Source: a virus. Taken from it: a DNA stretch of 64,000 nucleotides. Numbering within the stretch: the stretch's first letter is position 1; every line of letters begins with the position of its first letter. The DNA is taken from positions 1 to 64,000 of the IMG/VR virus record IMGVR_UViG_3300045974_000399. One strand, written 5' to 3'. Of this stretch, positions 1 to 64,000 are shown one piece after another. Under the pieces are notes generated by a model. That model ran no database searches and was not told the origin of the DNA. It worked only from the letters and a program-made list of their open reading frames with translations. Made by a program: the position numbers and the translations under genes.

Positions 1-99
1 TCAAAAAATGAAGTATCCAGACTACACCATCTCCCAGAAATAATTGTACAGGTTTCTGAGGACACTGAAGAAGAAGCTTATCTAAACAACTGTGCCCTG

Positions 100-699
100 A
101 TGCTTGATGCAATAAAAGTCGCTGTTCCTTTTGTAGTAAAGCATGACTGGCTTGCCTTACTTGGAGATGTAATAACACCTGACACCGAAGTAAGGCTACC
201 ATACCCGATATGTGCTTTTGAGTTCCTTATAAATGGCTGTAGCTTAACGCTGGTGCTTATCGAACACGGGCCCATACTTAGAGCTTTTTGTATTGTAGTA
301 AAGAAGAGCGCCGCGGCTTGGGAGGTTAAACCGAATGTAAAAACAGATACTTTTACAGTACCTATATACCAGTATGCACTAAACCAGGCAAAAGCAATAT
401 GTATTGCCTTGGAAGCCAAGGTGGCAGAGTCTCAACAAGTGGTTGCTTCTAAAGCCCTAAACAAAAAGCGCGTGGCAAACCACAAGACCCCGCTGCGTGA
501 CTATCATGTAGTTGATCTGAGTAAGCAGTTAAATCGGCCCAAAGTTTCGGTGGCAACTGGTACAGGTACTCGCAAAAGGTTACACTTCAGAAGGGGGCAC
601 TGGGGCACATTCGGACTGGACAAGCATAAGACGTGGATAGAGTGGCAATTGGTTGGAGACCCCGATCTGGGCTTCATAGACAAGCACTACAAAGTTTAA
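100..699 (+). CDS. hypothetical phage protein (C-terminal RLHFRRGHW motif)
   Basis: 199-aa ORF; basic RxHxRRGHW motif of a kind seen in phage proteins; true start may be upstream. Confidence 0.6.
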   Translation: MLDAIKVAVPFVVKHDWLALLGDVITPDTEVRLPYPICAFEFLINGCSLTLVLIEHGPILRAFCIVVKKSAAAWEVKPNVKTDTFTVPIYQYALNQAKAICIALEAKVAESQQVVASKALNKKRVANHKTPLRDYHVVDLSKQLNRPKVSVATGTGTRKRLHFRRGHWGTFGLDKHKTWIEWQLVGDPDLGFIDKHYKV

Positions 700-733
700 T
701 AACCCGCACAACACTACAGACAAGGAGACAGAC

Positions 734-1996
734 ATGAACAAAGCCACACAAAAAATCTGCGTCAAGGTTATCCCGCGTTCCGGAGAGGTAATAGTATTCA
801 ACACTCCGAAACACCGATCCAGTTCCATTCATGAGGTTATCAAGTACGGGACTTTCGTGGCGATTCAGTACAATGAAGACCGTCCATACGTCAACGCGGA
901 AAACGTGGATATTCCTAAAGACGAGTTGGCGGACTTCAGCATGGCCAGATTGGTTCGCTTAGGTGCAGGCAAAGAAAGAGCGTCTTTCGAGATCCACATG
1001 AAACAAATTCTGGGTAAGAATTACTGGCAGCATTCTGAACAGCCGAAACTCGCGCCTCCCAAACCTAAGCCGCTTACTGCGCCACCGAGAGTTGTAGCGG
1101 CTAAGCCCACGCCTGTTACTCATGCGCTTGCATCGGTACTTGAAGCTATCGGGCCACCTGCAGTAGCTACAGCTCGGGGTGCCGCTGCCACGGTACTGGA
1201 TCTGATTGACCACTCACCGGTGGTAGGTTCAGTTAGGAGGTCTACGGTACTGGATCTGATTGATAAAGGACCCGAGAAAAAACTTCCGCTGCCTGACAAG
1301 ATGCCTAAGCCCGATGTTATGTCTAAACTGCGCGCTCTGGCCCAAGATAAGTATATGCGAATTATCTTCGAGAGCCTCGCCAACAAAAAACGAGATATTA
1401 AGACCCAGACAGCGCAGTCCATTATCTGTTTCATATACCCGACAGCCAGTAAATCAGAACTCAAGCGGGAACATCTGAAAAAGTTCTTCATAGAGATGTC
1501 TTCGATGGGCTTCGGCCGATTTAACCCGGGTCCTAAAGGAGTAAGAACTAACTGCGTTAAACTTGAGACAATGCGGTTCACGTGGATTGACTGCTCAGCA
1601 AGAGCCGTATCACGCTATGCTCTGGATATGCCACTAGTAACAGGCTTACCTAAGGGTATGTACGAGGCCGAAGCCTCTAAAATAAAGCAGGTTGTAGAAC
1701 CTGAGGTGGTGGTACCGGTTGTAGAACCTGAGGTGGTGCCTGTTATTCAGGACGATGATCTGGACGATACGCCTACTCTCATACACCAGCCTCTTTCAGA
1801 CCACTTCCTGTCCAATCAAAAAGCCGCGGAAGAGGCTGCTGAGGAGCAGGCGGCCGATATGGAGCATGCCGAGGCCTCAGGTAAGCTGGACAACATAGCG
1901 GAAGTAAAAGCCTGGTTAATGGGCTTGTCGGAATCCGGGGCCCGCGGCGATACAACACTGGCGTGGTTAACATTTCACAAGCTGACAAACAGCTAG
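734..1996 (+). CDS. hypothetical protein with Pro-rich and acidic low-complexity segments
   Basis: 420-aa ORF with AAGGAG RBS. Confidence 0.7.
   Translation: MNKATQKICVKVIPRSGEVIVFNTPKHRSSSIHEVIKYGTFVAIQYNEDRPYVNAENVDIPKDELADFSMARLVRLGAGKERASFEIHMKQILGKNYWQHSEQPKLAPPKPKPLTAPPRVVAAKPTPVTHALASVLEAIGPPAVATARGAAATVLDLIDHSPVVGSVRRSTVLDLIDKGPEKKLPLPDKMPKPDVMSKLRALAQDKYMRIIFESLANKKRDIKTQTAQSIICFIYPTASKSELKREHLKKFFIEMSSMGFGRFNPGPKGVRTNCVKLETMRFTWIDCSARAVSRYALDMPLVTGLPKGMYEAEASKIKQVVEPEVVVPVVEPEVVPVIQDDDLDDTPTLIHQPLSDHFLSNQKAAEEAAEEQAADMEHAEASGKLDNIAEVKAWLMGLSESGARGDTTLAWLTFHKLTNS
1190..1263 (+). repeat. 20-bp direct repeat acggtactggatctgattga (1190-1209, 1244-1263), encoding TVLDLID twice
   Basis: exact repeat read from the sequence. 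Confidence 0.85.
1690..1738 (+). repeat. 22-bp direct repeat ggttgtagaacctgaggtggtg (1690-1711, 1717-1738), encoding VVEPEVV twice
   Basis: exact repeat read from the sequence. Confidence 0.85.
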
Positions 1997-2004
1997 GGGG
2001 ACGT

Positions 2005-2229
2005 ATGGGAACAATATGGGGGATAAGAGGGGATAATCCGGCTATTAGCCATCAGGTAGCACCGGTTACGGACCTCATACTTATGGAAGAACGCCTAAGT
2101 ATCTTGAGGGACACGCCAGGTGAACCGCATGAGACTGAACAGTACGCGTCCGTGGTAGCGTGGCAAACTCTTTGTATATTCGACCACTATAAACACCACA
2201 TAACTCCAAAGGGGGAAGATGCCACATGA
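2005..2229 (+). CDS. hypothetical protein
   Basis: ATG at 2005 after GGGGGA; stop overlaps the next start (ATGA). Confidence 0.5.
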   Translation: MGTIWGIRGDNPAISHQVAPVTDLILMEERLSILRDTPGEPHETEQYASVVAWQTLCIFDHYKHHITPKGEDAT

Positions 2230-2489
2230 TAAATTGGTATGTTCTGGAAGCGGCGGTAACCACGCTGTTTGAATTACTAGCCGAAGTAATATCGGTAATA
2301 GTAATCTGCATCAGTGTTCCCGCCGCGATAGGATCTGTGGTCTTATTGGCCCTGTCCTGGAAAGAAATGAATGCTGTAGATGAAGAGGACGGAAAGACAT
2401 CAAAGGTTAGGAAATACATTTTGATAATCATCCTATGCCTTCTTTTGTACTTTCTTGCCCACAATAAACTTTACAACCACAAACTTTGA
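2226..2489 (+). CDS. small membrane protein
   Basis: two hydrophobic segments; RBS; coupled to upstream ORF. Confidence 0.6.
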   Translation: MINWYVLEAAVTTLFELLAEVISVIVICISVPAAIGSVVLLALSWKEMNAVDEEDGKTSKVRKYILIIILCLLLYFLAHNKLYNHKL

Positions 2490-2504
2490 AAACGAGGTGA
2501 AATC

Positions 2505-2981
2505 ATGATACAATACCCCATTGGCCCAAAGGGTATCCTTATGGATTTAGGGAGCCCTGATAGAGAACTGATACAGATAGCAACTCAGGTTCTCATAGAT
2601 AACTCCGAAGCTGTTGATGCTCAGGGAAGTTTAATAACCAAGCGCACTCGTTTGTACTGTGCCAAACCTGTTATGCGGACCGCAGCATCTGGCCGCAAGA
2701 CCATTTTTATCAACTCAGGAGCAACGCATACCTTGGTTTTGATGGAAGGCGAGAATGACCCTTCATGGGACCGCTGGTCAAACTTCAAAGTCCGAAGGTT
2801 TGGAACAATCTTAGAAAGAAAAGGGTTGTCGGTGGTTGCTCCAATATCATCAGGTGGAGGAAACTGGATAGAGATACATTGCTATCCTGTGGAATTATAC
2901 ACCTTCGACACCTACATAGAGGACGGAAAGACAAAAGACTACATCGACCGCCCTATAATCCCTGGAGACGTTAGTCTCTAA
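2505..2981 (+). CDS. hypothetical protein
   Basis: 158-aa ORF with GAGGTG RBS. Confidence 0.65.
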   Translation: MIQYPIGPKGILMDLGSPDRELIQIATQVLIDNSEAVDAQGSLITKRTRLYCAKPVMRTAASGRKTIFINSGATHTLVLMEGENDPSWDRWSNFKVRRFGTILERKGLSVVAPISSGGGNWIEIHCYPVELYTFDTYIEDGKTKDYIDRPIIPGDVSL

Positions 2982-3016
2982 ACAGCAGTCAAACAGCCAC
3001 AACAAAGGAGACAAAC

Positions 3017-3415
3017 ATGAAGACACCTGCAGAAAAGTTAACGCATAACCTGGAAGCAGCCGTAAGACGTCTTAGCAAGGTACGTCCTCTCCCTGAACTT
3101 CCAGACCCAACCCCGGAAGAACAAGAGCGTATCCAGTTCGTTATGGCAACCCCAAATTTTGACCTCAGGGGTCGTTCTTACATGGCTGAGATAATTCGTA
3201 GAACACCGCTGTGTACTGGGTATATGCTATTTCTCAACCAAAGATGTAGCCTTGCCTACATTATGCACCGGGATGACGTTGACGATATGGACTTCATGGG
3301 CGCAGTACCTCCGGCAGAGCGCTTCCCTATTCCCAGATACTTGTGGGAAAGGCACCCTGAGTACATTCGGCGCTGGGTATTCAAGAAGATGTGCCAGCGT
3401 TCAAACAGACTGTAG
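3017..3415 (+). CDS. hypothetical protein
   Basis: 132-aa ORF with AAGGAG RBS. Confidence 0.65.
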   Translation: MKTPAEKLTHNLEAAVRRLSKVRPLPELPDPTPEEQERIQFVMATPNFDLRGRSYMAEIIRRTPLCTGYMLFLNQRCSLAYIMHRDDVDDMDFMGAVPPAERFPIPRYLWERHPEYIRRWVFKKMCQRSNRL

Positions 3416-3457
3416 ATATTAAAGATCCATTATTTCTATAATTTAAGGAGATACAAT

Positions 3458-4051
3458 ATGCAATACGGAATAAGAGGCTTAATGCCCACAACAATAAGCT
3501 GGAATGCGTCTTCTGAAGGGGACGATATAACCAGGTTAAATGGAGATGTAGGCGAGTTTCGGCTGTTCAAAATTCTGCCCACCACTTCTCTTAACCATCC
3601 GGTTGAACTGATTGGTCTTGGGGCCCGCAGGAAGTGCAACAATATAGAGGAAGCCCAGGACTTGGCCAAGGAAAGGCTTAGACAACTCTTTTCTAGGCTA
3701 CTCGAAGAAACTATATCGGACACGCTTTCGGCTGAACTCGCGGAGTCACCTGGTCTTCTGGATAGCTTTTTGGCTATAGCCTATTACGTGCGATCCAATG
3801 AGGGCCGCGTGGATATGCGGGTAGCAAATGGGCTGAAGAATGCCTATCGGGGAGTCTTGCCACAGTCATATACTGTTCATGATCTTGTAACTACCAAAGA
3901 CCTGATACTGCTTAAGATGGAGAACTTCGGCAGACATTCCTTGCAAGCAATGCGGGCCACGATAACTGAATACTTGGAGTATCGAAAGACTAACCCGATG
4001 CCTGAGTATATAAAAAAGGGGATAGAGGGATGGCAAAGCAAGGCATACTAA
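3458..4051 (+). CDS. protein with RNA polymerase alpha-CTD-like C-terminal domain
   Basis: MRVANGLKNA..TVHDLV..LLKMENFGRHSLQAM aligns by eye to the RpoA CTD (VRSANCLK..IGDLV..LLKTPNLGKKSLTEI); AAGGAG RBS. Confidence 0.65.
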   Translation: MQYGIRGLMPTTISWNASSEGDDITRLNGDVGEFRLFKILPTTSLNHPVELIGLGARRKCNNIEEAQDLAKERLRQLFSRLLEETISDTLSAELAESPGLLDSFLAIAYYVRSNEGRVDMRVANGLKNAYRGVLPQSYTVHDLVTTKDLILLKMENFGRHSLQAMRATITEYLEYRKTNPMPEYIKKGIEGWQSKAY

Positions 4052-4251
4052 CCGCTAAGGGCGATCCGATGGAAACCATGAACCTGGAGAAGCTAACTAA
4101 AAAGGTACGCTGCACACAGTGCCGAGAAAAGAAGATAGATGGAACTGAAGTAAACGTAGTTCGCGGTATGGATGAAAAGAAAAAGGTACGGGCTTACCTC
4201 TGTACGACGGAGCCCTGCATAACAAAATACTTCGCAAGTCAGTCAGAGTAA
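4030..4251 (+). CDS. small putative Zn-binding protein
   Basis: CTQC...CTTEPC. Confidence 0.5.
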   Translation: MAKQGILTAKGDPMETMNLEKLTKKVRCTQCREKKIDGTEVNVVRGMDEKKKVRAYLCTTEPCITKYFASQSE

Positions 4252-4259
4252 AGTAGTAT

Positions 4260-4291
4260 GGGCGGGTCTCTGCATTTAGTTAGACCCGCCC
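4260..4291 (+). terminator. putative rho-independent terminator
   Basis: gggcgggtct/agacccgccc 10-bp stem followed by a pyrimidine-rich tract. Confidence 0.65.
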
Positions 4292-4333
4292 TTCTTCATT
4301 TTCAGAATCGAGACTAAATGTGAGGTAAAAACG

Positions 4334-4792
4334 ATGGGTAATGTTCAAGTAACGCCTGATCCTGATACTTATGGGATGGTAGTTAATTTATCAACAGGTG
4401 AGATGAATAAGGTAATTTATGTTTCTAATATGATGGAGTTCCACCGAAAGCTAATGACCCGAGGTATAATTCTCACCGAAACGCATAAGGTGTTACAGCG
4501 TATATTACAGCAGGTCAGGGTTAAAGCGCTTTACCTGATAAACGTCAGAACAAATGCCATTGAAAAGCACATAGATGCCTTGCCGTTATTCTTGCCGTTG
4601 AAGGGTAAGATAGACTACTTGTATGATATGGGACGCTGTGAGACACGTCTTCAAACCGCGCTTACTCTGATGTCTGAAGAGATGGAGTGTGGGGTGGTAC
4701 TAACTACACCTAGTCCTATCTACACAGACAATCAGGAAGAAGCTATTAGAGAACGTTACCGATTGGTTTGGGACAAGCAAGACGTAACCTAA
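4334..4792 (+). CDS. hypothetical protein
   Basis: 152-aa ORF with GAGGT RBS. Confidence 0.6.
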   Translation: MGNVQVTPDPDTYGMVVNLSTGEMNKVIYVSNMMEFHRKLMTRGIILTETHKVLQRILQQVRVKALYLINVRTNAIEKHIDALPLFLPLKGKIDYLYDMGRCETRLQTALTLMSEEMECGVVLTTPSPIYTDNQEEAIRERYRLVWDKQDVT

Positions 4793-4815
4793 AAACTGTA
4801 AATAAGGAGATGAAA

Positions 4816-5157
4816 ATGATTGTAATAGCAAAACTTGTATCCTCAGAATTTGTAGTTGGTGTTCTTACAGAAACAGGCTCAGTAATAACCGCCTTCATGA
4901 TTAAGCTGAAACAGATTGAAGGTGCTCCTGCGGGTGATATGCGCCCTGTAATCATGTCGTATCTAGCTCCCTTTGCACCTGCAACTCAAAGTGTAGAAGA
5001 GTTCACTCGAGACAAGGTAATGTCTACAATACCTGCACCGAAAGAACTAGTAGACGCGTACATTAAGCACACTGCAATAGGAACTAATATCATCGTGAAC
5101 ACTCCACAGATAATTATTCCAACAGCTTCTCCTTCTGCAGGAAAAGAACGTTGGTAA
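4816..5157 (+). CDS. hypothetical phage protein (possible Sm-like beta fold)
   Basis: AAGGAG RBS; N-terminus [14 protein letters not shown] resembles small myovirus proteins. Confidence 0.55.
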
Positions 5158-5233
5158 CGTATTGGGCCGTGTATCGGCCTCGTTCTTAGGAGCGAATTCC
5201 ACACACGTAGTAAGAAAGAGAAGGAGTAGTAAC

Positions 5234-5437
5234 ATGGCACAGGGAACGGTAAAATGGTTCAACGCGGCAAAAGGATTCGGCTTCATCACACAGGAAGATG
5301 GCGAAGCAGATGTGTTCTGTCATTTTTCTGCAATCCAGAGTGACGGATTCAAAAGTCTGGATGAAGGGGATAACGTCACCTTCGATATCACCACAGGAGC
5401 CAAGGGTCTGCAAGCCACAAATGTCCGCCGCGTCTAA
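5234..5437 (+). CDS. csp: cold-shock protein (CspA family)
   Basis: GTVKWFN, RNP1 KGFGFI and RNP2 VFCHF motifs; AAGGAG RBS. Confidence 0.97.
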
Positions 5438-5460
5438 CACAGGGTACGCCCAATAAGAGC

Positions 5461-5507
5461 AGAAGCCCTCCTAAACCCATTTGTTAGCGGAAATTAGGAG
5501 GGCTTCT
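5461..5507 (+). terminator. stem-loop downstream of csp
   Basis: agaagccctcctaa/ttaggagggcttct perfect 14-bp inverted repeat. Confidence 0.6.
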
Positions 5508-5524
5508 ATAGTAATGGAGGATGT

Positions 5525-5737
5525 ATGACCTATTGGCAAAGACTAGAAAAGCTAAACAGTGGAATAATGCTAGTCCCTACGCTTTTTCACTGGAAAGAGT
5601 TGTGGACTCTGAATAGCCGCCGCTGTGGAGGTCACTTCAACAAGATATTCTTTCCCCTGTATATCATCTTCATACCCTATTGCTTGGGATACACGCTTTT
5701 GGTTATGCTGGAAGCAGTATTACCTGTAAAGGAATAA
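5525..5737 (+). CDS. small membrane protein
   Basis: GGAGG RBS; hydrophobic C-terminal half. Confidence 0.55.
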   Translation: MTYWQRLEKLNSGIMLVPTLFHWKELWTLNSRRCGGHFNKIFFPLYIIFIPYCLGYTLLVMLEAVLPVKE

Positions 5738-5764
5738 ACTCTATATCCAGGAGGTATACTAGTC

Positions 5765-6838
5765 ATGTCACTCGAAGTAAACTCAGGCGTAACAATTTAT
5801 CAGATTTCAGGCGGATGGATGTCAGGCGCAAGCACCGCTTACACCAGCCCAGCAGGCTCATCAACTAGCATTGTATTCTCTGGGGAGTCAAACATCGGGA
5901 TAGGTTCAACTGGAACCCTTGTTACCCCTGAAGATGTTAACCCGTCCTACGATGGAGTTCGGTCAAAAAGAAAGACCCCTGAAAGACCAGCCATACTGGA
6001 TAAGAAATTCTCCCCTGAGATATTCATCAAGTTCGTGAAATCAAAGCTCAGCAGTCTGGAGCAGCTTGAGGTGGAGTTCGCCATAAACAAGATGGGCCGT
6101 ATGCTCATGGCCGCGAAAGAAATACAGCAAACAGCCCTACATGAACAGCTTGCACTTCGCTTGGCAATTGCGGTACGTGAACAAGAAGCGCGTGCCATCG
6201 GCTGCGGTAGAAGCCTAAACAAAACGGTGATAAAGAAGTATATCACCAAGGTCGAAGATCGTGTGGTTAAGTTCGACAAGTTCGAGAATTTCCCGCGTGT
6301 TGTTCCTGCGGAGGTAGCAGCGAAGATAAAAGCAGTTCAAGCTACTGCAGTGTTCGATGAGTATCATATCCTGTACGTTGACTACACCAGTGAAACCTTG
6401 GAGACGAATAAACGGAAGATTGAGAAAAAGGATCCGGTGCTGTTCGGGTGTTTCTCATTCCAGCCAGATATCATGTACTTCATTATCGACTGGATTGATA
6501 AGTATTGCGACCTCACTCTTTCCAAGCTCATCGGAGAAATACAGGTCGATGACCCTGAGTTTAAACTGGATATGATACCCCAGATAGACCAGAGTTACGT
6601 GGACAAGCTCATCCAGGAGGTTATCGACCGTGATGCTCGCCTCAGGGGCACTACACCCAAGAACTATAAGGCACTGATGGCCGAGGAAGACCGTCTGGCA
6701 GAAATCAAGCCTATCGTGGCTGACCCGGAAATAGGTACAGAACCCCTGCCACCCTTGGTAACGGAACGTGTCATTACCGGGCTGATGGCTAAAATAGTAA
6801 AAGGGCTGCGGAGAAAGAAAGATGGGGAGATTACGTAA
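5765..6838 (+). CDS. hypothetical phage protein
   Basis: 357-aa ORF; AGGAGG RBS; KDPVLFG..YFIIDWID motif. Confidence 0.75.
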   Translation: MSLEVNSGVTIYQISGGWMSGASTAYTSPAGSSTSIVFSGESNIGIGSTGTLVTPEDVNPSYDGVRSKRKTPERPAILDKKFSPEIFIKFVKSKLSSLEQLEVEFAINKMGRMLMAAKEIQQTALHEQLALRLAIAVREQEARAIGCGRSLNKTVIKKYITKVEDRVVKFDKFENFPRVVPAEVAAKIKAVQATAVFDEYHILYVDYTSETLETNKRKIEKKDPVLFGCFSFQPDIMYFIIDWIDKYCDLTLSKLIGEIQVDDPEFKLDMIPQIDQSYVDKLIQEVIDRDARLRGTTPKNYKALMAEEDRLAEIKPIVADPEIGTEPLPPLVTERVITGLMAKIVKGLRRKKDGEIT

Positions 6839-7061
6839 CTACCTTGAAATAGACTGGGATAGAAATCCTCCGCTGCATTACGATGACCAGACACTTTCAG
6901 AAATGGCGGAGTTTCCGGTAAGGGTGTTCCTTGATGCCTCAGAGATGGCTAAGGAAGGAACGGATACTCCACTATTTCTGTTCATTGATGTAGACCTAGG
7001 TGAATGTGTCTGGTTTAACCCCGTAAAGATGTTACTAAGACTACCAGGCAGACCCTGGTAA
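6822..7061 (+). CDS. hypothetical protein
   Basis: overlaps upstream stop and fills the gap. Confidence 0.5.
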   Translation: MGRLRNYLEIDWDRNPPLHYDDQTLSEMAEFPVRVFLDASEMAKEGTDTPLFLFIDVDLGECVWFNPVKMLLRLPGRPW

Positions 7062-7077
7062 TAAAAGGAGAACTGTC

Positions 7078-7392
7078 ATGCTTACCACGCTATTCGCTAT
7101 TGACCCAATGCTCGTTACCTTCTGGCTAATGCTTCTGGTTATGTTTGCCCCTGTCTTACTTATTGTGGTGATGGCAGTGTTAGCCATAATACTCGTTGCC
7201 TTTGTTGTGGTATTCGCCGTGGCCTTCGTTATCTTTACGATAGTAGCCGTAGCCCTCATAACTATTTTGGCTATGCTTTCATACCCCACTATTTACTTCC
7301 TTTATCTGCGTACACCTGCCAAACGGCAGTCATGGAAAGAATACATTGCCAAACTTCGCAGCTTTAAACCGATACCTACTGAAAAAGAGTAA
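7078..7392 (+). CDS. hydrophobic membrane protein
   Basis: ~70-residue hydrophobic run, basic C-terminus, AAGGAG RBS. Confidence 0.6.
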   Translation: MLTTLFAIDPMLVTFWLMLLVMFAPVLLIVVMAVLAIILVAFVVVFAVAFVIFTIVAVALITILAMLSYPTIYFLYLRTPAKRQSWKEYIAKLRSFKPIPTEKE

Positions 7393-7404
7393 TTGGAGGT
7401 CACT

Positions 7405-8139
7405 GTGTTCATTACATTTGAGGGTGGAGAAGGCGTAGGAAAAACTACCCAGATAAGACTAATAAAAGACGCCCTGGAACTAAAAGGTCATAGCGTTACG
7501 ATGACACGGGAACCCGGGGGTACTTCAATAGGCGACCAAACTCGTGCTATTCTACTGGACGCTGCTAATAGCAAAATGCACCCAATAACTGAGCTACACC
7601 TGTTTCATGCTCAGCGCTCTCAGCATGTCCGGGAGTTAATTTGGCCCGCCCTGAAAAGAGGCGAAATAGTGTTGTGCGACCGCTTTGCTGATAGCACGAT
7701 AGTATATCAGGGATTCGCCCGTGACGTTATGGATCCGGTTACTATCGTACACCAAACAGAAGCACTTCTGGAGTTCCGGTGGCCGGATCATACTATTATA
7801 TTCACGCACCCGAATCCAGTCATACCTTTGGAGCGAGCGCGGGCCCGTTGGAAACCTGTTGCAGAACCTACAAATGTAGTTCAACTAAATGAAGCCCGCT
7901 TTGATATGATGACGCTTAAGTTACACCTAGCGGTCTTTGATACCTTTGAGAATAAGCTTGAAGCCTTATTCCGAGAAATGGGTCTTGAACGGCACAGAAA
8001 TTTTGACTACGTTGATGCGTCAGGTTCCTCTGCAGAAGTAGCGGTCTTAGCGTTGAAGTCGGTGGAAGACGCTCTTAGCCGGAAAAAGGATTCCGAGGCT
8101 AATAGCCGTTACACAATGCGAGGTGGGTCATGGCGATAG
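7405..8139 (+). CDS. tmk: thymidylate kinase
   Basis: FITFEGGEGVGKTTQ P-loop, TREPGG and LCDRF motifs; GTG start after GGAGG. Confidence 0.95.
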   Translation: MFITFEGGEGVGKTTQIRLIKDALELKGHSVTMTREPGGTSIGDQTRAILLDAANSKMHPITELHLFHAQRSQHVRELIWPALKRGEIVLCDRFADSTIVYQGFARDVMDPVTIVHQTEALLEFRWPDHTIIFTHPNPVIPLERARARWKPVAEPTNVVQLNEARFDMMTLKLHLAVFDTFENKLEALFREMGLERHRNFDYVDASGSSAEVAVLALKSVEDALSRKKDSEANSRYTMRGGSWR

Positions 8140-8363
8140 TCAGGTGGGATAAAGCTGCAAGGGGTAGGACAAACAAGACCGACAAGGTGGATGCCTTCCT
8201 AGCGGAAGTAATAGCGGTTAGTCGTAAGCACGGAATGAGCATTAGCCACGAAGACAGTAACGGTGCTTTCATCGTTGAGCCTTTCTCAGAACACAATGCT
8301 GAGTGGTTAAATATGGCGTGCATATCCTCCGCCAAGGATACCTATATTCCAGGAAGGAAATAG
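8130..8363 (+). CDS. hypothetical protein
   Basis: GAGGTG RBS; LSISHED-type motif. Confidence 0.6.
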   Translation: MAIVRWDKAARGRTNKTDKVDAFLAEVIAVSRKHGMSISHEDSNGAFIVEPFSEHNAEWLNMACISSAKDTYIPGRK

Positions 8364-8369
8364 CGCAGC

Positions 8370-8627
8370 ATGGCATTCATACAAAGAACAGACAACGTAC
8401 AGCACAAGATGTGCTACGGGTGTGGTCAAGAATGGCCTAGATGTAAATGTCTTGAGGGTCCTACTCCGTTTCTTGACCATCACTATAAAGAATGCTGGAT
8501 GCACAAAATCCCTTTTATTCAGGGATGGTGTAAACTATGTGAGGACAAATATGAGCGAGAGCGCCAAAAGATTCTGCCCCGACAGCCCTTACAACAAGAA
8601 ACCCAACAGGCGTTGCCAGGTATGTAA
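8370..8627 (+). CDS. small Cys-rich protein
   Basis: CxxC, CxC and CxxC motifs; AGGAA RBS. Confidence 0.45.
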   Translation: MAFIQRTDNVQHKMCYGCGQEWPRCKCLEGPTPFLDHHYKECWMHKIPFIQGWCKLCEDKYERERQKILPRQPLQQETQQALPGM

Positions 8628-8746
8628 GCAACGTCTTAGTGTGCCTTGTAACTTTTGTCCTGAAGTAGGAACCGACAAGTGTCTAACTCCCGTGGTCTGT
8701 CCTGCGTATGCCCCTGAAATAAGAAATAACACTAAGGAGTAATAAT

Positions 8747-9457
8747 GTGAACATAATTTTATTGGAATCAACCCCTAATCCAGAGTTGACTTGCGCTCGT
8801 GCGGCAGCGCTCTGCTACAGCCCAGGTGACTGCCAGTCCGTTATAGCTAAGTTAACCGAAAAGAATGACGCTCGGGCATTCTTGGAGAAAATTAGGAGTC
8901 TCGGGCATCTGTCGATCTTTGAGCATGCCTCCTTCACATTTGGCATCGACGGTATCTCCCGAGCTTGTAGCCACCAGCTCGTGCGACACAGGGTTGCCAG
9001 CTATAGCCAGCAGTCACAGCGCTATGTTGAGATGTCAGGTATAGAAGGTAACCTAATAAAGCAAAGCGTGTTTCCACCAACGGTAAAAGCTATTGCACAA
9101 GCAGAGCAGGCGCTTAGGCGAGCAATTGCTGTTTGTGAAGAGTCTTACATCAGGATGGTTCAGTTAGGAATACCTGCGGAGGACGCAAGGTACGCACTTC
9201 CCAACTCTACCCAAACCAATATCATCGTCACCATGAATGCCCGGGAGTTGATGCACTTCTTTACACTCCGGTGTTGTGAGAGAGCACAGTGGGAAATAAG
9301 GGCAATGGCTACTGTGATGCTATTTATCGCCCATAAAGTATTTCCGGTGGCCTTCAACAAAGCCGGCCCTTCATGTGTCAGGGGACCTTGTTCAGAAGGA
9401 AGCATGACATGCGGTAAAATCATGGAAGTACGCCATAAATTCCAGATTGCTGCATAG
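8747..9457 (+). CDS. thyX: flavin-dependent thymidylate synthase
   Basis: GHLSIFEH, RHRVASYSQQSQRY ThyX signature, AQWEIR. Confidence 0.97.
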   Translation: MNIILLESTPNPELTCARAAALCYSPGDCQSVIAKLTEKNDARAFLEKIRSLGHLSIFEHASFTFGIDGISRACSHQLVRHRVASYSQQSQRYVEMSGIEGNLIKQSVFPPTVKAIAQAEQALRRAIAVCEESYIRMVQLGIPAEDARYALPNSTQTNIIVTMNARELMHFFTLRCCERAQWEIRAMATVMLFIAHKVFPVAFNKAGPSCVRGPCSEGSMTCGKIMEVRHKFQIAA

Positions 9458-9471
9458 TGCTTAGATAGGTA

Positions 9472-9496
9472 AAGGGACGGTATTTCTCCGTCCCTT
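9472..9496. terminator. hairpin between the convergent + and - strand blocks
   Basis: aagggacgg/ccgtccctt inverted repeat. Confidence 0.65.
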
Positions 9497-9572
9497 CCTT
9501 ATTTCATGGTCTTCATACAGGATTGAAAACTGACCCTAAATCCTTGATGTTCCTGACGTTACCCAGCACGGA

Positions 9573-10583
9573 TTAAGCATGATGCTTATGCTTTTTACCG
9601 TGCTTTTTTGCCTTTTTCTTGTGCTCGGGCTTGACTGTTTTCCCAGCCTTATCTGCAAGTTCAGGGTGCTTCTTAGCCAGCATTTCCGCCATCTTCTTGG
9701 GGTCCTGTGACTTTATCCACTCAGCCATATCCTCAGATGTATCTGCTACTTGAGTTTCTAGGCTTTTGCCCTTCCCCTTCTTTCCGCGCTTAATTACATC
9801 TTCTGTTGACTCCTGCCCTTCCCCACTACTACCGCCTGGATAAACCCACTGCACAGGAAACTTGGTTACGACACGCTTCCCCTTTTCAAGCATGAACCCT
9901 TTTGGCTTCGCACCATCAGTCGGGGGTGTTATCGGGATTAGCTCTCCCTTTTCACCCTTCTTGTAGTAGTTTTCTTCTTCCTCGGTCTTTCCTCCATCAG
10001 TGTTCTTGTAGTCGAGATACGCGTCGCTCAACACAAGCGTGAAGGGCCCTAGAACAGCGAAAGCCGCAATAGTACCTAAGGTGCCCATTACGCCTATACC
10101 TACATGGCGCATTATCTTTTTCTGGGCATCCAGCTCCTCATCCGTAACTTCCTGACCGTTTGCTATCTTATTCAGAGCCCGACCCGCAAGCTTGGCGTCA
10201 CCAATTTCCTTGGTAATGGGAGATACTGCTTGTTTTGCACTTTCCCGTATCGCCGACTTTACTAGGCCCCACTTGCCAACGCCTTTGCCTTTATCAGGTA
10301 TAACGTTAGTAGTATCAGCTTTATCTTGAGGCTTTACGGTCTCCTCAGCGGGTATAATCTCTGGAACACTTTTCTCCAGGGTTACTTGTTCAGATTGCTT
10401 GGCATCTTGTTTAAGCGTCTTTTGCTTAATGTCATCCAAGATAGACTTCTTTATCTGAATAGTGTGCTTACCCTTAGGGTGTTTGGCGATGTACCGCTTA
10501 CGGAAAGCAATAGATCGGTGCTCCCACCACTCTTTACCTCCGCCAAGTTCTACGTAACGTATGGAGCATCCGACTATCTTCAT
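9573..10583 (-). CDS. hypothetical Lys-rich protein with one TM segment (possible internal virion protein)
   Basis: 336 aa; WW...YIAKHP N-terminal motif; central hydrophobic segment. Confidence 0.65.
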   Translation of the reverse strand: MKIVGCSIRYVELGGGKEWWEHRSIAFRKRYIAKHPKGKHTIQIKKSILDDIKQKTLKQDAKQSEQVTLEKSVPEIIPAEETVKPQDKADTTNVIPDKGKGVGKWGLVKSAIRESAKQAVSPITKEIGDAKLAGRALNKIANGQEVTDEELDAQKKIMRHVGIGVMGTLGTIAAFAVLGPFTLVLSDAYLDYKNTDGGKTEEEENYYKKGEKGELIPITPPTDGAKPKGFMLEKGKRVVTKFPVQWVYPGGSSGEGQESTEDVIKRGKKGKGKSLETQVADTSEDMAEWIKSQDPKKMAEMLAKKHPELADKAGKTVKPEHKKKAKKHGKKHKHHA

Positions 10584-10738
10584 TTCTTATGTCCCCCTAC
10601 ACTTTCGGTAGTTTTATTACTACTATCCTTGAACGTATAGCCTGTATCGAATACCAGGCAGTATAGAACCAGGATTATCCCTGCCAAGATAAAAAACACA
10701 ATCGGACCTATATTTGAACCCCTACTAATTTTGGCCAT
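10580..10738 (-). CDS. small membrane protein (52 aa, not in the ORF track)
   Basis: MAKISRGSNIGPIVFFILAGIILVLYCLVFDTGY...; AGGGGTG RBS; stop overlaps next ATG (ATGA). Confidence 0.55.
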   Translation of the reverse strand: MAKISRGSNIGPIVFFILAGIILVLYCLVFDTGYTFKDSSNKTTESVGGHKK

Positions 10739-10755
10739 CGTGCCACCCCTTAGAG

Positions 10756-13191
10756 CTAAATGGAAATACCTTTTTTGGCGAGTATTTTCTTGAACTGTTC
10801 AACGCCAATAACTGATACCCCAGATTTTCTAGCTTTGTCTAGCTTACCCCCGGATTCACTTGGGTCTTTAGCTATGAGGTATGTAGTCTGTGCTGACACA
10901 GACCCACTAACAATTCCACCATTATCCTCAATAACCTTTTCCAAGGTCTTATCCCTGAATCCTGTGAAAACAATCCGTGCATCCTGCAAACCTGTTCCCG
11001 CAGCTCTTTCAGGTTTCTTACCGAGCTTTATAACCTTTGCGTTGGCTTTAAGGAACGTGTTGAACTGCTTTATTCCATCCCCAAACTGAATAGAGAAGTT
11101 CTTGAAACCAGGGATTTGAGATACCTCTTCTTTAACCTCACGCTTTGTTTTACCTGTCCAGCGTGAAAACATCTCATCCCCGTACACTCGGTACAGGGCT
11201 TTCATTCTACGTGTTCCGAAGTTACGCCCAAAATAGGGCAACGCCGCAGCCAGGATGTAAATAGGTATACCGTCCAAACCTTTACGAATATTCTCAAATA
11301 TGTTTTCTGCTGACTTCTGCTGGAAACCTTCGATGCCTTTTATGTTACTGATAGACATATTTAGAACTTTGTCCACGGTATCATAGCCCGCATGATAAAA
11401 CTTGTCTACCACGCCTGGACCAATGTCATCGACTCCAATGGACTTGAAGAAAAAGAGTATCTGCTTTATCTTGACTGCAGAATGCTCTGACTCTGAACCG
11501 CTGGTAACAACCAGGTCAACATAGGTTTCATTCCAGTCGTAGTCGCCAAAGCCTTCCTTGTCTGGCATCTGTGCTCGTGCTGCTTTCGTCACCACCTTAA
11601 GAATATGCGGGATTACATCTCCAGCGCGAGTTATCAAAACTTTGGCGCCAGGCCCTACCTTGTTGTCCAGAATGAACTTAGCGTTAAAGGCAGTGGCCTT
11701 ATTGACCCTTACCCCGCCTAGACGTGTAGGCACTATCCAGACTCTGGGTTTGATGAAACCATCTTTGCTCAAGCGCCACTCAACATGGTCAACTATGGCC
11801 TCGACTTGTTCGGTATCTCCAGTCTTAAAAGCGCGAGCGTATCTGGGTTTAAGTTCCTCTGTTTCATTCCCTAACTTCTTACGAATCAGTGCGGAGTTAA
11901 CCTCAACCACCGCGCCATCCATCTCATAGTCAGCTTTCTTTCGGCGCGCGTTGACGTACTCAACCAGCATTCCTTCATTTAGATCTTTGGCTGGAACCAC
12001 CGCGTAGGGTACGATAGAGAAGCCCCACTTCTTCAGGGTCTTAAGCTGCGTTTCTTTATCCATTGTGGATTCTTCAGACATAATGCAGTACGCAGTAACT
12101 GTCATTTTGGGAAGAACGCGCAGATCCGCAGCATTACGATTAAACATACCTCCAGCCATATTGCGTGCTGTGGTATAGGGTTCTTTCGTTCTTTCGTTCT
12201 TGAAAACTACCTTTTTCAGGGCCTCAAACGCAGAATTCCCCAGCATACCTTCTGCCCTAACCGATACATCCTTGGTGGTCTCGGGTATCTTCTTTGGTAC
12301 CCCTGGGATGCTTTGAACATGTCTTAACACGTCTTGACCCACTAAGCCATCCCCACGAGTAGTGGCGGCAGTCAAGGCACCTGTACCTTTTTTGTATTTG
12401 AGCTGTAAACTTATTCCATCAAGCTTATCCGAAAGTACGTACTTGGAGTCCTTTGCTTTGGCCACCCACGCACCTACGCTCTTATTATCTGGCTTTGTCT
12501 TGCGAAGGCTACCCATCGGGTATTCAAGCGTAACGCGCTTTTCACTCTTGGCTACAGGCGCTCCAACCTTCTCCAGAAGCTTAGCCTGCTTAGGGTCTCT
12601 CCTGATTATTATTTCTTTCAGAGCATCATACTGGTTATCTGTCAGCGTAGACTCTTTAGTTTTCACATTATGGTAGTTTCTGTTTGCTGTGGTCGCAGTA
12701 GACATGAGCAATTCAATCGGCAGCTCTTCGCCTGATAGGTAGCGCCCTGCAGCACAAACCAACGTAGGATTCCTGGTTATGGCATACAAAGGAAGAACCT
12801 TATTCAGGTCCTCCTGCGTGAAAGACGCTAGGGTCTTTAATAGGGTCTTGAACACAATTTTTTGGTTGGGTAAAGCTTTGGTTATAATCCGTATCGTTCC
12901 TAGAGGCTTCTTGTTCAGAAGTTTACGAAGGAATATATCAGCAGGGTCTACCTTGGTTAGTCTAGCCGAAAACATACCTTCTGTTTGATACAGAATAAGG
13001 CACTCTCCGGCTTCGTTTATATTCACGGCCAGCGGGGTAAAGAATACCTGTGTTTTTTCCAGGGTGGACTTATACCTGGAGCCCACAAGTATCTCAGTCT
13101 TCCTAACCATAACTTTTGCGGTCTGAAATGTTTTGAGGGCCTTGGTAATGTCCCGCGTAAACAACAAATCCTTTAGGGCTATCTTGGACAC
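10756..13191 (-). CDS. ligA: NAD+-dependent DNA ligase with N-terminal extension
   Basis: KLDG adenylation motif, TRGDG, RNMAGG, DGAVV, RAGDVIP, HhH repeats and C-terminal BRCT. Confidence 0.95.
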   Translation of the reverse strand: MSKIALKDLLFTRDITKALKTFQTAKVMVRKTEILVGSRYKSTLEKTQVFFTPLAVNINEAGECLILYQTEGMFSARLTKVDPADIFLRKLLNKKPLGTIRIITKALPNQKIVFKTLLKTLASFTQEDLNKVLPLYAITRNPTLVCAAGRYLSGEELPIELLMSTATTANRNYHNVKTKESTLTDNQYDALKEIIIRRDPKQAKLLEKVGAPVAKSEKRVTLEYPMGSLRKTKPDNKSVGAWVAKAKDSKYVLSDKLDGISLQLKYKKGTGALTAATTRGDGLVGQDVLRHVQSIPGVPKKIPETTKDVSVRAEGMLGNSAFEALKKVVFKNERTKEPYTTARNMAGGMFNRNAADLRVLPKMTVTAYCIMSEESTMDKETQLKTLKKWGFSIVPYAVVPAKDLNEGMLVEYVNARRKKADYEMDGAVVEVNSALIRKKLGNETEELKPRYARAFKTGDTEQVEAIVDHVEWRLSKDGFIKPRVWIVPTRLGGVRVNKATAFNAKFILDNKVGPGAKVLITRAGDVIPHILKVVTKAARAQMPDKEGFGDYDWNETYVDLVVTSGSESEHSAVKIKQILFFFKSIGVDDIGPGVVDKFYHAGYDTVDKVLNMSISNIKGIEGFQQKSAENIFENIRKGLDGIPIYILAAALPYFGRNFGTRRMKALYRVYGDEMFSRWTGKTKREVKEEVSQIPGFKNFSIQFGDGIKQFNTFLKANAKVIKLGKKPERAAGTGLQDARIVFTGFRDKTLEKVIEDNGGIVSGSVSAQTTYLIAKDPSESGGKLDKARKSGVSVIGVEQFKKILAKKGISI

Positions 13192-13200
13192 AAGTCACCT

Positions 13201-13647
13201 CTAGACGTGAATTAGATATACTATTTCCAGCGCTGTTACTCCTGTTGCGATATCTCCTGCGGTATTGTCAATCACCAAGTAGATGCTTTCCTCAGGAAGA
13301 TTAGAACCTGAATATACCGCCTTTCCATCTACTTTACAGAATAGGTTATATAAGCCGGAGTTAAGGCTTACTTTAGAGATGGCTTTTGCCTGAAAGATCA
13401 TGTCAATAGATGGTACTTTGGCTGAGGGCCAAGCGACCAAAGACACGGTGTAGTCAGAAGACTCAGACTCAATCTTAAACTCCGTCAAAATACCCTTATA
13501 GGTCTGGACAGGTAACTCTATAGGAAGAGACACCGCGCCAACGTCCACACTAGGTAAAACAAATCTCCGGATTTCATTGTACGCGGCACCATTTAGTTCA
13601 ATCATGTTGGAAAATACTTGCCGGACTATCGGTAATGTCGGGTTCAT
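13201..13647 (-). CDS. hypothetical (probable virion) protein
   Basis: 148-aa ORF with AAGGAG RBS in the late operon. Confidence 0.6.
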   Translation of the reverse strand: MNPTLPIVRQVFSNMIELNGAAYNEIRRFVLPSVDVGAVSLPIELPVQTYKGILTEFKIESESSDYTVSLVAWPSAKVPSIDMIFQAKAISKVSLNSGLYNLFCKVDGKAVYSGSNLPEESIYLVIDNTAGDIATGVTALEIVYLIHV

Positions 13648-13656
13648 GTGGGCTCC

Positions 13657-15174
13657 TTATTCCCAGGAATTTACTTCTATTTCAACTATATGAGCTACCG
13701 CTGTTTGATTCCGTATCATTAAGCTATCGAATGACGCCGACCCAACCGCATTACGTTTACCTGCTACTAGATAAGCGATTATCTCATCTGCCATAAAGCT
13801 AGCTTGATAAACGAATGTAGTTGGACTACTGACATTCCAGAGATACAGATTTAATCGGTCAAGAGGAACCTGAATTAAGGCCAGCGAATAATTTTGACCG
13901 GGGCCTATTTCATACTGAGCACTTATTATCCTTCTCCATGATTTGCCATTAAGAAGCAACGCATTTGAGCCATACCCAGGTTCACCTTGAAATCCTTGGT
14001 GACCTTGAGGGCCCTGTGTCCCAGCGCGGTCTACCTTAACTATGGTTGTGAGTATAGCAGAAGGACTTTCACCTATTACTGTTGTAGGATTTTCAACACG
14101 AGCAGCATAGTAAGTACGTCCCACTTGCAGTCGATAGTTCTTGTTTAGATCCTGGATATCCACCATAAACTCTGCTATCGTCGGCTGACAATCTACATCG
14201 CTTTCACTAGAACCAAACCCTGCGCTAACGCCTAGGGTGCGTGTTCCATCATGTAAGCGCAATGCCGACCAGCCGTTTTGACCTAAGAGTTTAAGGCTAG
14301 TAGATACGTTATAAACCCCAACCTCTGTAAAGTTAAGAATAGGCCCGCTAAAGAGTATGCCATTGGTGGGTCCTGACTTAGACCAGATTATGTCTGTCCA
14401 CATGTTTGCCGGAAACGTCAGCATATCTGCGAAGAGCTGAGTGTAGATCAAAAGCGTGGTTCCGCCTTGAGTACCCTGAAGCCCGCGAAAGCCTTGCGCT
14501 CCGTCTACACCCTGCACCCCTTGAACACCTTGATAGCCGCGTACACCTTGTGAACCCTGATGACCTTGTGAACCTTGGACACCGCGAAAGCCTTGTGCTC
14601 CATCTCCTCCAGATTCTCCAGTTGAACCCTGTGGACCCTGTGAACCCTCCGACCCCTGTGGGCCCTGAACTCCAGTATCGCCCTGGGTTCCAACGGGTCC
14701 TTGATGACCTTGAACACCTTGTGCTCCGGTATCACCTTGCGAGCCTTGCCCTCCACTTGTTCCAGATAACCCCTGTGAACCCTGATGACCTTGTACGCCG
14801 TCAATACCAGAAAATCCTTGTGGGCCTTGATATCCTTGTGGGCCTTGTGGGCCCCTTTCACCTTGAAAGCCGTCCTCTCCTGCTTTACCTTGTGGTCCAC
14901 TAGAACCTTGTGCTCCAGAAAAACCCTGTGAACCTTGCGGGCCCCTAAATCCTTGTACGCCTTGCCGACCCTGATAGCCTTGCGGGCCCTGGGGACCTGT
15001 TGTTGGGCCGCCTGGATTAAGGTCGATAATTGTAATCATTCCCTCACTACGAGCACGCCAAATGTCAACGGTTATAACTTCAGTTTGTATCGCCTCTCCT
15101 GGGTATAGGGTTTCTCCATCCAAAAAAGATATGCCGCCCGTTCCAGCTAAAGCAGTTGCAGTAATTTTATACAT
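13657..15174 (-). CDS. collagen-like (Gly-X-Gln) fibre protein
   Basis: ~60 uninterrupted G-X-Y triplets (Y mostly Gln), then a globular beta domain and a second short collagen segment. Confidence 0.9.
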   Translation of the reverse strand: MYKITATALAGTGGISFLDGETLYPGEAIQTEVITVDIWRARSEGMITIIDLNPGGPTTGPQGPQGYQGRQGVQGFRGPQGSQGFSGAQGSSGPQGKAGEDGFQGERGPQGPQGYQGPQGFSGIDGVQGHQGSQGLSGTSGGQGSQGDTGAQGVQGHQGPVGTQGDTGVQGPQGSEGSQGPQGSTGESGGDGAQGFRGVQGSQGHQGSQGVRGYQGVQGVQGVDGAQGFRGLQGTQGGTTLLIYTQLFADMLTFPANMWTDIIWSKSGPTNGILFSGPILNFTEVGVYNVSTSLKLLGQNGWSALRLHDGTRTLGVSAGFGSSESDVDCQPTIAEFMVDIQDLNKNYRLQVGRTYYAARVENPTTVIGESPSAILTTIVKVDRAGTQGPQGHQGFQGEPGYGSNALLLNGKSWRRIISAQYEIGPGQNYSLALIQVPLDRLNLYLWNVSSPTTFVYQASFMADEIIAYLVAGKRNAVGSASFDSLMIRNQTAVAHIVEIEVNSWE

Positions 15175-15189
15175 GGCGCGGCCCCAATG

Positions 15190-15846
15190 CTATAATGCAG
15201 TTATTGGTTCAATCAGACAGTGTATTCTGAAGTTTGAGTTTGGGGCGTAATTCCTATACCGATGATGTACCCCAGCTAACTTACCTGAGGCATTTCTTTC
15301 AGCTTCCACATTTGTACTTTTGACGGCAGTTTCAGGACCTGTGTTGCCGCCCCAAGTCCAGTTAGACATGGTGCTTACTCGCTGTGAAACAATCTCGATA
15401 TGCCCATTAAAATTCTCGCTTGGCAGTACACCCCTACCAGAAATGTGTATCGTCATATCACCTACTTTAGACGTACTTGATCCATTCATAAGCGACTTAG
15501 CGGTCTTGATACGCCATACAAAAGGATTCTGATTGGCTATTTTCAAGAACGTAGATACTCGGGCAACGCCTTTTGGCATAGGATTAGGTCCCTTATATAT
15601 TCTGGACGTATCTTTCCAGCATCTCTGGACGTAGGCCATACACCAAGCCAAGCCTACAGGTAACCCTAGGTCCTTTAGAAAAGAGTCAATCTCAGGGCTT
15701 CTATTATTCCCTTGATACTCACGGACATAGCTATAGCTAGATGCAATATTAACCAGTCTCGAACCTGTTTCAGGTGGAAGAGTAGCATTAGAAGATACTG
15801 GAGTTATGAAGAGAATAAAGATAGTGTAAAGGATGAGAGCTTTCAT
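15190..15846 (-). CDS. CHAP-type endolysin/peptidoglycan hydrolase with N-terminal signal peptide
   Basis: AWCMAYV catalytic Cys, GHIEIV His and GGNT; hydrophobic N-terminus. Confidence 0.8.
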   Translation of the reverse strand: MKALILYTIFILFITPVSSNATLPPETGSRLVNIASSYSYVREYQGNNRSPEIDSFLKDLGLPVGLAWCMAYVQRCWKDTSRIYKGPNPMPKGVARVSTFLKIANQNPFVWRIKTAKSLMNGSSTSKVGDMTIHISGRGVLPSENFNGHIEIVSQRVSTMSNWTWGGNTGPETAVKSTNVEAERNASGKLAGVHHRYRNYAPNSNFRIHCLIEPITAL

Positions 15847-15858
15847 TCCCTCCTCCTA

Positions 15859-16206
15859 TTACATCGCTGCTCGCGATATACAGTTTGATAGGGCATAGGC
15901 TAGCCCTGCTAGAAATATTGATCCAGATATATTCCGCTTAACGAATACTTCATCCAGAACATTGTATCCAAACCCCTTTAGTGCCCCGATAAGCATGAAG
16001 TATATAACCAAGAAAAACGCCACAGCACAAAGCTGTGCGGAAAACATGGCCATGGTATTACTTATCGTAGCAAAGCCATTGAAGATTATTGAACCGAAGA
16101 AAATCACAGACAGAATCAGGATAATAATCGTAAACTGCGACTGATTCCAGTTTTTGGGATTAAGCCGGGGTTTAATCCACATTAAGAGATTTAGCAAAAA
16201 GTCCAT
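15859..16206 (-). CDS. holin-like membrane protein (DUF350-like C-terminus)
   Basis: 3 predicted TM segments; immediately upstream of endolysin; AAGGAGG RBS. Confidence 0.55.
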   Translation of the reverse strand: MDFLLNLLMWIKPRLNPKNWNQSQFTIIILILSVIFFGSIIFNGFATISNTMAMFSAQLCAVAFFLVIYFMLIGALKGFGYNVLDEVFVKRNISGSIFLAGLAYALSNCISRAAM

Positions 16207-16239
16207 GGTTAAGCCTCCTTGAATCAATTTAACTACTAC

Positions 16240-16248
16240 CCTAAATTA
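16240..16248 (-). promoter_or_regulatory. putative late promoter motif TAATTTAGG
   Basis: recurs in late intergenic regions (16240, 25960, 45916, 56589, 61876). Confidence 0.5.
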
Positions 16249-16276
16249 TGAAGGTATTGGATTATGCTTATACAGA

Positions 16277-16312
16277 AATACCGGCGTTACTATTGAAAGT
16301 AACGCCGGTATT
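16277..16312 (-). terminator. terminator closing the baseplate-fibre-radical SAM operon
   Basis: aataccggcgttact/agtaacgccggtatt perfect 15-bp stem. Confidence 0.7.
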
Positions 16313-16328
16313 CTACACAGATAGTGCA

Positions 16329-17573
16329 CTATAAGCAAAGAGAGTCCATAGGTATCGGATAATTGAATCGGATATACATGGCGTAAGGCGCTAACAATCG
16401 GGTTAGTGGGCACACGTAAGTGTTGTACTTAAGGTTAGCCCAACACATGCCCCCGCATATCCAACGCGCTCCACAGTTATCTGTGCAAGGGGGACTAACT
16501 CGTTTGTCCAATAGCTCTGCCTGAAACAGCTTGGAGTCAAAGTCGTCTATGGTACAGAAATTAGCATCACTATCAGGCAAGGATGCGTATTCGTGACACA
16601 AAAATATCTTGCCAGAGTGACTTATGGATAACGAACTACTACACGATTCATAGTTAACTCCGTATGCCTCCAGCATATTCATTTTGGAAAGATAACGTCG
16701 AAAGATCGAGGCATTTATTGGTAATGTACCCGCTTCAATTTCCAATAATTCCTTTTCAATATCTTCCACAGGTATTTCTACGTTACTCTTTCCGCAGGTT
16801 GCGCCATTGGTATCAATCAGATTATATACAACTGGAACTATGCCTTCAAATTCCTTAGATTGACTCGCTCTAACTTCTGGCAATTCAGCCAGTCTGTCAA
16901 TTGGATACACCACCGAAACATTTAGCAAATGGTTAAATTCTGGGTACTTATCGACCAGGGTCTGTATTATCTCCCGAGTTTTATCTGTATTAGAATGACC
17001 TTCAAAATTACTTATGCAGAAGTCAAGGTTGACATACAAAAGAGTTTTAGTTGCTATAACCCACTCAACGAAGTCATCTGTTAATAGCGAACCATTTGTA
17101 AGTATAGTAACTCGGTTGAAATAGCTGGCAACTTCTTTAACCAGCTCAGGGTACAAAAGAGGCTCGCCCCCAGAGATGCAGACCTGCTTGAAGCTATTAT
17201 CAGGTAATATGCTTCGGAGCTTCTTTATCCAAGCGATATCGAACACGCTCTTTTTATCGGATCCGTTTTTACACGCATAGCAGAAACTACAATCCATATT
17301 GCACTCATTGGTTATGATGCAAAATCCTACTGCAGGGTCATGTGATAACTGTTCTCTCTGCCGCTGACAGTACAATTCACTTAATTCGGCTGTGTCATCT
17401 CGAGTTACATCTAAACCGTATTTTTCCAAAACATCTGCATCAGACAGCAGAGTTATCCTTTCCGCCTGAGCTCCCAAGACTACACTGAACTTATTGGTAC
17501 GAGGAGTGTATATCATAGTGTTGGCGTATTTATTCAGGCGTATGCCCACGTTAGTTTGATAATCAAAATCCAC
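16329..17573 (-). CDS. radical SAM/SPASM-domain protein (peptide-maturase type)
   Basis: CNMDCSFC, SGGEPLL, LTNGSL; SPASM Cys array C..GKIFLC..CxxxCxxxxxCGGxC..C; N-terminal RRE-like extension. Confidence 0.92.
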   Translation of the reverse strand: MDFDYQTNVGIRLNKYANTMIYTPRTNKFSVVLGAQAERITLLSDADVLEKYGLDVTRDDTAELSELYCQRQREQLSHDPAVGFCIITNECNMDCSFCYACKNGSDKKSVFDIAWIKKLRSILPDNSFKQVCISGGEPLLYPELVKEVASYFNRVTILTNGSLLTDDFVEWVIATKTLLYVNLDFCISNFEGHSNTDKTREIIQTLVDKYPEFNHLLNVSVVYPIDRLAELPEVRASQSKEFEGIVPVVYNLIDTNGATCGKSNVEIPVEDIEKELLEIEAGTLPINASIFRRYLSKMNMLEAYGVNYESCSSSLSISHSGKIFLCHEYASLPDSDANFCTIDDFDSKLFQAELLDKRVSPPCTDNCGARWICGGMCWANLKYNTYVCPLTRLLAPYAMYIRFNYPIPMDSLCL

Positions 17574-18816
17574 TTAAAGCCTCCTGTTTAGTTTTATCCT
17601 TCATGGATAACCAAAGATTATATGCCATCAGAGTGACATGTAGTGAACACGCGTCTTCTGAGGCATCAGATACAAAATGACAACGGGCAGTACAGGAATA
17701 TATTAGAGGGCATGTCCGACATTTAAGGGGAAGAGCAGCACACTTAGGCGTTAGTATGTGATCTTCACAATTGGTACCTTGAGATGCACACTCAGAACAG
17801 GATGTTACTTCCATCAACTGCCGAGTATGCTGCTGAGGGTTATCTGAGGTTTGCTCCAAACCAGCATACAAGCAATGCGTATACTTATAGTCTCCAACCA
17901 AAACCAACCTGTTTATATTGCAATTCAAGGTGGGCCGGCTTGGGTTATTTCTTAAGTAGTTTAGGCCTCTGATGTCTGCTGATTTGAAGTTTTGTGCGGC
18001 AGATTGCTCAGGGACGCTATCAACTAAGTCCTGTATAAATCGGTTCATGTTCATATTGTACGGAGGATTAATCTTGTGGTCGGATACCTTGGAGATAACT
18101 ATGTCGGTATTCTTTAGCTTACGGAGCCTCTCAAAGATGTGTAGAATTTCACCTGATCTACCTGGTAAGACGTTCAACACAAAGACAAGATTATCATTAG
18201 GAATGGGGTCAAAATAGTCGTATGACAATCTACTGAATTCTTGGTCAAAGTTATCTACATTTAGTGACCTGAGGATCAGGATCTTTGTAGGTAGTATTCG
18301 GATAAAACCCATCAAGTCATCATCCAAGTTAAGGCCATTAGTGAATAGTGTAATGCTATCAAAAGAGTGATACACACCCAACAATAGATTCTTTAATGCC
18401 CCCTTGTCAATAGTAGGCTCACCCCCAAAGATATGTAAGTCTCGTATACTAGGATATAGCTCTTTATGCTTTAAGATGTGAGTAACGGACGCAAAGTCAG
18501 CTACGGGTCTATTCCTACTCAGACAATACTCGCAGCTTAGATTGCACTCTGAGTTTGATACTACCAACGTAGTGTACTTTATTTCCTTTCGGTCTAGAGT
18601 ATTGGCATAAAAGATTTGTCTCTGCTTAGGCGTTACCTCTTTTAGGTACACGCTACAAAACTGAACGTCTTCTATGCCCTCGCTGGATATTGAGATCAAA
18701 GGACTTACTTCAGCAAAGTTATCAAAAAGTATGTGACCATCTTTGACTTTTATTATGAACCCAGAAGTAACATCAGACAGAGCAATTAAGTTGTTTTTGG
18801 TTATTGCAGGAATCAT
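17563..18816 (-). CDS. radical SAM/SPASM-domain protein
   Basis: CNLSCEYC, FGGEP, FTNG; Cys-rich C-terminus CSEC..C..C..CRTCPLIYSCTARC..C. Confidence 0.9.
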   Translation of the reverse strand: MIPAITKNNLIALSDVTSGFIIKVKDGHILFDNFAEVSPLISISSEGIEDVQFCSVYLKEVTPKQRQIFYANTLDRKEIKYTTLVVSNSECNLSCEYCLSRNRPVADFASVTHILKHKELYPSIRDLHIFGGEPTIDKGALKNLLLGVYHSFDSITLFTNGLNLDDDLMGFIRILPTKILILRSLNVDNFDQEFSRLSYDYFDPIPNDNLVFVLNVLPGRSGEILHIFERLRKLKNTDIVISKVSDHKINPPYNMNMNRFIQDLVDSVPEQSAAQNFKSADIRGLNYLRNNPSRPTLNCNINRLVLVGDYKYTHCLYAGLEQTSDNPQQHTRQLMEVTSCSECASQGTNCEDHILTPKCAALPLKCRTCPLIYSCTARCHFVSDASEDACSLHVTLMAYNLWLSMKDKTKQEALSGF

Positions 18817-19565
18817 ATTGCAGATACTCGATAATAGCTACTGTAGATTCCAAAAGAAGTACCTGCTATGTTTATGGTCTTACCTGATTTGAACACGTAC
18901 TCACCAGAAACATTGAGAGTTATCTCAGCCTTGTGCAGATGCAAATCTAGGAGTGGATATGCTCCAGTACTTGGGTTAAGCTTAAGCTCCGTTATGTCCC
19001 TTAAAAGGTAGACTGAAGCAGCGCTATCAGAGGGACTAGATACAACCTCCAGAGAAACCTGACCAAGGGGGTCATACAGATTAAAATCCAGAGTTGTCGG
19101 ATAATTAGGGCTAGATACCCAAGCTTCTCTTGATCTGTAAGCTACTACCTCAAGGCCATCCCTACTAATGCACTTGGTTATCAAACGGCTTGCTAAACGA
19201 GACTGAAGAAATGCACACAGCGTATCTGGATCGCTGAAGTACAAGAGGTTTATGTCTGCGTGTCGGTATATTGTAACTCCGAGCAAGTCCGTGGTATCCA
19301 GTATTCCGAATGAGCTTAACTCAAGCTCAAACTTGCTCTTGTAAAAGGATAGATCTTTAGTCTCCTCGTAGTCAAAGCCCCTGAAGGTGAAATCCCTGGC
19401 AGTTATCAAGGATACACCTTCCCGAATATTATTGTAAAACGGCGTGGCATTCAGATTAACGTCCGTAAGGATAAGACCCGAGGGGTCACCCGCTATATCA
19501 GGTACAACCCGAATTAAGTCTGCCGTGCTAGCTGCATTCTTGTCTTTAACCATTAAGATCAACAT
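18813..19565 (-). CDS. hypothetical accessory protein of the fibre/radical SAM cluster
   Basis: 250 aa; AGGAGA RBS; stop overlaps the rSAM start by 4 nt. Confidence 0.7.
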   Translation of the reverse strand: MLILMVKDKNAASTADLIRVVPDIAGDPSGLILTDVNLNATPFYNNIREGVSLITARDFTFRGFDYEETKDLSFYKSKFELELSSFGILDTTDLLGVTIYRHADINLLYFSDPDTLCAFLQSRLASRLITKCISRDGLEVVAYRSREAWVSSPNYPTTLDFNLYDPLGQVSLEVVSSPSDSAASVYLLRDITELKLNPSTGAYPLLDLHLHKAEITLNVSGEYVFKSGKTINIAGTSFGIYSSYYRVSAI

Positions 19566-19592
19566 GTGTTTGTCTCCTAGAGAAGATTGACG

Positions 19593-21719
19593 TTACATCA
19601 TTCCTTGGCAGCAGCTATGCGGAGAATAAAACTGACAAGTGCAAGGACAGGTACAGGTACAAGTGCAAGTACATGAGCAAAACTGAACGTTAGGCGGGTT
19701 AGAGTCAGAATATGGAACATACACAGGATTACTCGGGTCCGAAGTAAACGTTAGCTTTAGTGCATTCCCCAGAATCATATCCTTAGCTGGAACCAGAACA
19801 TGGGCGGCAGCTGCATCCGTTTTATCGTATGCTAGTAAATTATACTGACCTGCCAATTTTTCAGCAGAAACCGGAGGGGCGATACCGTTCAAAGTAACTG
19901 TATTAGTTGCATTGTCCAGAGCTATGGTTAGGTAGCTACCTACAGCAATATTAAGAACATCCTCCGTGCCCTTGGCTATGATAGGTGTTTTACCTGGAGA
20001 GGCTATCGTTTTATACGCCAGCAACGTGCCGAGATTTGTTATGGTCATGGTTTTATTTACAGGGTCTGTTATTACAGCAACACCTGTACCACCATTTACT
20101 ACCAGAGTATCCTGTAAAGCATTCATGTTAATTTGACCCTGCGAAGCATAGGCAGGGGTACTATTCGAGACCGCAATAGAGTGAACGTTCTGAGTGGTGT
20201 TTGTAACCGTTATGGTCTCGGTAGCTGGATCTGTGGCTAAACCTATTCCCGGTCCAGCGCTAATTGCTCTCCGTGTTCCAACAATTCTACCCCAGGTAGA
20301 GTTACCTTCGTAGATAAGATAATCTCCAACGTTAAAGTGAACCCCACCCATTGTACCCTGAAGAGATATCTTCCAGTAGTGACCCTGACGAAGTTCAGTA
20401 AATATCGTGGTTGGTGTAGCGGGAGGATAAACTCCAGAGGAAGCGTCCCAAAGCCCTTTGTATAAGACATAGGGTAGCTCTGTGTTGTCAATCTTGTCCC
20501 ACAAGCCAGTTCCTTCGTATACCAGCCAGTCACCTGTTTGGTAAGCTACGTTATTCAAGACCCCACCTACAGCGATAACGTAGTAACTACCGGGTGTTAC
20601 TGCGTTGTTTGGATATCCTGCTGCGCCGGCATAAGTTCCATCTGGATTCTTGATATTCCAGCGACCTGCATATACCAAACCGGCAACGTGAGAGTAGGGC
20701 AATGACCAGATTATGATGTTTGATTTATCCGCCTCATTGTTAGCCGCCATGTTTACAACTTGGCTGGTGGGTATGATTGTTCCTGTTGTGGTTATCCCAC
20801 AAGGATCCGAACTTTCCGGGGTAGCACCTGTTGCACCCAGCAAAGATAAGGCTTCATACAGCACCTCAAACTTACCTGTAAGTGCACCTGAACTGTGATA
20901 CTTTATCGCCCGACATTGACCCTTACCTCGACCGGAATAGATATACATGAACGCCCAGTCAACAGAAATAAGTGGTGGCGGGGAGTCTACGATTAACGCA
21001 GAAAACAAGGTAAACGTATTGTGTACTCCGTCACCTGCCCCTGGAGAAGTTTCAGGAACGTCAGATGTAACACTCGTTACGGTACCCTGATATAGCAAGG
21101 AGCCATTCAAGAGACCCCAAGCTAGTGGGCCAGTATCAGACATTGCATACCGGGTAACGATTGCAGGATGAATCTTGGTATTCGTGGGAGAGTAATCCTT
21201 TGTTATCCCATGATTGACCACGTAGGCGTTACTTCCCGTCTTGGCAGGATGAGGAAGATCCCCATAGAAGTTGACTCGGGGTAAACTCATGGCCCAAGTC
21301 AGAGTCAAGTCAACTACTGAGCCCAAATAAGGAGATAATAAGACACAGTGCGTCTTATATATCTGACCAGGCTGCTTGACTATAGGCTCCGCGTAACAGG
21401 TAAGGGCAAAAAGTATCTGGACTCCAGCATTATTGGGGTCATCAATGTATAGACCGATTTCCCCAATAAACAAAGGACCTAGACCGGATGCGGTAACAGG
21501 TACAGTACATACAAAGTCCATTACCTCATCCGTTAAAACGTCTACTGTGCCTATTGTCCCCTCGTACACTATTTCCCCATGAAGTGCAGTGTCCTCTTTC
21601 ACAGGCGAGTAGTTTGTTCCGCTGCCTACCTTGAAGTTGAGTATCTGAAGCTTTATCTGCTTTGAGTTCGCATCAAGTATTCTTTCGTACCCGATGGCTG
21701 TTATCTGCATAGTGCTCAT
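19593..21719 (-). CDS. tail fibre protein with C-terminal alternating-Cys tail
   Basis: P2 gpH/DUF3751-like N-terminus (ITAIG..FKVGSG..IGEIGLY..LFA); duplicated YxGxW..GD[WY]L.YEG..W fibre repeats; ends CSCTCTCTCTCPCTCQFYSPHSCCQGMM. Confidence 0.85.
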   Translation of the reverse strand: MSTMQITAIGYERILDANSKQIKLQILNFKVGSGTNYSPVKEDTALHGEIVYEGTIGTVDVLTDEVMDFVCTVPVTASGLGPLFIGEIGLYIDDPNNAGVQILFALTCYAEPIVKQPGQIYKTHCVLLSPYLGSVVDLTLTWAMSLPRVNFYGDLPHPAKTGSNAYVVNHGITKDYSPTNTKIHPAIVTRYAMSDTGPLAWGLLNGSLLYQGTVTSVTSDVPETSPGAGDGVHNTFTLFSALIVDSPPPLISVDWAFMYIYSGRGKGQCRAIKYHSSGALTGKFEVLYEALSLLGATGATPESSDPCGITTTGTIIPTSQVVNMAANNEADKSNIIIWSLPYSHVAGLVYAGRWNIKNPDGTYAGAAGYPNNAVTPGSYYVIAVGGVLNNVAYQTGDWLVYEGTGLWDKIDNTELPYVLYKGLWDASSGVYPPATPTTIFTELRQGHYWKISLQGTMGGVHFNVGDYLIYEGNSTWGRIVGTRRAISAGPGIGLATDPATETITVTNTTQNVHSIAVSNSTPAYASQGQINMNALQDTLVVNGGTGVAVITDPVNKTMTITNLGTLLAYKTIASPGKTPIIAKGTEDVLNIAVGSYLTIALDNATNTVTLNGIAPPVSAEKLAGQYNLLAYDKTDAAAAHVLVPAKDMILGNALKLTFTSDPSNPVYVPYSDSNPPNVQFCSCTCTCTCTCPCTCQFYSPHSCCQGMM

Positions 21720-21747
21720 ACTGCTCTCCTTTTTGGTACGAAATTTC

Positions 21748-23586
21748 CTAGCCAAAATCCACTATTTTTCGAGACTTAACATCAGATAACTTTGCCACGT
21801 TTCTGCATAAATACTGGATAGTAACACCTTCTTCAATCTCAGAGCACTCAGGAGTAATTTCCACTAGTCTAGGTATCCCGAATATAACCGCGTTATAGTC
21901 AGGATATGGAGAGTACAAAACCATCTCAGAAGGAGCAAGCATGTAAAACATATCTACTACGCTCTTATCTAAAGGTAAATGCACAATATCATCTCGGGTA
22001 TATGGCCTAAGATGATTCCAGTAGCTACGATATGTAGCCGGTGTAGTTATACTTGATATGAGCGCCCAGGATGAGGGGTTAGTTGTAGGATACTGATTCG
22101 TAGACAATGCCCCTGATGCTACAGTGCACTTGTAAAATTTGCCCGAGGTCAACTCATACCTAGAGGTAGCATAAGGTTTTCCCGAGCCAACGTGAACTAT
22201 ATCTCCTATATTGTACGGAATGAAAGGGTTCCAGATACCTTTGTGGGCTGCGGCGTCCGCGTCGGTCCAAATCAGACTGGAGGATCTAACTGACCACTTA
22301 CTTAAGGTATCCGCGGGAGTAACATTGGGATTTATATGACCAATTCTAGGGTCTCCTGCGGTTAAGGTAGGATAGTGTAGATTAGACCCCATCATAAGAT
22401 ATATCGGTGCATAGTTTACAGTGCACACGTAGTCAATACCTGGGTCATTCTCATAAATTTCAGTCGTATAAATATTAGTTACAGGATTTACTGGTAGAGT
22501 CTCAGGACGATAAAATAGCAGATAATTGCGGGTGTATAACTGAGTCAGAGTCCACGTGTCTGTAGGATCGCGCTGTTTCAACAGGAAGTTCAACAACAGC
22601 ATGAATTTATCTGTGCCAGCCACAGACTTATACCTAGAAAGGTATATAACATAGTTAAGAAATGTTCCTGATAAAAGCCAGCTGAATTTGCTGAGGTCAA
22701 ATCCCAAAAGTTTAGAGGTACGTGAAACTATTTCTGGATGAGTATCAATGGTTATCTGCCTAAGCCTACCTAGCTCTACGATAGGCATATCTACCTGGTC
22801 AAGAAGTGTTTCATCCGAAGCGGAAATATAGTCGGCAATGAACGGAGAATCCTGCATCCAAGGGGGTGCTTGTTTCTTACGAAGCGGAATATACTCCCAC
22901 ACTTTAACGTATATATTCCAAGAAGTAACCGTAACAATAGAGTCTGGATCTACTCCACCTACAGAATCAGAGTCAACGCCACCAATGGAATCAACGCTTA
23001 CGGTTAAACTTGTTGGACTAGAAGAGGTTACAAATCCCTCAACAAAGGTCTTACTCTTTCCAGGTAGGGTACAGGAACAACGCACTCTTTCATTTACTGC
23101 TATTGTGTTCCCTGTAACTACAAACGTTAAACTACCATACCCGATATTATGAGAGGTCGAACTAGTTATTGGGGTGGTATAAAAATCCTTCCGAAAGGAA
23201 GCCGATGACTCATGCCGAGAAACGCACACAAAGTGTATATGACCATACAGAACAATCTCATTCTCAGAGTACAGATGTCTAAATATCCAAGGTCGAGGTA
23301 AATCCCAGGACAGTCTATTCCAGCGACGCGCTAAGAAATCGGTCTTAAATAGCGTACTCGGGTTATGCGCTATCACGCACTCATAAACTGAGTTGTCATA
23401 TTTTACATTTTGTCCCACCTGGTATAGTTTTGTCCATATAGCGGGGTTTGATTCTGGAGCTTTCCCAACATTACTTTCTACCGCTGTATATATGAATCCG
23501 CTCCGAAGTACTACTGCGTTTATCAGATACGCTGTGCCAATATTCCAGGGCGTAGTAATTCCAGGTTTCCATATGTCCGCTCGCAT
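21748..23586 (-). CDS. baseplate wedge/tail protein with CBM5/12-like repeats
   Basis: WxxxxxYxxG[DQ]xVxYxxxxYxC repeats; follows the gp6-like gene; GAGGA RBS. Confidence 0.65.
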   Translation of the reverse strand: MRADIWKPGITTPWNIGTAYLINAVVLRSGFIYTAVESNVGKAPESNPAIWTKLYQVGQNVKYDNSVYECVIAHNPSTLFKTDFLARRWNRLSWDLPRPWIFRHLYSENEIVLYGHIHFVCVSRHESSASFRKDFYTTPITSSTSHNIGYGSLTFVVTGNTIAVNERVRCSCTLPGKSKTFVEGFVTSSSPTSLTVSVDSIGGVDSDSVGGVDPDSIVTVTSWNIYVKVWEYIPLRKKQAPPWMQDSPFIADYISASDETLLDQVDMPIVELGRLRQITIDTHPEIVSRTSKLLGFDLSKFSWLLSGTFLNYVIYLSRYKSVAGTDKFMLLLNFLLKQRDPTDTWTLTQLYTRNYLLFYRPETLPVNPVTNIYTTEIYENDPGIDYVCTVNYAPIYLMMGSNLHYPTLTAGDPRIGHINPNVTPADTLSKWSVRSSSLIWTDADAAAHKGIWNPFIPYNIGDIVHVGSGKPYATSRYELTSGKFYKCTVASGALSTNQYPTTNPSSWALISSITTPATYRSYWNHLRPYTRDDIVHLPLDKSVVDMFYMLAPSEMVLYSPYPDYNAVIFGIPRLVEITPECSEIEEGVTIQYLCRNVAKLSDVKSRKIVDFG

Positions 23587-23596
23587 GGAGTTCCTC

Positions 23597-25549
23597 CTAG
23601 TTCGGAATAAGCTGTATTGAACCGTCAGCTCTAGTAACCTTAGTAAAGTTACCAGCCGCCTCCGAGGGGTCCACATAATTTACAGTATTCCGACTGGAGT
23701 AACCGGTTTCAATAACCAGATCACTACTGGAAACACTTATGTATGCGGGGGGTGTTGGTATGCCCGTTACGGGATGCACCGAAATTGGTATAGGGATAAA
23801 GTCAGACGCAGGTACTAAGTCACCCGCTGGAGTTGGGTCAAAAAACTCTATATAGTCAATTTCAGGAATACTTGTCTTAAGGATATTAGATATATCTGTG
23901 AGTGCTATTCGCTTATTCAATATCTGCTGGCTTGTGCTGAACACACTCAAAATAAAAGTTCTAGCACTAGCTGCAACCGTGGATAAATCTGTCCTCAAAA
24001 AGCACATTATCTTTACTTGTAACTTGCGGGCATCCTTTATAGGATTCTGAGGTTTAAGAATTGAACCCTTATACTTATACTGGTCAAACCAGGTTAGAAA
24101 CGCTGCCCACTCTGAGTTTGTCCAGTTTACGCCTGTATCAGAAAGAATACTCACCCATATTAGATTCATAAGCTTTGGGTGTGCATCTGTGGTTGTAAGG
24201 ATATAATCCACGGTCTCAACAGGATTTATTGGAGGCTCTGCGCTCTTATCCCAGAGTGGAATCATCATCTTAAGCAAGAGATCTCTTTCAAAGCGAATAC
24301 AGACATCTCCAACCCCTGGATACGATAAACAATATGCAATATGGTCATCTGTTGTAACTGCTCTACAATTAGCTTTGAAGAGCATTGAGGCAGTAGCTTT
24401 GTAATAGCGTGCCGGCCTTTCATCATGCCCTGTGGCAGTAGTAGTCAAAATCCAAGTGCCTGCAGCTAACAGTTTTGCCTTGAAGTTATTTACGATAGAT
24501 ACAGTAGCATCCCTGCCGGAAACATGAACAATGGTTCCTATTCCGACTCCAGTTACCTCTTCTATCTGAAGTCCGACAAAAGACTTAGACCAAATACTAC
24601 CAACAGGTAGATTAAATATTGGCAGCGCATCTGTGATTGAACTGATTTGAATAGATACGCTAGAAAGAGTCATACCCTCTGCGCTTTGCAGTACATTATC
24701 ACGAGTTACAAATCCCTTGACACCCTGTGGGGGTGTACTATTTAGGATAGCATTCAGAGTTACCGAGCTAAAGACCGAAGTAATTGGAGAACTGGCACCT
24801 AGGGTCTCAACATAAGTTATTTCTATGCTAGATCCATAAGCTGGTTTGGCACCATTTATTCCGTTACCAAATTGTAGTACAACGTCACCTGTCCCTAAGG
24901 TATCATCCACAAAAACAGTTGCGGAGGGGCCATAATTCCAAAGGCCGTCAATTATGCGTGTCCAAGTTACACCGCCAATTATCATCCTTATGTCTAAGTC
25001 TGAGATACTCATTGGAGATATAGCAGGTATCGACAACTGCTGAAAGTCTGTTCCATCGGAAACATAGTTTCTGTAGTATAGAGAACCTTGATGTATAAAT
25101 ACTTTATCAATTGCTGAAGTTGGATTACCTGAGATATCATTGGCAAAAGTTATCGGCGTTCGATTGAAGTAGTCAACACCAAGAACGTTAAACTGGGAGT
25201 ACTCAGGAATAGTTACAGTTCCGGTTATTGGAAGAGTATCCTGAGAAAACCTGTTAAGCGTTATAATTTGCGCTGCAGGAAGCTTACGCATTATCCTAAC
25301 ACCTAGCATCCGAGTAAGCGCATATATCGTGCTATCTCTATTTGCTGTGTCAAAAAAACCTTCCTTTAGTGACTGCTCGATAGACCACTGATTGTAGGTT
25401 CCAATTGCGCTGTTATGCTCAATCAGAGTTTCACCTGTAGACCCTTCGTTAAGATCAGTCCAAGAGTCTCTTTGCTTAAGGTCATCCTGAAGCGCAGCTA
25501 CATAGGATGTAAAATCTGCTTTTACGTTTATTAAATCCAGTTTTGGCAT
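23597..25549 (-). CDS. baseplate wedge protein (T4 gp6/baseplate J-like)
   Basis: DFxS..W.D..EGSTG..E.F.DTA; FGNGINGAKP; RAVTTDD. Confidence 0.88.
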   Translation of the reverse strand: MPKLDLINVKADFTSYVAALQDDLKQRDSWTDLNEGSTGETLIEHNSAIGTYNQWSIEQSLKEGFFDTANRDSTIYALTRMLGVRIMRKLPAAQIITLNRFSQDTLPITGTVTIPEYSQFNVLGVDYFNRTPITFANDISGNPTSAIDKVFIHQGSLYYRNYVSDGTDFQQLSIPAISPMSISDLDIRMIIGGVTWTRIIDGLWNYGPSATVFVDDTLGTGDVVLQFGNGINGAKPAYGSSIEITYVETLGASSPITSVFSSVTLNAILNSTPPQGVKGFVTRDNVLQSAEGMTLSSVSIQISSITDALPIFNLPVGSIWSKSFVGLQIEEVTGVGIGTIVHVSGRDATVSIVNNFKAKLLAAGTWILTTTATGHDERPARYYKATASMLFKANCRAVTTDDHIAYCLSYPGVGDVCIRFERDLLLKMMIPLWDKSAEPPINPVETVDYILTTTDAHPKLMNLIWVSILSDTGVNWTNSEWAAFLTWFDQYKYKGSILKPQNPIKDARKLQVKIMCFLRTDLSTVAASARTFILSVFSTSQQILNKRIALTDISNILKTSIPEIDYIEFFDPTPAGDLVPASDFIPIPISVHPVTGIPTPPAYISVSSSDLVIETGYSSRNTVNYVDPSEAAGNFTKVTRADGSIQLIPN

Positions 25550-25570
25550 CGGCTGTGCCTCCCTAAAGTA

Positions 25571-25948
25571 TTAGCTGCGCTTGAAAACCAAAGGAACTGT
25601 TGACTTAGAACCTGTAGCCATATTAACTATTACCAGCGATATATAATAAGCGCTATCGTCTTGAGATTCCACTACCGCAGTTTCATCTTCTACTACTTTA
25701 CCCCGTGGCTCATACTGCGCCGCGTACATCATTTCATCTTTGATGTAGGATGCTGTAAGAGCACAAACCGGCTGAAATAGAAGACTGATTATGTCGCACC
25801 CAAGATAATACTTGAAGGGACGGTCTCCCCTTAGGGTGCTAAACAAGTTTATAAAACTATTCAGAATGGCGCGGTCGTCTTCCAGTAAGATAACGTTAGA
25901 ATCGGCCCCAAAGAAAGTGTTGATATCCCTGTAAAGTGGCTTTGACAT
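25571..25948 (-). CDS. baseplate wedge protein (gp25-like)
   Basis: NLFSTLRGDRPF..LGC..LLF..YEPR motif. Confidence 0.9.
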   Translation of the reverse strand: MSKPLYRDINTFFGADSNVILLEDDRAILNSFINLFSTLRGDRPFKYYLGCDIISLLFQPVCALTASYIKDEMMYAAQYEPRGKVVEDETAVVESQDDSAYYISLVIVNMATGSKSTVPLVFKRS

Positions 25949-25959
25949 GTCTGTTACTC

Positions 25960-25968
25960 CCTAAATTA
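25960..25968 (-). promoter_or_regulatory. putative late promoter motif TAATTTAGG (abuts RBS)
   Basis: same motif as at 16240. Confidence 0.4.
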
Positions 25969-25985
25969 CATAATCTTCCGTACTC

Positions 25986-27824
25986 TTAAGGGCGTGGTAT
26001 CGGGGCGTCTGCTGCCTCTTTACCCTGGTTTATAACGGCAGTTAAGGTCTCGCCTCTGTAGGTAGCGGTTATAATATCCGTTCTAGGTACTCCTGCGATA
26101 GGCATGATTACGGTTCCCGGACAAGTGTAAAGTCCAGATCCAGAAATAGTACCACCTAGGCTACCCGACACAGACCAAGTTGTTCCTACAGGAGCCTGTA
26201 ATTGTAGTGTACGCCCAACCTCTACAAATGCACTAATAGGACTGAGCGTAAATTCTACTGCGGGAATAACTACGTAGGGGTTAACCACGGAAATAATATT
26301 TGTGTCTCTTGGACCTTCTAGCTCAGACATTCTGACGGTTTCATCCTGAGCTATGGGAGACGCATACTGGGTAAGCGGTAAATCATTCGGTACAATCATT
26401 ACCACTACCTCTACTTGTGCATAAGATATCTTGGTAGGATCTTTGTCACTGGTTATCTTTACCGTTACAATTTTTGCTACCCTTGGTGCGGTGTATAAAC
26501 CAGTATCACTTATTGTTCCAACATACCCGCTACCAGCTACTTCCCATAGAACCTTTTTGTTACCTGTACCTTCAACAACTGCAGTGAACTGATACTGCTC
26601 TCCGATGTTTACTTTAATGATACTTGGGTACACCTGAATGAATACTTCCTCTTCAGTCGGTTTTATAAGGGCCAGCTGCGTTGAATACGAAACAAGTAGG
26701 TTGGCGTATGTGGTGGCTTTTATTGTTACAAATTCTGATGCTGATAGATTGGGAGTAGCGGTATAGAATCCATCCGCGTCTATTGTTCCGGAGCCAACCA
26801 CACTCCATATAACTCGATTGTTTGTAGACCCACTGACATACGCATAAAACTGGATTGTCCCGTCTAGCATTACCGAGGAATTTTCTGGACTTATTGTCAA
26901 GGAAACAATTGCGTCACCCACACGATTACCCACTTCTGTCCCCGGGTAAATAAATCCGTCTGGATCGGGCACGTTTATCCCAATCTCAAGCTCAGGCGTA
27001 AACAAAGCTTGTAAGTCAGCATATCTACTATACATGGCGGAAGGGTCGACTCCAGTCATACAGGCGCAGAACCCACAAGTTGAAAGAAAGGGATTATCGG
27101 GAGGTCGATTTGCTTCTGATTGCAGACGTGTGAAGATACCCCCGGAGGCAGGTGGTAGCATAATCATATACCCGCCTGCAGCAGCAAGGTTACCCATGAA
27201 GGCATTGGCTGAGGCTAATGCAGAATGATTTGCACTCAAAGCAAGACCCGCCGTTTTGGATGCGTAGCTTATATCCGCCATAATCCCCGTTATGGCATTA
27301 GCCACGCTATCCATTGTGCCGCCTAAACCAGGCATAAGATCTCTAAGCGTGGCAGACAGCCAAATATCTGTTGTAATACTGGGCGGATTAGGTTTTGGCG
27401 GTTGTATCTTTGCCGTATTATTTATCCTGTCTGGCGGGCGAGCTATCTCTTTTACGATATCCAAAGAGGCCTTCATTTGAGCGTAGGTATCCAATAGAAC
27501 ATCGAACTCAGGGGCAATAAAAATGCTGCAAACGCCCGTCGAAAAACCAGAGTTGAGCGGGGCATTAGCAGCCATTTCTAAGCGTGACAGCCAGTTGCCA
27601 CGAGCAGGGGAAAGTCGGATAACGTAAAAGCCTGACGCTTCAAGTGCCGAGATTAAGGCTTCCATAGCTTGCATCTGAGCAGATATAGTTCCAAGCGCCA
27701 TGTCTAACACAGCTTTTAGCGCAACGAGTTTAAGCATCTCTTTAGACAAACCTGCTGATAGCGCATTTACAGAGGCTGCGACAGGACCAAGAGCTGCGGC
27801 TAGCGTTACAGAGGACCAGGGCAT
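25986..27824 (-). CDS. virion protein with duplicated N-terminal domain and three Ig-like (Big_2) domains
   Basis: repeated ISP..V..G..QF.A.V.G..N..V.W.V..GTI...G.YTAP units. Confidence 0.75.
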   Translation of the reverse strand: MPWSSVTLAAALGPVAASVNALSAGLSKEMLKLVALKAVLDMALGTISAQMQAMEALISALEASGFYVIRLSPARGNWLSRLEMAANAPLNSGFSTGVCSIFIAPEFDVLLDTYAQMKASLDIVKEIARPPDRINNTAKIQPPKPNPPSITTDIWLSATLRDLMPGLGGTMDSVANAITGIMADISYASKTAGLALSANHSALASANAFMGNLAAAGGYMIMLPPASGGIFTRLQSEANRPPDNPFLSTCGFCACMTGVDPSAMYSRYADLQALFTPELEIGINVPDPDGFIYPGTEVGNRVGDAIVSLTISPENSSVMLDGTIQFYAYVSGSTNNRVIWSVVGSGTIDADGFYTATPNLSASEFVTIKATTYANLLVSYSTQLALIKPTEEEVFIQVYPSIIKVNIGEQYQFTAVVEGTGNKKVLWEVAGSGYVGTISDTGLYTAPRVAKIVTVKITSDKDPTKISYAQVEVVVMIVPNDLPLTQYASPIAQDETVRMSELEGPRDTNIISVVNPYVVIPAVEFTLSPISAFVEVGRTLQLQAPVGTTWSVSGSLGGTISGSGLYTCPGTVIMPIAGVPRTDIITATYRGETLTAVINQGKEAADAPIPRP

Positions 27825-27838
27825 GTTATTGCTCCTTG

Positions 27839-28498
27839 TTAGGAAGAGACTTTTATTCCACCCTTTATCAAGGTGTCAATGTCTTCAACGGTTATAATAT
27901 AGAAGCTGCGTACTTGCAAGTCTACTTTAGCTGATATGGGATTGCCTTTACGGTCAAATATAGAATCATATGACTGGCTTATGCTGGTTATAACGCAGCT
28001 AGGAAGCCGAAAGAAATCTCCAAACTTTATGTCCACGCTAACCCCATTATCTGCAGTAGAGGTGGCCTGCTTCAAGGGTGAGAAGGGAGATTCAAGAGTT
28101 CCGATAGCGCTTACAGAAGGCAAAGCAATCTTCATCAACTGCTTTATTGGGTTTACTACCTCTATATCAGAGTCACTTTGCGCTTTGAAAATGAAAGGCA
28201 CAGTTAACTCTAACCCTGAAGTACCCTGCCATATCTGAGCGGTCATTACTTTTGCTTGAGTGGACTGCCCAAATATCGGGGCTAGCTTTGACACAAGCCC
28301 CGCTACCTGTCCTGCAGTTCCACCTAGCTTATTCATTTGTTCCTGGATGATACTCGCATACTGTGAAGCCCACTCTATAGTAAGATTAACCGAAAAGTTT
28401 TCAGGCATGGGAGTTTCTATCCTGACGGTATCACCAACCCTAGGTTTAGCCGTGAGCTTTATAAGATATCGAGGATTCGTTGGATTTATTGTGCTCAC
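27839..28498 (-). CDS. baseplate/tail-tube initiator protein
   Basis: position after tape-measure-like gene; CVITSISQSY..PISAKVDL C-terminus. Confidence 0.6.
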   Translation of the reverse strand: MSTINPTNPRYLIKLTAKPRVGDTVRIETPMPENFSVNLTIEWASQYASIIQEQMNKLGGTAGQVAGLVSKLAPIFGQSTQAKVMTAQIWQGTSGLELTVPFIFKAQSDSDIEVVNPIKQLMKIALPSVSAIGTLESPFSPLKQATSTADNGVSVDIKFGDFFRLPSCVITSISQSYDSIFDRKGNPISAKVDLQVRSFYIITVEDIDTLIKGGIKVSS

Positions 28499-28511
28499 CG
28501 TAATCTCTCCT

Positions 28512-31500
28512 TTATACCAAACCAGCGGTAACCAGAAACAGGCCTAAATCATCTACTACGAAAGTGGCATCAGATAATGAGGGTGGTTTAGCTGGCTGAG
28601 CTAGCTGTGAGGACGCCATTGGCGGAGCACTCTTTATCTCAACACCCTTTTCAACGTCCTTATCGCCCGGATCGTGTGTTACTCTGCTTACCTTAAAAGG
28701 AGTTTCCTCCCTAGAAACAGGGAGTCCAATAGGCACCGTAGTATCATAGGCCTTGCGGGGAAAGGATGTTGCGTCATTAAGTAGCCGTGACGCAGTTATC
28801 TTTTCAGGCAACTCGGAGGCACTAACCGGTGGTCCAACAGCTTCCTGTCCCGGAGCTACAGCTACCGCTGCTTTTTCAGTAGGTTTTGTGGTAGTGGCTA
28901 TACTAGACTTATACGTGGGATAACCGATTGTTTTGGGTTCAGGCACAAGCTTTGAATACAGCTTACTTACCGTGCCAAATAAACCATTCTTAGACAATCC
29001 CTCAAGAGATAGTAAATCTAGAGTTGACTCAGGTTTTGCCTCCACAGGTTTCTGTTCAGGTGGCTTAGCACTAGCTACAGCTACCGCGGTCTTTGCCTTG
29101 AGTGGGCTAGGCCCAGATTCTGGTCTAGCCGTCTCTTTTCTTACAGATGCTGGCTTAGGTCTATCTTCAGGTGCTTCCTTATAAGATTCAGTTGAAATGG
29201 CAGCAGCAGTTTTGGGAGTAGTTCCAGGTTCTTTTGGTATTACTGGCCTTACTTCAGACTCAAGTGCTAGCCCGGATACTATCTCAGGTGCTATCGCTGT
29301 TGCCTCTAAATCTAACTTAGTCTCCGGAAGCATGACCGCAGGTTTTTCGTCTACGGCGGTCTTAACAGGCGCTCCTGCTGTAGGTAACACAGCAGCTTTA
29401 GCCTTTTCTGCTTTTGACTCAGCTGTTGGAAGTAAAGCATCTGTAAGTGGAGTATCAACCTTAGCGGCGGTTTTGTTGTCCATCGACAGACTATCTGCCA
29501 ATGACTTTCTTACTTCAGCTGGAGCTTTACCCACACCCAAAAGTAGGGGTGGCTTTGTCCAAGCCGCAGGTAATACATTTTTCTTTACGCCTGTGCTTCC
29601 GCCTTTACTCCCAGAACTTGACTCAAATATTACTATCTTTCCACTGTCATTCGATGCCACCATTGCTACGTGAGTTGGTGTAGTTGCGCTACGAGTATTA
29701 CCATCACGGTCAACGCTTGTTTTACCATTTCCAATGAATATTAAGTCTCCAGGTTGAGCATTAGCAAGCCCGATATCACCCTCAAGGAATCTATTCTCTT
29801 TCCTAGCCTTAGACATCTGGCCCATTGAACCGGCTCCTGCTTCAGCGCCCATTCTAGAGTATAGCTTACTTGTAAGCCCGGAGCAGTCAATACCGCCAGA
29901 TTCACCGCTCTTAGCTCCCCACTGATATTGCAACCCGGACAAATCTGCAGCATACGCGTCAACCGGTGTAGCTACCTTACCAGCGCTACCTCGGAAGTCA
30001 ACTCCAGCTAACTTGTCAAAAGCTTTACCGATGCCCCTACGAGCTTTTGTTCCGAAGCTCTCTTTTACAGGAGCACCTGCGGTAGGCTCGGGTGGATGTA
30101 AGGCATCATAAACAGAGGCACCTCCACCCCCTGTTGCTAGATCCGCAGCCGCGTTAGCAGCCTTCTTTGTTTCACCGACAGGGTCAGCCAGAAACTTACC
30201 GATACCCCCAAACAGCGTAGCAAAAAACCCACCTTCTTTATATGCGTCCACTGTAGTAGTATTTAGAGTGTTAAGGGTCTTGGAGTCAGCTACTGCTAGT
30301 TTACGCTCTGCATTCCACCTGTCAGCCGCTTTCTTATCCTGCATGTCCTTATCTCGGGACATGCTTATTGTAGATATAGCAGCAGGCTTAGTCTCAGAAG
30401 GTATTACCTTTGTGGTTTCGACAACCTGCTGAGCTAATGGAACCGCAGGAATATTCAGAGCTGACTTGGGTATATCAGCTGCGTAAGCCTCGCTAGGAGA
30501 AAAAGCTGAACTTATAGCTGAAGGTATCGCCGAAAGAGCCTCTACCTTTTTGTCATCTGTTTTCTCTTTTACTTCGACAGCTTCATCCAGTTTCTTTCCT
30601 TCTTTTTCTTCGGACTTGAATATCTTGTGGCTAAGGGCTTTCATTGACTTTTCGCCAACGATGCCCCCAACTATTGCGCCGATGGCTCCAGTGATAAGTG
30701 CAACAGGTCCACCTGGAGCACCAACAGCTGCGCCCAGTGTACCACCCAAAAGAGCGCCACCCATTGCCCCTCCACCTGTTGCTACGGCTCGGGCAGTTTT
30801 CACTCCTGTTGACTGATCCTTGTTTTCGTCGCTGGTATACTCTAGACCGCCTGAGACTACACCTGCAAGAGGAACCGCAATTTTCCCCAGTACTCTACCA
30901 CCGGCTTTAGCTATTCCCATAGCTCCAGCTGCGCCTTCAGCTCCCTTGACCGCAGTAGCCGCACCTTCAGCAGCAACGGCAACTCCCTCCGCACCTTTTG
31001 CAGCTGTGGCGGCACCTTCAGCACCTTTGGCTAATGTAGACGCTCCTTTGGCGCCACCCTTAACCGCTCCTGCCTTCTTAGGGTTTCTCTTGAAGAAGTC
31101 ATAGAGTCCACCACCTCCGGGTGACTGGAGGTCTATCGCCCTATGGATGCCCTTAAGCTCTTTTATGATTGTAGTAAGCTGATCTTCTGTTGTCTCTATG
31201 CTTTCAGCTACTAGCTCATTCTGTTCATCCTGTTTTGCTTCTCTTCTACTTTCTCCGATACCACCTGTAACTGAAGGGGTAGCTTGTGCTGAAGTAGCCT
31301 CGGCTGCAGAATGCGTGTGCTCCACGCTATCAGTTAATGCTTCAAGAACCGGCGCAGGTACCGCAGTACTAGGTAATCCCATAAGCTCAGACAACCTACG
31401 GGCCAATGCACCGATACCTGGCATAAGGGTATTATTTCGATTTATCGTTCTTTCAAATACAGAGTCTTCTGCATTGGCAGGGATAGCGTGCGGTACTTCT

Positions 31501-32330
31501 TCTACAGGTCTTCTTTCCAACCTAGTCGGTTCAGGAATAGCAACAGCAGTTTGTTCTTCTACTGATGCTGGCTCAACTGCAACCGCAGGTGCGCTTACGG
31601 GTTCTGCTGATCTTATTATCGGGTTGGAGCTTTCTCCGTAGGTCCTACCTAAGATTGATGCCAAAAGATTTACTGCTCTTTCACCTAGTAAACCTGCTCT
31701 GCCTAATTGATGCTCCACTGCTTCTGATCTATCTGGAGCAATTCTTTCGGTGGCAGCTAAAATACCAGTTCGACCCAAATTTCCAATACGTCTTGCCAAG
31801 GGTTCAATGTAAGGAACTACCCTAGCCATTATGGCAGGTGTAGCATCTACTGCTACTTTCCTTACCACGTCCTCAAATAGGGTCTTTAGCAAACCTTTAG
31901 GCTGAGTATTTTTATCAATTTTCTTAAGGGCTTCATGTATGAGAGTTAAAAGAGCCGCATTAGTTTTGAACCCCGTGCGTGTTACGTCTGCATGTTTTTT
32001 AGCATGCTCTTTCTTTTCTTTTCTCTCCTTCTTTTCTCCACTATGAACGCTTACGTTCTTTTCTTCCTTGGGTGCTTTTTCAACAGGAGCGGCTTCATCA
32101 CCTTTTAAGCCCTTCTTAGGAGACTCTTCCTTTGCGTGGCTTACCGATACGTGGATAGCTATCTTACCATCCGTTCTTACGTCTTTCACAGACACCAAAC
32201 GCTCAGAGGTACTCTCAGTAGACGGGGCTTCGCTACCGCCCAATCTACTGTGGAGTCTCCCTAAGCCAAGTTTGTGAACATGCTCTATATCTCTCGGTTT
32301 ACTACGCCGATCTTTATCAGTTGTGGACAT
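28512..32330 (-). CDS. tape-measure-like tail protein with NlpC/P60 peptidoglycan hydrolase domain
   Basis: Gly/Ala-rich TM hairpin; YQWGA..IDCSGL..PGDLIFI..HVAM catalytic motifs; downstream of tail chaperone. Confidence 0.75.
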   Translation of the reverse strand: MSTTDKDRRSKPRDIEHVHKLGLGRLHSRLGGSEAPSTESTSERLVSVKDVRTDGKIAIHVSVSHAKEESPKKGLKGDEAAPVEKAPKEEKNVSVHSGEKKERKEKKEHAKKHADVTRTGFKTNAALLTLIHEALKKIDKNTQPKGLLKTLFEDVVRKVAVDATPAIMARVVPYIEPLARRIGNLGRTGILAATERIAPDRSEAVEHQLGRAGLLGERAVNLLASILGRTYGESSNPIIRSAEPVSAPAVAVEPASVEEQTAVAIPEPTRLERRPVEEVPHAIPANAEDSVFERTINRNNTLMPGIGALARRLSELMGLPSTAVPAPVLEALTDSVEHTHSAAEATSAQATPSVTGGIGESRREAKQDEQNELVAESIETTEDQLTTIIKELKGIHRAIDLQSPGGGGLYDFFKRNPKKAGAVKGGAKGASTLAKGAEGAATAAKGAEGVAVAAEGAATAVKGAEGAAGAMGIAKAGGRVLGKIAVPLAGVVSGGLEYTSDENKDQSTGVKTARAVATGGGAMGGALLGGTLGAAVGAPGGPVALITGAIGAIVGGIVGEKSMKALSHKIFKSEEKEGKKLDEAVEVKEKTDDKKVEALSAIPSAISSAFSPSEAYAADIPKSALNIPAVPLAQQVVETTKVIPSETKPAAISTISMSRDKDMQDKKAADRWNAERKLAVADSKTLNTLNTTTVDAYKEGGFFATLFGGIGKFLADPVGETKKAANAAADLATGGGGASVYDALHPPEPTAGAPVKESFGTKARRGIGKAFDKLAGVDFRGSAGKVATPVDAYAADLSGLQYQWGAKSGESGGIDCSGLTSKLYSRMGAEAGAGSMGQMSKARKENRFLEGDIGLANAQPGDLIFIGNGKTSVDRDGNTRSATTPTHVAMVASNDSGKIVIFESSSGSKGGSTGVKKNVLPAAWTKPPLLLGVGKAPAEVRKSLADSLSMDNKTAAKVDTPLTDALLPTAESKAEKAKAAVLPTAGAPVKTAVDEKPAVMLPETKLDLEATAIAPEIVSGLALESEVRPVIPKEPGTTPKTAAAISTESYKEAPEDRPKPASVRKETARPESGPSPLKAKTAVAVASAKPPEQKPVEAKPESTLDLLSLEGLSKNGLFGTVSKLYSKLVPEPKTIGYPTYKSSIATTTKPTEKAAVAVAPGQEAVGPPVSASELPEKITASRLLNDATSFPRKAYDTTVPIGLPVSREETPFKVSRVTHDPGDKDVEKGVEIKSAPPMASSQLAQPAKPPSLSDATFVVDDLGLFLVTAGLV

Positions 32331-32335
32331 TAGGT

Positions 32336-32497
32336 TCACCTGGTCCTTTGTGTACTCTTTTTACGCTCAATATCTTCCACATAGGAGTCATACCAGTACA
32401 AAAGGCTTTTAACCGGAGTGAGATCATCCGTATGCCTATTACGCATTGAAGACAGAGTTATCTGAATATCGAGTATCTGCTTTTCAGTCAAGCTAGG
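32336..32497 (-). CDS. +1 frameshift extension of the tail assembly chaperone (53 aa)
   Basis: open +1 frame from TTT CCC TAG: PSLTEKQILDIQITLSSMRNRHTDDLTPVKSLLYWYDSYVEDIERKKSTQRTR*; exactly fills the gap to the next gene. Confidence 0.65.
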   Translation of the reverse strand, partial: PSLTEKQILDIQITLSSMRNRHTDDLTPVKSLLYWYDSYVEDIERKKSTQRTR

Positions 32498-33431
32498 GAA
32501 AGAAGGAAATATAATCCAGCACTAATTTCCTTCTTGAAGTCCCTCCACACTTCTGACAGGTAACATTGACGTATTCAGCAACGCCAAAATCAGTTAGCTC
32601 AGAAAGCAGCTCCTCAATTCCATCCTGAAGTGTGAAGTCAGGCTGACCTTCTAGTATATAAATCTTGTCCTTTAGTGTCTCCCCGTCTTTAATCCACTGA
32701 GCTAGTCCTACAATGTAAGCAGCTCCCTCAATGTCCATTATTTCTTCTTCTGTTAGCGTAGAGGTACCATTAAGAATCTGTTTCCTGCATTCCGAAAGCC
32801 TCTGATTAACTGACCAGACGTCCTCAAACAAACTCATCGAGGGCAAATCAATAGTTTCTGGAGCAGATATCTCATCGGGAAAAGTGTCAATGATAAGACT
32901 TGTCATACCCAGTGTGGACAAGTTCTTGTACCCACATTCAGCTCCCTCTTCATTTGGAACAGGCTCCTCCGCACTAACTAGACCGGAGGTTAGGAATGCT
33001 GGTACATTATCGCAGGTCCATTCAACCTTAAAGGGTTTCTTGGGATACGAATTGAGACGTAGCCAGTAAAGGCAATACTCGAAATCCTGTATCTTAAGAG
33101 AGAATACATCTTCAGATAGACATGCAGCTACTGCAGAAATAAGATACGTCAAGTTACCTGATTTCTTAGCCATGTATATAAGCTTGGCTTCTGAGGTACT
33201 GAATGGACGTATCCAGAGTTGCTTGAAAGCATAGAACCGATAAGAAGTGGGTATAGGGTCTAGTAATACATACCGACCATCATTCCGAACGAATGTCTTT
33301 GGTGGAGTGGCTTTTTCAGGTTTGGGTGATTCTTTTACAGCAGGAATAGCAGCTTCCAAAACTACAAGCTGTTCTGGTTGAGTTGTGAGCTTAGTAGATT
33401 TATCGGGTGACGCAATTAGTATCTTTCGCAT
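32493..33431 (-). CDS. tail/baseplate hub assembly chaperone (T4 gp26-like)
   Basis: IRPF..E, DFEY.L..LR.NSY, C..C Zn ligands, ends SFFP; lies between tube genes and tape measure. Confidence 0.75.
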   Translation of the reverse strand: MRKILIASPDKSTKLTTQPEQLVVLEAAIPAVKESPKPEKATPPKTFVRNDGRYVLLDPIPTSYRFYAFKQLWIRPFSTSEAKLIYMAKKSGNLTYLISAVAACLSEDVFSLKIQDFEYCLYWLRLNSYPKKPFKVEWTCDNVPAFLTSGLVSAEEPVPNEEGAECGYKNLSTLGMTSLIIDTFPDEISAPETIDLPSMSLFEDVWSVNQRLSECRKQILNGTSTLTEEEIMDIEGAAYIVGLAQWIKDGETLKDKIYILEGQPDFTLQDGIEELLSELTDFGVAEYVNVTCQKCGGTSRRKLVLDYISFFP

Positions 33432-33448
33432 GTATATCCCCTTTAGGG

Positions 33449-34012
33449 TTATCGAGTAATTGGTCTCTCTATCTTGCAGGAATCAACTGATAGAGTTACC
33501 TTTAGAGACAGTCGTTCTTCTGTAGAAGTAAGCGCCAGTGGTTCTATTTGGGTTGGCCATATCCCTGAGAGTATGGCAGTTGTAACGATGTTACCTGTTA
33601 TGTCAGACAAAAGGCTTGCCTCAAGACGTGCCTTATATACATCAGGTAACGTGTAACAACCTTCATAACCTGCTCCGCTCTCTAGGATAAGATTCTGCCA
33701 TTTTAGAACGCGATCCAGAGTGGTTCCCTGGTTATCTTCATACAGCGTTAAGACCGTTGAGTTAACGTTGTTGAATCCAGGAAAGTAAGTTTTGCTAGCT
33801 TGAATATGAACGTCCGTTATGTCAAAGTAAGGAAAAGGCATATCTATGGACTCGACATGCGTTTTTAACCAAGCATTGTCAAACAGCGTAGAATTATACG
33901 CTGCTCCCTTACCAATTGCCAGTGATCTAACCACCCAGTGCGTAGATAAGAGCGGAGAACCTAGACTATTTACGCTGGCAATATCTGTTAACCAAAGTCC
34001 GGCTCCAGCCAT
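33449..34012 (-). CDS. tail tube-like protein (gp19/gp54 fold)
   Basis: paralog-like to the adjacent tube (ESIDMP..LYED..WQ..GIWPT). Confidence 0.7.
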   Translation of the reverse strand: MAGAGLWLTDIASVNSLGSPLLSTHWVVRSLAIGKGAAYNSTLFDNAWLKTHVESIDMPFPYFDITDVHIQASKTYFPGFNNVNSTVLTLYEDNQGTTLDRVLKWQNLILESGAGYEGCYTLPDVYKARLEASLLSDITGNIVTTAILSGIWPTQIEPLALTSTEERLSLKVTLSVDSCKIERPITR

Positions 34013-34034
34013 GGCTGCACTCCCTATCTGAGAA

Positions 34035-34060
34035 AAGACGGGGCAACTACGCCCCGTCTT
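34035..34060 (-). terminator. terminator after tail tube gene
   Basis: aagacggggc/gccccgtctt stem. Confidence 0.7.
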
Positions 34061-34081
34061 CTCGGTGATTTCCCTCTGGTA

Positions 34082-34627
34082 TTAAATGCGCTCTACTTCA
34101 AAGTAGTCATACCTGAAGTTTGCGCTTACGTCCACGAAAGCCGCACTGGAGTTATCCAACGCGGTATCGGATACGTCCGTACACCAGAAGTTCTTGAACG
34201 TGATGATCTTGACAGGTGTTGCTCCGTCAATCTCATTATACACATTCAGCAGGGCACTCATTGCCAGATAACCGCCGGGGAGCTGATTTTTTCCGCCACT
34301 GAGCTGCGTCCGGTAGTCTCGGGCCGCTTGCACCCAGCCAAGCATGGATGAGTAGATTTCGAGAGCATTGCTTTCGTTGTAGGTAATGCCCAGTGTTCCT
34401 GGGAACGTTGTCCGTCCGGCGAAGTTCAGCTTGTACCCGTGAAGCGGCAATTCCTGCGGCTCATTGGTAAGGCCAGGCATGCTGATGGTCTTGCAGCGGA
34501 TCCGGAGTGCTTCTCGTGCAACCCGGTTACCGAAACCGGTAGGGATGCCTGTGAGAATCAACTCCCAGTTATCGGACATAAGAGGACTGTCGATTACTAG
34601 AGTTTCGTCAATGGTTATCCTTGCCAT
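34082..34627 (-). CDS. tail tube protein
   Basis: follows sheath; CKTISMPG..NFAGR..W..F.YDYF gp19-like pattern. Confidence 0.88.
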   Translation of the reverse strand: MARITIDETLVIDSPLMSDNWELILTGIPTGFGNRVAREALRIRCKTISMPGLTNEPQELPLHGYKLNFAGRTTFPGTLGITYNESNALEIYSSMLGWVQAARDYRTQLSGGKNQLPGGYLAMSALLNVYNEIDGATPVKIITFKNFWCTDVSDTALDNSSAAFVDVSANFRYDYFEVERI

Positions 34628-34658
34628 CTCTTTCTCCTTTATGTGATATGGTCGTTCT

Positions 34659-36497
34659 TTACTTCACGACGGCGATTGTGACACCAGTTCTGGTAAGGAT
34701 GAACCTGACGTAAGCGCGCTTGAGCGGCATTCTGGGGTTCAGGTAAATGTCGATGTTGAGGTTACCTGCATCGGCATCGTCCTGCGTGTTGTTCGACTTG
34801 TCGCAGATAATATCGTAGCTGATGAGTCCCTCTCCCAGTTTGATGGGGTCAAGCAGCGCAACCAGCCGGCCGAGAACTTCCTGCTTGAGAGCGTCTGACA
34901 ACGGATCGAACACCGTATGCAGGATGGTGATCTCAGTGTAGAAAGCCAGGAATAGCATGAGGCGCCGGATGCTAATGGTTGAAAGAACGGTTTCACGGAG
35001 CTGAAGGGTAACGTCACCCCAAACAAATATCCCCAGATTCGGGATTACCCGGGTCGGATTGATCTGACTCTCAACCAGAAGATCCCGAGCTGCTTGGTCA
35101 TAGGTAGCGCCTACATCCAGAATGTTGAGGTACGCACGCTTGATACCTGCCGGAGCAAACCAGGCTGCGGTGGTTCGGTCGGTTCGTGCGAAGATGGCCC
35201 CGAGATGCCCAGAAGGTGGAATCTGGATGACCGTATTATTGAAGGTGTCCTTGACCACGTACCATGGGGTATACAGAGCCCCATACGTAGAATCAGCATT
35301 ACCGAGATACGCTGCATCCGTACGATACTCGATGGGCTTGGTGGTAAGGTCGTAGCGGTCACCCTGAGCTGCACTGGAGATATCCAGAATGGCAAAAGCA
35401 TCCTGACGGTCCCGAGCCACGTTCATCATCTCTTTCTGAACTGCCGGGATGGTGTAGCCGCCGTTGATGAGGATGCTTGTTACTACACGCTCCTTACTCC
35501 GGTACAACTGCCAACCACTGATTTTCTTGGTGGGAGTAGCAAACACATCCGTAGGGAACTCATCCACACCGTTGAGGATATCCGCCATTTCACTAGAGGT
35601 GAAACCCAAGCCAGAGTCTCCGCCTTTAAGGATGGCAAGATGCGTGTCGGTAGCGTCCTTGGAGTAGACTGCGGGCGTACCTGTCGGAGCGGGAAGCAAG
35701 TATTCCGAGGCCGCAGCATTGGCACGAACTCGTATGTACTTGGACTTACTGTTGACAACGTCTTCGATGAACTGCTGGGCACCCATACCGCTCAACTGCT
35801 GCTTGAGGCTGACAACGAAGGTCTCCAGAACTTTCGGACTGGTTGCTACGTCAGCAGCACCCACCACACTCAGACGGAAGGTGTTGGGATTCGCCGCATC
35901 AGTTTTTCCCTTGACGTCGCTGATGATAACACGATAGTCAGAGGTACTGGTACGCGGGTCAACGCCGAACACCCAGAACAGGTCGATATTGTGGGTTGTA
36001 GCGCTGAGCGTGGCATCAATGTCGGTATCGAGAGGTTTAGCGAAGAAAGTGCTGGGGTTGTAGGGGTCAACAAACTTTCCAGTTGTCCAGGATTCGAGGC
36101 CAACCGTGACAACGGTAGTGCCCTGAGCGCCCTGCTGTCCTTGAGGACCTTGCGGCCCAAGCTGGGGCAGCGAGTTAAGTTTCACTGAAAGTCCGCCAAA
36201 GCGGGCATCCTTGTGAACACGGGTTACGAGAAGTGTGCGCATCTCGGTGAGGGCTTCAAGGGCGCAGTAAATTCCGTAATGCGACCCTGCGGCGGCAACG
36301 TTTACGTCAGGCGTACCGAACGTATCCAGCATCTGCTGGGTGCCTGTAATAGGCACAACCTGATCTACAGGCCCCTGCTTGGCAAAGATACAGATGGATC
36401 CAACTGAGGTATCGGGTGCTGTAGTTCCAGCCTTTTCCCCAGTGCGATCTTCTTCAGCAATGTAGACGCCAGCGCTTGCATGAATATTAGCTTTCAT
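34659..36497 (-). CDS. tail sheath protein
   Basis: AGVYIAEED, GPV, FGTP, R.D.FAILD, PPSG, WFAPAG, INP, IRRL. Confidence 0.95.
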   Translation of the reverse strand: MKANIHASAGVYIAEEDRTGEKAGTTAPDTSVGSICIFAKQGPVDQVVPITGTQQMLDTFGTPDVNVAAAGSHYGIYCALEALTEMRTLLVTRVHKDARFGGLSVKLNSLPQLGPQGPQGQQGAQGTTVVTVGLESWTTGKFVDPYNPSTFFAKPLDTDIDATLSATTHNIDLFWVFGVDPRTSTSDYRVIISDVKGKTDAANPNTFRLSVVGAADVATSPKVLETFVVSLKQQLSGMGAQQFIEDVVNSKSKYIRVRANAAASEYLLPAPTGTPAVYSKDATDTHLAILKGGDSGLGFTSSEMADILNGVDEFPTDVFATPTKKISGWQLYRSKERVVTSILINGGYTIPAVQKEMMNVARDRQDAFAILDISSAAQGDRYDLTTKPIEYRTDAAYLGNADSTYGALYTPWYVVKDTFNNTVIQIPPSGHLGAIFARTDRTTAAWFAPAGIKRAYLNILDVGATYDQAARDLLVESQINPTRVIPNLGIFVWGDVTLQLRETVLSTISIRRLMLFLAFYTEITILHTVFDPLSDALKQEVLGRLVALLDPIKLGEGLISYDIICDKSNNTQDDADAGNLNIDIYLNPRMPLKRAYVRFILTRTGVTIAVVK

Positions 36498-36527
36498 ACT
36501 AAGAGATCTCCTTTTCCTGGTTTTTTG

Positions 36528-36944
36528 TTACCGATTACGTTTGAGATATTTCTGAGGTCTGTCGTCCGCGGCTGATACATCGGCCGAGTCTTCAGATGTA
36601 TCTCCGACAGGTTCTTCTACACTGGGTTCTTCTACAAATGACCCTTCAAAGCTGGGTTCCACCTCAGATGCTTCCTCAGCTACAAACTCTGCTACTAACT
36701 GTTCCTCAGCCACAGAGTCTGTGGCTACTACTTCTGGAACTGCCTTGGAAACACTACCGTTAGCAGGATCTTGGTACACCAAACCTTCAAAGCGGAGTTC
36801 CTCTTCGGTATTAACTAGAGTAGCCTGCTCAATCAGGTCTGATTGCCCTGATGGTATACTTACCGCTTGTATACCGCCATCCGAGCTACGTACCTTTACT
36901 TCCTTGCCGATGGAACTGATGTTGTATACCCGTACAGTAACCAT
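36528..36944 (-). CDS. hypothetical virion protein with acidic tail
   Basis: AAGGAGG RBS before MVTVRVYN. Confidence 0.65.
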   Translation of the reverse strand: MVTVRVYNISSIGKEVKVRSSDGGIQAVSIPSGQSDLIEQATLVNTEEELRFEGLVYQDPANGSVSKAVPEVVATDSVAEEQLVAEFVAEEASEVEPSFEGSFVEEPSVEEPVGDTSEDSADVSAADDRPQKYLKRNR

Positions 36945-36966
36945 GAGCTCCTCCTTCGTGTATAAA

Positions 36967-37311
36967 TTATGTATCTGTGCTAAAATATGCACTAATGCCA
37001 GGAGTAGTGCCTGGCAGCTTGGGGAATACAGTTATCGTTCCAGGCTCACCATATAGCAAGAACAGCTCACTGCAGTCGATATCTATTGAAACCCCCGCTT
37101 TGGTCATGCGAAGGATAACTGTGCTCGCTGGAACTATACAAATGAACCCTTTTGCAACCAACTCTACTCCCGCATCGGTAACCGTGTGGTTGGCTACCCT
37201 GAAATTAGATCCAGTTACTCTGGCCCCAACTCTGGCCTCAAGTAAATTTCGGCGCGAATCCAACTCCGTGAATAGCAAGGAAAAAATTGTGGTTATTGCC
37301 TTATCGCCCAT
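36967..37311 (-). CDS. hypothetical structural protein
   Basis: GAGGA RBS; overlaps the upstream gene. Confidence 0.55.
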   Translation of the reverse strand: MGDKAITTIFSLLFTELDSRRNLLEARVGARVTGSNFRVANHTVTDAGVELVAKGFICIVPASTVILRMTKAGVSIDIDCSELFLLYGEPGTITVFPKLPGTTPGISAYFSTDT

Positions 37312-38047
37312 TTGCTTGTTCCTCGGTAACTCCAATCTCAGCAGCAGAGACAACTACCTCTTGACCTTTTTCGTCCCTAATGCGTATATTGGTAGTGACA
37401 TTGATGGTATCAACTGATTTCGCCAGCGTGGCAAATCCTAGTTTACAGTGCATCTCAAAGGACACAGACAAATGCCCTGCTTCTGGATCCGTATCATTGC
37501 TGGTGTCAAGCATTGGATCAGGTGTACTAATAGAACCTGACTTCTTTACTATCACTTCATACTCGGTACCGAATGCCCGCAAAACAAAGTTTAACGCCCT
37601 GCCCATATCCGCCAATAGTATACTTTGGCTTATCAAGAACAACCTTCGAGCATCATTGTCCATAACATGAAGCGTGAATTGCACCGTGCCCGGAAATACG
37701 TAGGCTACAGTTACTGGCGAATTTCGTATCCGACTACCTCTGTCGTATATACCAGAATGTGCTATTGCCGTATTATTTCCCTGAGCTCGGTCTATATCTA
37801 TGTCCGATACAACCAGGTAGGCATAGGGGTACTTAGGGTTATTACCAGAACGTTTTTGTAGTAGCTCCTTCACGCGCTCAGTAAAAACAATGTCGATAAC
37901 AGACTTTGTATCCAGGAGTCGATTAAATGCAGCGCGTACCCCATGAAAAGCCAACTCCAAGTAGGTTGTATCCTGAAGAGCTTTCAAGTTTGCATGACTA
38001 TACTTGGTAAGGGTAGAGTCAAAGACAAAGGTGCAGTCAGCGTTCAT
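37301..38047 (-). CDS. putative tail completion/neck protein
   Basis: KYPYAYL motif; position between capsid and sheath genes. Confidence 0.55.
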   Translation of the reverse strand: MNADCTFVFDSTLTKYSHANLKALQDTTYLELAFHGVRAAFNRLLDTKSVIDIVFTERVKELLQKRSGNNPKYPYAYLVVSDIDIDRAQGNNTAIAHSGIYDRGSRIRNSPVTVAYVFPGTVQFTLHVMDNDARRLFLISQSILLADMGRALNFVLRAFGTEYEVIVKKSGSISTPDPMLDTSNDTDPEAGHLSVSFEMHCKLGFATLAKSVDTINVTTNIRIRDEKGQEVVVSAAEIGVTEEQANGR

Positions 38048-38052
38048 AGCGG

Positions 38053-38355
38053 TTATTCCCCCATCCAGGGTAGCGTCTTCCGTACTCTTTCCAAAAGGTC
38101 TGCGTCCCCATTCCTTAGAAGGTTCTTGTACTTGTGCATCTGCTTAGTGTACGTAGCGTCTCCCTTCTGCTTATTCAAGAATGTATGCCACAAAGCATTT
38201 ACACCCCTTGGGTGTTTGGGAACGTGTAATCCACTTGAGGGGTTGTCCAATACAACTAGAACTTTAGCCGCCCCCGTCATCTCACCTTCTGTGTAAAGTT
38301 TATCTGAGGCTTGCAAAGCCATATACTTAAGTCGGAATCCTATAACTTTTAGCAT
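38053..38355 (-). CDS. hypothetical protein
   Basis: 100-aa ORF in the late operon with GAGGT RBS. Confidence 0.55.
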   Translation of the reverse strand: MLKVIGFRLKYMALQASDKLYTEGEMTGAAKVLVVLDNPSSGLHVPKHPRGVNALWHTFLNKQKGDATYTKQMHKYKNLLRNGDADLLERVRKTLPWMGE

Positions 38356-38358
38356 TGG

Positions 38359-39048
38359 CTAGACCTCGAATTTTTTGGTAGCCTTGGCAAGCGCCACTAT
38401 CTGCTGAGCAGATAAGGACTTGAGCTTGTTTAGCATTGAGTTGATAACGGACCGTACTCCGGGTTCATCAAACTCAGTCGGAAGAGACGCAGCATCACCT
38501 GAAAAAAGATTTGGAAATATTGAAACCAGAATGGGTATCTCTCTACGAACTTCCCAGTCTGCAGAACGGGCTTTCATGACCTTAAGTCTACTTCGGATTA
38601 TGCCCATGACATCTGAGCTGAGTTCAACTTCATCCGTTTCGACTATTGAGTCAAATTCAGGTACATCCTCATCAGAATCATTTACTACTTCCTCCTCAGG
38701 TTCATCTTCATCCGATATATCAATGGTTTCATCGTCATCTACATCCGAAGCTTGTTCTTTGACGAACTTGATAGCCGCCATAAGCGCGTCTCTATCATCT
38801 TTCGTCTCTTCAGCCAGTGATAGCGCAAGACTGAATGCTGACGCTGCCTCCTCATCTTCGGAAAGTTCAACCTGGCATATTTCATCTTCGGCACACTCAG
38901 CTAAACTAGCTAGGTGTGATTCAAAGGAACGAGAGTCAGATGCGGACGCAGCAGCAACAAATAAGCGTGCACTAGCTGAGACCTCACCGTGACGATATGC
39001 CTTCAGGGCTAGTAACAGCATATCTTCTGCAACCATACGTCCTTTCAT
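38359..39048 (-). CDS. acidic head-associated protein
   Basis: GGAGGAG RBS; directly after the major capsid gene. Confidence 0.65.
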   Translation of the reverse strand: MKGRMVAEDMLLLALKAYRHGEVSASARLFVAAASASDSRSFESHLASLAECAEDEICQVELSEDEEAASAFSLALSLAEETKDDRDALMAAIKFVKEQASDVDDDETIDISDEDEPEEEVVNDSDEDVPEFDSIVETDEVELSSDVMGIIRSRLKVMKARSADWEVRREIPILVSIFPNLFSGDAASLPTEFDEPGVRSVINSMLNKLKSLSAQQIVALAKATKKFEV

Positions 39049-39082
39049 ACACTCCTCCAGCACACGGCAAATTGATAGTGAG

Positions 39083-39115
39083 AAAGGGTGAGTGATATGA
39101 CGTCACTCACCCTTT
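39083..39115 (-). terminator. terminator after major capsid gene
   Basis: aaagggtgagtga/tcactcacccttt 13-bp stem. Confidence 0.75.
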
Positions 39116-39153
39116 TTGGAGCAAAACCGATTCATCCACGTTGTAGCACAGGC

Positions 39154-40248
39154 TTAAATTTTCTGGCCTTTCGCTACGGACCGGGCATTGGCGATGACGA
39201 GGGAGAGGCTCTCGCTCATGAACCAGCCGCGGGTGTTACGGCCCTGGAGGGCGCCGTCAATCGGGGTGGACTCAACGCCACCACGGGTGGTGAACTGACC
39301 ATGATTCTGCTGGGCGCCGACGATGTAGATTTCACCCGTTCCGAGAACCTGGAGTTCCGGAGCGCGGTAGCCGTCGGTGACGAGCCGCATGCCGAGGAGG
39401 GTTCCGAGCTCGCCGTTCAGCACGAGGTCGAACTTGGTGACCGGATCAAGCATGGACATGAACTCGCTGTTGCCAACAATGTCATTCCAGTAGTCGTAGG
39501 AGAGCAGACAGGTCGTTGCCGGAATTTTCCATTTTGCAACTTCGTTCCGAAGCGAGGTAAGGGTTGTCGGGGTCAGGGCGCCGGCGATGTATTTGATGAA
39601 GTTCGAGGAGCCTACGGTGGCGTCCGCAGCACGTTTCCAGAGACGATCTTCGGTGGTCATGATGGCCTGGAGGCCTTCGGTGTACTTCTCGTCCAGGATG
39701 TCCGAAGAGATCTGGTCGATATCTCGGTTTTCAACTTCGATGTTGGCATCGACGTAGAATTCCGGCGGGTACATCATGCGCTCACGGACGAGCTGGGGGA
39801 GAACCATGGCGGCGCTGGTTGCCATTACGGCAACAACGTTGTTAACCCGCATTCTGCAGCGAGCTACTTCGCCCTGATTGAGCTGCTCTTCAATCAGGAG
39901 GTTCCGCATGAAACCCTCACGCTGGCCGGATTCTTCGATCTTGGCAGCGAGAGCCATGCCGAGTTTCTGCCACTTGGTGCCGGTGCGGTCGTTGAAAGCA
40001 GCGGCGAGTACTTCACGGTGCATACGACGGTTGGTGTCGCTGGTCTTGCGGACGATTTCACCACGGCTACTGGCAGTTACCAGCTTGGCGATCTGGCCGA
40101 GCATGTCCTTGTCGGAAGTTGCGTTGAGGGTCCCGTCACTGGCAATAGCGGCTTCGCGGGAATCACCCAGCTTGAGGTCCTGAATTTCAGCGCCCGATGC
40201 GAGTGTAAACGTAACACCAGCATAAGGGTTCTTTTTCTGAGTTTTCAT
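39154..40248 (-). CDS. major capsid protein
   Basis: 364 aa; strongly biased GC-rich codons; follows scaffold and decoration genes; GELGTLLGM..GEIYIVG HK97-type C-terminal pattern. Confidence 0.85.
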   Translation of the reverse strand: MKTQKKNPYAGVTFTLASGAEIQDLKLGDSREAAIASDGTLNATSDKDMLGQIAKLVTASSRGEIVRKTSDTNRRMHREVLAAAFNDRTGTKWQKLGMALAAKIEESGQREGFMRNLLIEEQLNQGEVARCRMRVNNVVAVMATSAAMVLPQLVRERMMYPPEFYVDANIEVENRDIDQISSDILDEKYTEGLQAIMTTEDRLWKRAADATVGSSNFIKYIAGALTPTTLTSLRNEVAKWKIPATTCLLSYDYWNDIVGNSEFMSMLDPVTKFDLVLNGELGTLLGMRLVTDGYRAPELQVLGTGEIYIVGAQQNHGQFTTRGGVESTPIDGALQGRNTRGWFMSESLSLVIANARSVAKGQKI

Positions 40249-40311
40249 GCGTCCATTCTCCTTTGGTTATTTTGGCGTAACGTTGAATTAAGCTTGGCAG
40301 TTCAGTTCAGA

Positions 40312-41031
40312 TTAACCGCTGTACGGCCCGAAGCCGATGGTGAGGAATGCCGACCCGAGCGCCGGGATGGACAGGATGTTGGCGTTCTTCAGTTCGGTCC
40401 CGCCGGATTTGAGGGTGAACATGCCGCTGCCGCCCAGGTAGATGGGCCCGCCAGCTGCCCAGTTGTCACTGGAGTCGTACTGGTCAGTTGCCACGTCGCC
40501 GTCAACGATAACGCCGACCACGCCAAGAGAAGATGCACCGGTAACGCCGCCCACCGGGCCGTTGCCCTGGATCTGGATTGCTTCGGTTACGGTCGGAGTG
40601 TAACGGTACTGCACAGACAGGGTTTTGGTGTTGCTGGGTGAACCGGTATCAGAGGTATTCAGTTCGATGACGCCGGTGAGCAGGGTAATTTTGTATTTGC
40701 CTGCGTCAACGGAACCGGTGGTGGCCGTAAGCTTCGTGCCGTCAAGAAGAACCAGAATCTGGCCGGAGATGACATTGCCACGGTTGAGGGTTACGCTGGC
40801 ATCGCCAGCAAGGGTAAACGAGTCGATGCGAGCGATGCTGTCGGGAACCTGGGTCTGGGACAGACTGATACCTGCGAACTTTTCGCCGGAAATCCCACCA
40901 GCAGGCTTAACTTTGCCAACGCCGTTTTCGAGGACATAAACCAGGGCGACGCCCTCGTTCTTGATGTCGTAGCCCAGTGCTACATCCCGGTGAAGGGAGT
41001 TCCGGATCCGAGTACTCTGCTGTTTAATCAT
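40312..41031 (-). CDS. capsid decoration/stabilisation protein
   Basis: immediately upstream of MCP; FAGIS..GVIVDG..IYLGGSG; highly biased codons. Confidence 0.7.
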   Translation of the reverse strand: MIKQQSTRIRNSLHRDVALGYDIKNEGVALVYVLENGVGKVKPAGGISGEKFAGISLSQTQVPDSIARIDSFTLAGDASVTLNRGNVISGQILVLLDGTKLTATTGSVDAGKYKITLLTGVIELNTSDTGSPSNTKTLSVQYRYTPTVTEAIQIQGNGPVGGVTGASSLGVVGVIVDGDVATDQYDSSDNWAAGGPIYLGGSGMFTLKSGGTELKNANILSIPALGSAFLTIGFGPYSG

Positions 41032-41066
41032 CGTGCTTCTCCTTTTGTGTGATGTACTTCAGGGTG

Positions 41067-42770
41067 TTATAGCGATTTCATCACTGCGCCCAGATCGGTA
41101 TCGAACGAGCTGGCCGAGGCTGTTTCCTCATGAAGAGGATGATTTCCGCGCGAGAAAGAGCTGAAAGGCACTGCCGTTGTTTCCATCTGACTGGCCAGCG
41201 CTTCAGACACACTTTCGGGTTCTTCATCTTCGGACTCAACTACGTCCATATAGTTGGTTCCGGCGATTGCTTGCGAGAGTTCGATACGAACCGCTCGGGG
41301 TTTCGCGTGAAGTTCAGACGCTTTGTCGACCAGGGTCTGACAGAAAGCTTCAGCGGTTTCCTTGAAACAGCGGTCCATGATGCGTTCCGGGGAAGGAATA
41401 CCAAGAGCACTGAGCTCCTGCCACATCTTCACCTTGAGCGGATTTACCACGTCCGCGAAAAATCCGCGGTTGATGCCGGCAGCGGCTAGACACATTGCCG
41501 AAGAGAAATCCTTGGCAAGAGCTTCAGACTGTTTCCGGTAGTCAGCTTTTACGGAAGCGGTTTCAGCTTCCACCTGGCTGGCGATGAGACTGCGAATGGG
41601 TGCCTGGATAACAAAGGGAGTGAATCCAATGCCGAGCAGCCCTTTGACGCCGTCACTGGCAAGAACAGCATTGGCTACTTTGGCAAACGCCTCGGTGTGG
41701 AAAATGGCCTTGTTGTTTCCAGCAGAGGCTTCGGTGATATAAGCTACCGGCTGAATGCCGACGGCCGCGATCCAACGTTTTGCACCTGTTGACGAGCAGG
41801 AGTATTCCACGGAGGTAACGTCGCCATCTTCCGCCAGGGTATCATTCACCATGTCGATGTCCACGGAACCTTCGTCATTGATGTAGTAAGCATCATCCGC
41901 CGAAGCTTCTTCAACTACTTCTTCGTCGTCCCCTGCGTCCTCATCGGCGTCGTCCTCGTCACCGAGATCTTCATCGGCGTCGTCCTCAATTACTTCCTCG
42001 TCATCCGAAGCTTCTTCGGCGTCGTCCTCATCCTCGTCCGGAAGCTCGATGTCTGCATCATCATCGCCTGCTTCTTCAGAGTCAACGTCTTCGGCGTCGT
42101 CTTCGTCGACTTCGTCCTCGGTATCCCCGTCAACGTCCGCGTCCGCGTCTTCATCATCCGCGTCTTCGTCATCTTCGGTTACTACCTCTTCATCACCCTC
42201 GTCTTCGTCAGCGGCTTCGTCTTCATCGCTGTCGTCTTCGTCGGCATCCCCGGCGTCTTCGTCTTCGTCAGAGTCATCTTCCTCTGCTTCGACGTCTTCG
42301 TCCTCGTCCTCGTCCGAAGATTCGGTTACAACCAGATCCCCAGAGTTGGAAGCTTGCGCCAGCTGAAGTTCCTCGGAGGAGGGCATCTGCAACTCTATCT
42401 GCTCGTAGGACGCGGCTTCAATACCCGAGCCACAAAGCAGACAATTTTCCAGCTTCTTTTCCGTCAGTACGACTTCGGCGCACTCACTGCACTCTGCGGT
42501 ATAGGCACGGATGCCTTCTCCGCCTTCCCCATCAGAAGCGAGAACCAGCCCGAGTTCCTTCTTGAGGACCCTTGCATGCTCGACGCCCAGCTTGGGGTCA
42601 AAGAACTGCACGTCTGCCAAGGGGTTAACTGCATAAACCCCATTGTCAGAGCTAACGATGAGCTGCCGCGACTTGCCCATGATGACCTGAGCAAACGATA
42701 CAGCCGCCTCATTCAGTGTTCCGCCGACCGCAGATACACCTCTGAATTTAAGCGCGGTCTTCTGTTTCAT
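41067..42770 (-). CDS. prohead scaffold/core protein with Zn ribbon and very acidic linker
   Basis: CSEC..CLLC; ~150-residue D/E-rich run; AAAGGAG RBS; upstream of capsid genes. Confidence 0.7.
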   Translation of the reverse strand: MKQKTALKFRGVSAVGGTLNEAAVSFAQVIMGKSRQLIVSSDNGVYAVNPLADVQFFDPKLGVEHARVLKKELGLVLASDGEGGEGIRAYTAECSECAEVVLTEKKLENCLLCGSGIEAASYEQIELQMPSSEELQLAQASNSGDLVVTESSDEDEDEDVEAEEDDSDEDEDAGDADEDDSDEDEAADEDEGDEEVVTEDDEDADDEDADADVDGDTEDEVDEDDAEDVDSEEAGDDDADIELPDEDEDDAEEASDDEEVIEDDADEDLGDEDDADEDAGDDEEVVEEASADDAYYINDEGSVDIDMVNDTLAEDGDVTSVEYSCSSTGAKRWIAAVGIQPVAYITEASAGNNKAIFHTEAFAKVANAVLASDGVKGLLGIGFTPFVIQAPIRSLIASQVEAETASVKADYRKQSEALAKDFSSAMCLAAAGINRGFFADVVNPLKVKMWQELSALGIPSPERIMDRCFKETAEAFCQTLVDKASELHAKPRAVRIELSQAIAGTNYMDVVESEDEEPESVSEALASQMETTAVPFSSFSRGNHPLHEETASASSFDTDLGAVMKSL

Positions 42771-42903
42771 ACGGTACTCTCCTTTCACAACGGTTTGGAT
42801 TGATGTAGCTCGGTGAATCTACAAATAGGTTTGCTGCGACGGTAACCTTATAAAACAATTACACTTAATTATAATCACCAAGTAAAATATCTACAGATAA
42901 GTG

Positions 42904-42934
42904 TAGGCCGTCTAGTGCGGGACTAGACGGCCTA
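42904..42934 (-). terminator. stem-loop upstream of the scaffold-capsid operon
   Basis: taggccgtctagt/actagacggccta 13-bp stem. Confidence 0.6.
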
Positions 42935-42965
42935 TATCCAAGTATACTCATGCTACCTAGCAATA

Positions 42966-43349
42966 TTACACTTTAGTAACATTTGGTTCCAGAGCAGATA
43001 TATCTATTGCGTACCCTTCTAGCAGTAATGCTAGGTTTTTTAACCGGGTGGCACGTATCCGATTAATCTTGTTTGTTACCCGGACAAGAGCCTTAGGGTT
43101 TATCTGACTAGATACGCTGGCAAGATACCTATCGAAAGAAGCATTGAGTAAGGTTTTACCAGCATCCAGTATTCTCGCGGTTATGACGGAAGCGTCTATC
43201 TCTGGAAATACTGTCAAGGTAAACAAAGGCTTTTCTGGCTTTACCTCTGTAATAGTATCCTCAGCATCGTCTGTTTCAATGACCTCAGACTCGTCTACAA
43301 CTGTGTCTTCAGTGTCATCTGCAATTACCACAGCATTAACTTTACGCAT
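42966..43349 (-). CDS. hypothetical head-region protein
   Basis: GGGGGA RBS; MRKVNAVVIA leader. Confidence 0.6.
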   Translation of the reverse strand: MRKVNAVVIADDTEDTVVDESEVIETDDAEDTITEVKPEKPLFTLTVFPEIDASVITARILDAGKTLLNASFDRYLASVSSQINPKALVRVTNKINRIRATRLKNLALLLEGYAIDISALEPNVTKV

Positions 43350-43360
43350 CTCATCCCCCT

Positions 43361-43666
43361 TTATAGGCGTATACCCGCGATATCCTGCTCTATTTCATCG
43401 ACAAGTTGTAAGCAGTCTGCTCTTACTTCCTTGCTTACGCTATCGCTGAGTTTAGAGAAAGCCGCGGTTATTGTTGTTACCTGCTTAATTGAGTATACCT
43501 TACCGAGTGCCCCAAGAACTTCTTCCTCGACCTCAGATATTACTTCGGTTACTAAACCGATTAACCCATTACAGAGGTCATCTGTGCTACCAAAGGTAGG
43601 TAGAGATGTAAGATAAATACCGGTGTCTCCTCCTGCGGTCTCTTCTACAACTTGCGTCTTACGCAT
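43361..43666 (-). CDS. hypothetical head-region protein
   Basis: AAGGAG RBS; MRKTQVVEETA leader. Confidence 0.6.
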   Translation of the reverse strand: MRKTQVVEETAGGDTGIYLTSLPTFGSTDDLCNGLIGLVTEVISEVEEEVLGALGKVYSIKQVTTITAAFSKLSDSVSKEVRADCLQLVDEIEQDIAGIRL

Positions 43667-43683
43667 AACTGGCTCCTTGTATG

Positions 43684-44583
43684 TTATTTAAGCTCAAAAT
43701 CAATCTGCAACAGTGCCGCGGAATTACCAGAAGCCAGACGTATTCGGTCAAGGATGGATTTTACTCCAGCTTCTTCTTCAACCTGCTCACGGACGTACCA
43801 CTCCAGGAATATGCAGGTGGCAGCGTCAGTTTCCCTAGCCAGGAAATAAAGGTCGCTTATCTTACGAGTAATCATCTTCTCGTGCTGTAATGCAGCCATG
43901 AAAAACTCTTCGAGACTACATGGAGCGGTAACGATGGCTGGTTGCTCAGGTATGAAGACCATCCATTGTTTATCGAGCAGAAACTTGAACATCCCATCTG
44001 CGTGCTTTATCTCCTCCGAGTACTTATCCTTGAAAAACTTCTCGGTTCCAAATAGCCCTCGATTGTTTGCTACTCCGCTAAGCACCCAGTATAAGTTAGC
44101 AGATGCTATTTCGAGGCCAACCTGGAGATTGAGAAGATTGAGCAGCTCAACATTCGTGGGCGTGATATCCACAGTACACCCACACGGGTTGTATCCTTTT
44201 CCCATTCCTTCAGGGGGATTTAAGAATGGATTATCCAAAACAGGTTCCGGAGGTGCTGGCTCGGTCTCACAAACTGGAGCAGTGCACTCAGGAGCTGGCT
44301 CACATACAGGAGCAGGTTCAGGACAAGTCTCACAAACTGGAGCAGGTTCAGGGTAGGGCACGTTATCAGTTATGAGTTCCTCGGGGACTACAGCCGCAGG
44401 TGTCTCAATTACTTCCAGCCTTTCAGAAGCCTCCCGTAGCTCGTCCAGTGAAATCGGTCTTAAGCTTAGCGCTCCATCCTGCTCTGGGATATCACCCATG
44501 CTTGTAGGAGCAGTAACGAATACCTCTGCAGAGGAAAACTCTGCATCTCCGTATAAACCTTGCAGTATTGCTTTCTTCATCAT
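43684..44583 (-). CDS. non-heme ferritin with long N-terminal Pro/Glu/Cys-rich extension
   Basis: LNLQVGLE..LY, EEIKH, ALQHE, FLEWYVREQVEEE ferroxidase ligands. Confidence 0.9.
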   Translation of the reverse strand: MMKKAILQGLYGDAEFSSAEVFVTAPTSMGDIPEQDGALSLRPISLDELREASERLEVIETPAAVVPEELITDNVPYPEPAPVCETCPEPAPVCEPAPECTAPVCETEPAPPEPVLDNPFLNPPEGMGKGYNPCGCTVDITPTNVELLNLLNLQVGLEIASANLYWVLSGVANNRGLFGTEKFFKDKYSEEIKHADGMFKFLLDKQWMVFIPEQPAIVTAPCSLEEFFMAALQHEKMITRKISDLYFLARETDAATCIFLEWYVREQVEEEAGVKSILDRIRLASGNSAALLQIDFELK

Positions 44584-44589
44584 GCACCC

Positions 44590-44994
44590 CTATTTCTTCT
44601 GTGATAGTATTACTTCGTATATGAGGTTTGACAGGATCTTTCCCTGCTCAAGTAGCTTCTTATTACCTTTTGCGGCAGCCAGATTTATCAGTACGCCTGA
44701 CTGTCTGTATCTCCTGGCTACATCCACTTTATCCCGATGTTCCAAGTAGTTTATTATTTGGTTCCGTTGAAAATCCGTAAGCTTTTTTAGGTCTTTCGGT
44801 AGATCTACTTCAGGTAGTACATCAGATATCTCGTAGCTGAGTATTGGGGTTGCCCATGCTTCTGTGAATGTCTTCTGGGCAACGTTGGACCAAGGCTTAC
44901 CCCTTCGATCATAGAGGTCTTTGGCCCATTCTAAAACTTTGGCCCGAGTATACCCCTGTCTTTTAAGCTGGAGTATTTTGTCGTACAGCTTCAT
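44590..44994 (-). CDS. hypothetical protein (N-terminal domain shared with 57314-58198)
   Basis: GAGG RBS; ILxLKxxG..W..F..W. Confidence 0.6.
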   Translation of the reverse strand: MKLYDKILQLKRQGYTRAKVLEWAKDLYDRRGKPWSNVAQKTFTEAWATPILSYEISDVLPEVDLPKDLKKLTDFQRNQIINYLEHRDKVDVARRYRQSGVLINLAAAKGNKKLLEQGKILSNLIYEVILSQKK

Positions 44995-45004
44995 AAGCGC
45001 CTCG

Positions 45005-45439
45005 TCATCCTGTTATTTTTAGAACTTTGAGGGCTATCGGGAAGATAAATGACTCGCCCCACGGAATCTCTTTTTCTGTGAGCTTGAAGGGTGGCAGCCC
45101 ATAACGCGCTAAGATGTCTGGAAGAAAATCCTTCTCGAATATCTCCCAAAATCCGTAGATAATCCCAAGCTTTACCCCGAACTTCCTAATGCTAGTGGCA
45201 AGGGTTTCAGCTACATCCTTAAGGTCTACTCTACTTAAGGTATTTTCAGCTATTTCAACCATGGCCTTATACTTTATTTCCTTAGTGGGAAACTTCTTGA
45301 CCATGTACTCCCATATCTTAGGGAGAGCTTTAGCAAGGGCCAGGATAATGAATTTCTTTGCATTGTTAAGAAGTAGCTGCTTGACTTGAATGCTAAGAGC
45401 AACCTCTTTATGAGTATACGTACACCTTGCTACACGCAT
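45005..45439 (-). CDS. hypothetical protein
   Basis: GGAGGA RBS. Confidence 0.6.
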   Translation of the reverse strand: MRVARCTYTHKEVALSIQVKQLLLNNAKKFIILALAKALPKIWEYMVKKFPTKEIKYKAMVEIAENTLSRVDLKDVAETLATSIRKFGVKLGIIYGFWEIFEKDFLPDILARYGLPPFKLTEKEIPWGESFIFPIALKVLKITG

Positions 45440-45450
45440 CTGGATTCCTC

Positions 45451-45876
45451 CTATATTTCCCCTCGGTAAGGTGGAAATAGCATACTGGGGGTCTTAGCTT
45501 CATACTCAGGGAGAACGTCATCTTCCTTTGGCTTCATTTTCTTCTTTGCTTCAAGCTCAACTATCAGATCCCTAGGCATGTCTCGTATTTCATCTTCATG
45601 CAATGCCCCACAAAATAGCTTTACTTTAATCTGTCTAGCAACGTCACGGGTCTCAACAGGCAGTTCTACATCCATATCATCGTCTACTCTGCCCAAAGGC
45701 CGAATACGATTTTTATTTCTGAGGTTACCTTTTTTTGTTGTAGGAAAATCTTTAACGTCATACTTAGCGTTATCGTTAGACGGGAGATCTCCATTGGACG
45801 GTGTGTTATTAAACGCGGGACGAGGAACCATTGGAGTAGGGGTGTTATACGCTATAACTACCGAGATTATACGCAT
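45451..45876 (-). CDS. hypothetical protein
   Basis: GGAG RBS; MRIISVVIA leader. Confidence 0.6.
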   Translation of the reverse strand: MRIISVVIAYNTPTPMVPRPAFNNTPSNGDLPSNDNAKYDVKDFPTTKKGNLRNKNRIRPLGRVDDDMDVELPVETRDVARQIKVKLFCGALHEDEIRDMPRDLIVELEAKKKMKPKEDDVLPEYEAKTPSMLFPPYRGEI

Positions 45877-45915
45877 GCTAGACTCCGAAGCCAGAGGGCA
45901 TCATAATTGACTATA

Positions 45916-45925
45916 CCTAAAATTA
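45916..45925 (-). promoter_or_regulatory. putative late promoter motif TAATTTTAGG
   Basis: identical to 56589-56598. Confidence 0.5.
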
Positions 45926-46114
45926 TAAACTTTCCGTTTTTTCTTTCAGACCAAACTTCTTGTTAGTAGGGTTAACCCAATAGCTATCTGGGTTACTAAT
46001 CCAGTCATAATACTCGGTCATTGTAACATCTATTAAGTCGGACGCCTTAGAAAGTGCCGAAGTAACCCTGCCCTGTATCTCACCGGTAGTCAAGTCAAAT
46101 TTTAAGCAGTACAT
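45923..46114 (-). CDS. small fibre-associated protein
   Basis: AGGAGA RBS; last gene of the fibre cassette. Confidence 0.5.
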   Translation of the reverse strand: MYCLKFDLTTGEIQGRVTSALSKASDLIDVTMTEYYDWISNPDSYWVNPTNKKFGLKEKTESL

Positions 46115-46122
46115 GTTTTCTC

Positions 46123-46722
46123 CTAAGGATCAAAGTGTATGGGATCTGCACCCAGTTTATAAACAAGCGCATTTATCTGGTAAAATCGCCTAAGCGTAAT
46201 AATCGGATTGTTTATCAGAGTAAAGGTATCCCAGTACAATGCCTTATACAATCCTGCTGGCCTAGGTGTAGAAAAATTTACCCAGTCTATTGTCTTGGTT
46301 AGATACGCATAATTGTGAGAGACATGGGTATACGCCAGCATGTATATGTTACCATTCACAAATATGTTAGGGCATGAACCAAACATATCAGGCAATTGCC
46401 TCTTCTCAAGCGGCTCCTCACTACTCATATCCACCTTCATCAGGTAAAACTTAGTATTTAAGGAATATATAACCGTCCAGACTTTTGGGCTTAGCTTCGC
46501 CCAAACCATGCCTCCATATAAGCCTTGACCCATATAGTAGTCTAGACCAGCACTAGTGTCAAGTGCGTCTTGTGCCGTAACAGGTTCATACTTCTGTACC
46601 TTTGAGCGCAATGAGAAGTAATCTAGGTTTTTTAGTACCCAAATCTTTCGGTTGTCGCTAGTGCCATAGTCTCTACAGTCTACCGCCAGACCACCTGGCC
46701 CTGAGATACGTCTCTGGAACAT
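46123..46722 (-). CDS. hypothetical fibre-cassette protein
   Basis: 199-aa ORF. Confidence 0.6.
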   Translation of the reverse strand: MFQRRISGPGGLAVDCRDYGTSDNRKIWVLKNLDYFSLRSKVQKYEPVTAQDALDTSAGLDYYMGQGLYGGMVWAKLSPKVWTVIYSLNTKFYLMKVDMSSEEPLEKRQLPDMFGSCPNIFVNGNIYMLAYTHVSHNYAYLTKTIDWVNFSTPRPAGLYKALYWDTFTLINNPIITLRRFYQINALVYKLGADPIHFDP

Positions 46723-46726
46723 AAAA

Positions 46727-49700
46727 TCACCATGACCTTAGTAAATAAACATACGCCATGTAAAAATCTTTGTTCGCGTCACTTCTACTGAAATAGATAC
46801 GACCAAGGAGTTCATCAAATATAACCACATTCGTCTGTAAAGTATTAGAGTATATATCCGTGATGCTAACAGCTGACGCAGGGGACAGTATCGAAAACTT
46901 ATCCCCGACACTGGGTGTAGACGAGAATGGGTCGCAGGTGAATAGCTTAAGAGTGCTATCGTAAGCAATTATCTTTCGTGTCTCACCATTCCACTTAAGG
47001 TAATTGCCTAGGTAGAAATTATACCCTTTTGCTACCTCTGTAGAGTCAGTTATAATTGATCCGGAGTCTATAACAGCTGATATGTTCTGATTCAACAGAT
47101 AGTCGGTTAAGTATGCGTGATACCCTGTTGACTTATCTAAGAAATAAAATTCAGAGTCACCACCAAAATCAGCACGAAGCCACTTGTCCATGTGTAATGC
47201 TCTAGCTTCTATAGTGGTATAGGGTATCCAACTTACTGTTCCTGAGTTTATCTTGAAATTATTAAACCGTGTAGCAGTAGATGGAGTAGAACAATATATA
47301 TTTACCCTCATGTCATTCCATACTTGCATCGTAGTTATACTAAATGATACCCAAGCTGAACTGGTGCTATTCCAGTAGTAACCTGTGAATATATTGGATG
47401 ACCTAGCTAGTCTGAACTTGGTTGTTGTATCCGCAGTAACTACCTGAGTACCTACCTGAGATCCAGAAGCTAACCACTGATAAAAGGTAAACCGATGATT
47501 CTGTAGAAATACCCCAATAGCATATCCCGTCTTGACGTCTACAACCCTTAGACCAGACCAGTTAGTGGTTCCATCATTAGAAATGCTAGGAACGTCTATC
47601 TGAATATCGAAGTCACCTTCCAAGCTATACACACTAGTACAAGACGCGGTCTGCCCTGCAGTAAACTGGAGAGCTCCGGCAGTTAGCAGTGGGGCAGTAC
47701 CTGAAGTTGTCCATCTTGAGGTATTCGGCACTTGACCTGTACTGTCAGTAAAGTACTCATCCCCAGGTTCTACGTTCTGTGTTGACTGCGTCACAAGATC
47801 ATAGGTTTCAAACATCTGACGGGCATCCGCAAAGTAACTGACAAGTCTAACCCCTGTTAGGTATTGCTGGTTGTCTTTTATGAAACCATTCTTAACCGCG
47901 CCAAACTCATACCGGTCGGTATTGGCAAACGTTAGATTTTCATTCAGTGGGTTGGGCTGACAGCGTATCTGGATCTCATCAAACATATCCTGCCAATCAG
48001 CATGAACAGGTCGGCCACGCATTGTAAGCATGTTGGAAGTCCAGTCTACTCTAACCCACTTTTCGTAAACGGTATCCCAAGAGTATCTAGAGTAGTCCAT
48101 CTCGTGGTGACTGTTAGGGTACCCCTTCCAATCGTTGTAACTATTACCGGACCACCACGTGCCATGACCAAAAGCGATGATATGCTTCTTATTGATTACC
48201 CCTGTAGCCATCCGAGCACCCTCATTGTATGAAGATAAAGGCAGTGGGTACTGCTGACAAGCCCATGTAACCAGGGTAGGCTCATACACATATATTCTAT
48301 CCACTTTTATGCTATCATTATTACTTCCCTGATACTCATCATATGCGGTGGTTGTGCTGTTGTCGAATAGGAAAGCTGAGGTAAAGGTTTGGTCAGGGTT
48401 ATCATGAAAGTACCCACACCGAGTTGAAGTATTGTTTACATGTGGCCGTTGACTGAGAATGGTAAAGTCGGCAGGGTCAATTGTAACCATCTTGGTCTGA
48501 CCAATAACGTGTAGATAGTTGTCTATTGTCCGTATAACTGAACCTGCTCGGCTAACACGCCTGCAGTCATTTACTACCTTGGTGGTAAGATTTATGTAGT
48601 TTACTCGTTTGTCTACCTCACCAATGTTTACCCGATAGTCTAATACTTTGAACTCGTATCCTTTTTCGTGAGATTGATCTTTCAAGAAAGCAGCAATTCC
48701 CACATATAGGTCACCCGCTATAGTCTGAGTGCTGGTACCAATATTTGTCCAAGTACAATCACCATCAGGAACATATAACTCATCCAGACTGTAAAAAGCT
48801 TGTACCACGTTCGCCGAATCTCGGGTAAGCTTGAGATGTATAACTTGGAGCGTGTTAGAAGTCCTGACCGAAGGGTCCTCATAGTGAAGCTCTATACTTG
48901 ATAAGCATCCAGGATAACTCCCAGGATTATGATAGAAAGAGTCATACGCAGATAGACGATAGTAAGAATATGCGTCCACGTTGTTGAAATATCTGTAATT
49001 CGTGAATCCTGCTGTAGTAGGCTCCCACTCTTGCGAAGCAACAGAATCCAGGGTTACCCAGGTTGTTCCATCCATACTACCTGACAAGGTCCAGGAATAC
49101 AGCTGATAGCTACCTGACCTATCAGTAGGGTTAACCAAAGCGTACTTGTTTATTACCGTAGGAGCGTTAAATTTCCACTGTGTATACCCACCTGTGCTGT
49201 TAACCTGCCAGTAGTCGTTATTAGACGTCCAGGCGTTTGCAGGACCAGACAGATTACCTGAGTTATAGGCACCATTAGCTGTGATGGCTAAATTCGAGGT
49301 ATTAACAAGGCCGCTCTTAACTACCGCTGTAGCATCGGTAGTTGATACTCCAGATACGGTAGACAATGCCTCTGCCACCATCTGGGTGCCTACCCTGTTC
49401 ATAAGCACGGATTTATGCGTGTAGTTATTATTGGTGGGCGTAGGTATCGCTACTAAGCCAATACGCTGGTTTAGGTGCCGGGCATCGTACTTTAAGGCCA
49501 TTGTAACTTCAAAGGGGCCTGAGCGAAGACGCTGCGCCAAGAAGGTAGGGTGAAAGACAGTTCCTCCTATATTTCCACCGTTAGGCTGAATATATAGACT
49601 ACTATCAGCCATACGAAAGAATCCACACCGATGCTGTATCAAAGACCAGTTATTTACTGTATAGGCGTTGAAGTTGGCAATACCGTTGAACTGACTTCGG

Positions 49701-51370
49701 TCTTGAATGCCAATGCGCTCCATAATTATCATGGAGCTATCTTGACACAGAACAATTTCGTCAGTATCAGCCAAATAATTTCCCCAGCTATAATACTTGC
49801 AGAGACCATCAGACCGCTCTACTACACCTGAAGAGAAAAGCCATAAGTCAGGGGAATGTATCCAGCTTGGCGTAAATATATAGGAAACTAGGTCAAGAAT
49901 TGAAACCAAGCACTCATTTCTATGCCAGATGAGCATTGTCTTATTGTCAAGTATGATAGCGTGATGCGCTACATAAGGTGCAGTAGCAACCTTAGTCTCA
50001 ACTAGAGTGGCAACGGTACCATCACCTGAAACATAACTGTAGATGTCTCTTTGATTATTTCTAGCATCAATGGCAAAGAACCTGTCGAAATAATCAACTA
50101 CGGTATCATACACAATATACAAGGCTTTTCTTGACCCTGGAAGGGCAATGTTACCACCACCTGTATCTAGGTTTTCAAGACAAGTGAATAGTCTTTCATC
50201 CCAGTTATATCGAGTGGAAAAAACTACCCAGTCTCTAGATCCGAATTTTCCAAACAAAGTCTCTGCATGGACAACGTTTGACCAATCGGTATCATAGTAA
50301 TGATGAGCGGGTCTTAAAATCCAGTCCTCTTTCTGAACCCAGTACAAAGCGGTGCTCATCCCAGCTATGTCATAGAGGTTTTCACCTGCGTCAATATATA
50401 GTGAGAACTTGGCCCTGTTCATATCCAAAGGGGTAAAGGGATAATTCTTAGCCCTAACTTGAAATGCTTTCATGTACCCTACAGTAGGATTATTCAGGTC
50501 ATAAAAGTCAATGGGGTTAGTCGCGGTTCCATCCGTTAGTCTCCAGCGTTTACCCCATACCCTACCAAGAGTGCTAAAAGGGAAGTACTTAATCGGTCCG
50601 AAGTAGTCAAAGGAAATAGACTTCCAGCCCCAGCCAACCCAGCTACCTAGGTTGTCCTTGCTACCAAGGCCAATAATTCCAGTGTCATATCTGAGATGTG
50701 TCCAGTCGAAAGACAGATCTCCAACGTTACCTACGGTGGATCCATACCACTGCCACTCTAGAGTAGTATTAGCAGACTCATCTGGCATTATATCATTTGA
50801 GAGGATTGAATCAAAAAGACGATATGAACTATACCTACTACCATCTCGGAACAACTGCCAATAAAGCATCCAGTTAACCGTGGTGCCATAGCCATAGTTC
50901 TGACGAGAAGTGGTTACATAGATATAGTAGAATACGGTTAGGGTTGTTTTGTCATCTTGAACTAAAGGAGTGGTAAGAACAGTGTAACAATACGCGGAAG
51001 TACCAGAACCGCTGGTAGCTATACCAATTGTATTTACCGTTCTAACGGTACCTACCGCAGGGGCTAGAAAGGTAGTCTGAAACTTCCAGCGCTTATATGA
51101 ATCCTCACGAGATGGCCAAAGCGCATTGGCTATAACCACGTTAGGTATAACTGTGTCGGTGTACTTTGGTAAAACAGTATTTGTGCTAAGGCATACATAA
51201 GGTATAGCATTACCATTACGCATTGAGTTACCCAATCTACGGGTTCCCTCATCTAGCCAGAGGTTAGGCTGGGTGTGGTCAAATATGGTTTCACCATCAC
51301 GCGTCGCTACCACCCTGACGATACCCTTGGCAGAAAAACCAGCCATACTAAATAATACTTTTGGATCCAT
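46727..51370 (-). CDS. large fibre/receptor-binding protein with discoidin (F5/8)-like and lectin-like domains
   Basis: 1547 aa; aromatic/beta-rich; W..F..P.VINKY..WTLSGS.DG..W..LD..YSYYRL discoidin pattern; two GDF/GPF-type lectin segments. Confidence 0.7.
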   Translation of the reverse strand: MDPKVLFSMAGFSAKGIVRVVATRDGETIFDHTQPNLWLDEGTRRLGNSMRNGNAIPYVCLSTNTVLPKYTDTVIPNVVIANALWPSREDSYKRWKFQTTFLAPAVGTVRTVNTIGIATSGSGTSAYCYTVLTTPLVQDDKTTLTVFYYIYVTTSRQNYGYGTTVNWMLYWQLFRDGSRYSSYRLFDSILSNDIMPDESANTTLEWQWYGSTVGNVGDLSFDWTHLRYDTGIIGLGSKDNLGSWVGWGWKSISFDYFGPIKYFPFSTLGRVWGKRWRLTDGTATNPIDFYDLNNPTVGYMKAFQVRAKNYPFTPLDMNRAKFSLYIDAGENLYDIAGMSTALYWVQKEDWILRPAHHYYDTDWSNVVHAETLFGKFGSRDWVVFSTRYNWDERLFTCLENLDTGGGNIALPGSRKALYIVYDTVVDYFDRFFAIDARNNQRDIYSYVSGDGTVATLVETKVATAPYVAHHAIILDNKTMLIWHRNECLVSILDLVSYIFTPSWIHSPDLWLFSSGVVERSDGLCKYYSWGNYLADTDEIVLCQDSSMIIMERIGIQDRSQFNGIANFNAYTVNNWSLIQHRCGFFRMADSSLYIQPNGGNIGGTVFHPTFLAQRLRSGPFEVTMALKYDARHLNQRIGLVAIPTPTNNNYTHKSVLMNRVGTQMVAEALSTVSGVSTTDATAVVKSGLVNTSNLAITANGAYNSGNLSGPANAWTSNNDYWQVNSTGGYTQWKFNAPTVINKYALVNPTDRSGSYQLYSWTLSGSMDGTTWVTLDSVASQEWEPTTAGFTNYRYFNNVDAYSYYRLSAYDSFYHNPGSYPGCLSSIELHYEDPSVRTSNTLQVIHLKLTRDSANVVQAFYSLDELYVPDGDCTWTNIGTSTQTIAGDLYVGIAAFLKDQSHEKGYEFKVLDYRVNIGEVDKRVNYINLTTKVVNDCRRVSRAGSVIRTIDNYLHVIGQTKMVTIDPADFTILSQRPHVNNTSTRCGYFHDNPDQTFTSAFLFDNSTTTAYDEYQGSNNDSIKVDRIYVYEPTLVTWACQQYPLPLSSYNEGARMATGVINKKHIIAFGHGTWWSGNSYNDWKGYPNSHHEMDYSRYSWDTVYEKWVRVDWTSNMLTMRGRPVHADWQDMFDEIQIRCQPNPLNENLTFANTDRYEFGAVKNGFIKDNQQYLTGVRLVSYFADARQMFETYDLVTQSTQNVEPGDEYFTDSTGQVPNTSRWTTSGTAPLLTAGALQFTAGQTASCTSVYSLEGDFDIQIDVPSISNDGTTNWSGLRVVDVKTGYAIGVFLQNHRFTFYQWLASGSQVGTQVVTADTTTKFRLARSSNIFTGYYWNSTSSAWVSFSITTMQVWNDMRVNIYCSTPSTATRFNNFKINSGTVSWIPYTTIEARALHMDKWLRADFGGDSEFYFLDKSTGYHAYLTDYLLNQNISAVIDSGSIITDSTEVAKGYNFYLGNYLKWNGETRKIIAYDSTLKLFTCDPFSSTPSVGDKFSILSPASAVSITDIYSNTLQTNVVIFDELLGRIYFSRSDANKDFYMAYVYLLRSW

Positions 51371-51382
51371 GTCATGCTCCCT

Positions 51383-52312
51383 TTATACGATAACTTTAGC
51401 TTCCATACTGTATATCGTTAGCCGTCTAGCGGAGTAGCCTGCAACAGCCACCGCGTTAATATTTTCAACTACTGTTTCTATTATGCACTCATAGTTTGCT
51501 ACCGGTCTAACTTTACTTACGATTGATCTTGGATGTGCCTCAAGAAAATTAGCTGTATCAGTAATAAAGAACTGAATAGGTTCACTGCTTAACCTAACTA
51601 GCTTTCTATTAGTGTAACCGGCTAAAAACGCATCCAGAGTGTCCTCAACTGAAACCAGAAATGGAGTATTGATTTCTTCTTTTCGGCTCTCAGTTGTTAT
51701 CTCAAGTATTGTATAGACCGTAGTAAAAGAGTACTTGGCATAGGCTTTAACTCGCCAGTCTAACCAAGTATTCGTTGTTTCGCCAATCAATACGTCCTCT
51801 TCATAAACCTTATACCAAACTTTAACCCCATTATACTGTGGGGCAGCTGTCCAATAAAGACGATACCCCTCAGCAACAGGATTAACTGGTTTTGGCTGAA
51901 AGTCAGGCCAGTCATCGGTAACACTTCTATACTGTAGCCCCTTATACATCAGTCTGCTGGGCTCTATATAGACCGTAACACCCTTAAAGCGTGGATCAAT
52001 AGCATCCCACAATTGCAGTGGAGAAACAGGAAGTCCAAGCTCACCTGGTAGCATTTCTAAGCGCTGTATCTTAGCACCATTCTCGAAGTACAAGTATGCC
52101 TGAGGATTCTCATATGAAAGAGTAGGATGCTGGCCCTGGATTACCTTATACGGAGTACTCCAAGACCCATCATCAGTTGTCTTGATTATATAAATGTCTA
52201 AACCTATTGTGAATACTGCCCAGATTTTACCGTCAACAGTGGCAATATCACAAACATTTATTAGCTCAAGCATCTGCAGCATGTCATTATATGGCTGGCA
52301 GCATATCAGCAT
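51383..52312 (-). CDS. hypothetical fibre-cassette protein (FN3-like segment)
   Basis: LYWTAAP..YKVY..IGET..Y.F pattern. Confidence 0.55.
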   Translation of the reverse strand: MLICCQPYNDMLQMLELINVCDIATVDGKIWAVFTIGLDIYIIKTTDDGSWSTPYKVIQGQHPTLSYENPQAYLYFENGAKIQRLEMLPGELGLPVSPLQLWDAIDPRFKGVTVYIEPSRLMYKGLQYRSVTDDWPDFQPKPVNPVAEGYRLYWTAAPQYNGVKVWYKVYEEDVLIGETTNTWLDWRVKAYAKYSFTTVYTILEITTESRKEEINTPFLVSVEDTLDAFLAGYTNRKLVRLSSEPIQFFITDTANFLEAHPRSIVSKVRPVANYECIIETVVENINAVAVAGYSARRLTIYSMEAKVIV

Positions 52313-52324
52313 ATTGGTATCCTC

Positions 52325-53743
52325 CTATATTAAGGACCCCAGAATGTACCAGCTTACACCTTGCAAAGATTCATCCTCTGTACTTTGTGTAGTAAATATC
52401 AGAGTTTCTCCAGGAGCAAAGTACATCGGCTGCTGAGTCAAGGATATAAATGCCCCATCTCTGCTGTCCTTTACAAAACGAATAGCACCTATCATGATAC
52501 CTGACTTTACTATAGATATATCAAAACGGTTACTAGTAGGTGCAACCGCAGCAAGAGCCTGACTACCCAAGAAACCAGAAGGTATTACCAGAGGCCTGCC
52601 TGCTAAAAATATGCTTACCACAGTGTTACCTGGGACAAAACTAGGAATACTCCCTACTATATCATACATGCCTGAATCAACTATCCAACAAGCATCAGAT
52701 AGAAATAAAGATGGAGTTATCAGGACATAGGTAATCTGAGTTTCCACTATAAAAACTTTAAGTCCCTGCACTTGTTGATTTGTTGTTATCCTATCCCTGT
52801 CAGCTTTTGTTGGAACAGTTATGTAGGGCCTAGGCATCCAGATTAGTTGCCTGCCTGCGGTGTCAACGGTTGGTATACTCCCGTTGTAGCCATCGTAGGT
52901 ATCTGGTGTATCTGTAAGCCGTAAGAATGTAGTATTATTTATATTGAATTGATTTGTAGGGTCAAGTAGCTCTGGGAATAATTCTTTTGGGTTGCGCTGC
53001 GGAGCCTCTGACCAAATAGCTAGCCGAACGTTACCTGCTAATACGGATACCCAGTTAAGTATAAAACCCCTGAACCCAAGTTGAATTCTTAAATACCAGT
53101 CAAGCTCATCCATTCGTGCAGCTATAATTGCGCTACCCCAAGGGTCAGTTATACTATTTCTTCCATAAACAGAACAAAGGTCCCCCTCCCTGATGATTTT
53201 TTTCATCGTGGTGGCGGGACCCTTCAGTTCATGCTTAACTCCCCACTTGTCAATTAGACCAACCTGCTCATAACCTGTCCATAGCCTGAACTGGTTAGAA
53301 GCTCTATAGCTGGGAGTATCTGGGTTAAATCCGAGGTAACCTGTATTCATATCAACAGGCATAACCTCATATTGGAACTCAAAGTCACCTGATAGCACCC
53401 ATGTGCTTTCAAGCCAGTTATCAGTATGGTTCTGGTCTACTCGTAGATATCCACCTGCTGTATAGTAAGCACCTGAGTAGAACCCTGTTTGTCCGTACTC
53501 AGGTAACTTAAGCCAGCGTGTAGGATCAGGGTAGGGTTCCACAGTAAAGTCATCGTCTGCGTACAAGAAGTGAACCTTAACTTCTCTGTAGTAGGGAACA
53601 ACAACTATGTAGCCTTTTGTCCAGGCTTGTTCAATGTCATTTGTGAGAATATCTAGGTATACGGACTCCCCGGCATTAAGTGTAATATCATTGACGACTA
53701 CCCCACCATTCCCGGCAAAGGCCGTTGCTATAACCTTAAACAT
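52325..53743 (-). CDS. fibre protein
   Basis: FLRLTDTPDTYDG and VPTKADRD..GLKVFIVE fibre motifs; N-terminus similar to that of the collagen protein. Confidence 0.65.
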   Translation of the reverse strand: MFKVIATAFAGNGGVVVNDITLNAGESVYLDILTNDIEQAWTKGYIVVVPYYREVKVHFLYADDDFTVEPYPDPTRWLKLPEYGQTGFYSGAYYTAGGYLRVDQNHTDNWLESTWVLSGDFEFQYEVMPVDMNTGYLGFNPDTPSYRASNQFRLWTGYEQVGLIDKWGVKHELKGPATTMKKIIREGDLCSVYGRNSITDPWGSAIIAARMDELDWYLRIQLGFRGFILNWVSVLAGNVRLAIWSEAPQRNPKELFPELLDPTNQFNINNTTFLRLTDTPDTYDGYNGSIPTVDTAGRQLIWMPRPYITVPTKADRDRITTNQQVQGLKVFIVETQITYVLITPSLFLSDACWIVDSGMYDIVGSIPSFVPGNTVVSIFLAGRPLVIPSGFLGSQALAAVAPTSNRFDISIVKSGIMIGAIRFVKDSRDGAFISLTQQPMYFAPGETLIFTTQSTEDESLQGVSWYILGSLI

Positions 53744-53773
53744 AGTGGCTCCTGCCTAAACGGTAATAGTTGC

Positions 53774-54511
53774 TTAAGTAGCCATCGACATTACCCTGTC
53801 CGAAACAGCGTAGATAAACGCAGGTGAGCCTACTGAGCTTGTCTCGAATGGAACAATCTTGTAGATACGTCTGTATACCAGTTCACCAGAAGTATCCCGA
53901 TACAGCGTTTCCTTTGGACCGGTGTGCCGGCAACGCCCACGTTCCGCTCCACACTTGGAACAGGTATAACCTTCAAAGTAGGCACCCATTGAGTAACAAT
54001 TTCTTTCCCCACTGAGTATCTGGTTTGCCAGCACAGGGTCTTTACTTCGGTCAAAGGACAGTAGTTCTACTACCTTAGCGAAGCCCTGACCCCAGCCTCG
54101 CAGCGGGGTAACGAAAGCATCCAGAATTACGCCTTTGGCCTGAGTCATATCTTGATTAGCGTGCTCGCTGTATGTTGGCTTACCTTTGAACCCCTTGTAC
54201 GCCAGCTGTCCCATTTCGGGGTCGAAGCGAAGTAATTCATCCTTGGGAAAGGCAACACCATTGGTATTAGGCATATCGGACACAATTGTAGGCACTGGAA
54301 CCATTATGTAATCACGAAGATCCTTAGACAGATTATAGCACTCCGCAGCCGCAGGTAGCCAGAAATCGGCATCAAGTCGTGCTCCATTTACTCCTGTCAT
54401 GTCAGAAGACAGAGCGGCGTTACGAGTAGTTTCTTTATACAGTTCCAGTGGCGCACTCCCACGAGAAGCACAGCTATACGTCACCATTTTTCCATCTTTA
54501 AAGAGTTCCAT
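53774..54511 (-). CDS. prohead (maturation) protease with Zn-finger insertion
   Basis: NTNG..F, GKPTYSEH, GVILDA, SMG, CSKC..CRH, ETSSV..PA; lies next to portal. Confidence 0.8.
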   Translation of the reverse strand: MELFKDGKMVTYSCASRGSAPLELYKETTRNAALSSDMTGVNGARLDADFWLPAAAECYNLSKDLRDYIMVPVPTIVSDMPNTNGVAFPKDELLRFDPEMGQLAYKGFKGKPTYSEHANQDMTQAKGVILDAFVTPLRGWGQGFAKVVELLSFDRSKDPVLANQILSGERNCYSMGAYFEGYTCSKCGAERGRCRHTGPKETLYRDTSGELVYRRIYKIVPFETSSVGSPAFIYAVSDRVMSMAT

Positions 54512-54535
54512 CTCAGCCTCCACCTGTTTGATATG

Positions 54536-54676
54536 TTAGAATACCTTTGGTGCTGGTGTTATTTTTAGCTTTTTCCTACCCACCTTGGTTTTAGCATACT
54601 GCATCAAAATGGATGGCTTCTTTTTCTTACCTGTACGTGTCAGTCTTCGCTTTTTCATCAGCATAGAGCGCTTCAT
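54536..54676 (-). CDS. 46-aa highly basic protein (not in the ORF track)
   Basis: MKRSMLMKKRRLTRTGKKKKPSILMQYAKTKVGRKKLKITPAPKVF; GGAGG RBS. Confidence 0.55.
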   Translation of the reverse strand: MKRSMLMKKRRLTRTGKKKKPSILMQYAKTKVGRKKLKITPAPKVF

Positions 54677-54694
54677 GGCTTATAACCTCCAGAA

Positions 54695-56554
54695 TTATCT
54701 TTTACTTTCGTGCTTAGCACGAGCAGCTTCATCCTTGTGTAATTTTTCTGCAGCTTTGGCAATCAAGCGGTTCATCTTTGCATGAGCTCCTTTTTGGTTA
54801 GATATATACTTCGGCTTACCTGATTTAGTTTCACCGATTATATCGGAAGCTACTCCGTACTCTCTACCCAGAAGACCCTTTGATGCCTTACCTTTACTTT
54901 CCAGAAGCTTTCGATGCGTGGCTGAGATGTAGGGATTGTCCGAGCTAACGTGACCCAGGGTAGTGAACAGCTCATGAAGATCAGATGCCTCCTCAGAGTC
55001 GTCTTCACTTTCAGGTGCGCCACCCCCGCCTTCAAGGCGTTTCTTTTGCTCAGATATCATCTTTCGTACCTTGAAGTCATCGTCCATCTCTTGGATTAGA
55101 GCATCAAGGGATAACCCGCCTGCCGCAGCCATAGTCCGCAGACTTACAGGTACACCTGCTTCGGTTAGGGTGTTTAGCATCTGAATATAATCTGTATCGC
55201 CCTCGGGCTTTAACTGTTTGTGCCAGTGAACCTGTGGTATAACCAGAGATGAGTTGTCCTGCAGTTCATAAAGAATTTCCTCTGGGTCCATACCCTTCTT
55301 TTTCCATTTTCGGGCATCATCTGCATTCTTATAATACCCATTCACCACGGAAATCAAAGGGAATAATTTGTCATAAAATACCTTCCGAGTAAGCATGTCC
55401 CGATATGAGCGAAGACCTTCAATGAATACCGAAAGAGCTGCTTCAGCCGAGTTATAGTTAGCGTCTCCAGACAAGAATGACTCGCTTATGCCTAACGCTC
55501 TAAGCTTAGCAGGAACTGTCTCAGACCAAACACTAGTGATATTCCAGAAGTCTCCACCCTGCCTAATGTCAGCCACGTTAATATCCGACCGAGTCGCAAC
55601 AATCGCCCCAATTGGATCAGCGTCAGCATTCATAAACAGTTCGGTTAAGTACTCCAAGTCCATGAGAGTAGGTTCCCAGTCCATGCCGTTTCCCGCTGTG
55701 ATATGCAGGATGGCACGCTGCCGCTTAGCACTCTCAATAAGCGTACCCTTGAACAGATTTTTCTCCAGAAGGTATATCGGTAGGATACGTTTGTAGTAGG
55801 ATATGCCTTCTCGGTTAGAAAGTGCTTTCCGGGGAACATACAGGGTTGTGAGGTTATCCAGTTCAAAAGATCCACCCTGCAACTTCTTGATGATGTCCTC
55901 TCCTAGACGTTTCTTTATTCGCTCAATTCTTTTTGACTTACTGTTCAGTACATCAAGGGTTTCTCGAGCTACGGTCACGTTAATGATTGGGTCCTGTCCA
56001 TAGAATGGCAACGGACTTATCTTACAGTGGTCAATGTCTTGCGGGATTATGTCGGTGAATATTCCCTTCTGTTTATTGAAAACCAGGGTACCAATAAAAG
56101 TCCCTAGAACAAGGTAGTCGATACTCATCTCTGGAAGAAGACGGAATATGTTTATCCTATCCAAAGACTCATAAAATTTACCCAGAAGCTGGTTCTGATC
56201 TTTGGATACACCACCCAGTGTAATATCTGAGAAGGGTAAGGTAGACATCAAGTCTGCTGCCGCTCCCGCCACGTTATCATAGTAGTATATATCTCGGTAT
56301 AGATTATTCAGCAAAGGGAAGTTTTCGTAGCCATCGGGAACAATACCCTTTAGCAGAGGGAACAGGTCTATATTCAACATGTTGTTACTTACAGAGGTGT
56401 TTCTCAAGGATGTGCTTTGCATTCCATCAAAAGCTGCCGAAGTTTCAATCATCCGGTCAGTTACTTTCTTAGAATCAGCCTTAGCTGCTACTGCTCGGGA
56501 TGCAGTTCCTTGCAGCGTCCTTTCGTCCTGAATATGTCTACGAGAGCGAATCAT
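54695..56554 (-). CDS. portal protein
   Basis: 619 aa between terminase and protease; YRDIYYYD..PFSD; ALGISESFLSG..NY. Confidence 0.8.
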   Translation of the reverse strand: MIRSRRHIQDERTLQGTASRAVAAKADSKKVTDRMIETSAAFDGMQSTSLRNTSVSNNMLNIDLFPLLKGIVPDGYENFPLLNNLYRDIYYYDNVAGAAADLMSTLPFSDITLGGVSKDQNQLLGKFYESLDRINIFRLLPEMSIDYLVLGTFIGTLVFNKQKGIFTDIIPQDIDHCKISPLPFYGQDPIINVTVARETLDVLNSKSKRIERIKKRLGEDIIKKLQGGSFELDNLTTLYVPRKALSNREGISYYKRILPIYLLEKNLFKGTLIESAKRQRAILHITAGNGMDWEPTLMDLEYLTELFMNADADPIGAIVATRSDINVADIRQGGDFWNITSVWSETVPAKLRALGISESFLSGDANYNSAEAALSVFIEGLRSYRDMLTRKVFYDKLFPLISVVNGYYKNADDARKWKKKGMDPEEILYELQDNSSLVIPQVHWHKQLKPEGDTDYIQMLNTLTEAGVPVSLRTMAAAGGLSLDALIQEMDDDFKVRKMISEQKKRLEGGGGAPESEDDSEEASDLHELFTTLGHVSSDNPYISATHRKLLESKGKASKGLLGREYGVASDIIGETKSGKPKYISNQKGAHAKMNRLIAKAAEKLHKDEAARAKHESKR

Positions 56555-56588
56555 TTTGTCTCCACCTCTTTTATCGAATTAGGGCCTA

Positions 56589-56598
56589 CCTAAAATTA
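56589..56598 (-). promoter_or_regulatory. putative late promoter motif TAATTTTAGG upstream of portal
   Basis: recurrent motif, ~35 nt upstream of the start and separate from the RBS. Confidence 0.5.
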
Positions 56599-56618
56599 CG
56601 AAATTCCGGTATTATTCC

Positions 56619-56837
56619 CTAATTGTGTACTGGGTATGCTACGCGACAGGGGACACAGTAATTAACCTTCTGATGCCCACTAGCCTTGCCTAGTCTTGCA
56701 TGTTCCATGTTACTGTTGCACTTGGGACAAATTCCTTCTGTCTCCAAGGTAAGCGCACCGGCCACGGTAACATCACCGCGCGCAACTTCTAGAGTTTTGA
56801 GTGGATTTGGTATCTCATCCAGACGATTTCGTAGCAT
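56619..56837 (-). CDS. small Zn-ribbon protein
   Basis: CPKC..CVPC; AAGGAG RBS. Confidence 0.65.
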   Translation of the reverse strand: MLRNRLDEIPNPLKTLEVARGDVTVAGALTLETEGICPKCNSNMEHARLGKASGHQKVNYCVPCRVAYPVHN

Positions 56838-57327
56838 TGGCTATCTCCTTGTGTATGTAGATTCTTCTTCTTCTAGTATTTCTTTTTGAATATGTAGCCG
56901 CGCGCCAGGCAAGTCTGCATATCATTTTATACTTGAATGACTTCTTCATTTTTCTTTTCTTGGCGTTTAAGACCGTCCTAAGAAATCCTGTGCGGTTGCA
57001 TAGGAGTAGTACGCCAATACCAAGCCTTCTGAGCTCCGGGTAGCAAGGTACAATCCAATCAGTATCATGAACACAGAAATATAACTGGTGAGAATAGGGT
57101 AAGTAGCTCTCATATTTATGATCCGATTTGAAGTCTGCTCGGCCAGATTTAACTTCTATTGCTATGGTTTTACCTCTAAGATTTATACCATATACATCAA
57201 TACGCTTTTTATGCCACGTACTCTCCGCAATGCCAATTTCAGTGAATACTCCAAAGCCCCGCTTAGACAGGTGCATGGCTGCGGCAGTTGTAAGCGCCTT
57301 CGTAATATGTTTCCTATCTGTTGACAT
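56815..57327 (-). CDS. MmcB-like PD-(D/E)XK nuclease
   Basis: RIDV..IEVKSGRADFKSDHKY..YL..LYF. Confidence 0.8.
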   Translation of the reverse strand: MSTDRKHITKALTTAAAMHLSKRGFGVFTEIGIAESTWHKKRIDVYGINLRGKTIAIEVKSGRADFKSDHKYESYLPYSHQLYFCVHDTDWIVPCYPELRRLGIGVLLLCNRTGFLRTVLNAKKRKMKKSFKYKMICRLAWRAATYSKRNTRRRRIYIHKEIANATKSSG

Positions 57328-58198
57328 GCTCTCTGTCCCGCTGCTCTCTTATTGCTTTGAAATCAGCATCGAAATCTTTTCTGGCATTGTAAATGTTGTT
57401 CCACTGAGCTACAGTAAACTTAGAGGTATACTCTTGCCAGTGCAGTACATTCTGGCCATCAAGGAAAGAACCTTCCGCTAATCTAGTGGCATCAGTAGGT
57501 TGAATCCACTTGGTTCGGCACACCCTTAAGATACGAGCTTTCTTTCTTTCGTCTTCAACAAGGTAAAACGTACCCTTCTTAAGAATAGCCGCCCTAACTG
57601 CTTTTATGTCCAGGGCCTTAGAGGGCTTGGTGTTGGTAACAAGATTCGGAAACCCTATGATAGGTTCCCCTGCGTCATCCGTTTCCCTTCTCCATATGAA
57701 GGCCCCTGACTTTGGTGCTTTATTTGGATCTGAGTACACCGTACCGTCAGTCCCAGGATAGTTAGACAATAGCGGCTTCTTAAGCTTGGAATCCAGCAAA
57801 AGGCTGCGTAGATTTTTTGGGTCTAGGTTACCCGAATACTTTGATATGTACTTATTGACCCTAACTTCTCGGGGCGTCGCAGGTTTCTTGGGAGCCCCGG
57901 TAGAATCTGTACGCTCATCTTTGATCTTTGTTGTACGCGGCTTCTTATCGGACCGAATGTCTTTGATAGGTGACTTCCCTTTTTTAACCGGAGATTCCTT
58001 TATGGCTACCTTCGGCTTCTTTTCAGGCTTTTCCTTAGCGATAGGCACCCGCTTTTTCCAGGAGGTGTCAAAAACTTCCTGAACGCTGGTTGTCCAGCGC
58101 TTACCTGCCAGCTTAACCTTGGACTTTGCCTTGACTAGTACCTCTGGCTTAGATAGACCTTTACCCTTCAGCTTAAGAATGTAATCAGATAACGTCAC
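57314..58198 (-). CDS. basic hypothetical protein
   Basis: 294 aa, Lys-rich; GGAGGG RBS. Confidence 0.65.
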   Translation of the reverse strand: MTLSDYILKLKGKGLSKPEVLVKAKSKVKLAGKRWTTSVQEVFDTSWKKRVPIAKEKPEKKPKVAIKESPVKKGKSPIKDIRSDKKPRTTKIKDERTDSTGAPKKPATPREVRVNKYISKYSGNLDPKNLRSLLLDSKLKKPLLSNYPGTDGTVYSDPNKAPKSGAFIWRRETDDAGEPIIGFPNLVTNTKPSKALDIKAVRAAILKKGTFYLVEDERKKARILRVCRTKWIQPTDATRLAEGSFLDGQNVLHWQEYTSKFTVAQWNNIYNARKDFDADFKAIREQRDREHVNR

Positions 58199-58210
58199 GG
58201 CCCCCTCCTG

Positions 58211-58843
58211 TTAAAAGTCGATATTCTGTTGCTTAACTATATCACGGGTCCTGAAGTTATACGCTATGAGCTGACCCATACCCTTCTTATCCCGCGTTAT
58301 GCCTCCATCCAGTACTACCTTTGTCCTCTTTCGGGCTTGACTCTTTATTACACTCTGCTTAGTTGGAGTGTGACCCTCCAATATAGTAGTATGAGTATCC
58401 ACGTTAACTATATCCAGATCACCATGATGAAGCACATACTTCTTTGTAGTAACAACTGAAGGCATCTCACGCAGAAGCTTTATATACTTTCGAGGTATCT
58501 GCTTAACTTCACTAGCTCCAAAGCTTTGAAGAGTCTCTGGATACTTTTTCTCAAACTCAACCCGATGCACAGGCATTGTCCAAGCATCAAGAAGTTTCTG
58601 GTCATTGTTCCCGCGAATGAATACTACTTCTTGGCCTCTGTCCCGCAATGCTATCAGGATATCCAAAACGCCTTTAGAATCAGGGCCCTTGTTGATATAG
58701 TCCCCAAGAAAGTACAGTTTATCAATAGCCCTAAGCTTTATCTTGGATAACAGCTTTAGAAGTGTCTTGGGACATCCATGCGTGTCACCTATCGCCCATT
58801 TATTTCTAGTTTCAATACTTGCCAACGCTCTGATAACTTTCAC
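58211..58843 (-). CDS. calcineurin-like metallophosphoesterase (phage Ser/Thr phosphatase family)
   Basis: GDTHG, GDYINKGPDS, RGNND, H and GHTP motifs. Confidence 0.88.
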   Translation of the reverse strand: MKVIRALASIETRNKWAIGDTHGCPKTLLKLLSKIKLRAIDKLYFLGDYINKGPDSKGVLDILIALRDRGQEVVFIRGNNDQKLLDAWTMPVHRVEFEKKYPETLQSFGASEVKQIPRKYIKLLREMPSVVTTKKYVLHHGDLDIVNVDTHTTILEGHTPTKQSVIKSQARKRTKVVLDGGITRDKKGMGQLIAYNFRTRDIVKQQNIDF

Positions 58844-59406
58844 TATGTCCTCCTTGCCATTCCCTCTGGTCTGGATACGTTAAGACCCTTAGAGTCTCTG
58901 TCGTAGCGTTCCTTAGGGAAGGTCTTGAATATATCCGAGATGTCTTCGCACTCAATCTTACTAAATAGCATTTCATCGGTAGTACGAGAGTTCTTTGATG
59001 GCCGTAAAAGTAAATGCACAGGAATAAGCACGTTATCCCCGAATACATCCTGAATGGCTTTACAACGAGTACGGCCTTCATGCCCACCTGTCTGCCAAAA
59101 CTTATCCGCTATAACCCAATGCAGGGTTAAGAATGGATTACCCATCGGTGTACCCTCCTCAATACATCTTTTCATGAAGTTTGAGTTAGGGTACTCAGTT
59201 CTAACTTTAGCCAGAAACAGAAACTCTTTGGGCTTCATATAGCAGGTTACACCTTCATACTCTATATTCTCATTGAATGGCGTCTGACCCACTCCATAAC
59301 GAGCATTAAACAGTTGATCCATGCAGGGCATACCAGCTATGTACTTATTATCCCCTACTCGGGGCTTGAAGGAGTTGGAAAGTATTCTATATCGGGTCAC
59401 ACGCAT
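58843..59406 (-). CDS. ParB/Srx-like domain protein
   Basis: P.L...GHEGRTR..A..IPV pattern; start coupled to the terminase stop (TGATG). Confidence 0.5.
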   Translation of the reverse strand: MRVTRYRILSNSFKPRVGDNKYIAGMPCMDQLFNARYGVGQTPFNENIEYEGVTCYMKPKEFLFLAKVRTEYPNSNFMKRCIEEGTPMGNPFLTLHWVIADKFWQTGGHEGRTRCKAIQDVFGDNVLIPVHLLLRPSKNSRTTDEMLFSKIECEDISDIFKTFPKERYDRDSKGLNVSRPEGMARRT

Positions 59407-60926
59407 CAGCATCTCCTTCGTATCGTCCCCATTGCCTTACCGTCAGATGCTAACTGAGAACCTACACTTGCGCCTTTACTACTCCCCATCTTTGTTGTAA
59501 CTGAACCCAGCGCGCCACCCCCTGATGATACTGCGTCAGGACCATTAAACAGGTCTTGATTCTCATCTGCCAGAAGTCTAGTCATAGCCAAGCAATATGC
59601 ACGGAACATATCATCATTAAGATTTTCGCCTTTCAGCACCTTAGACCCAGAGTCCTGAACGGTAATACATTGAAGAACAAAGTGGGCGACAGGGGCCTTA
59701 GAGAAGCAATTAGGATAACTGGCGTGGTCATACTCCATTATCTCATCTTTTTCCCACTCAGGCCGCGGTAAAGATACTTCCTTGTCTTCTAGATAGGCTT
59801 TGGCAATGCCCATTTCAGAATACGATACTGAGTACTGATGAGCATCTATCTCATGGGCTGCTGCGATATCCTGCAACAGCTTTATAGATTGCCACCTGTC
59901 AGCACAAACCATCTGTATGTTCCGGCTCTCTATCAAGGGCACGATGAGCTTGGCATACACAAGAGAGTGGTTAACTGGAACTCCAGGCAAAGGCTGTACT
60001 TCAAGAAGCAAATCAATAACTGGCTGACCGGTATCCCTGTCGATATGCGCTATGCAGCAACCAAAAGCGTTGTTTGAAAACCCTGCATCCAAAGCCAGTA
60101 TGGAAGGACGCTTGGCTCTTCGTATCTTTCCAGGGATAGCAAATCGCGTTATATCCTTTGACTTCTTATTCGTGCGCTGTCTAAAGGATATCTCTGTGGC
60201 ATTCCGATAGTTCTTAGAGCACTCCAGAACAGTCATTATATTTCGGATGAACGGGTTATTCGTCAAAGGTGGATTTGCCCCGTAGTCGCGTTCCGCTTCA
60301 ACAGGGTCCTTTGTATACTCAGCAGCCAAATCTTCCCGGGTTATGTTTGGATTCATCTCCCAGGTTGGTCGGTGAAACGCCAGTATTGTATTCGTCAACT
60401 TGGCCTGCTTTACCAAGCTCATTATCTTATCACGAGCATGCGAAGGAGAACTGACGTTTGTGAAGTATGCAGTTAGGATGTTGTCGTAGCCATTTCGTAT
60501 CAGCTTATTCGCTGCTGCTCTAACAGTAAGAAGCGAACGCTCAAGCGCGATATACACCTCGCCCGCGTCATCCTTTATCTTCTTCTTCAAAGCGTCGTTA
60601 TTGAACCACCCGATCTCATCTATAGCCCCAAAGAATCTGGTTCTACCGCGTAGAGTTTTCTTGTTTGGACCCGAGGCGTACATCAGGAGTTTTCTGTGGC
60701 GATATAGGATGAACGTATCCTTAAACCGATATAGCTCTTCACCGTACCGCTCTGAGTACTCATCCAGCATTTCATGATAAGCACAATTATGAACATTTAC
60801 CCCATTCGCAAAATAGTTATGATGATTCTCAACCTCTATATCGTAAACTGGTTTTAACCCCACAGAACGTATTGAAGTAACCGTTGCTAACTTTATTCTT
60901 TTACCGTCAATTTCAATCTCACGCAT
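59406..60926 (-). CDS. terL: terminase large subunit, C-terminal part, preceded by split intein C-fragment
   Basis: IntC VYDIEV..NYFANG..VHN|C, then Walker B IDEIG and nuclease LALDAG..DRWQ..NDD; AAGGA RBS. Confidence 0.9.
   Translation of the reverse strand: MREIEIDGKRIKLATVTSIRSVGLKPVYDIEVENHHNYFANGVNVHNCAYHEMLDEYSERYGEELYRFKDTFILYRHRKLLMYASGPNKKTLRGRTRFFGAIDEIGWFNNDALKKKIKDDAGEVYIALERSLLTVRAAANKLIRNGYDNILTAYFTNVSSPSHARDKIMSLVKQAKLTNTILAFHRPTWEMNPNITREDLAAEYTKDPVEAERDYGANPPLTNNPFIRNIMTVLECSKNYRNATEISFRQRTNKKSKDITRFAIPGKIRRAKRPSILALDAGFSNNAFGCCIAHIDRDTGQPVIDLLLEVQPLPGVPVNHSLVYAKLIVPLIESRNIQMVCADRWQSIKLLQDIAAAHEIDAHQYSVSYSEMGIAKAYLEDKEVSLPRPEWEKDEIMEYDHASYPNCFSKAPVAHFVLQCITVQDSGSKVLKGENLNDDMFRAYCLAMTRLLADENQDLFNGPDAVSSGGGALGSVTTKMGSSKGASVGSQLASDGKAMGTIRRRC
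60786..60926 (-). mobile_element. split intein, C-fragment (47 aa)
   Basis: block F VYDIEV and block G HN followed by +1 Cys. Confidence 0.92.
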
Positions 60927-61848
60927 ATGATTTTTCCTTGACGAGGGAGCCATTACGCCGCATTACTAGGATTTTAAATTCAAATCCAGCTTCTAGGCAG
61001 GCTTTACGTTTTCTTGTATTCACCTTTTTCTTTTGTCGCTGCGTAAAGGTACTCTTTACTTCAACGATAAGATTTAAATGTGGAATATAAATATCAGGAT
61101 GGTATACGTGTTTCTTTCTCTCAAAGGTATAGGGTATACTAGGAATACCTTTGCAGCCAATACCACACCTTATTTGAGAAGGCGATATACCTGAGGCCAG
61201 TAGATAATCCAAAGCTTGTGGCTCATAACCTTGAATCAAAACAATTTTTCTACCCAACTTGTACTCTTTGTGATTATACGAAGTAATTAGATTCTTATCA
61301 AATAGTTCTTTATTCTGAAGTGCATGCTCAGCTCCATAGCGTTTTAACATCGTGCTTTTAATCTTTTCTCTTACCTCAGGTCTCTGTGCAGAATGTGCTA
61401 CCCCGTACTTTTTTATACTCTTCTTTTTAGCACGTAACTTAGAACAATCTGGTTCAGGACAACCTGCTATTCGTAAGTTAGAAAATATTGGTTTCCATAT
61501 ATGCCCACAACGTAGACATTCTGCAGTTACTCTTTTGTTCATCCTAAGCAATAGCTTTTTGGTAATAACCCTTATTTTTTGTTTACTAAGATTTTTCAGC
61601 ATTCTTTCAGTTGAAAAGCTAGAGCTATTCTTTGCCCTCTCAAGCTGGTCCTTTTGACGTTGACAGACACAGCGATATTTACGAAAATAGTAAAGGTGTC
61701 GTTCTCGAGTATCCCCGCATTCCCTACATTTAGCCTTTAAGATGCTAGAGGTTACACGCTCTAGTATTTCGTAGGTAGATACCTTGAGTATCTGCTGGAC
61801 CTCAAGAAATGTTCTTTCAGTTTTTTCCTTGCGTGTTTCTGTAGGCAT
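60919..61848 (-). CDS. free-standing putative homing endonuclease (Zn ribbons, KYG repeats, PD-(D/E)XK domain)
   Basis: CREC, CVC, CLRC and CPEPDC; KKYGVAH/KRYGAEH repeats; YHPDIYIP..IVEVKS; AGGAGA RBS. Confidence 0.8.
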   Translation of the reverse strand: MPTETRKEKTERTFLEVQQILKVSTYEILERVTSSILKAKCRECGDTRERHLYYFRKYRCVCQRQKDQLERAKNSSSFSTERMLKNLSKQKIRVITKKLLLRMNKRVTAECLRCGHIWKPIFSNLRIAGCPEPDCSKLRAKKKSIKKYGVAHSAQRPEVREKIKSTMLKRYGAEHALQNKELFDKNLITSYNHKEYKLGRKIVLIQGYEPQALDYLLASGISPSQIRCGIGCKGIPSIPYTFERKKHVYHPDIYIPHLNLIVEVKSTFTQRQKKKVNTRKRKACLEAGFEFKILVMRRNGSLVKEKSYA

Positions 61849-61856
61849 GCTGTCTC

Positions 61857-61906
61857 CTAGACAATCTTTGATATACCTCAAATTACGATAATCAAAGATT
61901 GTCTAG
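61857..61906 (-). promoter_or_regulatory. 16-bp hairpin overlapping the endonuclease RBS, with late-promoter-like TAATTTGAGG in its loop
   Basis: ctagacaatctttgat (61857-61872) / atcaaagattgtctag (61891-61906). Confidence 0.7.
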
Positions 61907-61925
61907 CATTGCGTGATAAACCAGC

Positions 61926-62912
61926 CTATTCTACTACAACTTCATCACCTTCACGCAGTTCAGATACTTTCTTCCAAACTAGCCGGTTGTTCTCAAAGAC
62001 ACGTACCTGATGTTTATCTGTAGCAGGAAGCTGTTGATTTGTGTCTAGAGAGATTTCAAAGCATTCCTTCACACCATTATTGAATAGCTGTACCGCCTTT
62101 TCGGGCCCCTCAAGTGTCCGAAGTAAATCACCTGGGCAGATGTCTTCGATCAACTTCTTTGAGCCATCAGCTAAGGTAATCTCTGTACCTTTGGCGATAC
62201 AGAACCAAGGCGACTCAGCTAGATATTCATAGAAAGGGTCCCACAGTGTTTCCTTTGCTTGTGCGTAAGTCAAAGCAACGAAAGTACCATGAAGTATTGT
62301 CCCTGCATTTAATCCTAACAGTTGGATAGGATTCTGCAGCTTAAGAAACCTGTGGACAATGTACGCAGCAATCATGGCAATCATATGCGACTTGGCACTA
62401 CGTTGCCCTGCTAGTCCAGCTAGCTCTTGATAGGGTTTAAGCTCCCCGTTGTTTATCATGTCAGAGCGCTTAGCCCCGCACTTAGGGCACTTACCATACA
62501 CAAGCAGCGTTACTTTTTTCTTGAACAGCTTAAGAGAGGCGTCAACAGGAACGTTCTCAAACCACACTAAGTCAGTACAGTGTGGACAATACTCCTGAAA
62601 TAATTTTGTGGGTATCTCATTCTGACGAGCAAATCCCTTAACCTTAAGGAACTCTGCCCCGTTCAAGAATGTTACAAAGTTTGGAGCAGTAGGAAGATGT
62701 GAATCATTTATTTTTACGTCCAGCGGCACGCCCAAATCGGACTTAAGTATCGACTTAATCAGGCGATACATGTTGAACTTTACATCTGGAGCCGATACTT
62801 CGGGTAACCGTGAACTGGTTGATGTCTGGTTAGGGTCTGTGTTTACATCTAGAAATAAATCTACTCTCTTTATTGGTACAGGTTTTACTGATTTCAGTTT
62901 TTTGCGCTTCAT
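61926..62912 (-). CDS. terL: terminase large subunit, N-terminal part, ending in split intein N-fragment
   Basis: Walker A-like AGQRSAKS and FVALTYAQAK, then WF|CIAKGT intein start. Confidence 0.9.
   Translation of the reverse strand: MKRKKLKSVKPVPIKRVDLFLDVNTDPNQTSTSSRLPEVSAPDVKFNMYRLIKSILKSDLGVPLDVKINDSHLPTAPNFVTFLNGAEFLKVKGFARQNEIPTKLFQEYCPHCTDLVWFENVPVDASLKLFKKKVTLLVYGKCPKCGAKRSDMINNGELKPYQELAGLAGQRSAKSHMIAMIAAYIVHRFLKLQNPIQLLGLNAGTILHGTFVALTYAQAKETLWDPFYEYLAESPWFCIAKGTEITLADGSKKLIEDICPGDLLRTLEGPEKAVQLFNNGVKECFEISLDTNQQLPATDKHQVRVFENNRLVWKKVSELREGDEVVVE
61929..62201 (-). mobile_element. split intein, N-fragment (91 aa)
   Basis: block A CIAKGTEITLADG, block B ATDKH, W..VSELREGD. Confidence 0.92.
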
Positions 62913-62929
62913 TTAGTGCCTCGTGGCAT

Positions 62930-63112
62930 CTATTTAGTTTTTCTTGACTTAGCTCTATTACTAGTTATCCTAGAGACATACGCCCAGTAATGAGAATCGC
63001 GTTCGCCAAACTTCTTATCGGCTTGTAACTTAGCGGCTTCCCAGTACTCCTCTAGTTTCGCAAGAGGTACTCTAGTAGATTTATGTAAAGCAAGTAGCTG
63101 ATTAGCTGGCAT
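62930..63112 (-). CDS. small hypothetical phage protein
   Basis: GGGAG RBS; LE.YW..AK..YWAYV..I. Confidence 0.6.
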   Translation of the reverse strand: MPANQLLALHKSTRVPLAKLEEYWEAAKLQADKKFGERDSHYWAYVSRITSNRAKSRKTK

Positions 63113-63127
63113 ACACGTCTCCCTGCA

Positions 63128-63382
63128 TTATACGGTTATCTGTTCACCTTGATGCCCTGTATTAGCATCCTTCGGTGGATTTCTTTTGCCTCGGGCTCCC
63201 ATGCCCCTCGGCCAACCTTTTTGGCTCTTTATATCATCTTCTGTTTGTTCCATCACCTGCTCCAGCGCATCCACGTTAGGGTGTAGTGGCTCCTCATCCA
63301 ATGGCCCGGACTGAGTTTTAGGTGCCATATTATAGTCGGATCCCCACCCACTTGAAGTTATTGCTACACGTTTTATTTTCAT
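63128..63382 (-). CDS. hypothetical protein
   Basis: AAGGGTG RBS; MKIKRV leader. Confidence 0.5.
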   Translation of the reverse strand: MKIKRVAITSSGWGSDYNMAPKTQSGPLDEEPLHPNVDALEQVMEQTEDDIKSQKGWPRGMGARGKRNPPKDANTGHQGEQITV

Positions 63383-63392
63383 GGCCACACCC

Positions 63393-63899
63393 TTAGGATT
63401 CATCTAGTGGTTCAGAGGTCTCACTGGTTAGGGTTAATTTTCTATCCAGGAATATTTTGTTCAATATCTCCAAGAAATACTCCTTTTCACCTTGACTGCT
63501 CCAGCTGTTTACTACGCATAAAGTAAGATGTGGCTTATACTCTTCATAGTCAAAGGTGAACCCGTATTTCTTACGCAAAGCTGACTGGCGTTTATCCAAA
63601 CTAGGGCAGGATAGCAGAGCTACCAGTATATCTCCCTCTGAAGTCTCTGCCCAATTCTCAACCCCAGTTATGTACGCAGTGTGCATTAGAGTTGGATCAG
63701 CAGAAAACGCATCATTATCGGTTCGCGAGTATATCTCAGTAACATGCAAGCTATCTGGATCTCTAACAGTGCAGTTAATCTGGAGCTTAACTCTGTCTAT
63801 CAAACAGCAGATTGTGTTAGCGGCACTCAGTAGAGGTTTTACTGAAACATATACTCCACCGGGCGCTGCTTTGGCTAAAGTAATAGTCAGTACTCTCAT
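63393..63899 (-). CDS. acb1: 2H phosphoesterase, Acb1 (T4 gp57B)-like anti-CBASS nuclease
   Basis: GVYV, LHVT..YSR, W..LV, DYEEYKPHLTL and C-terminal E..EPL match the T4 gp57B layout. Confidence 0.8.
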   Translation of the reverse strand: MRVLTITLAKAAPGGVYVSVKPLLSAANTICCLIDRVKLQINCTVRDPDSLHVTEIYSRTDNDAFSADPTLMHTAYITGVENWAETSEGDILVALLSCPSLDKRQSALRKKYGFTFDYEEYKPHLTLCVVNSWSSQGEKEYFLEILNKIFLDRKLTLTSETSEPLDES

Positions 63900-63930
63900 A
63901 CGATTTCCTTTTATCTGAATTTAGTACATA

Positions 63931-63950
63931 GGAGGGGCGATTGCCCCTCC
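63931..63950 (-). terminator. stem-loop
   Basis: ggaggggc/gcccctcc. Confidence 0.5.
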
Positions 63951-64000
63951 CCTCAATCTAGGTAGTTACGCTTTATGCTTCAAGGCATATAGCGTGTAAG

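What the first reader, a model, noticed from the sequence alone, without database searches (positions are those of the whole stretch)
16277..21719. Tail fibre with a RiPP-like Cys tail co-transcribed with two radical SAM/SPASM enzymes: candidate virion-modification system
Seen: a typical myovirus tail fibre ends in CSCTCTCTCTCPCTCQFYSPHSCCQGMM (10 Cys in 28 residues). It is followed by a 250-aa ORF and two CxxxCxxC radical SAM proteins with SPASM-type Cys arrays. The last three genes overlap by 4 and 11 nt, and one terminator (16277-16312) closes the unit that starts with baseplate genes. Established: radical SAM/SPASM enzymes install thioether (sactionine/ranthionine) or C-C crosslinks in Cys-rich precursor peptides and are usually encoded next to their substrate. 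Inference: there is no separate small precursor ORF, so the substrate may be the fibre tip itself. That would be RiPP chemistry applied to a structural virion protein, either to rigidify or diversify the receptor-binding tip or to release a modified peptide. I know of no characterised example.
Basis: partly seen in the sequence, partly recalled or inferred. Interest (0 to 1): 0.93.

Follow-up and report, generated by a model that had tools for sequence, protein, structure and literature searches.

The report
Radical-SAM cassette for cysteine-laddered phage fibre
A giant phage's tail fibre ends in a Thr-Cys "ladder" followed by two iron-sulfur (radical SAM/SPASM) enzymes of the peptide-crosslinking type; in two unrelated phage groups, relatives that lack the ladder also lack the enzymes, so the phage probably modifies its host-binding fibre tip chemically, which no paper I found describes.

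Summary
The window is part of an 82-kb fragment of a contractile-tailed jumbo phage. A 705-aa tail fibre ends in a 28-residue tail with 10 Cys. It is followed by a 250-aa orphan ORF, two radical SAM enzymes that each carry a full 7-Cys SPASM motif, and a strong hairpin terminator.

New evidence here:
- The ladder is the end of a conserved ~75-aa C-terminal module. It sits at the extreme C-terminus of 12 otherwise diverse proteins of 125-1011 aa.
- A relative at about 35-44% identity keeps the order fibre+ladder, ~245-aa ORF, rSAM cassette.
- A complete 295-kb relative has a homologous fibre with a different, Cys-free C-terminus and has no cassette.
- An unrelated 364-kb phage shows the same pairing, and in its relative the ladder and the whole cassette are missing together.
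- The rSAM1 model superposes end to end on CteB, a thioether-forming maturase (Z 21).

Best reading: the enzymes modify the fibre's Cys ladder, most likely with thioether crosslinks. The chemistry is unproven. The closest characterised precedent is CrpC/CrpA (2026), which is not viral. I found no paper on fibre modification. The scan has flagged the same theme before on other DNA.

The parts
23597..25549 (-). Baseplate wedge subunit gene (context; upstream end of the same-strand gene string)
   Evidence: phrog_219 baseplate wedge subunit, E 9e-37
21748..23676 (-). 642-aa fibre/baseplate-associated protein with a CBM5/12 repeat; it precedes the fibre and its homologues precede the fibre in the relatives
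   Evidence: PF02839 E 6e-11; syntenic 722-aa and 787-aa homologues in L003 and L234
19593..21710 (-). Tail fibre, 705 aa (stop codon included). The N-terminal ~480 aa are shared with relatives; the C-terminus carries the ladder module
   Evidence: PHROG tail-fibre families and a weak PF12571 hit; 44% identity to the L003 fibre, 51% to P0031, 44% over residues 1-480 to the ladder-less L234 fibre
19683..19829 (-). Conserved pre-ladder segment (49 aa: Y..L.AYD ... PAKD..LG.ALKL.F ... NPVYVPY). It travels with the ladder on otherwise unrelated fibres and is a candidate enzyme-recognition ('leader-like') sequence
   Evidence: Alignment A2; C-termini of 12 representative proteins. The recognition role is inference
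19596..19682 (-). Thr-Cys ladder (F-CSCTCTCTCTCPCTC-QFYSPHS-CC-QGMM), 10 Cys; proposed substrate core
   Evidence: The ladder pattern occurs once per ladder-bearing record and never in the complete ladder-less relative
18813..19565 (-). 250-aa orphan ORF between fibre and enzymes. ORFs of similar size occupy the same position in L003 (245 aa) and L237 (218 aa). Possible helper, adaptor or virion partner
   Evidence: No Pfam, PHROG or NCBIfam hit; no homologue in the word-index search; only a faint local match to the L003 245-aa ORF (E 0.13); the fold model failed (pLDDT 39); the atlas gives only weak phage-tail-protein leads
17563..18816 (-). rSAM2, 417 aa: radical SAM core (C91/C95/C98) plus a canonical SPASM motif (C299..C315, C366-X2-C369-X5-C375-X3-C379, C390) and four extra Cys
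   Evidence: homologous to the L003 454-aa enzyme (22% identity over 351 aa, E 2e-11)
16329..17573 (-). rSAM1, 414 aa: N-terminal RRE-like beta-beta-beta-alpha-alpha domain, radical SAM core (C91/C95/C98) and a 7-Cys SPASM domain (C311, C326, C363, C367, C373, C377, C388)
16277..16312 (-). Hairpin terminator that closes the gene string
   Evidence: 16-bp stem, -30.5 kcal/mol, z -7.06, U-rich tail

Best explanation
The last four genes of the baseplate/fibre gene string form one functional module. The fibre's C-terminal ~75 residues are a portable module made of a conserved recognition-like segment and a Thr-Cys ladder. The two radical SAM/SPASM enzymes are dedicated maturases that modify this ladder after translation in the infected cell, before or during fibre assembly. 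The 250-aa protein may help them.

The most likely chemistry is Cys-derived thioether crosslinking (sactionine or ranthionine type; Thr is the obvious acceptor). The links could lie within one chain or between the three chains of the fibre trimer. Either would give a redox-insensitive, protease-resistant, covalently stapled fibre tip.

What is shown:
- the anatomy of the locus;
- the enzyme class and fold;
- the modular distribution of the ladder;
- joint presence and joint absence of ladder and cassette.

What is inferred:
- that the ladder is the substrate;
- the type of bond;
- the role of the N-terminal RRE-like domain and of the pre-ladder segment in recognition;
- the benefit to the virion.
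For: 1. Anatomy. Fibre with a 10-Cys tail, a 250-aa ORF and two rSAM/SPASM genes overlapping by 4 and 11 nt, closed by a strong hairpin. There is no room for a separate precursor ORF and no other Cys-rich frame.

2. Synteny at low identity. The L003-L005/L233 phage (fibre 44%, rSAM1 33-36%, rSAM2 22% identical) has the order fibre ending ...NPVYVPY...FCGCTCTCTCQC...CCKG, a 245-aa ORF and four rSAM genes.

3. Joint loss, case 1. L234 lies in a record that CheckV rates 100% complete (295 kb). Its fibre is 44% identical over residues 1-480 but has a different, Cys-free C-terminus. There is no cassette downstream. The whole record holds a single unrelated 233-aa rSAM about 130-150 kb away and no ladder pattern.

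4. Independent lineage and joint loss, case 2. L237 (364 kb, complete) has an unrelated fibre N-terminus with the same ladder module, followed by 218-aa and 104-aa ORFs, three Pfam rSAMs and a weak fourth. In its relative L238 the homologous fibre (57% over 352 aa) ends in a Gp10_C domain and abuts the next conserved gene, so the whole cassette is absent.

5. Modularity. The ladder module is always at the extreme C-terminus of 12 representative proteins of 125-1011 aa, and the pre-ladder segment is conserved with it.

6. Enzyme class. The nearest solved sequences are SkfB and CteB. The AF2 model (pLDDT 82.8) superposes on CteB over residues 5-406 (Z 21.1, 356 residues, rmsd 4.1 Å), and also on ChlB and anSME with Z 20-21.

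7. Control. 71 cellular loci retrieved with the same rSAM pattern hold no ladder protein.

8. Precedents. The SPASM enzyme CrpC installs ranthionine links in a 28.8-kDa Cys-rich protein (PMC13692751). rSAM cassettes have been noted as variable inserts in pelagimyophage host-recognition clusters (PMC7029224).
Against: - No biochemical or proteomic data exist, so the bond type is a guess.
- The enzymes meet no curated maturase family: the best NCBIfam scores are 47-50 bits against cut-offs of 180-340. The Pfam SPASM model does not fire on them.
- A CxC ladder could simply bind metal along the trimer axis, by analogy with the His-X-His iron sites of the T4 gp37 tip (my own knowledge).
- Only two independent lineages have retrievable context. 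The window and L003 share ancestry and count as one.
- Contexts of the other ladder proteins (P0024, P0031, P0043, P0112, P0127 and others) could not be fetched.
- The ~220-250-aa ORF co-varies with the cassette too, so it cannot be excluded as the true substrate.
Confidence: 0.6

Rival explanations
1. The ladder is a metal-thiolate (Zn, Fe, Cu or Fe-S) site that staples the fibre trimer. The rSAM enzymes do something else for the fibre, or only assist folding or cluster loading, and form no covalent Cys crosslinks.
For: Strict CxC periodicity puts all thiols on one face of a strand, and CxC/CC motifs are metallothionein-like (inference). T4 gp37 uses repeated HxH motifs to bind iron in its tip (my own knowledge). 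The CrpC authors also consider a metal-related role for CrpA.
Against: This does not explain why 2-4 SPASM maturase-like enzymes, with a CteB-like N-terminal domain, are gained and lost together with the ladder. Metal sites need no dedicated radical enzymes.
Confidence: 0.15
2. The enzymes act on another protein of the module, not on the ladder. Candidates are the fast-evolving 220-250-aa ORF or another part of the fibre, with chemistry such as epimerisation or C-C crosslinking.
For: An ORF of similar size always sits between fibre and enzymes and co-varies with the cassette. EpeE-type epimerases are also among the fold matches (Z 15). Radical SAM maturases do not need Cys substrates.
Against: The 250-aa ORF is barely conserved (E 0.13 between the window and L003; no match to L237). 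The ladder and the pre-ladder segment are the conserved elements that travel with the enzymes. SPASM enzymes next to Cys-rich targets are typically thioether formers (NCBIfam family descriptions; PMC13692751).
Confidence: 0.1
3. The ladder is a RiPP core that is cut off the fibre and released as a modified peptide, for example a toxin or signal, with the fibre acting as an oversized leader.
For: The layout, with a recognition segment followed by a C-terminal Cys-rich core, is that of a RiPP precursor.
Against: No protease, transporter or immunity gene lies in the cassette. The module sits on structural fibres within baseplate/fibre operons in every case seen.
Confidence: 0.07
4. There is no functional link: rSAM auxiliary genes happen to be inserted in a variable host-recognition region next to a Cys-rich fibre.
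For: rSAM genes are common accessory genes in large phages (Campylobacter phages; marine phages). CP220's SPASM enzyme has no ladder neighbour.
Against: Adjacency within 2 kb is seen in genomes of 82-364 kb, in two independent lineages, together with two joint losses.
Confidence: 0.05

Closest known systems
CrpC/CrpA of Methanococcus voltae (Dieter et al. 2026, PMC13692751)
   Same: A SPASM radical SAM enzyme with a predicted RRE modifies the C-terminal Cys-repeat region of a full-size protein rather than a short peptide. A third small protein encoded beside them raises the yield.
   Different: Crp is archaeal and cellular with unknown function. Its motif is C-X-X-Q/D in 17-residue repeats and its recognition is N-terminal. 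Here the substrate would be the tip of a virion fibre with a CxC Thr-Cys ladder and an internal recognition segment, and there are two enzymes. The window enzymes do not match the CrpC family model.
CteB / SCIFF (thioether-forming radical SAM maturase, PDB 5WGG/5WHY)
   Same: It is the best full-length structural match of rSAM1 (Z 21.1 over residues 5-406), with the same order of N-terminal RRE-type domain, radical SAM core and 7-Cys SPASM domain. Its substrate is Cys-rich, and by my own knowledge of the ranthipeptide literature the acceptor is a Thr.
   Different: Identity is 15%. The TIGR03974 score is far under its cut-off. The SCIFF substrate is a ~45-aa peptide and the system has a single enzyme.
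PapB/PapA (freyrasin) and NxxcB/NxxcA ranthipeptide systems
   Same: Radical SAM/SPASM enzymes make several Cys-to-side-chain thioethers in a repeated short motif. PapB is the best NCBIfam match of the enzymes that sit beside other phage Cys ladders (L017 1.9e-40, L026 2e-30).
   Different: The window enzymes score only 47 and 16 bits against a cut-off of 340. There are no Asp/Glu or Asn acceptors in the Thr-Cys ladder. The substrate is a 705-aa structural protein.
QhpD/QhpC and anSME (SPASM enzymes acting on proteins)
   Same: These are precedents for SPASM enzymes that modify proteins which stay part of a functional assembly. anSME is a Z 20 fold match.
   Different: They have different substrates and motifs (the anSME C/S-x-P/A-x-R motif is absent here), they are cellular, and each uses a single enzyme.
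Radical SAM cassettes in phage host-recognition regions (pelagimyophages, PMC7029224; Campylobacter phages CP220/CPt10, phrog_1802)
   Same: Phage-borne rSAM genes occur as variable inserts near tail-fibre genes. rSAM1 belongs to the same broad PHROG family (E 1e-20).
   Different: Those reports give no substrate and no link to fibre modification. CP220 gp023 has no ladder protein beside it.

Membership tests
Radical SAM superfamily (PF04055) | CX3CX2C cluster motif and a match to the core profile | tested here: met
   rSAM1 has CNMDCSFC and scores 44.2 bits. rSAM2 has CNLSCEYC and scores 27.6 bits in hmmscan (cut-off 29.5) and 29.6 bits in the six-frame search.
SPASM subgroup of radical SAM enzymes | C-terminal 7-Cys motif CX9-15GX4C ... 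CX2CX5CX3C ... C for two auxiliary [4Fe-4S] clusters | tested here: met
   rSAM1 has C311-X9-G-X4-C326, C363-X3-C367-X5-C373-X3-C377 and C388. rSAM2 has C299-X8-G-X6-C315, C366-X2-C369-X5-C375-X3-C379 and C390. These Cys are conserved in the family alignment. The rSAM1 fold matches the SPASM enzymes CteB and anSME to residue ~406. Cluster binding itself was not tested.
SPASM subgroup of radical SAM enzymes | Match to the Pfam SPASM model PF13186 | tested here: not met
   PF13186 gave no hit for either window enzyme at E 0.01. It does hit one L017 enzyme and the distant homologue P0010. I read this as divergence, because the motif and the fold are present.
RRE-dependent RiPP maturases | N-terminal PqqD-like recognition element (three strands plus helices) that binds a leader | tested here: inconclusive
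   The rSAM1 model has strands at 8-13, 18-23, 28-33 and 40-43 and helices at 45-52 and 61-76. The alignment with CteB starts at model residue 5 and chain residue 1. The domain was not folded or searched alone, and binding is not shown.
PapB-family ranthipeptide maturase (NF047865) | Score at or above the curated cut-off (340 bits) | tested here: not met
   rSAM1 scores 46.8 bits and rSAM2 16.4 bits, on the core only.
SCIFF maturase (TIGR03974) / SkfB (TIGR04403) / CcpM (TIGR04068) | Score at or above the curated cut-offs (425 / 300 / 500 bits) | tested here: not met
   TIGR03974 scores 16.7 bits on rSAM2. TIGR04403 scores 30.9 and 27.1 bits. TIGR04068 scores 29.5 bits.
CrpC family (TIGR04463, SPASM maturase of Cys-rich proteins) | Score at or above the curated cut-off (525 bits) | tested here: not met
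   The family is not listed for rSAM2 and is not among the 25 of 60 hits shown for rSAM1. An L017 enzyme reaches only 42 bits.
RiPP precursor (sacti-/ranthipeptide) | Short precursor peptide with an N-terminal leader and a C-terminal core, usually with protease or export genes | tested here: not met
   The candidate substrate is the end of a 705-aa fibre. There is no small ORF, protease or transporter in the cassette. Only the order 'recognition segment then Cys core' is shared.
Phage tail fibre | Tail-fibre domains and a position in the baseplate/fibre module | tested here: met
   phrog_1162 and phrog_3737 tail fibre (E 4e-7, 8e-5) and phrog_21488 (8e-15); PF12571 scores 19.1 bits, below its cut-off of 23. 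The gene lies downstream of the baseplate wedge gene. tblastn hits are to annotated tail-fibre genes of jumbo phages.
Thioether (sactionine/ranthionine) crosslink in the ladder | -2 Da per link, loss of alkylatable thiol, diagnostic MS/MS | not testable with these tools
   This needs co-expression and mass spectrometry.

The most novel reading that the evidence does not exclude
Phages carry a mobile two-part host-range module: a ~75-aa fibre end-piece with a Cys ladder, plus its own radical SAM/SPASM maturases. The module can be grafted onto unrelated fibres. The enzymes install thioether bonds, possibly between the three chains, so the receptor-binding tip becomes a covalently stapled, RiPP-like structure. 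That would be the first enzymatic radical crosslinking of a virion protein.
Probability: 0.35. Interest if true: 0.9.

Novelty: new variant of a known kind. Interest (0 to 1): 0.82.

Why it matters
If the reading is right, RiPP-type radical chemistry is used to build a virus particle, not only to make secreted peptides. That would matter in three ways.

- It would add an enzymatic covalent modification to the known means of fibre stabilisation (trimeric beta-structures, metal sites, intramolecular chaperones).
- It would explain why SPASM-type radical SAM genes recur in phage host-recognition regions.
- It would provide a naturally portable "tag plus maturase" pair for engineering very stable protein tips.

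It would also extend to viruses the recent finding that SPASM enzymes crosslink whole proteins (CrpC/CrpA).

Tried and rejected
- **Contig look-ups.** The contigs of the rSAM1 homologues P0002-P0009 and of most ladder proteins could therefore not be read.
- **Nucleotide search.** blastn of the region against GenBank phages found nothing.
- **rSAM1 scans.** The single-protein scan of IMG/VR with rSAM1 found nothing; the alignment scan did.
- **Ladder-based protein scans of IMG/VR.** Scans with A2 and A4 failed at the tblastn confirmation step.
- **P0024.** Its contig was not found in metagenome contigs.
- **Metagenome and GTDB scans with the rSAM1 alignment.** They gave only generic rSAM-core matches and no close family members. 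A4 on GTDB found nothing. P0112 in IMG/VR gave only a short partial match.
- **Complex prediction.** The prediction of rSAM1 with the last 81 fibre residues gave no verdict (score 0.28, mark 0.32). I use it neither for nor against binding.
- **The 250-aa ORF.** No family hit and no homologue in the word-index search. The single-sequence fold failed (pLDDT 39). The atlas tool was busy twice and then gave only weak phage-tail-protein leads.
- **A possible second Cys-rich substrate at 64152-64628.** This is the wrong frame of a repeat gene.
- **Campylobacter phage CP220.** Its SPASM enzyme has no ladder neighbour.
- **Literature.** Six searches found no paper on radical SAM modification of a phage fibre.

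Full report
**Where the window lies**

The window is the first 64 kb of an 81.9-kb IMG/VR virus record that CheckV rates 31% complete. That implies a genome of roughly 250-300 kb. Tail sheath, portal, large terminase, baseplate hub and wedge, and several fibre genes lie on the minus strand, so this is a contractile-tailed jumbo phage. No GenBank phage is close at the DNA level.

**Checking the observation**

- The fibre ORF (19593-21755; the gene-caller start and the relatives point to the ATG at 21710, giving 705 aa) ends in a 28-residue tail with 10 Cys.
- Cys makes up 1.2% of the long frames of the record. The only other Cys-dense frame is the wrong frame of a repeat gene just beyond the window.
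- The codons of the ladder vary (TGC/TGT, ACT/ACC), so it is not a plain microsatellite.
- After a 27-nt gap come a 250-aa ORF with no family, then rSAM2 and rSAM1, overlapping by 4 and 11 nt.
- Both enzymes have the CX3CX2C motif, hit Pfam Radical_SAM, and carry the seven-Cys SPASM arrangement. The Pfam SPASM model itself does not fire.
- A 16-bp hairpin (-30.5 kcal/mol, z = -7) with a U-rich tail follows the rSAM1 stop codon.
- No small Cys-rich ORF fits anywhere in the cassette.

**What the enzymes are**

- No curated maturase family is met. The best NCBIfam scores are under 51 bits, on the core only.
- rSAM1 belongs to the broad phage family phrog_1802. It has only eight clear homologues, at 35-42% identity, among 5.8 billion protein clusters.
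- The radical SAM and SPASM cysteines are conserved in their alignment.
- Against solved structures, the nearest sequences are SkfB and CteB for rSAM1 and SkfB for rSAM2.
- An AF2 model of rSAM1 (pLDDT 82.8) matches the following, ahead of viperin, MoaA and QueE:

| Structure | Match |
|---|---|
| CteB | Model residues 5-406, Z 21.1, 356 residues aligned, rmsd 4.1 Å |
| ChlB | Z 21.1 |
| anSME | Z 20.3 |
| TigE | Z 17.2 |

- The first ~76 residues of the model form a beta-beta-beta(-beta)-alpha-alpha domain in the place of CteB's recognition element. I did not test that domain on its own.
- The enzymes therefore group with peptide/protein maturases, not with nucleotide or cofactor enzymes.

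**The ladder is a portable module**

- A word-index search with the last 121 residues found P0024. This is a 438-aa fibre with a different body and the same end.
- A profile search of 1.84 billion representatives found the end-piece on 12 proteins of 125-1011 aa, always at the extreme C-terminus.
- The module consists of a hydrophobic strand (lG..L.v.F), a Y.P motif, an 8-12-residue linker, (Y/F)C.CTCTCTC..., and a terminal PC.CC.GSGPI or CCGEAGW.
- The 49 residues before the ladder are conserved together with it, while the fibre bodies are unrelated. That is the pattern expected of a recognition sequence.
- P0031 is a 51%-identical ortholog of the window fibre.

**The co-occurrence test**

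Table 1. Ladder and cassette in the five records with retrievable context.

| Record | Fibre C-terminus | Downstream of the fibre |
|---|---|---|
| Window (82-kb fragment) | Thr-Cys ladder | 250-aa ORF, 2 rSAM/SPASM |
| L003-L005/L233 (diverged relative) | Thr-Cys ladder | 245-aa ORF, homologue of rSAM2, a MiaB/RimO-family methylthiotransferase, two paralogues of rSAM1 |
| L234 (295 kb, rated complete) | Different, Cys-free; fibre 44% identical over residues 1-480 | No cassette |
| L237 (364 kb, rated complete) | Thr-Cys ladder on an unrelated fibre body | 218-aa and 104-aa ORFs, three Pfam rSAMs plus a weak fourth |
| L238 (relative of L237) | Gp10_C domain, no Cys; fibre 57% identical over 352 residues | The next conserved gene directly; whole cassette absent |

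- The whole L234 genome holds one unrelated 233-aa rSAM far away and no ladder pattern.
- The L237 enzymes are distantly homologous to those of the window lineage.
- The ladder pattern occurs exactly once in each ladder-bearing record, and the reversed control pattern never occurs.
- Ladder and cassette are therefore adjacent in two independent lineages, and they are lost together twice.
- A probable further case is unverified: the ladder protein P0059 and the rSAM1 homologue P0006 are each recorded on a Logan contig of 36,917 bases.
- As a control, 71 cellular loci retrieved with the same rSAM motif contain no ladder protein.
- Other phage contigs pair different Cys ladders (Asn/Gln/Tyr-Cys) on 190-230-aa proteins with PapB-like SPASM enzymes beside fibre genes (L017, L026). 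The theme is therefore broader than this family.

**Mechanism**

- Shown: the gene order, the enzyme class and fold, the modular ladder, and the joint gain and loss.
- Inferred:
  - The enzymes bind the pre-ladder segment, perhaps through the N-terminal domain and perhaps with the ~250-aa protein as helper, as CrpB seems to help CrpC.
  - They then abstract hydrogen from acceptor residues in the ladder to form Cys thioethers.
  - Thr is the only abundant acceptor. By my own knowledge, CteB links Cys to a Thr side chain.
  - Links could be intra-chain or between the three chains of the fibre.
- The presence of two to four paralogous enzymes suggests several distinct sites or bond types.
- The methylthiotransferase-family enzyme in L003 suggests additional chemistry there.

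**Rivals**

The rivals I considered are:

- a metal-thiolate cap with no covalent chemistry;
- another substrate, such as the 250-aa ORF;
- a released peptide;
- chance adjacency.

They are weighed in the Rival explanations section of this report.

**Comparison with the literature**

- The closest characterised system is CrpC/CrpA. There a SPASM enzyme installs ranthionine crosslinks in a 28.8-kDa Cys-rich archaeal protein. The paper does not mention phages.
- QhpD and anSME are older examples of SPASM enzymes that act on proteins.
- A pelagimyophage study noted rSAM cassettes as the only difference between two host-recognition clusters but drew no link to fibres.
- Six full-text searches found no report of radical SAM modification of a phage fibre.
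- Earlier notes of this scan describe the same theme on other genomes. I used them as leads only. One of them pointed me to the CrpC paper, which I read myself.

**Verdict**

The chemistry and the benefit to the phage are open.

- Novelty: a new variant of a known kind, namely RiPP-type SPASM maturation applied to a virion fibre.
- Confidence that the cassette acts on the ladder module is about 0.7.
- Confidence that it does so by thioether crosslinking is about 0.45-0.5.
- For the combined statement I give 0.6.

Noticed in passing
L003:7632-8750 (+): The relative's cassette holds an extra 372-aa MiaB/RimO-family methylthiotransferase-like radical SAM enzyme (TIGR00089, E 1.5e-43, below its cut-off; weak UPF0004 N-domain). 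RimO methylthiolates a protein Asp, so this lineage may add a further modification to the fibre.
   Followed up: partly
L017:8787-13240 and L026:8569-10252: Other IMG/VR phages encode 190-230-aa proteins that end in different Cys ladders (CTCQCNYCTC..., CHCQNYCSY...). They sit directly beside one to three PapB-like rSAM/SPASM genes and next to tail-fibre genes. This is a parallel ladder-plus-maturase system.
   Followed up: partly
L031 (Campylobacter phage CP220, NC_027997.1 16347-17450): The annotated radical SAM protein gp023 is a full SPASM-type enzyme of the same PHROG family. It has no ladder protein beside it; a 74-aa ORF (gp022) with three Cys precedes it.
   Followed up: partly
window 63966-64000 and on to 64781 of the record (-): A 271-aa protein with many tandem TATNAGHATTADS-type repeats. 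Its alternative frame mimics a Cys-rich ORF.
   Followed up: partly
window 13657-15174 (-): A second, collagen-like tail-fibre gene (505 aa; many PHROG tail-fibre/collagen-like hits, best 5e-47) lies just downstream of the terminator, followed by a 148-aa ORF.
   Followed up: no
window 10756-13191 (-): NAD-dependent DNA ligase (phrog_3869, E 1e-131) with an N-terminal extension of about 160 aa. A homologous ligase lies at the syntenic position in L234.
   Followed up: no
window 21748-23676 (-): The 642-aa protein upstream of the fibre carries a chitin/carbohydrate-binding CBM5/12 repeat. In L003 and L234 its homologues end in a short C..C motif (..CVTCPQ..) that the window protein lacks.
   Followed up: no
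P0043 (ladder protein, JGI/Logan contigs up to 22.8 kb): A source names this 407-aa ladder-ended protein 'cytoskeletal protein CcmA (bactofilin family)'. That hints at a beta-helical body in front of the ladder module.
   Followed up: no

Follow-up and report, generated by a model that had tools for sequence, protein, structure and literature searches.

The large terminase (TerL) gene of an uncultured, PaBG/NCTB-like jumbo phage from a pond is, in our judgment, very probably a fractured gene, in which a cassette sits inside a mini-intein, the two halves of the terminase would be joined by protein trans-splicing, and the nuclease encoded between them would act in homing. The locus lies entirely on the minus strand of the window (the whole 64,000-nucleotide stretch analysed) and holds three genes in order: TerL-N with the N-terminal intein half (IntN), a DUF7487 endonuclease, and the C-terminal intein half (IntC) with TerL-C.

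62912..61926, minus strand: TerL-N-IntN gene, 328 aa (237-aa N-extein and 91-aa IntN), then stop
62202..62912, minus strand: TerL N-extein, 237 aa, with Walker A GQRSAKS, a Cys-rich insert and C-terminal ESPWF
61929..62201, minus strand: IntN, 91 aa, CIAKGT...TDKH...EGDEVVVE, with Cys1, block B T61-x-x-H64 and an acidic tail
61857..61906, minus strand: hairpin with a 16-bp perfect stem (arms 61906-61891 and 61872-61857)
61848..60919, minus strand: endonuclease gene, 309 aa from an ATG with an AGGAGA Shine-Dalgarno (SD) sequence; two Zn-ribbon-like Cys clusters, two (K/R)YG-x-x-H-x-x-Q repeats and a C-terminal PD-ExK nuclease domain
60926..59406, minus strand: IntC-TerL-C gene, 47-aa IntC, Cys at +1, 459-aa C-extein
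60786..60926, minus strand: IntC, 47 aa, MREIEIDGKRIK...VYDIEV...VHN, with block F Asp29 and block G His46-Asn47; the +1 Cys follows
59406..60785, minus strand: TerL C-extein, 459 aa and stop, with the +1 Cys, Walker B FFGAIDE and an RNase-H-like nuclease domain

This layout agrees with a sequence-only reading of the same DNA, which had described a Walker A-containing TerL-N that ends in a 91-aa IntN and a stop codon (here TAG, 61928-61926), a separate gene that opens with a 47-aa IntC followed by Cys, and an endonuclease ORF between them; the open reading frames and the profile matches given below bear out all three. The endonuclease is read in a frame different from those of both TerL halves. 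Two of the genes have alternative starts, an upstream TTG in the ORF listing that would give an endonuclease of 320 aa and an ATG at 60953 that would add nine residues to IntC-TerL-C. All 3,507 bases are identical in a contig from a second assembler (from a pond sample, probably the same one).

Joined across the intein, the exteins read as one terminase. Both match the large-subunit profile phrog_17415 (E 9.5e-61 for the N-extein and 4e-147 for the C-extein), and the GQRSAKS variant of Walker A is common to the intact relatives P0019, P0021 and P0022. The joined exteins are 79-84% identical to intact, intein-less TerLs and colinear with them, with no gap and no overlap. N-extein residue 237 aligns with residue 206 of the NCTB TerL and C-extein residue 3 with its residue 209, the alignment with the intact PaBG TerL is also gapless, the empty site of P0019 reads ESPWF-SAYHAML, and at the DNA level the empty site of L130 reads CCTTGGTTC followed by CAA. 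Colinearity with intact terminases, on which the earlier reading depended, was thus found in all four comparisons, and the extein alignment puts the splice junction exactly where that reading had predicted it, at ESPWF-CAYHEM. The predicted structure of the intact homologue P0019 matches large terminases (HK97, 4.8e-6; T4 gp17, 1.1e-5; also G20c). The ATPase domain of the TerL model is poorly modelled (pLDDT < 50), and the Walker A and B motifs were read from the sequence; with the C-terminal RNase-H-like nuclease they make up the TerL architecture. Judged from these motifs, the insertion site ESPWF-C sits between Walker A and Walker B. As anticipated, and as the motifs and phrog_17415 matches support, the two halves divide the motifs, Walker A being on TerL-N and Walker B with the nuclease on TerL-C, and a single half cannot serve as the packaging ATPase.

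A gene broken in this way could be dead, with an intact terminase in the remaining ~69% of the genome performing packaging; the viral record is a fragment, ~31% complete, and a second, intact TerL could lie elsewhere. We consider this very improbable. Both halves are long open frames without frameshifts, 82% (N-extein) and 84% (C-extein) identical to the intact TerL P0019, and every splicing residue is kept. The same split recurs, with all frames open, in at least 12 lineages that are only 40-50% identical. Furthermore, only one TerL match was found within the 82 kb of the record examined, and the complete genomes of related jumbo phages each encode one TerL, in the syntenic position.

The intein halves of the split gene have the features that splicing would require. 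IntN matches the Pfam families Hom_end_hint, Intein_splicing and Hint_2 and, in a PDB sequence search, the Prp8 intein 6mwy (E 6e-5), while IntC is preceded by an AAGGA SD, scores 29.7 bits against TIGR01443 intein_Cterm (cut-off 15.6) and matches the Spl DnaX mini-intein (E 2.5e-7). The two halves cover complementary parts of the Pfam Intein_splicing model (positions 39-96 for IntN and 114-155 for IntC), each scoring singly below its 35.8-bit threshold (24.8 and 29 bits). C238, T298 and H301, which correspond to Cys1, T61 and H64 of IntN, are invariant in 11 family members, and the block F Asp, His-Asn and +1 Cys are kept in 8 IntC sequences; with the full set of class-1 splicing residues conserved, the element is classified by sequence as a class-1 intein (HINT domain). 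The acidic IntN would associate with IntC and fold into this domain, their charge complementarity being modest (net charge -5 for IntN; 0 for IntC overall, about +3 in its first 25 residues). Splicing would then proceed by an N-S acyl shift at Cys1, trans-thioesterification to the +1 Cys, cyclisation of Asn47 and an S-N shift, and would yield a single 696-aa TerL.

Tight binding is a property of split inteins, and the halves might associate through their intein fragments without splicing, so that the motor would be a non-covalent two-chain enzyme carrying a folded intein. Intein-free fractured genes, SbcD-like and Aeh1 NrdA, do exist (PMC2677866). However, Cys1, T-x-x-H, the block F Asp, His-Asn and the +1 Cys, the last in place of the Ser, Gln, Lys or Arg of empty alleles, are kept in all split members, and these residues are needed for chemistry rather than for binding, which counts against such a motor. 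Kelley 2016 (PMC5050341) also argues that the pentamer would be unlikely to assemble if the intein stayed unspliced within the ATPase domain. We therefore find a non-covalent motor hardly credible and favor trans-splicing. In sequence searches, IntN did not match gp41-1 or Npu DnaE, IntC reached E 0.3 with gp41-1 (0.3-0.4 over gp41-1 and NrdJ-1) and ~0.7 with Npu DnaE, and PDB sequence searches with the two halves retrieved no chain of a TerL intein. With this distance in sequence, the pair may be orthogonal to Npu DnaE and gp41-1.

The endonuclease belongs to Pfam DUF7487 (PF24308; 122.3 bits, gathering cut-off 27, E 3.7e-35), and its predicted catalytic residues, E209, P251-D252 and E263-V-K265, are invariant in 26 homologues. 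In its AF2 model (pLDDT 92) the C-terminal domain matches TnsA (Z 8.6), Vsr (Z 6.0) and I-Bth0305I (Z 5.8), the last two values being in the range expected of a common restriction-endonuclease-like fold. Judged by motif residues together with these fold matches, the protein is a canonical member of the PD-(D/E)xK superfamily. At the sequence level a Vsr-like homing endonuclease finds no support, as similarity to Vsr or I-Bth0305I was not seen: no Vsr family occurs among the Pfam matches at E <= 0.1, and the profile of the endonuclease family finds neither 1cw0 (Vsr) nor 3r3p (I-Bth0305I) in the PDB at E <= 10. The cassette is GC-poor (37.8% in the endonuclease gene, versus 43-47% in the exteins) and of foreign composition.

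Upstream of this gene, the hairpin has a loop that contains TAATTTGAGG and a 3' arm that extends over bases 1 and 2 of the endonuclease SD (AGGAGA, 61858-61853). In its 101-nt context it folds at -32.6 kcal/mol (z -4.9), and none of 200 shuffles was as good; a comparable hairpin (z -2.2) precedes the endonuclease SD in the related locus L059. Such a structure over the SD probably limits translation of the endonuclease. At the other end of the gene its stop codon overlaps the ATG of IntC (ATGCGTGA), an arrangement that may couple translation of the C-terminal half to that of the endonuclease.

The split belongs to a wider allelic series. The same three-part cassette is present in L058, L059 and L152, where the endonucleases between the halves are homologous (37-44% identical). 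A further 11 metagenome proteins (41-48% identical) end after IntN at the same position, and five others (P0016-18, P0020 and P0023) begin with IntC and Cys at the same place. L055, L056 and L057 have a contiguous, 133-aa mini-intein at the exact same TerL site, which reads ...DDLVVA-DGKIVHL... across the break point, so that the split maps to VV(A)/DGK. The contiguous form in L056 passes the Pfam Intein_splicing threshold (50 bits versus 35.8), and contiguous mini-inteins align end to end with solved ones (Npu DnaB, 7e-9; gp41-1, 3.6e-5). We infer that a mobile cassette entered a class-1 mini-intein at the loop where a homing-endonuclease domain is usually found, bringing a stop codon, a regulatory hairpin, the DUF7487 PD-ExK endonuclease gene and a new start codon, so that three products would be made: TerL-N-IntN, the endonuclease and IntC-TerL-C. 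Further inteins occur in the P-loop and Walker B of relatives of this phage.

Once established, the cassette probably spreads through its endonuclease, which would cut TerL alleles that lack the intein in relatives infecting the same cell. Among TerLs up to 95% identical, the empty, contiguous and split states are found side by side. On the N-extein tree the split state is scattered, with 12 changes for 12 rows, at least nine of them forced by well-supported branches, and the cassette has thus been gained or lost often; repeated precise loss can produce such scatter, as can gain. An alternative, which we think unlikely, is that the intein splices and the cassette is immobile, the DUF7487 nuclease being inactive or recruited elsewhere and the scatter arising when the cassette is precisely lost, time and again, or when alleles recombine with intein-free ones. 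The divergence of this phage's intein from those of other members (37-48%) is about that of the exteins (41-49%), as for old, vertically inherited elements; the endonuclease of L059 lies in two ORFs, indicating that some cassettes may be decaying; and DUF7487 is a very large family (10,980 cluster representatives) with most members outside inteins. Against immobility, none of the four catalytic residues is lost here or varies across the family, the same nuclease family occupies all four cassettes, and close relatives differ in state (P0001 versus P0019, and P0003 versus L055). Moreover, identity in the intein follows identity in the extein only loosely (rho 0.37): P0007 and P0010 share 84% of extein but 47% of intein residues, whereas P0008 and P0011 show the reverse (57% and 73%), a mismatch that suggests exchange. 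Returning to a mobile cassette, we put forward, as a plausible but tentative extension, that DUF7487 proteins form a large group of free-standing homing endonucleases of the PD-ExK type, and that one lineage, having invaded a TerL mini-intein, now spreads as a split-intein-plus-nuclease cassette among environmental jumbo phages; its canonically split Cys1/Cys+1 intein pair would lie far, in sequence, from every characterised split intein and so would probably be orthogonal to them.

Fractured genes are a known kind of arrangement, described for gp41-1, gp41-8, NrdJ-1, IMPDH-1, NrdA-2 and others (Dassa, London, Stoddard, Schueler-Furman and Pietrokovski 2009, PMC2677866) and already including a terminase, and the present locus is a well-supported member, consistent with the placement that the sequence-only reading had given it. 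In both, a split intein interrupts a phage gene for an enzyme that handles DNA, in the loop that usually receives the endonuclease, and between the halves sits a free-standing endonuclease gene that carries its own translation signals. A hairpin precedes the start of this gene (15 of the 16 endonucleases of published fractured genes are reported to have one; PMC2677866), and its 3' end runs into the beginning of the downstream half; the contiguous allele supports the published gene-breaking model. What is new is the canonical break in a jumbo-phage TerL, the site ESPWF-C, and a nuclease family not reported in fractured genes, namely canonical PD-ExK DUF7487 rather than GIY-YIG or Vsr-like. I-Bth0305I, Vsr-like enzymes and TnsA appear, on modeling, to share the restriction-endonuclease-like fold of the C-terminal domain, but the motif here is a canonical E...PD...EVK, unlike the His-based Vsr site (PMC2677866). 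AceL-TerL, GOS-TerL and Cat-TerL are also naturally split class-1 inteins of phage large terminases with a +1 Cys; however, their split is atypical, with an IntN of 25-37 aa and an IntC of 104-115 aa (PMC11766414), and halves of 91 and 47 aa set the present intein apart from that class, which we rejected for it, in agreement with the contrast drawn earlier. The TerL inteins of mycobacteriophages (sites TerL1 a-e, TerL6-f and Pham3880-g; Kelley 2016, PMC5050341) and of the 'Lupandier' jumbo phages (PMC7412058) likewise cluster in the ATPase domain, but are contiguous, cis-splicing and mostly equipped with an in-frame LAGLIDADG domain, whereas ours is split and accompanied by an out-of-frame, free-standing nuclease gene. 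Jumbo phage MIJ3 also has an essential gene fractured by a split intein with an endonuclease gene between the halves, but there the host gene is PolB and the endonuclease HNH (PMC6892783).

With these results, the few natural split inteins known are joined by a terminase family with a canonical split. Its divergent natural variants, at least 12 in number, are together with the contiguous allele useful raw material for orthogonal protein-ligation tools. DUF7487 gains a concrete functional context, that of a putative homing nuclease fracturing a gene. The empty, cis and split alleles in closely related TerLs fit the published model for the origin of split inteins and, as they coexist, intein fracture could be studied in nature. 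For the phages themselves, DNA packaging should depend on a post-translational ligation step.

The large terminase (TerL) of this jumbo phage is encoded in two parts, each carrying half of an intein, with an endonuclease gene between them and two further phage genes as neighbors:

63393-63899, minus strand: 168-aa protein matching phrog_755 "RNA ligase" (E 5.5e-21)
62912..61926, minus strand: gene 1, TerL N-part plus intein N-half (IntN), 328 aa, from the ORF reading
61848..60919, minus strand: gene 2, endonuclease, 309 aa, in another reading frame
best start ATG 60926, minus strand: gene 3, intein C-half (IntC) plus TerL C-part, with an AAGGA Shine-Dalgarno (SD) sequence upstream
58211-58843, minus strand: NinI-like Ser/Thr phosphatase, phrog_246 (E 2.3e-24)

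Gene 1 comprises a 237-aa TerL N-part ending in ESPWF and, from Cys1 onward, a 91-aa IntN whose block B reads T61-D-K-H64 and whose acidic tail runs up to a TAG stop. Gene 3 opens with a 47-aa IntC ending in His-Asn, followed by Cys and 459 aa of TerL; a second in-frame ATG, upstream at 60953, would lengthen the protein by nine residues, and homologous proteins begin near the shorter form. The two intein halves match complementary positions of the Pfam Intein_splicing model (39-96 and 114-155), and IntC lies above the curated TIGR01443 threshold. A sequence-only reading had described a TerL split by IntN and IntC around an endonuclease, and the ORFs and intein profiles confirm it. A contiguous intein with an in-frame endonuclease domain was rejected, given the stop codon and the difference in frame. 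An assembly artefact was likewise rejected: a second assembly is identical, and the stop falls at the same position in 11 independent proteins. The source record, from a pond metagenome, is an 81.9-kb IMG/VR fragment with a completeness of about 31%. Among listed sequencing runs, the single DNA run with the stretch is probably the source sample and no RNA run has it; phage records yielded no megablast match to the 3.5-kb stretch.

In PHROG, both halves fall in phrog_17415 "terminase large subunit" (E 9.5e-61 and 4e-147), and the annotated TerLs of PaBG, phage NCTB and jumbo phages of Erwinia and Dickeya share 38-42% identity with the C-part. The N-half carries Walker A (GQRSAKS), and the C-half Walker B (FFGAIDE) with the nuclease domain; a defective Walker A was considered and rejected, the Ala variant being common to intact relatives. 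The joined exteins are colinear with the intact TerLs of NCTB and PaBG, no residue being missing or extra, and so pass a comparison that the sequence-only reading had named as able to refute it. They are also colinear with a 693-aa intein-less TerL (P0019), which is 82-84% identical to both halves and reads ESPWF/SAYHAML at the junction, and with a further locus (L130, 79-82% identical), which shows the empty site in DNA as CCTTGGTTC/CAA. At +1, empty alleles have Ser, Gln, Lys or Arg, and every intein-bearing allele has Cys. In an AlphaFold model of P0019, whose ATPase domain is poor (pLDDT below 50 at residues 158-383), the top fold matches are solved large terminases (HK97, 4.8e-6; T4 gp17, 1.1e-5). 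Pfam assigned no terminase family to either half or to P0019, and the C-extein had no phmmer match in the PDB; the TerL identity draws on PHROG, the annotated homologues and the fold search.

The arrangement recurs beyond this phage. Eleven other metagenome proteins with 41-48% identity stop after the same IntN, placed at the same insertion point and with the same break, Cys1 and T-x-x-H being invariant among them, and five others start with IntC followed by Cys. Three loci whose surroundings could be read (L058, L059 and L152) show the full order of TerL-N-IntN, a homologous DUF7487 endonuclease (37-44% identical) and IntC-TerL-C, with tightly overlapping genes. In L059 the endonuclease occupies two ORFs (2187-2951 and 3026-3658), one of 254 aa with the Zn ribbon and one of 210 aa with the nuclease; this copy is either in decay or made as two chains. 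A homologue search limited to the IntN region recovered the query alone and, by that route, no close intein relative. Three further loci (L055, L056 and L057) carry a contiguous 133-aa mini-intein at the same site, reading ...DDLVVA-DGKIVHL... across the break point of the split intein. This contiguous allele scores above the Pfam intein threshold, and solved mini-inteins can be aligned with it over the full length (Npu DnaB, 7e-9; gp41-1, 3.6e-5). The TerLs of one split and one contiguous allele (P0003 and L055) are 95% identical, so the two states coexist in near relatives.

We placed the split state on a maximum-likelihood tree of 58 N-exteins, built after removing duplicate sequences and one protein (P0012) on account of its second intein. 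Its 12 split rows require 12 changes of state, of which well-supported branches force at least nine, a result not better than that of shuffled labels, and the nearest relative of most split TerLs is an intein-less TerL. Intein and extein identities correlate weakly (rho 0.37), with discordance in both directions: P0007 and P0010 are 84% identical in their exteins and 47% in IntN, P0008 and P0011 57% and 73%. Such scatter and discordance fit a cassette that is frequently gained and lost, gain and loss not being separated by them. GC content is 38% in the endonuclease gene and about 35% in IntC, against 43-47% in IntN and the exteins; IntC (60786-60926) at 34.8% is endonuclease-like, IntN being at 43.6%. 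This is a weak hint, from a 141-nt stretch, that IntC and the nuclease gene arrived together.

The endonuclease matches Pfam DUF7487 (122 bits) and PHROG families annotated "endonuclease" and "homing endonuclease", within a family of 10,980 cluster representatives at E <= 1e-3. Cultured jumbo phages, among them PaBG and Staphylococcus phages, carry members of the DUF7487 family too, under the annotation "endonuclease fused to N-terminal Zn finger domain". Across 26 homologues E209, P251-D252 and E263-V-K265 are invariant. The model (pLDDT 92) has a restriction-endonuclease-like C-terminal domain, which by VIA-align is closest to TnsA (Z 8.6), then Vsr (6.0) and I-Bth0305I (5.8), while Foldseek against the PDB returned nothing at E <= 0.001. 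The family profile found no nuclease among PDB sequences and recovered neither Vsr nor I-Bth0305I; the enzyme is accordingly a canonical PD-ExK nuclease. At two loci a DUF7487 homologue stands free directly upstream of an intact intein-less TerL (L068:6316-6675 and L063:5053-5742), as would be expected if the family targets the TerL neighborhood even without an intein.

The 80-nt spacer between genes 1 and 2 contains a perfect 16-bp hairpin (-32.6 kcal/mol, z -4.9 by folding in a 101-nt context), whose 3' arm overlies the first two bases of the endonuclease SD sequence AGGAGA and whose loop contains TAATTTGAGG; it may regulate the endonuclease. At the other end, the gene 3 start codon overlaps the endonuclease stop (ATGCGTGA). 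Dassa et al. (2009; PMC2677866) reported a hairpin before the endonuclease in 15 of 16 fractured-gene loci and overlaps of 6-69 bp, and both features are shared here. The hairpin is not universal, since none was found before the endonuclease gene of L058 (z 0.0). One copy of the motif TAATTTNAGG (61876-61885, minus strand) lies inside the loop; with those at 3439, 37198, 45916 and 56589 it makes five copies in the window against 0.68 expected, a count reached in 0 of 100 shuffles. The loop of the L059 hairpin also contains TAATTTA. By analogy with the late-promoter hairpins of Dassa et al. (2009), TAATTTNAGG may serve as a phage promoter set within the hairpin.

TerL is an established intein hot spot (PMC5050341), and inteins in TerL of this jumbo-phage group have been briefly mentioned (PMC7412058). 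Within the clade we observed insertions in L056:6764-12397 (a single 1,877-aa ORF with three insertions), L059:3618-6701, L152, L007 and L003 (TerL of Erwinia phage pEa_SNUABM_5), at four or more recurring sites: the P-loop (GQR/SGKS), ESPWF/C, Walker B (TRF/C...HN/CSAIDE) and near C-extein residue 230. L152 combines P-loop, split and Walker B inteins in one gene. IntC-like matches inside the gene upstream of TerL (L056:5137-5232, L132:3137-3232) point to a further intein in a neighboring gene there.

The fractured-gene arrangement was defined with hosts that include a phage terminase, the sole case there with an unusual break point (Dassa et al. 2009; PMC2677866), and from that line came GOS-TerL and AceL-TerL, which are atypically split and have an IntN of 25-37 aa (PMC11766414). 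In contrast, the break here is canonical (91/47 aa), and the intein is far in sequence from every characterized split intein. Nucleases reported in fractured genes are GIY-YIG and Vsr-like (PMC2677866) or HNH (PMC6892783), whereas here it is a canonical PD-ExK DUF7487 enzyme. The literature searched contained nothing on DUF7487 or on a TerL intein with a canonical split, and no report of such a nuclease in a fractured gene. Colinearity and the features described by Dassa et al. (2009) support the earlier proposal of a fractured TerL gene, a member of the known kind that differs in host site, break type and nuclease family. In such a phage the TerL halves would be joined by protein trans-splicing, the endonuclease could act in homing, and the intein halves may form an orthogonal pair.
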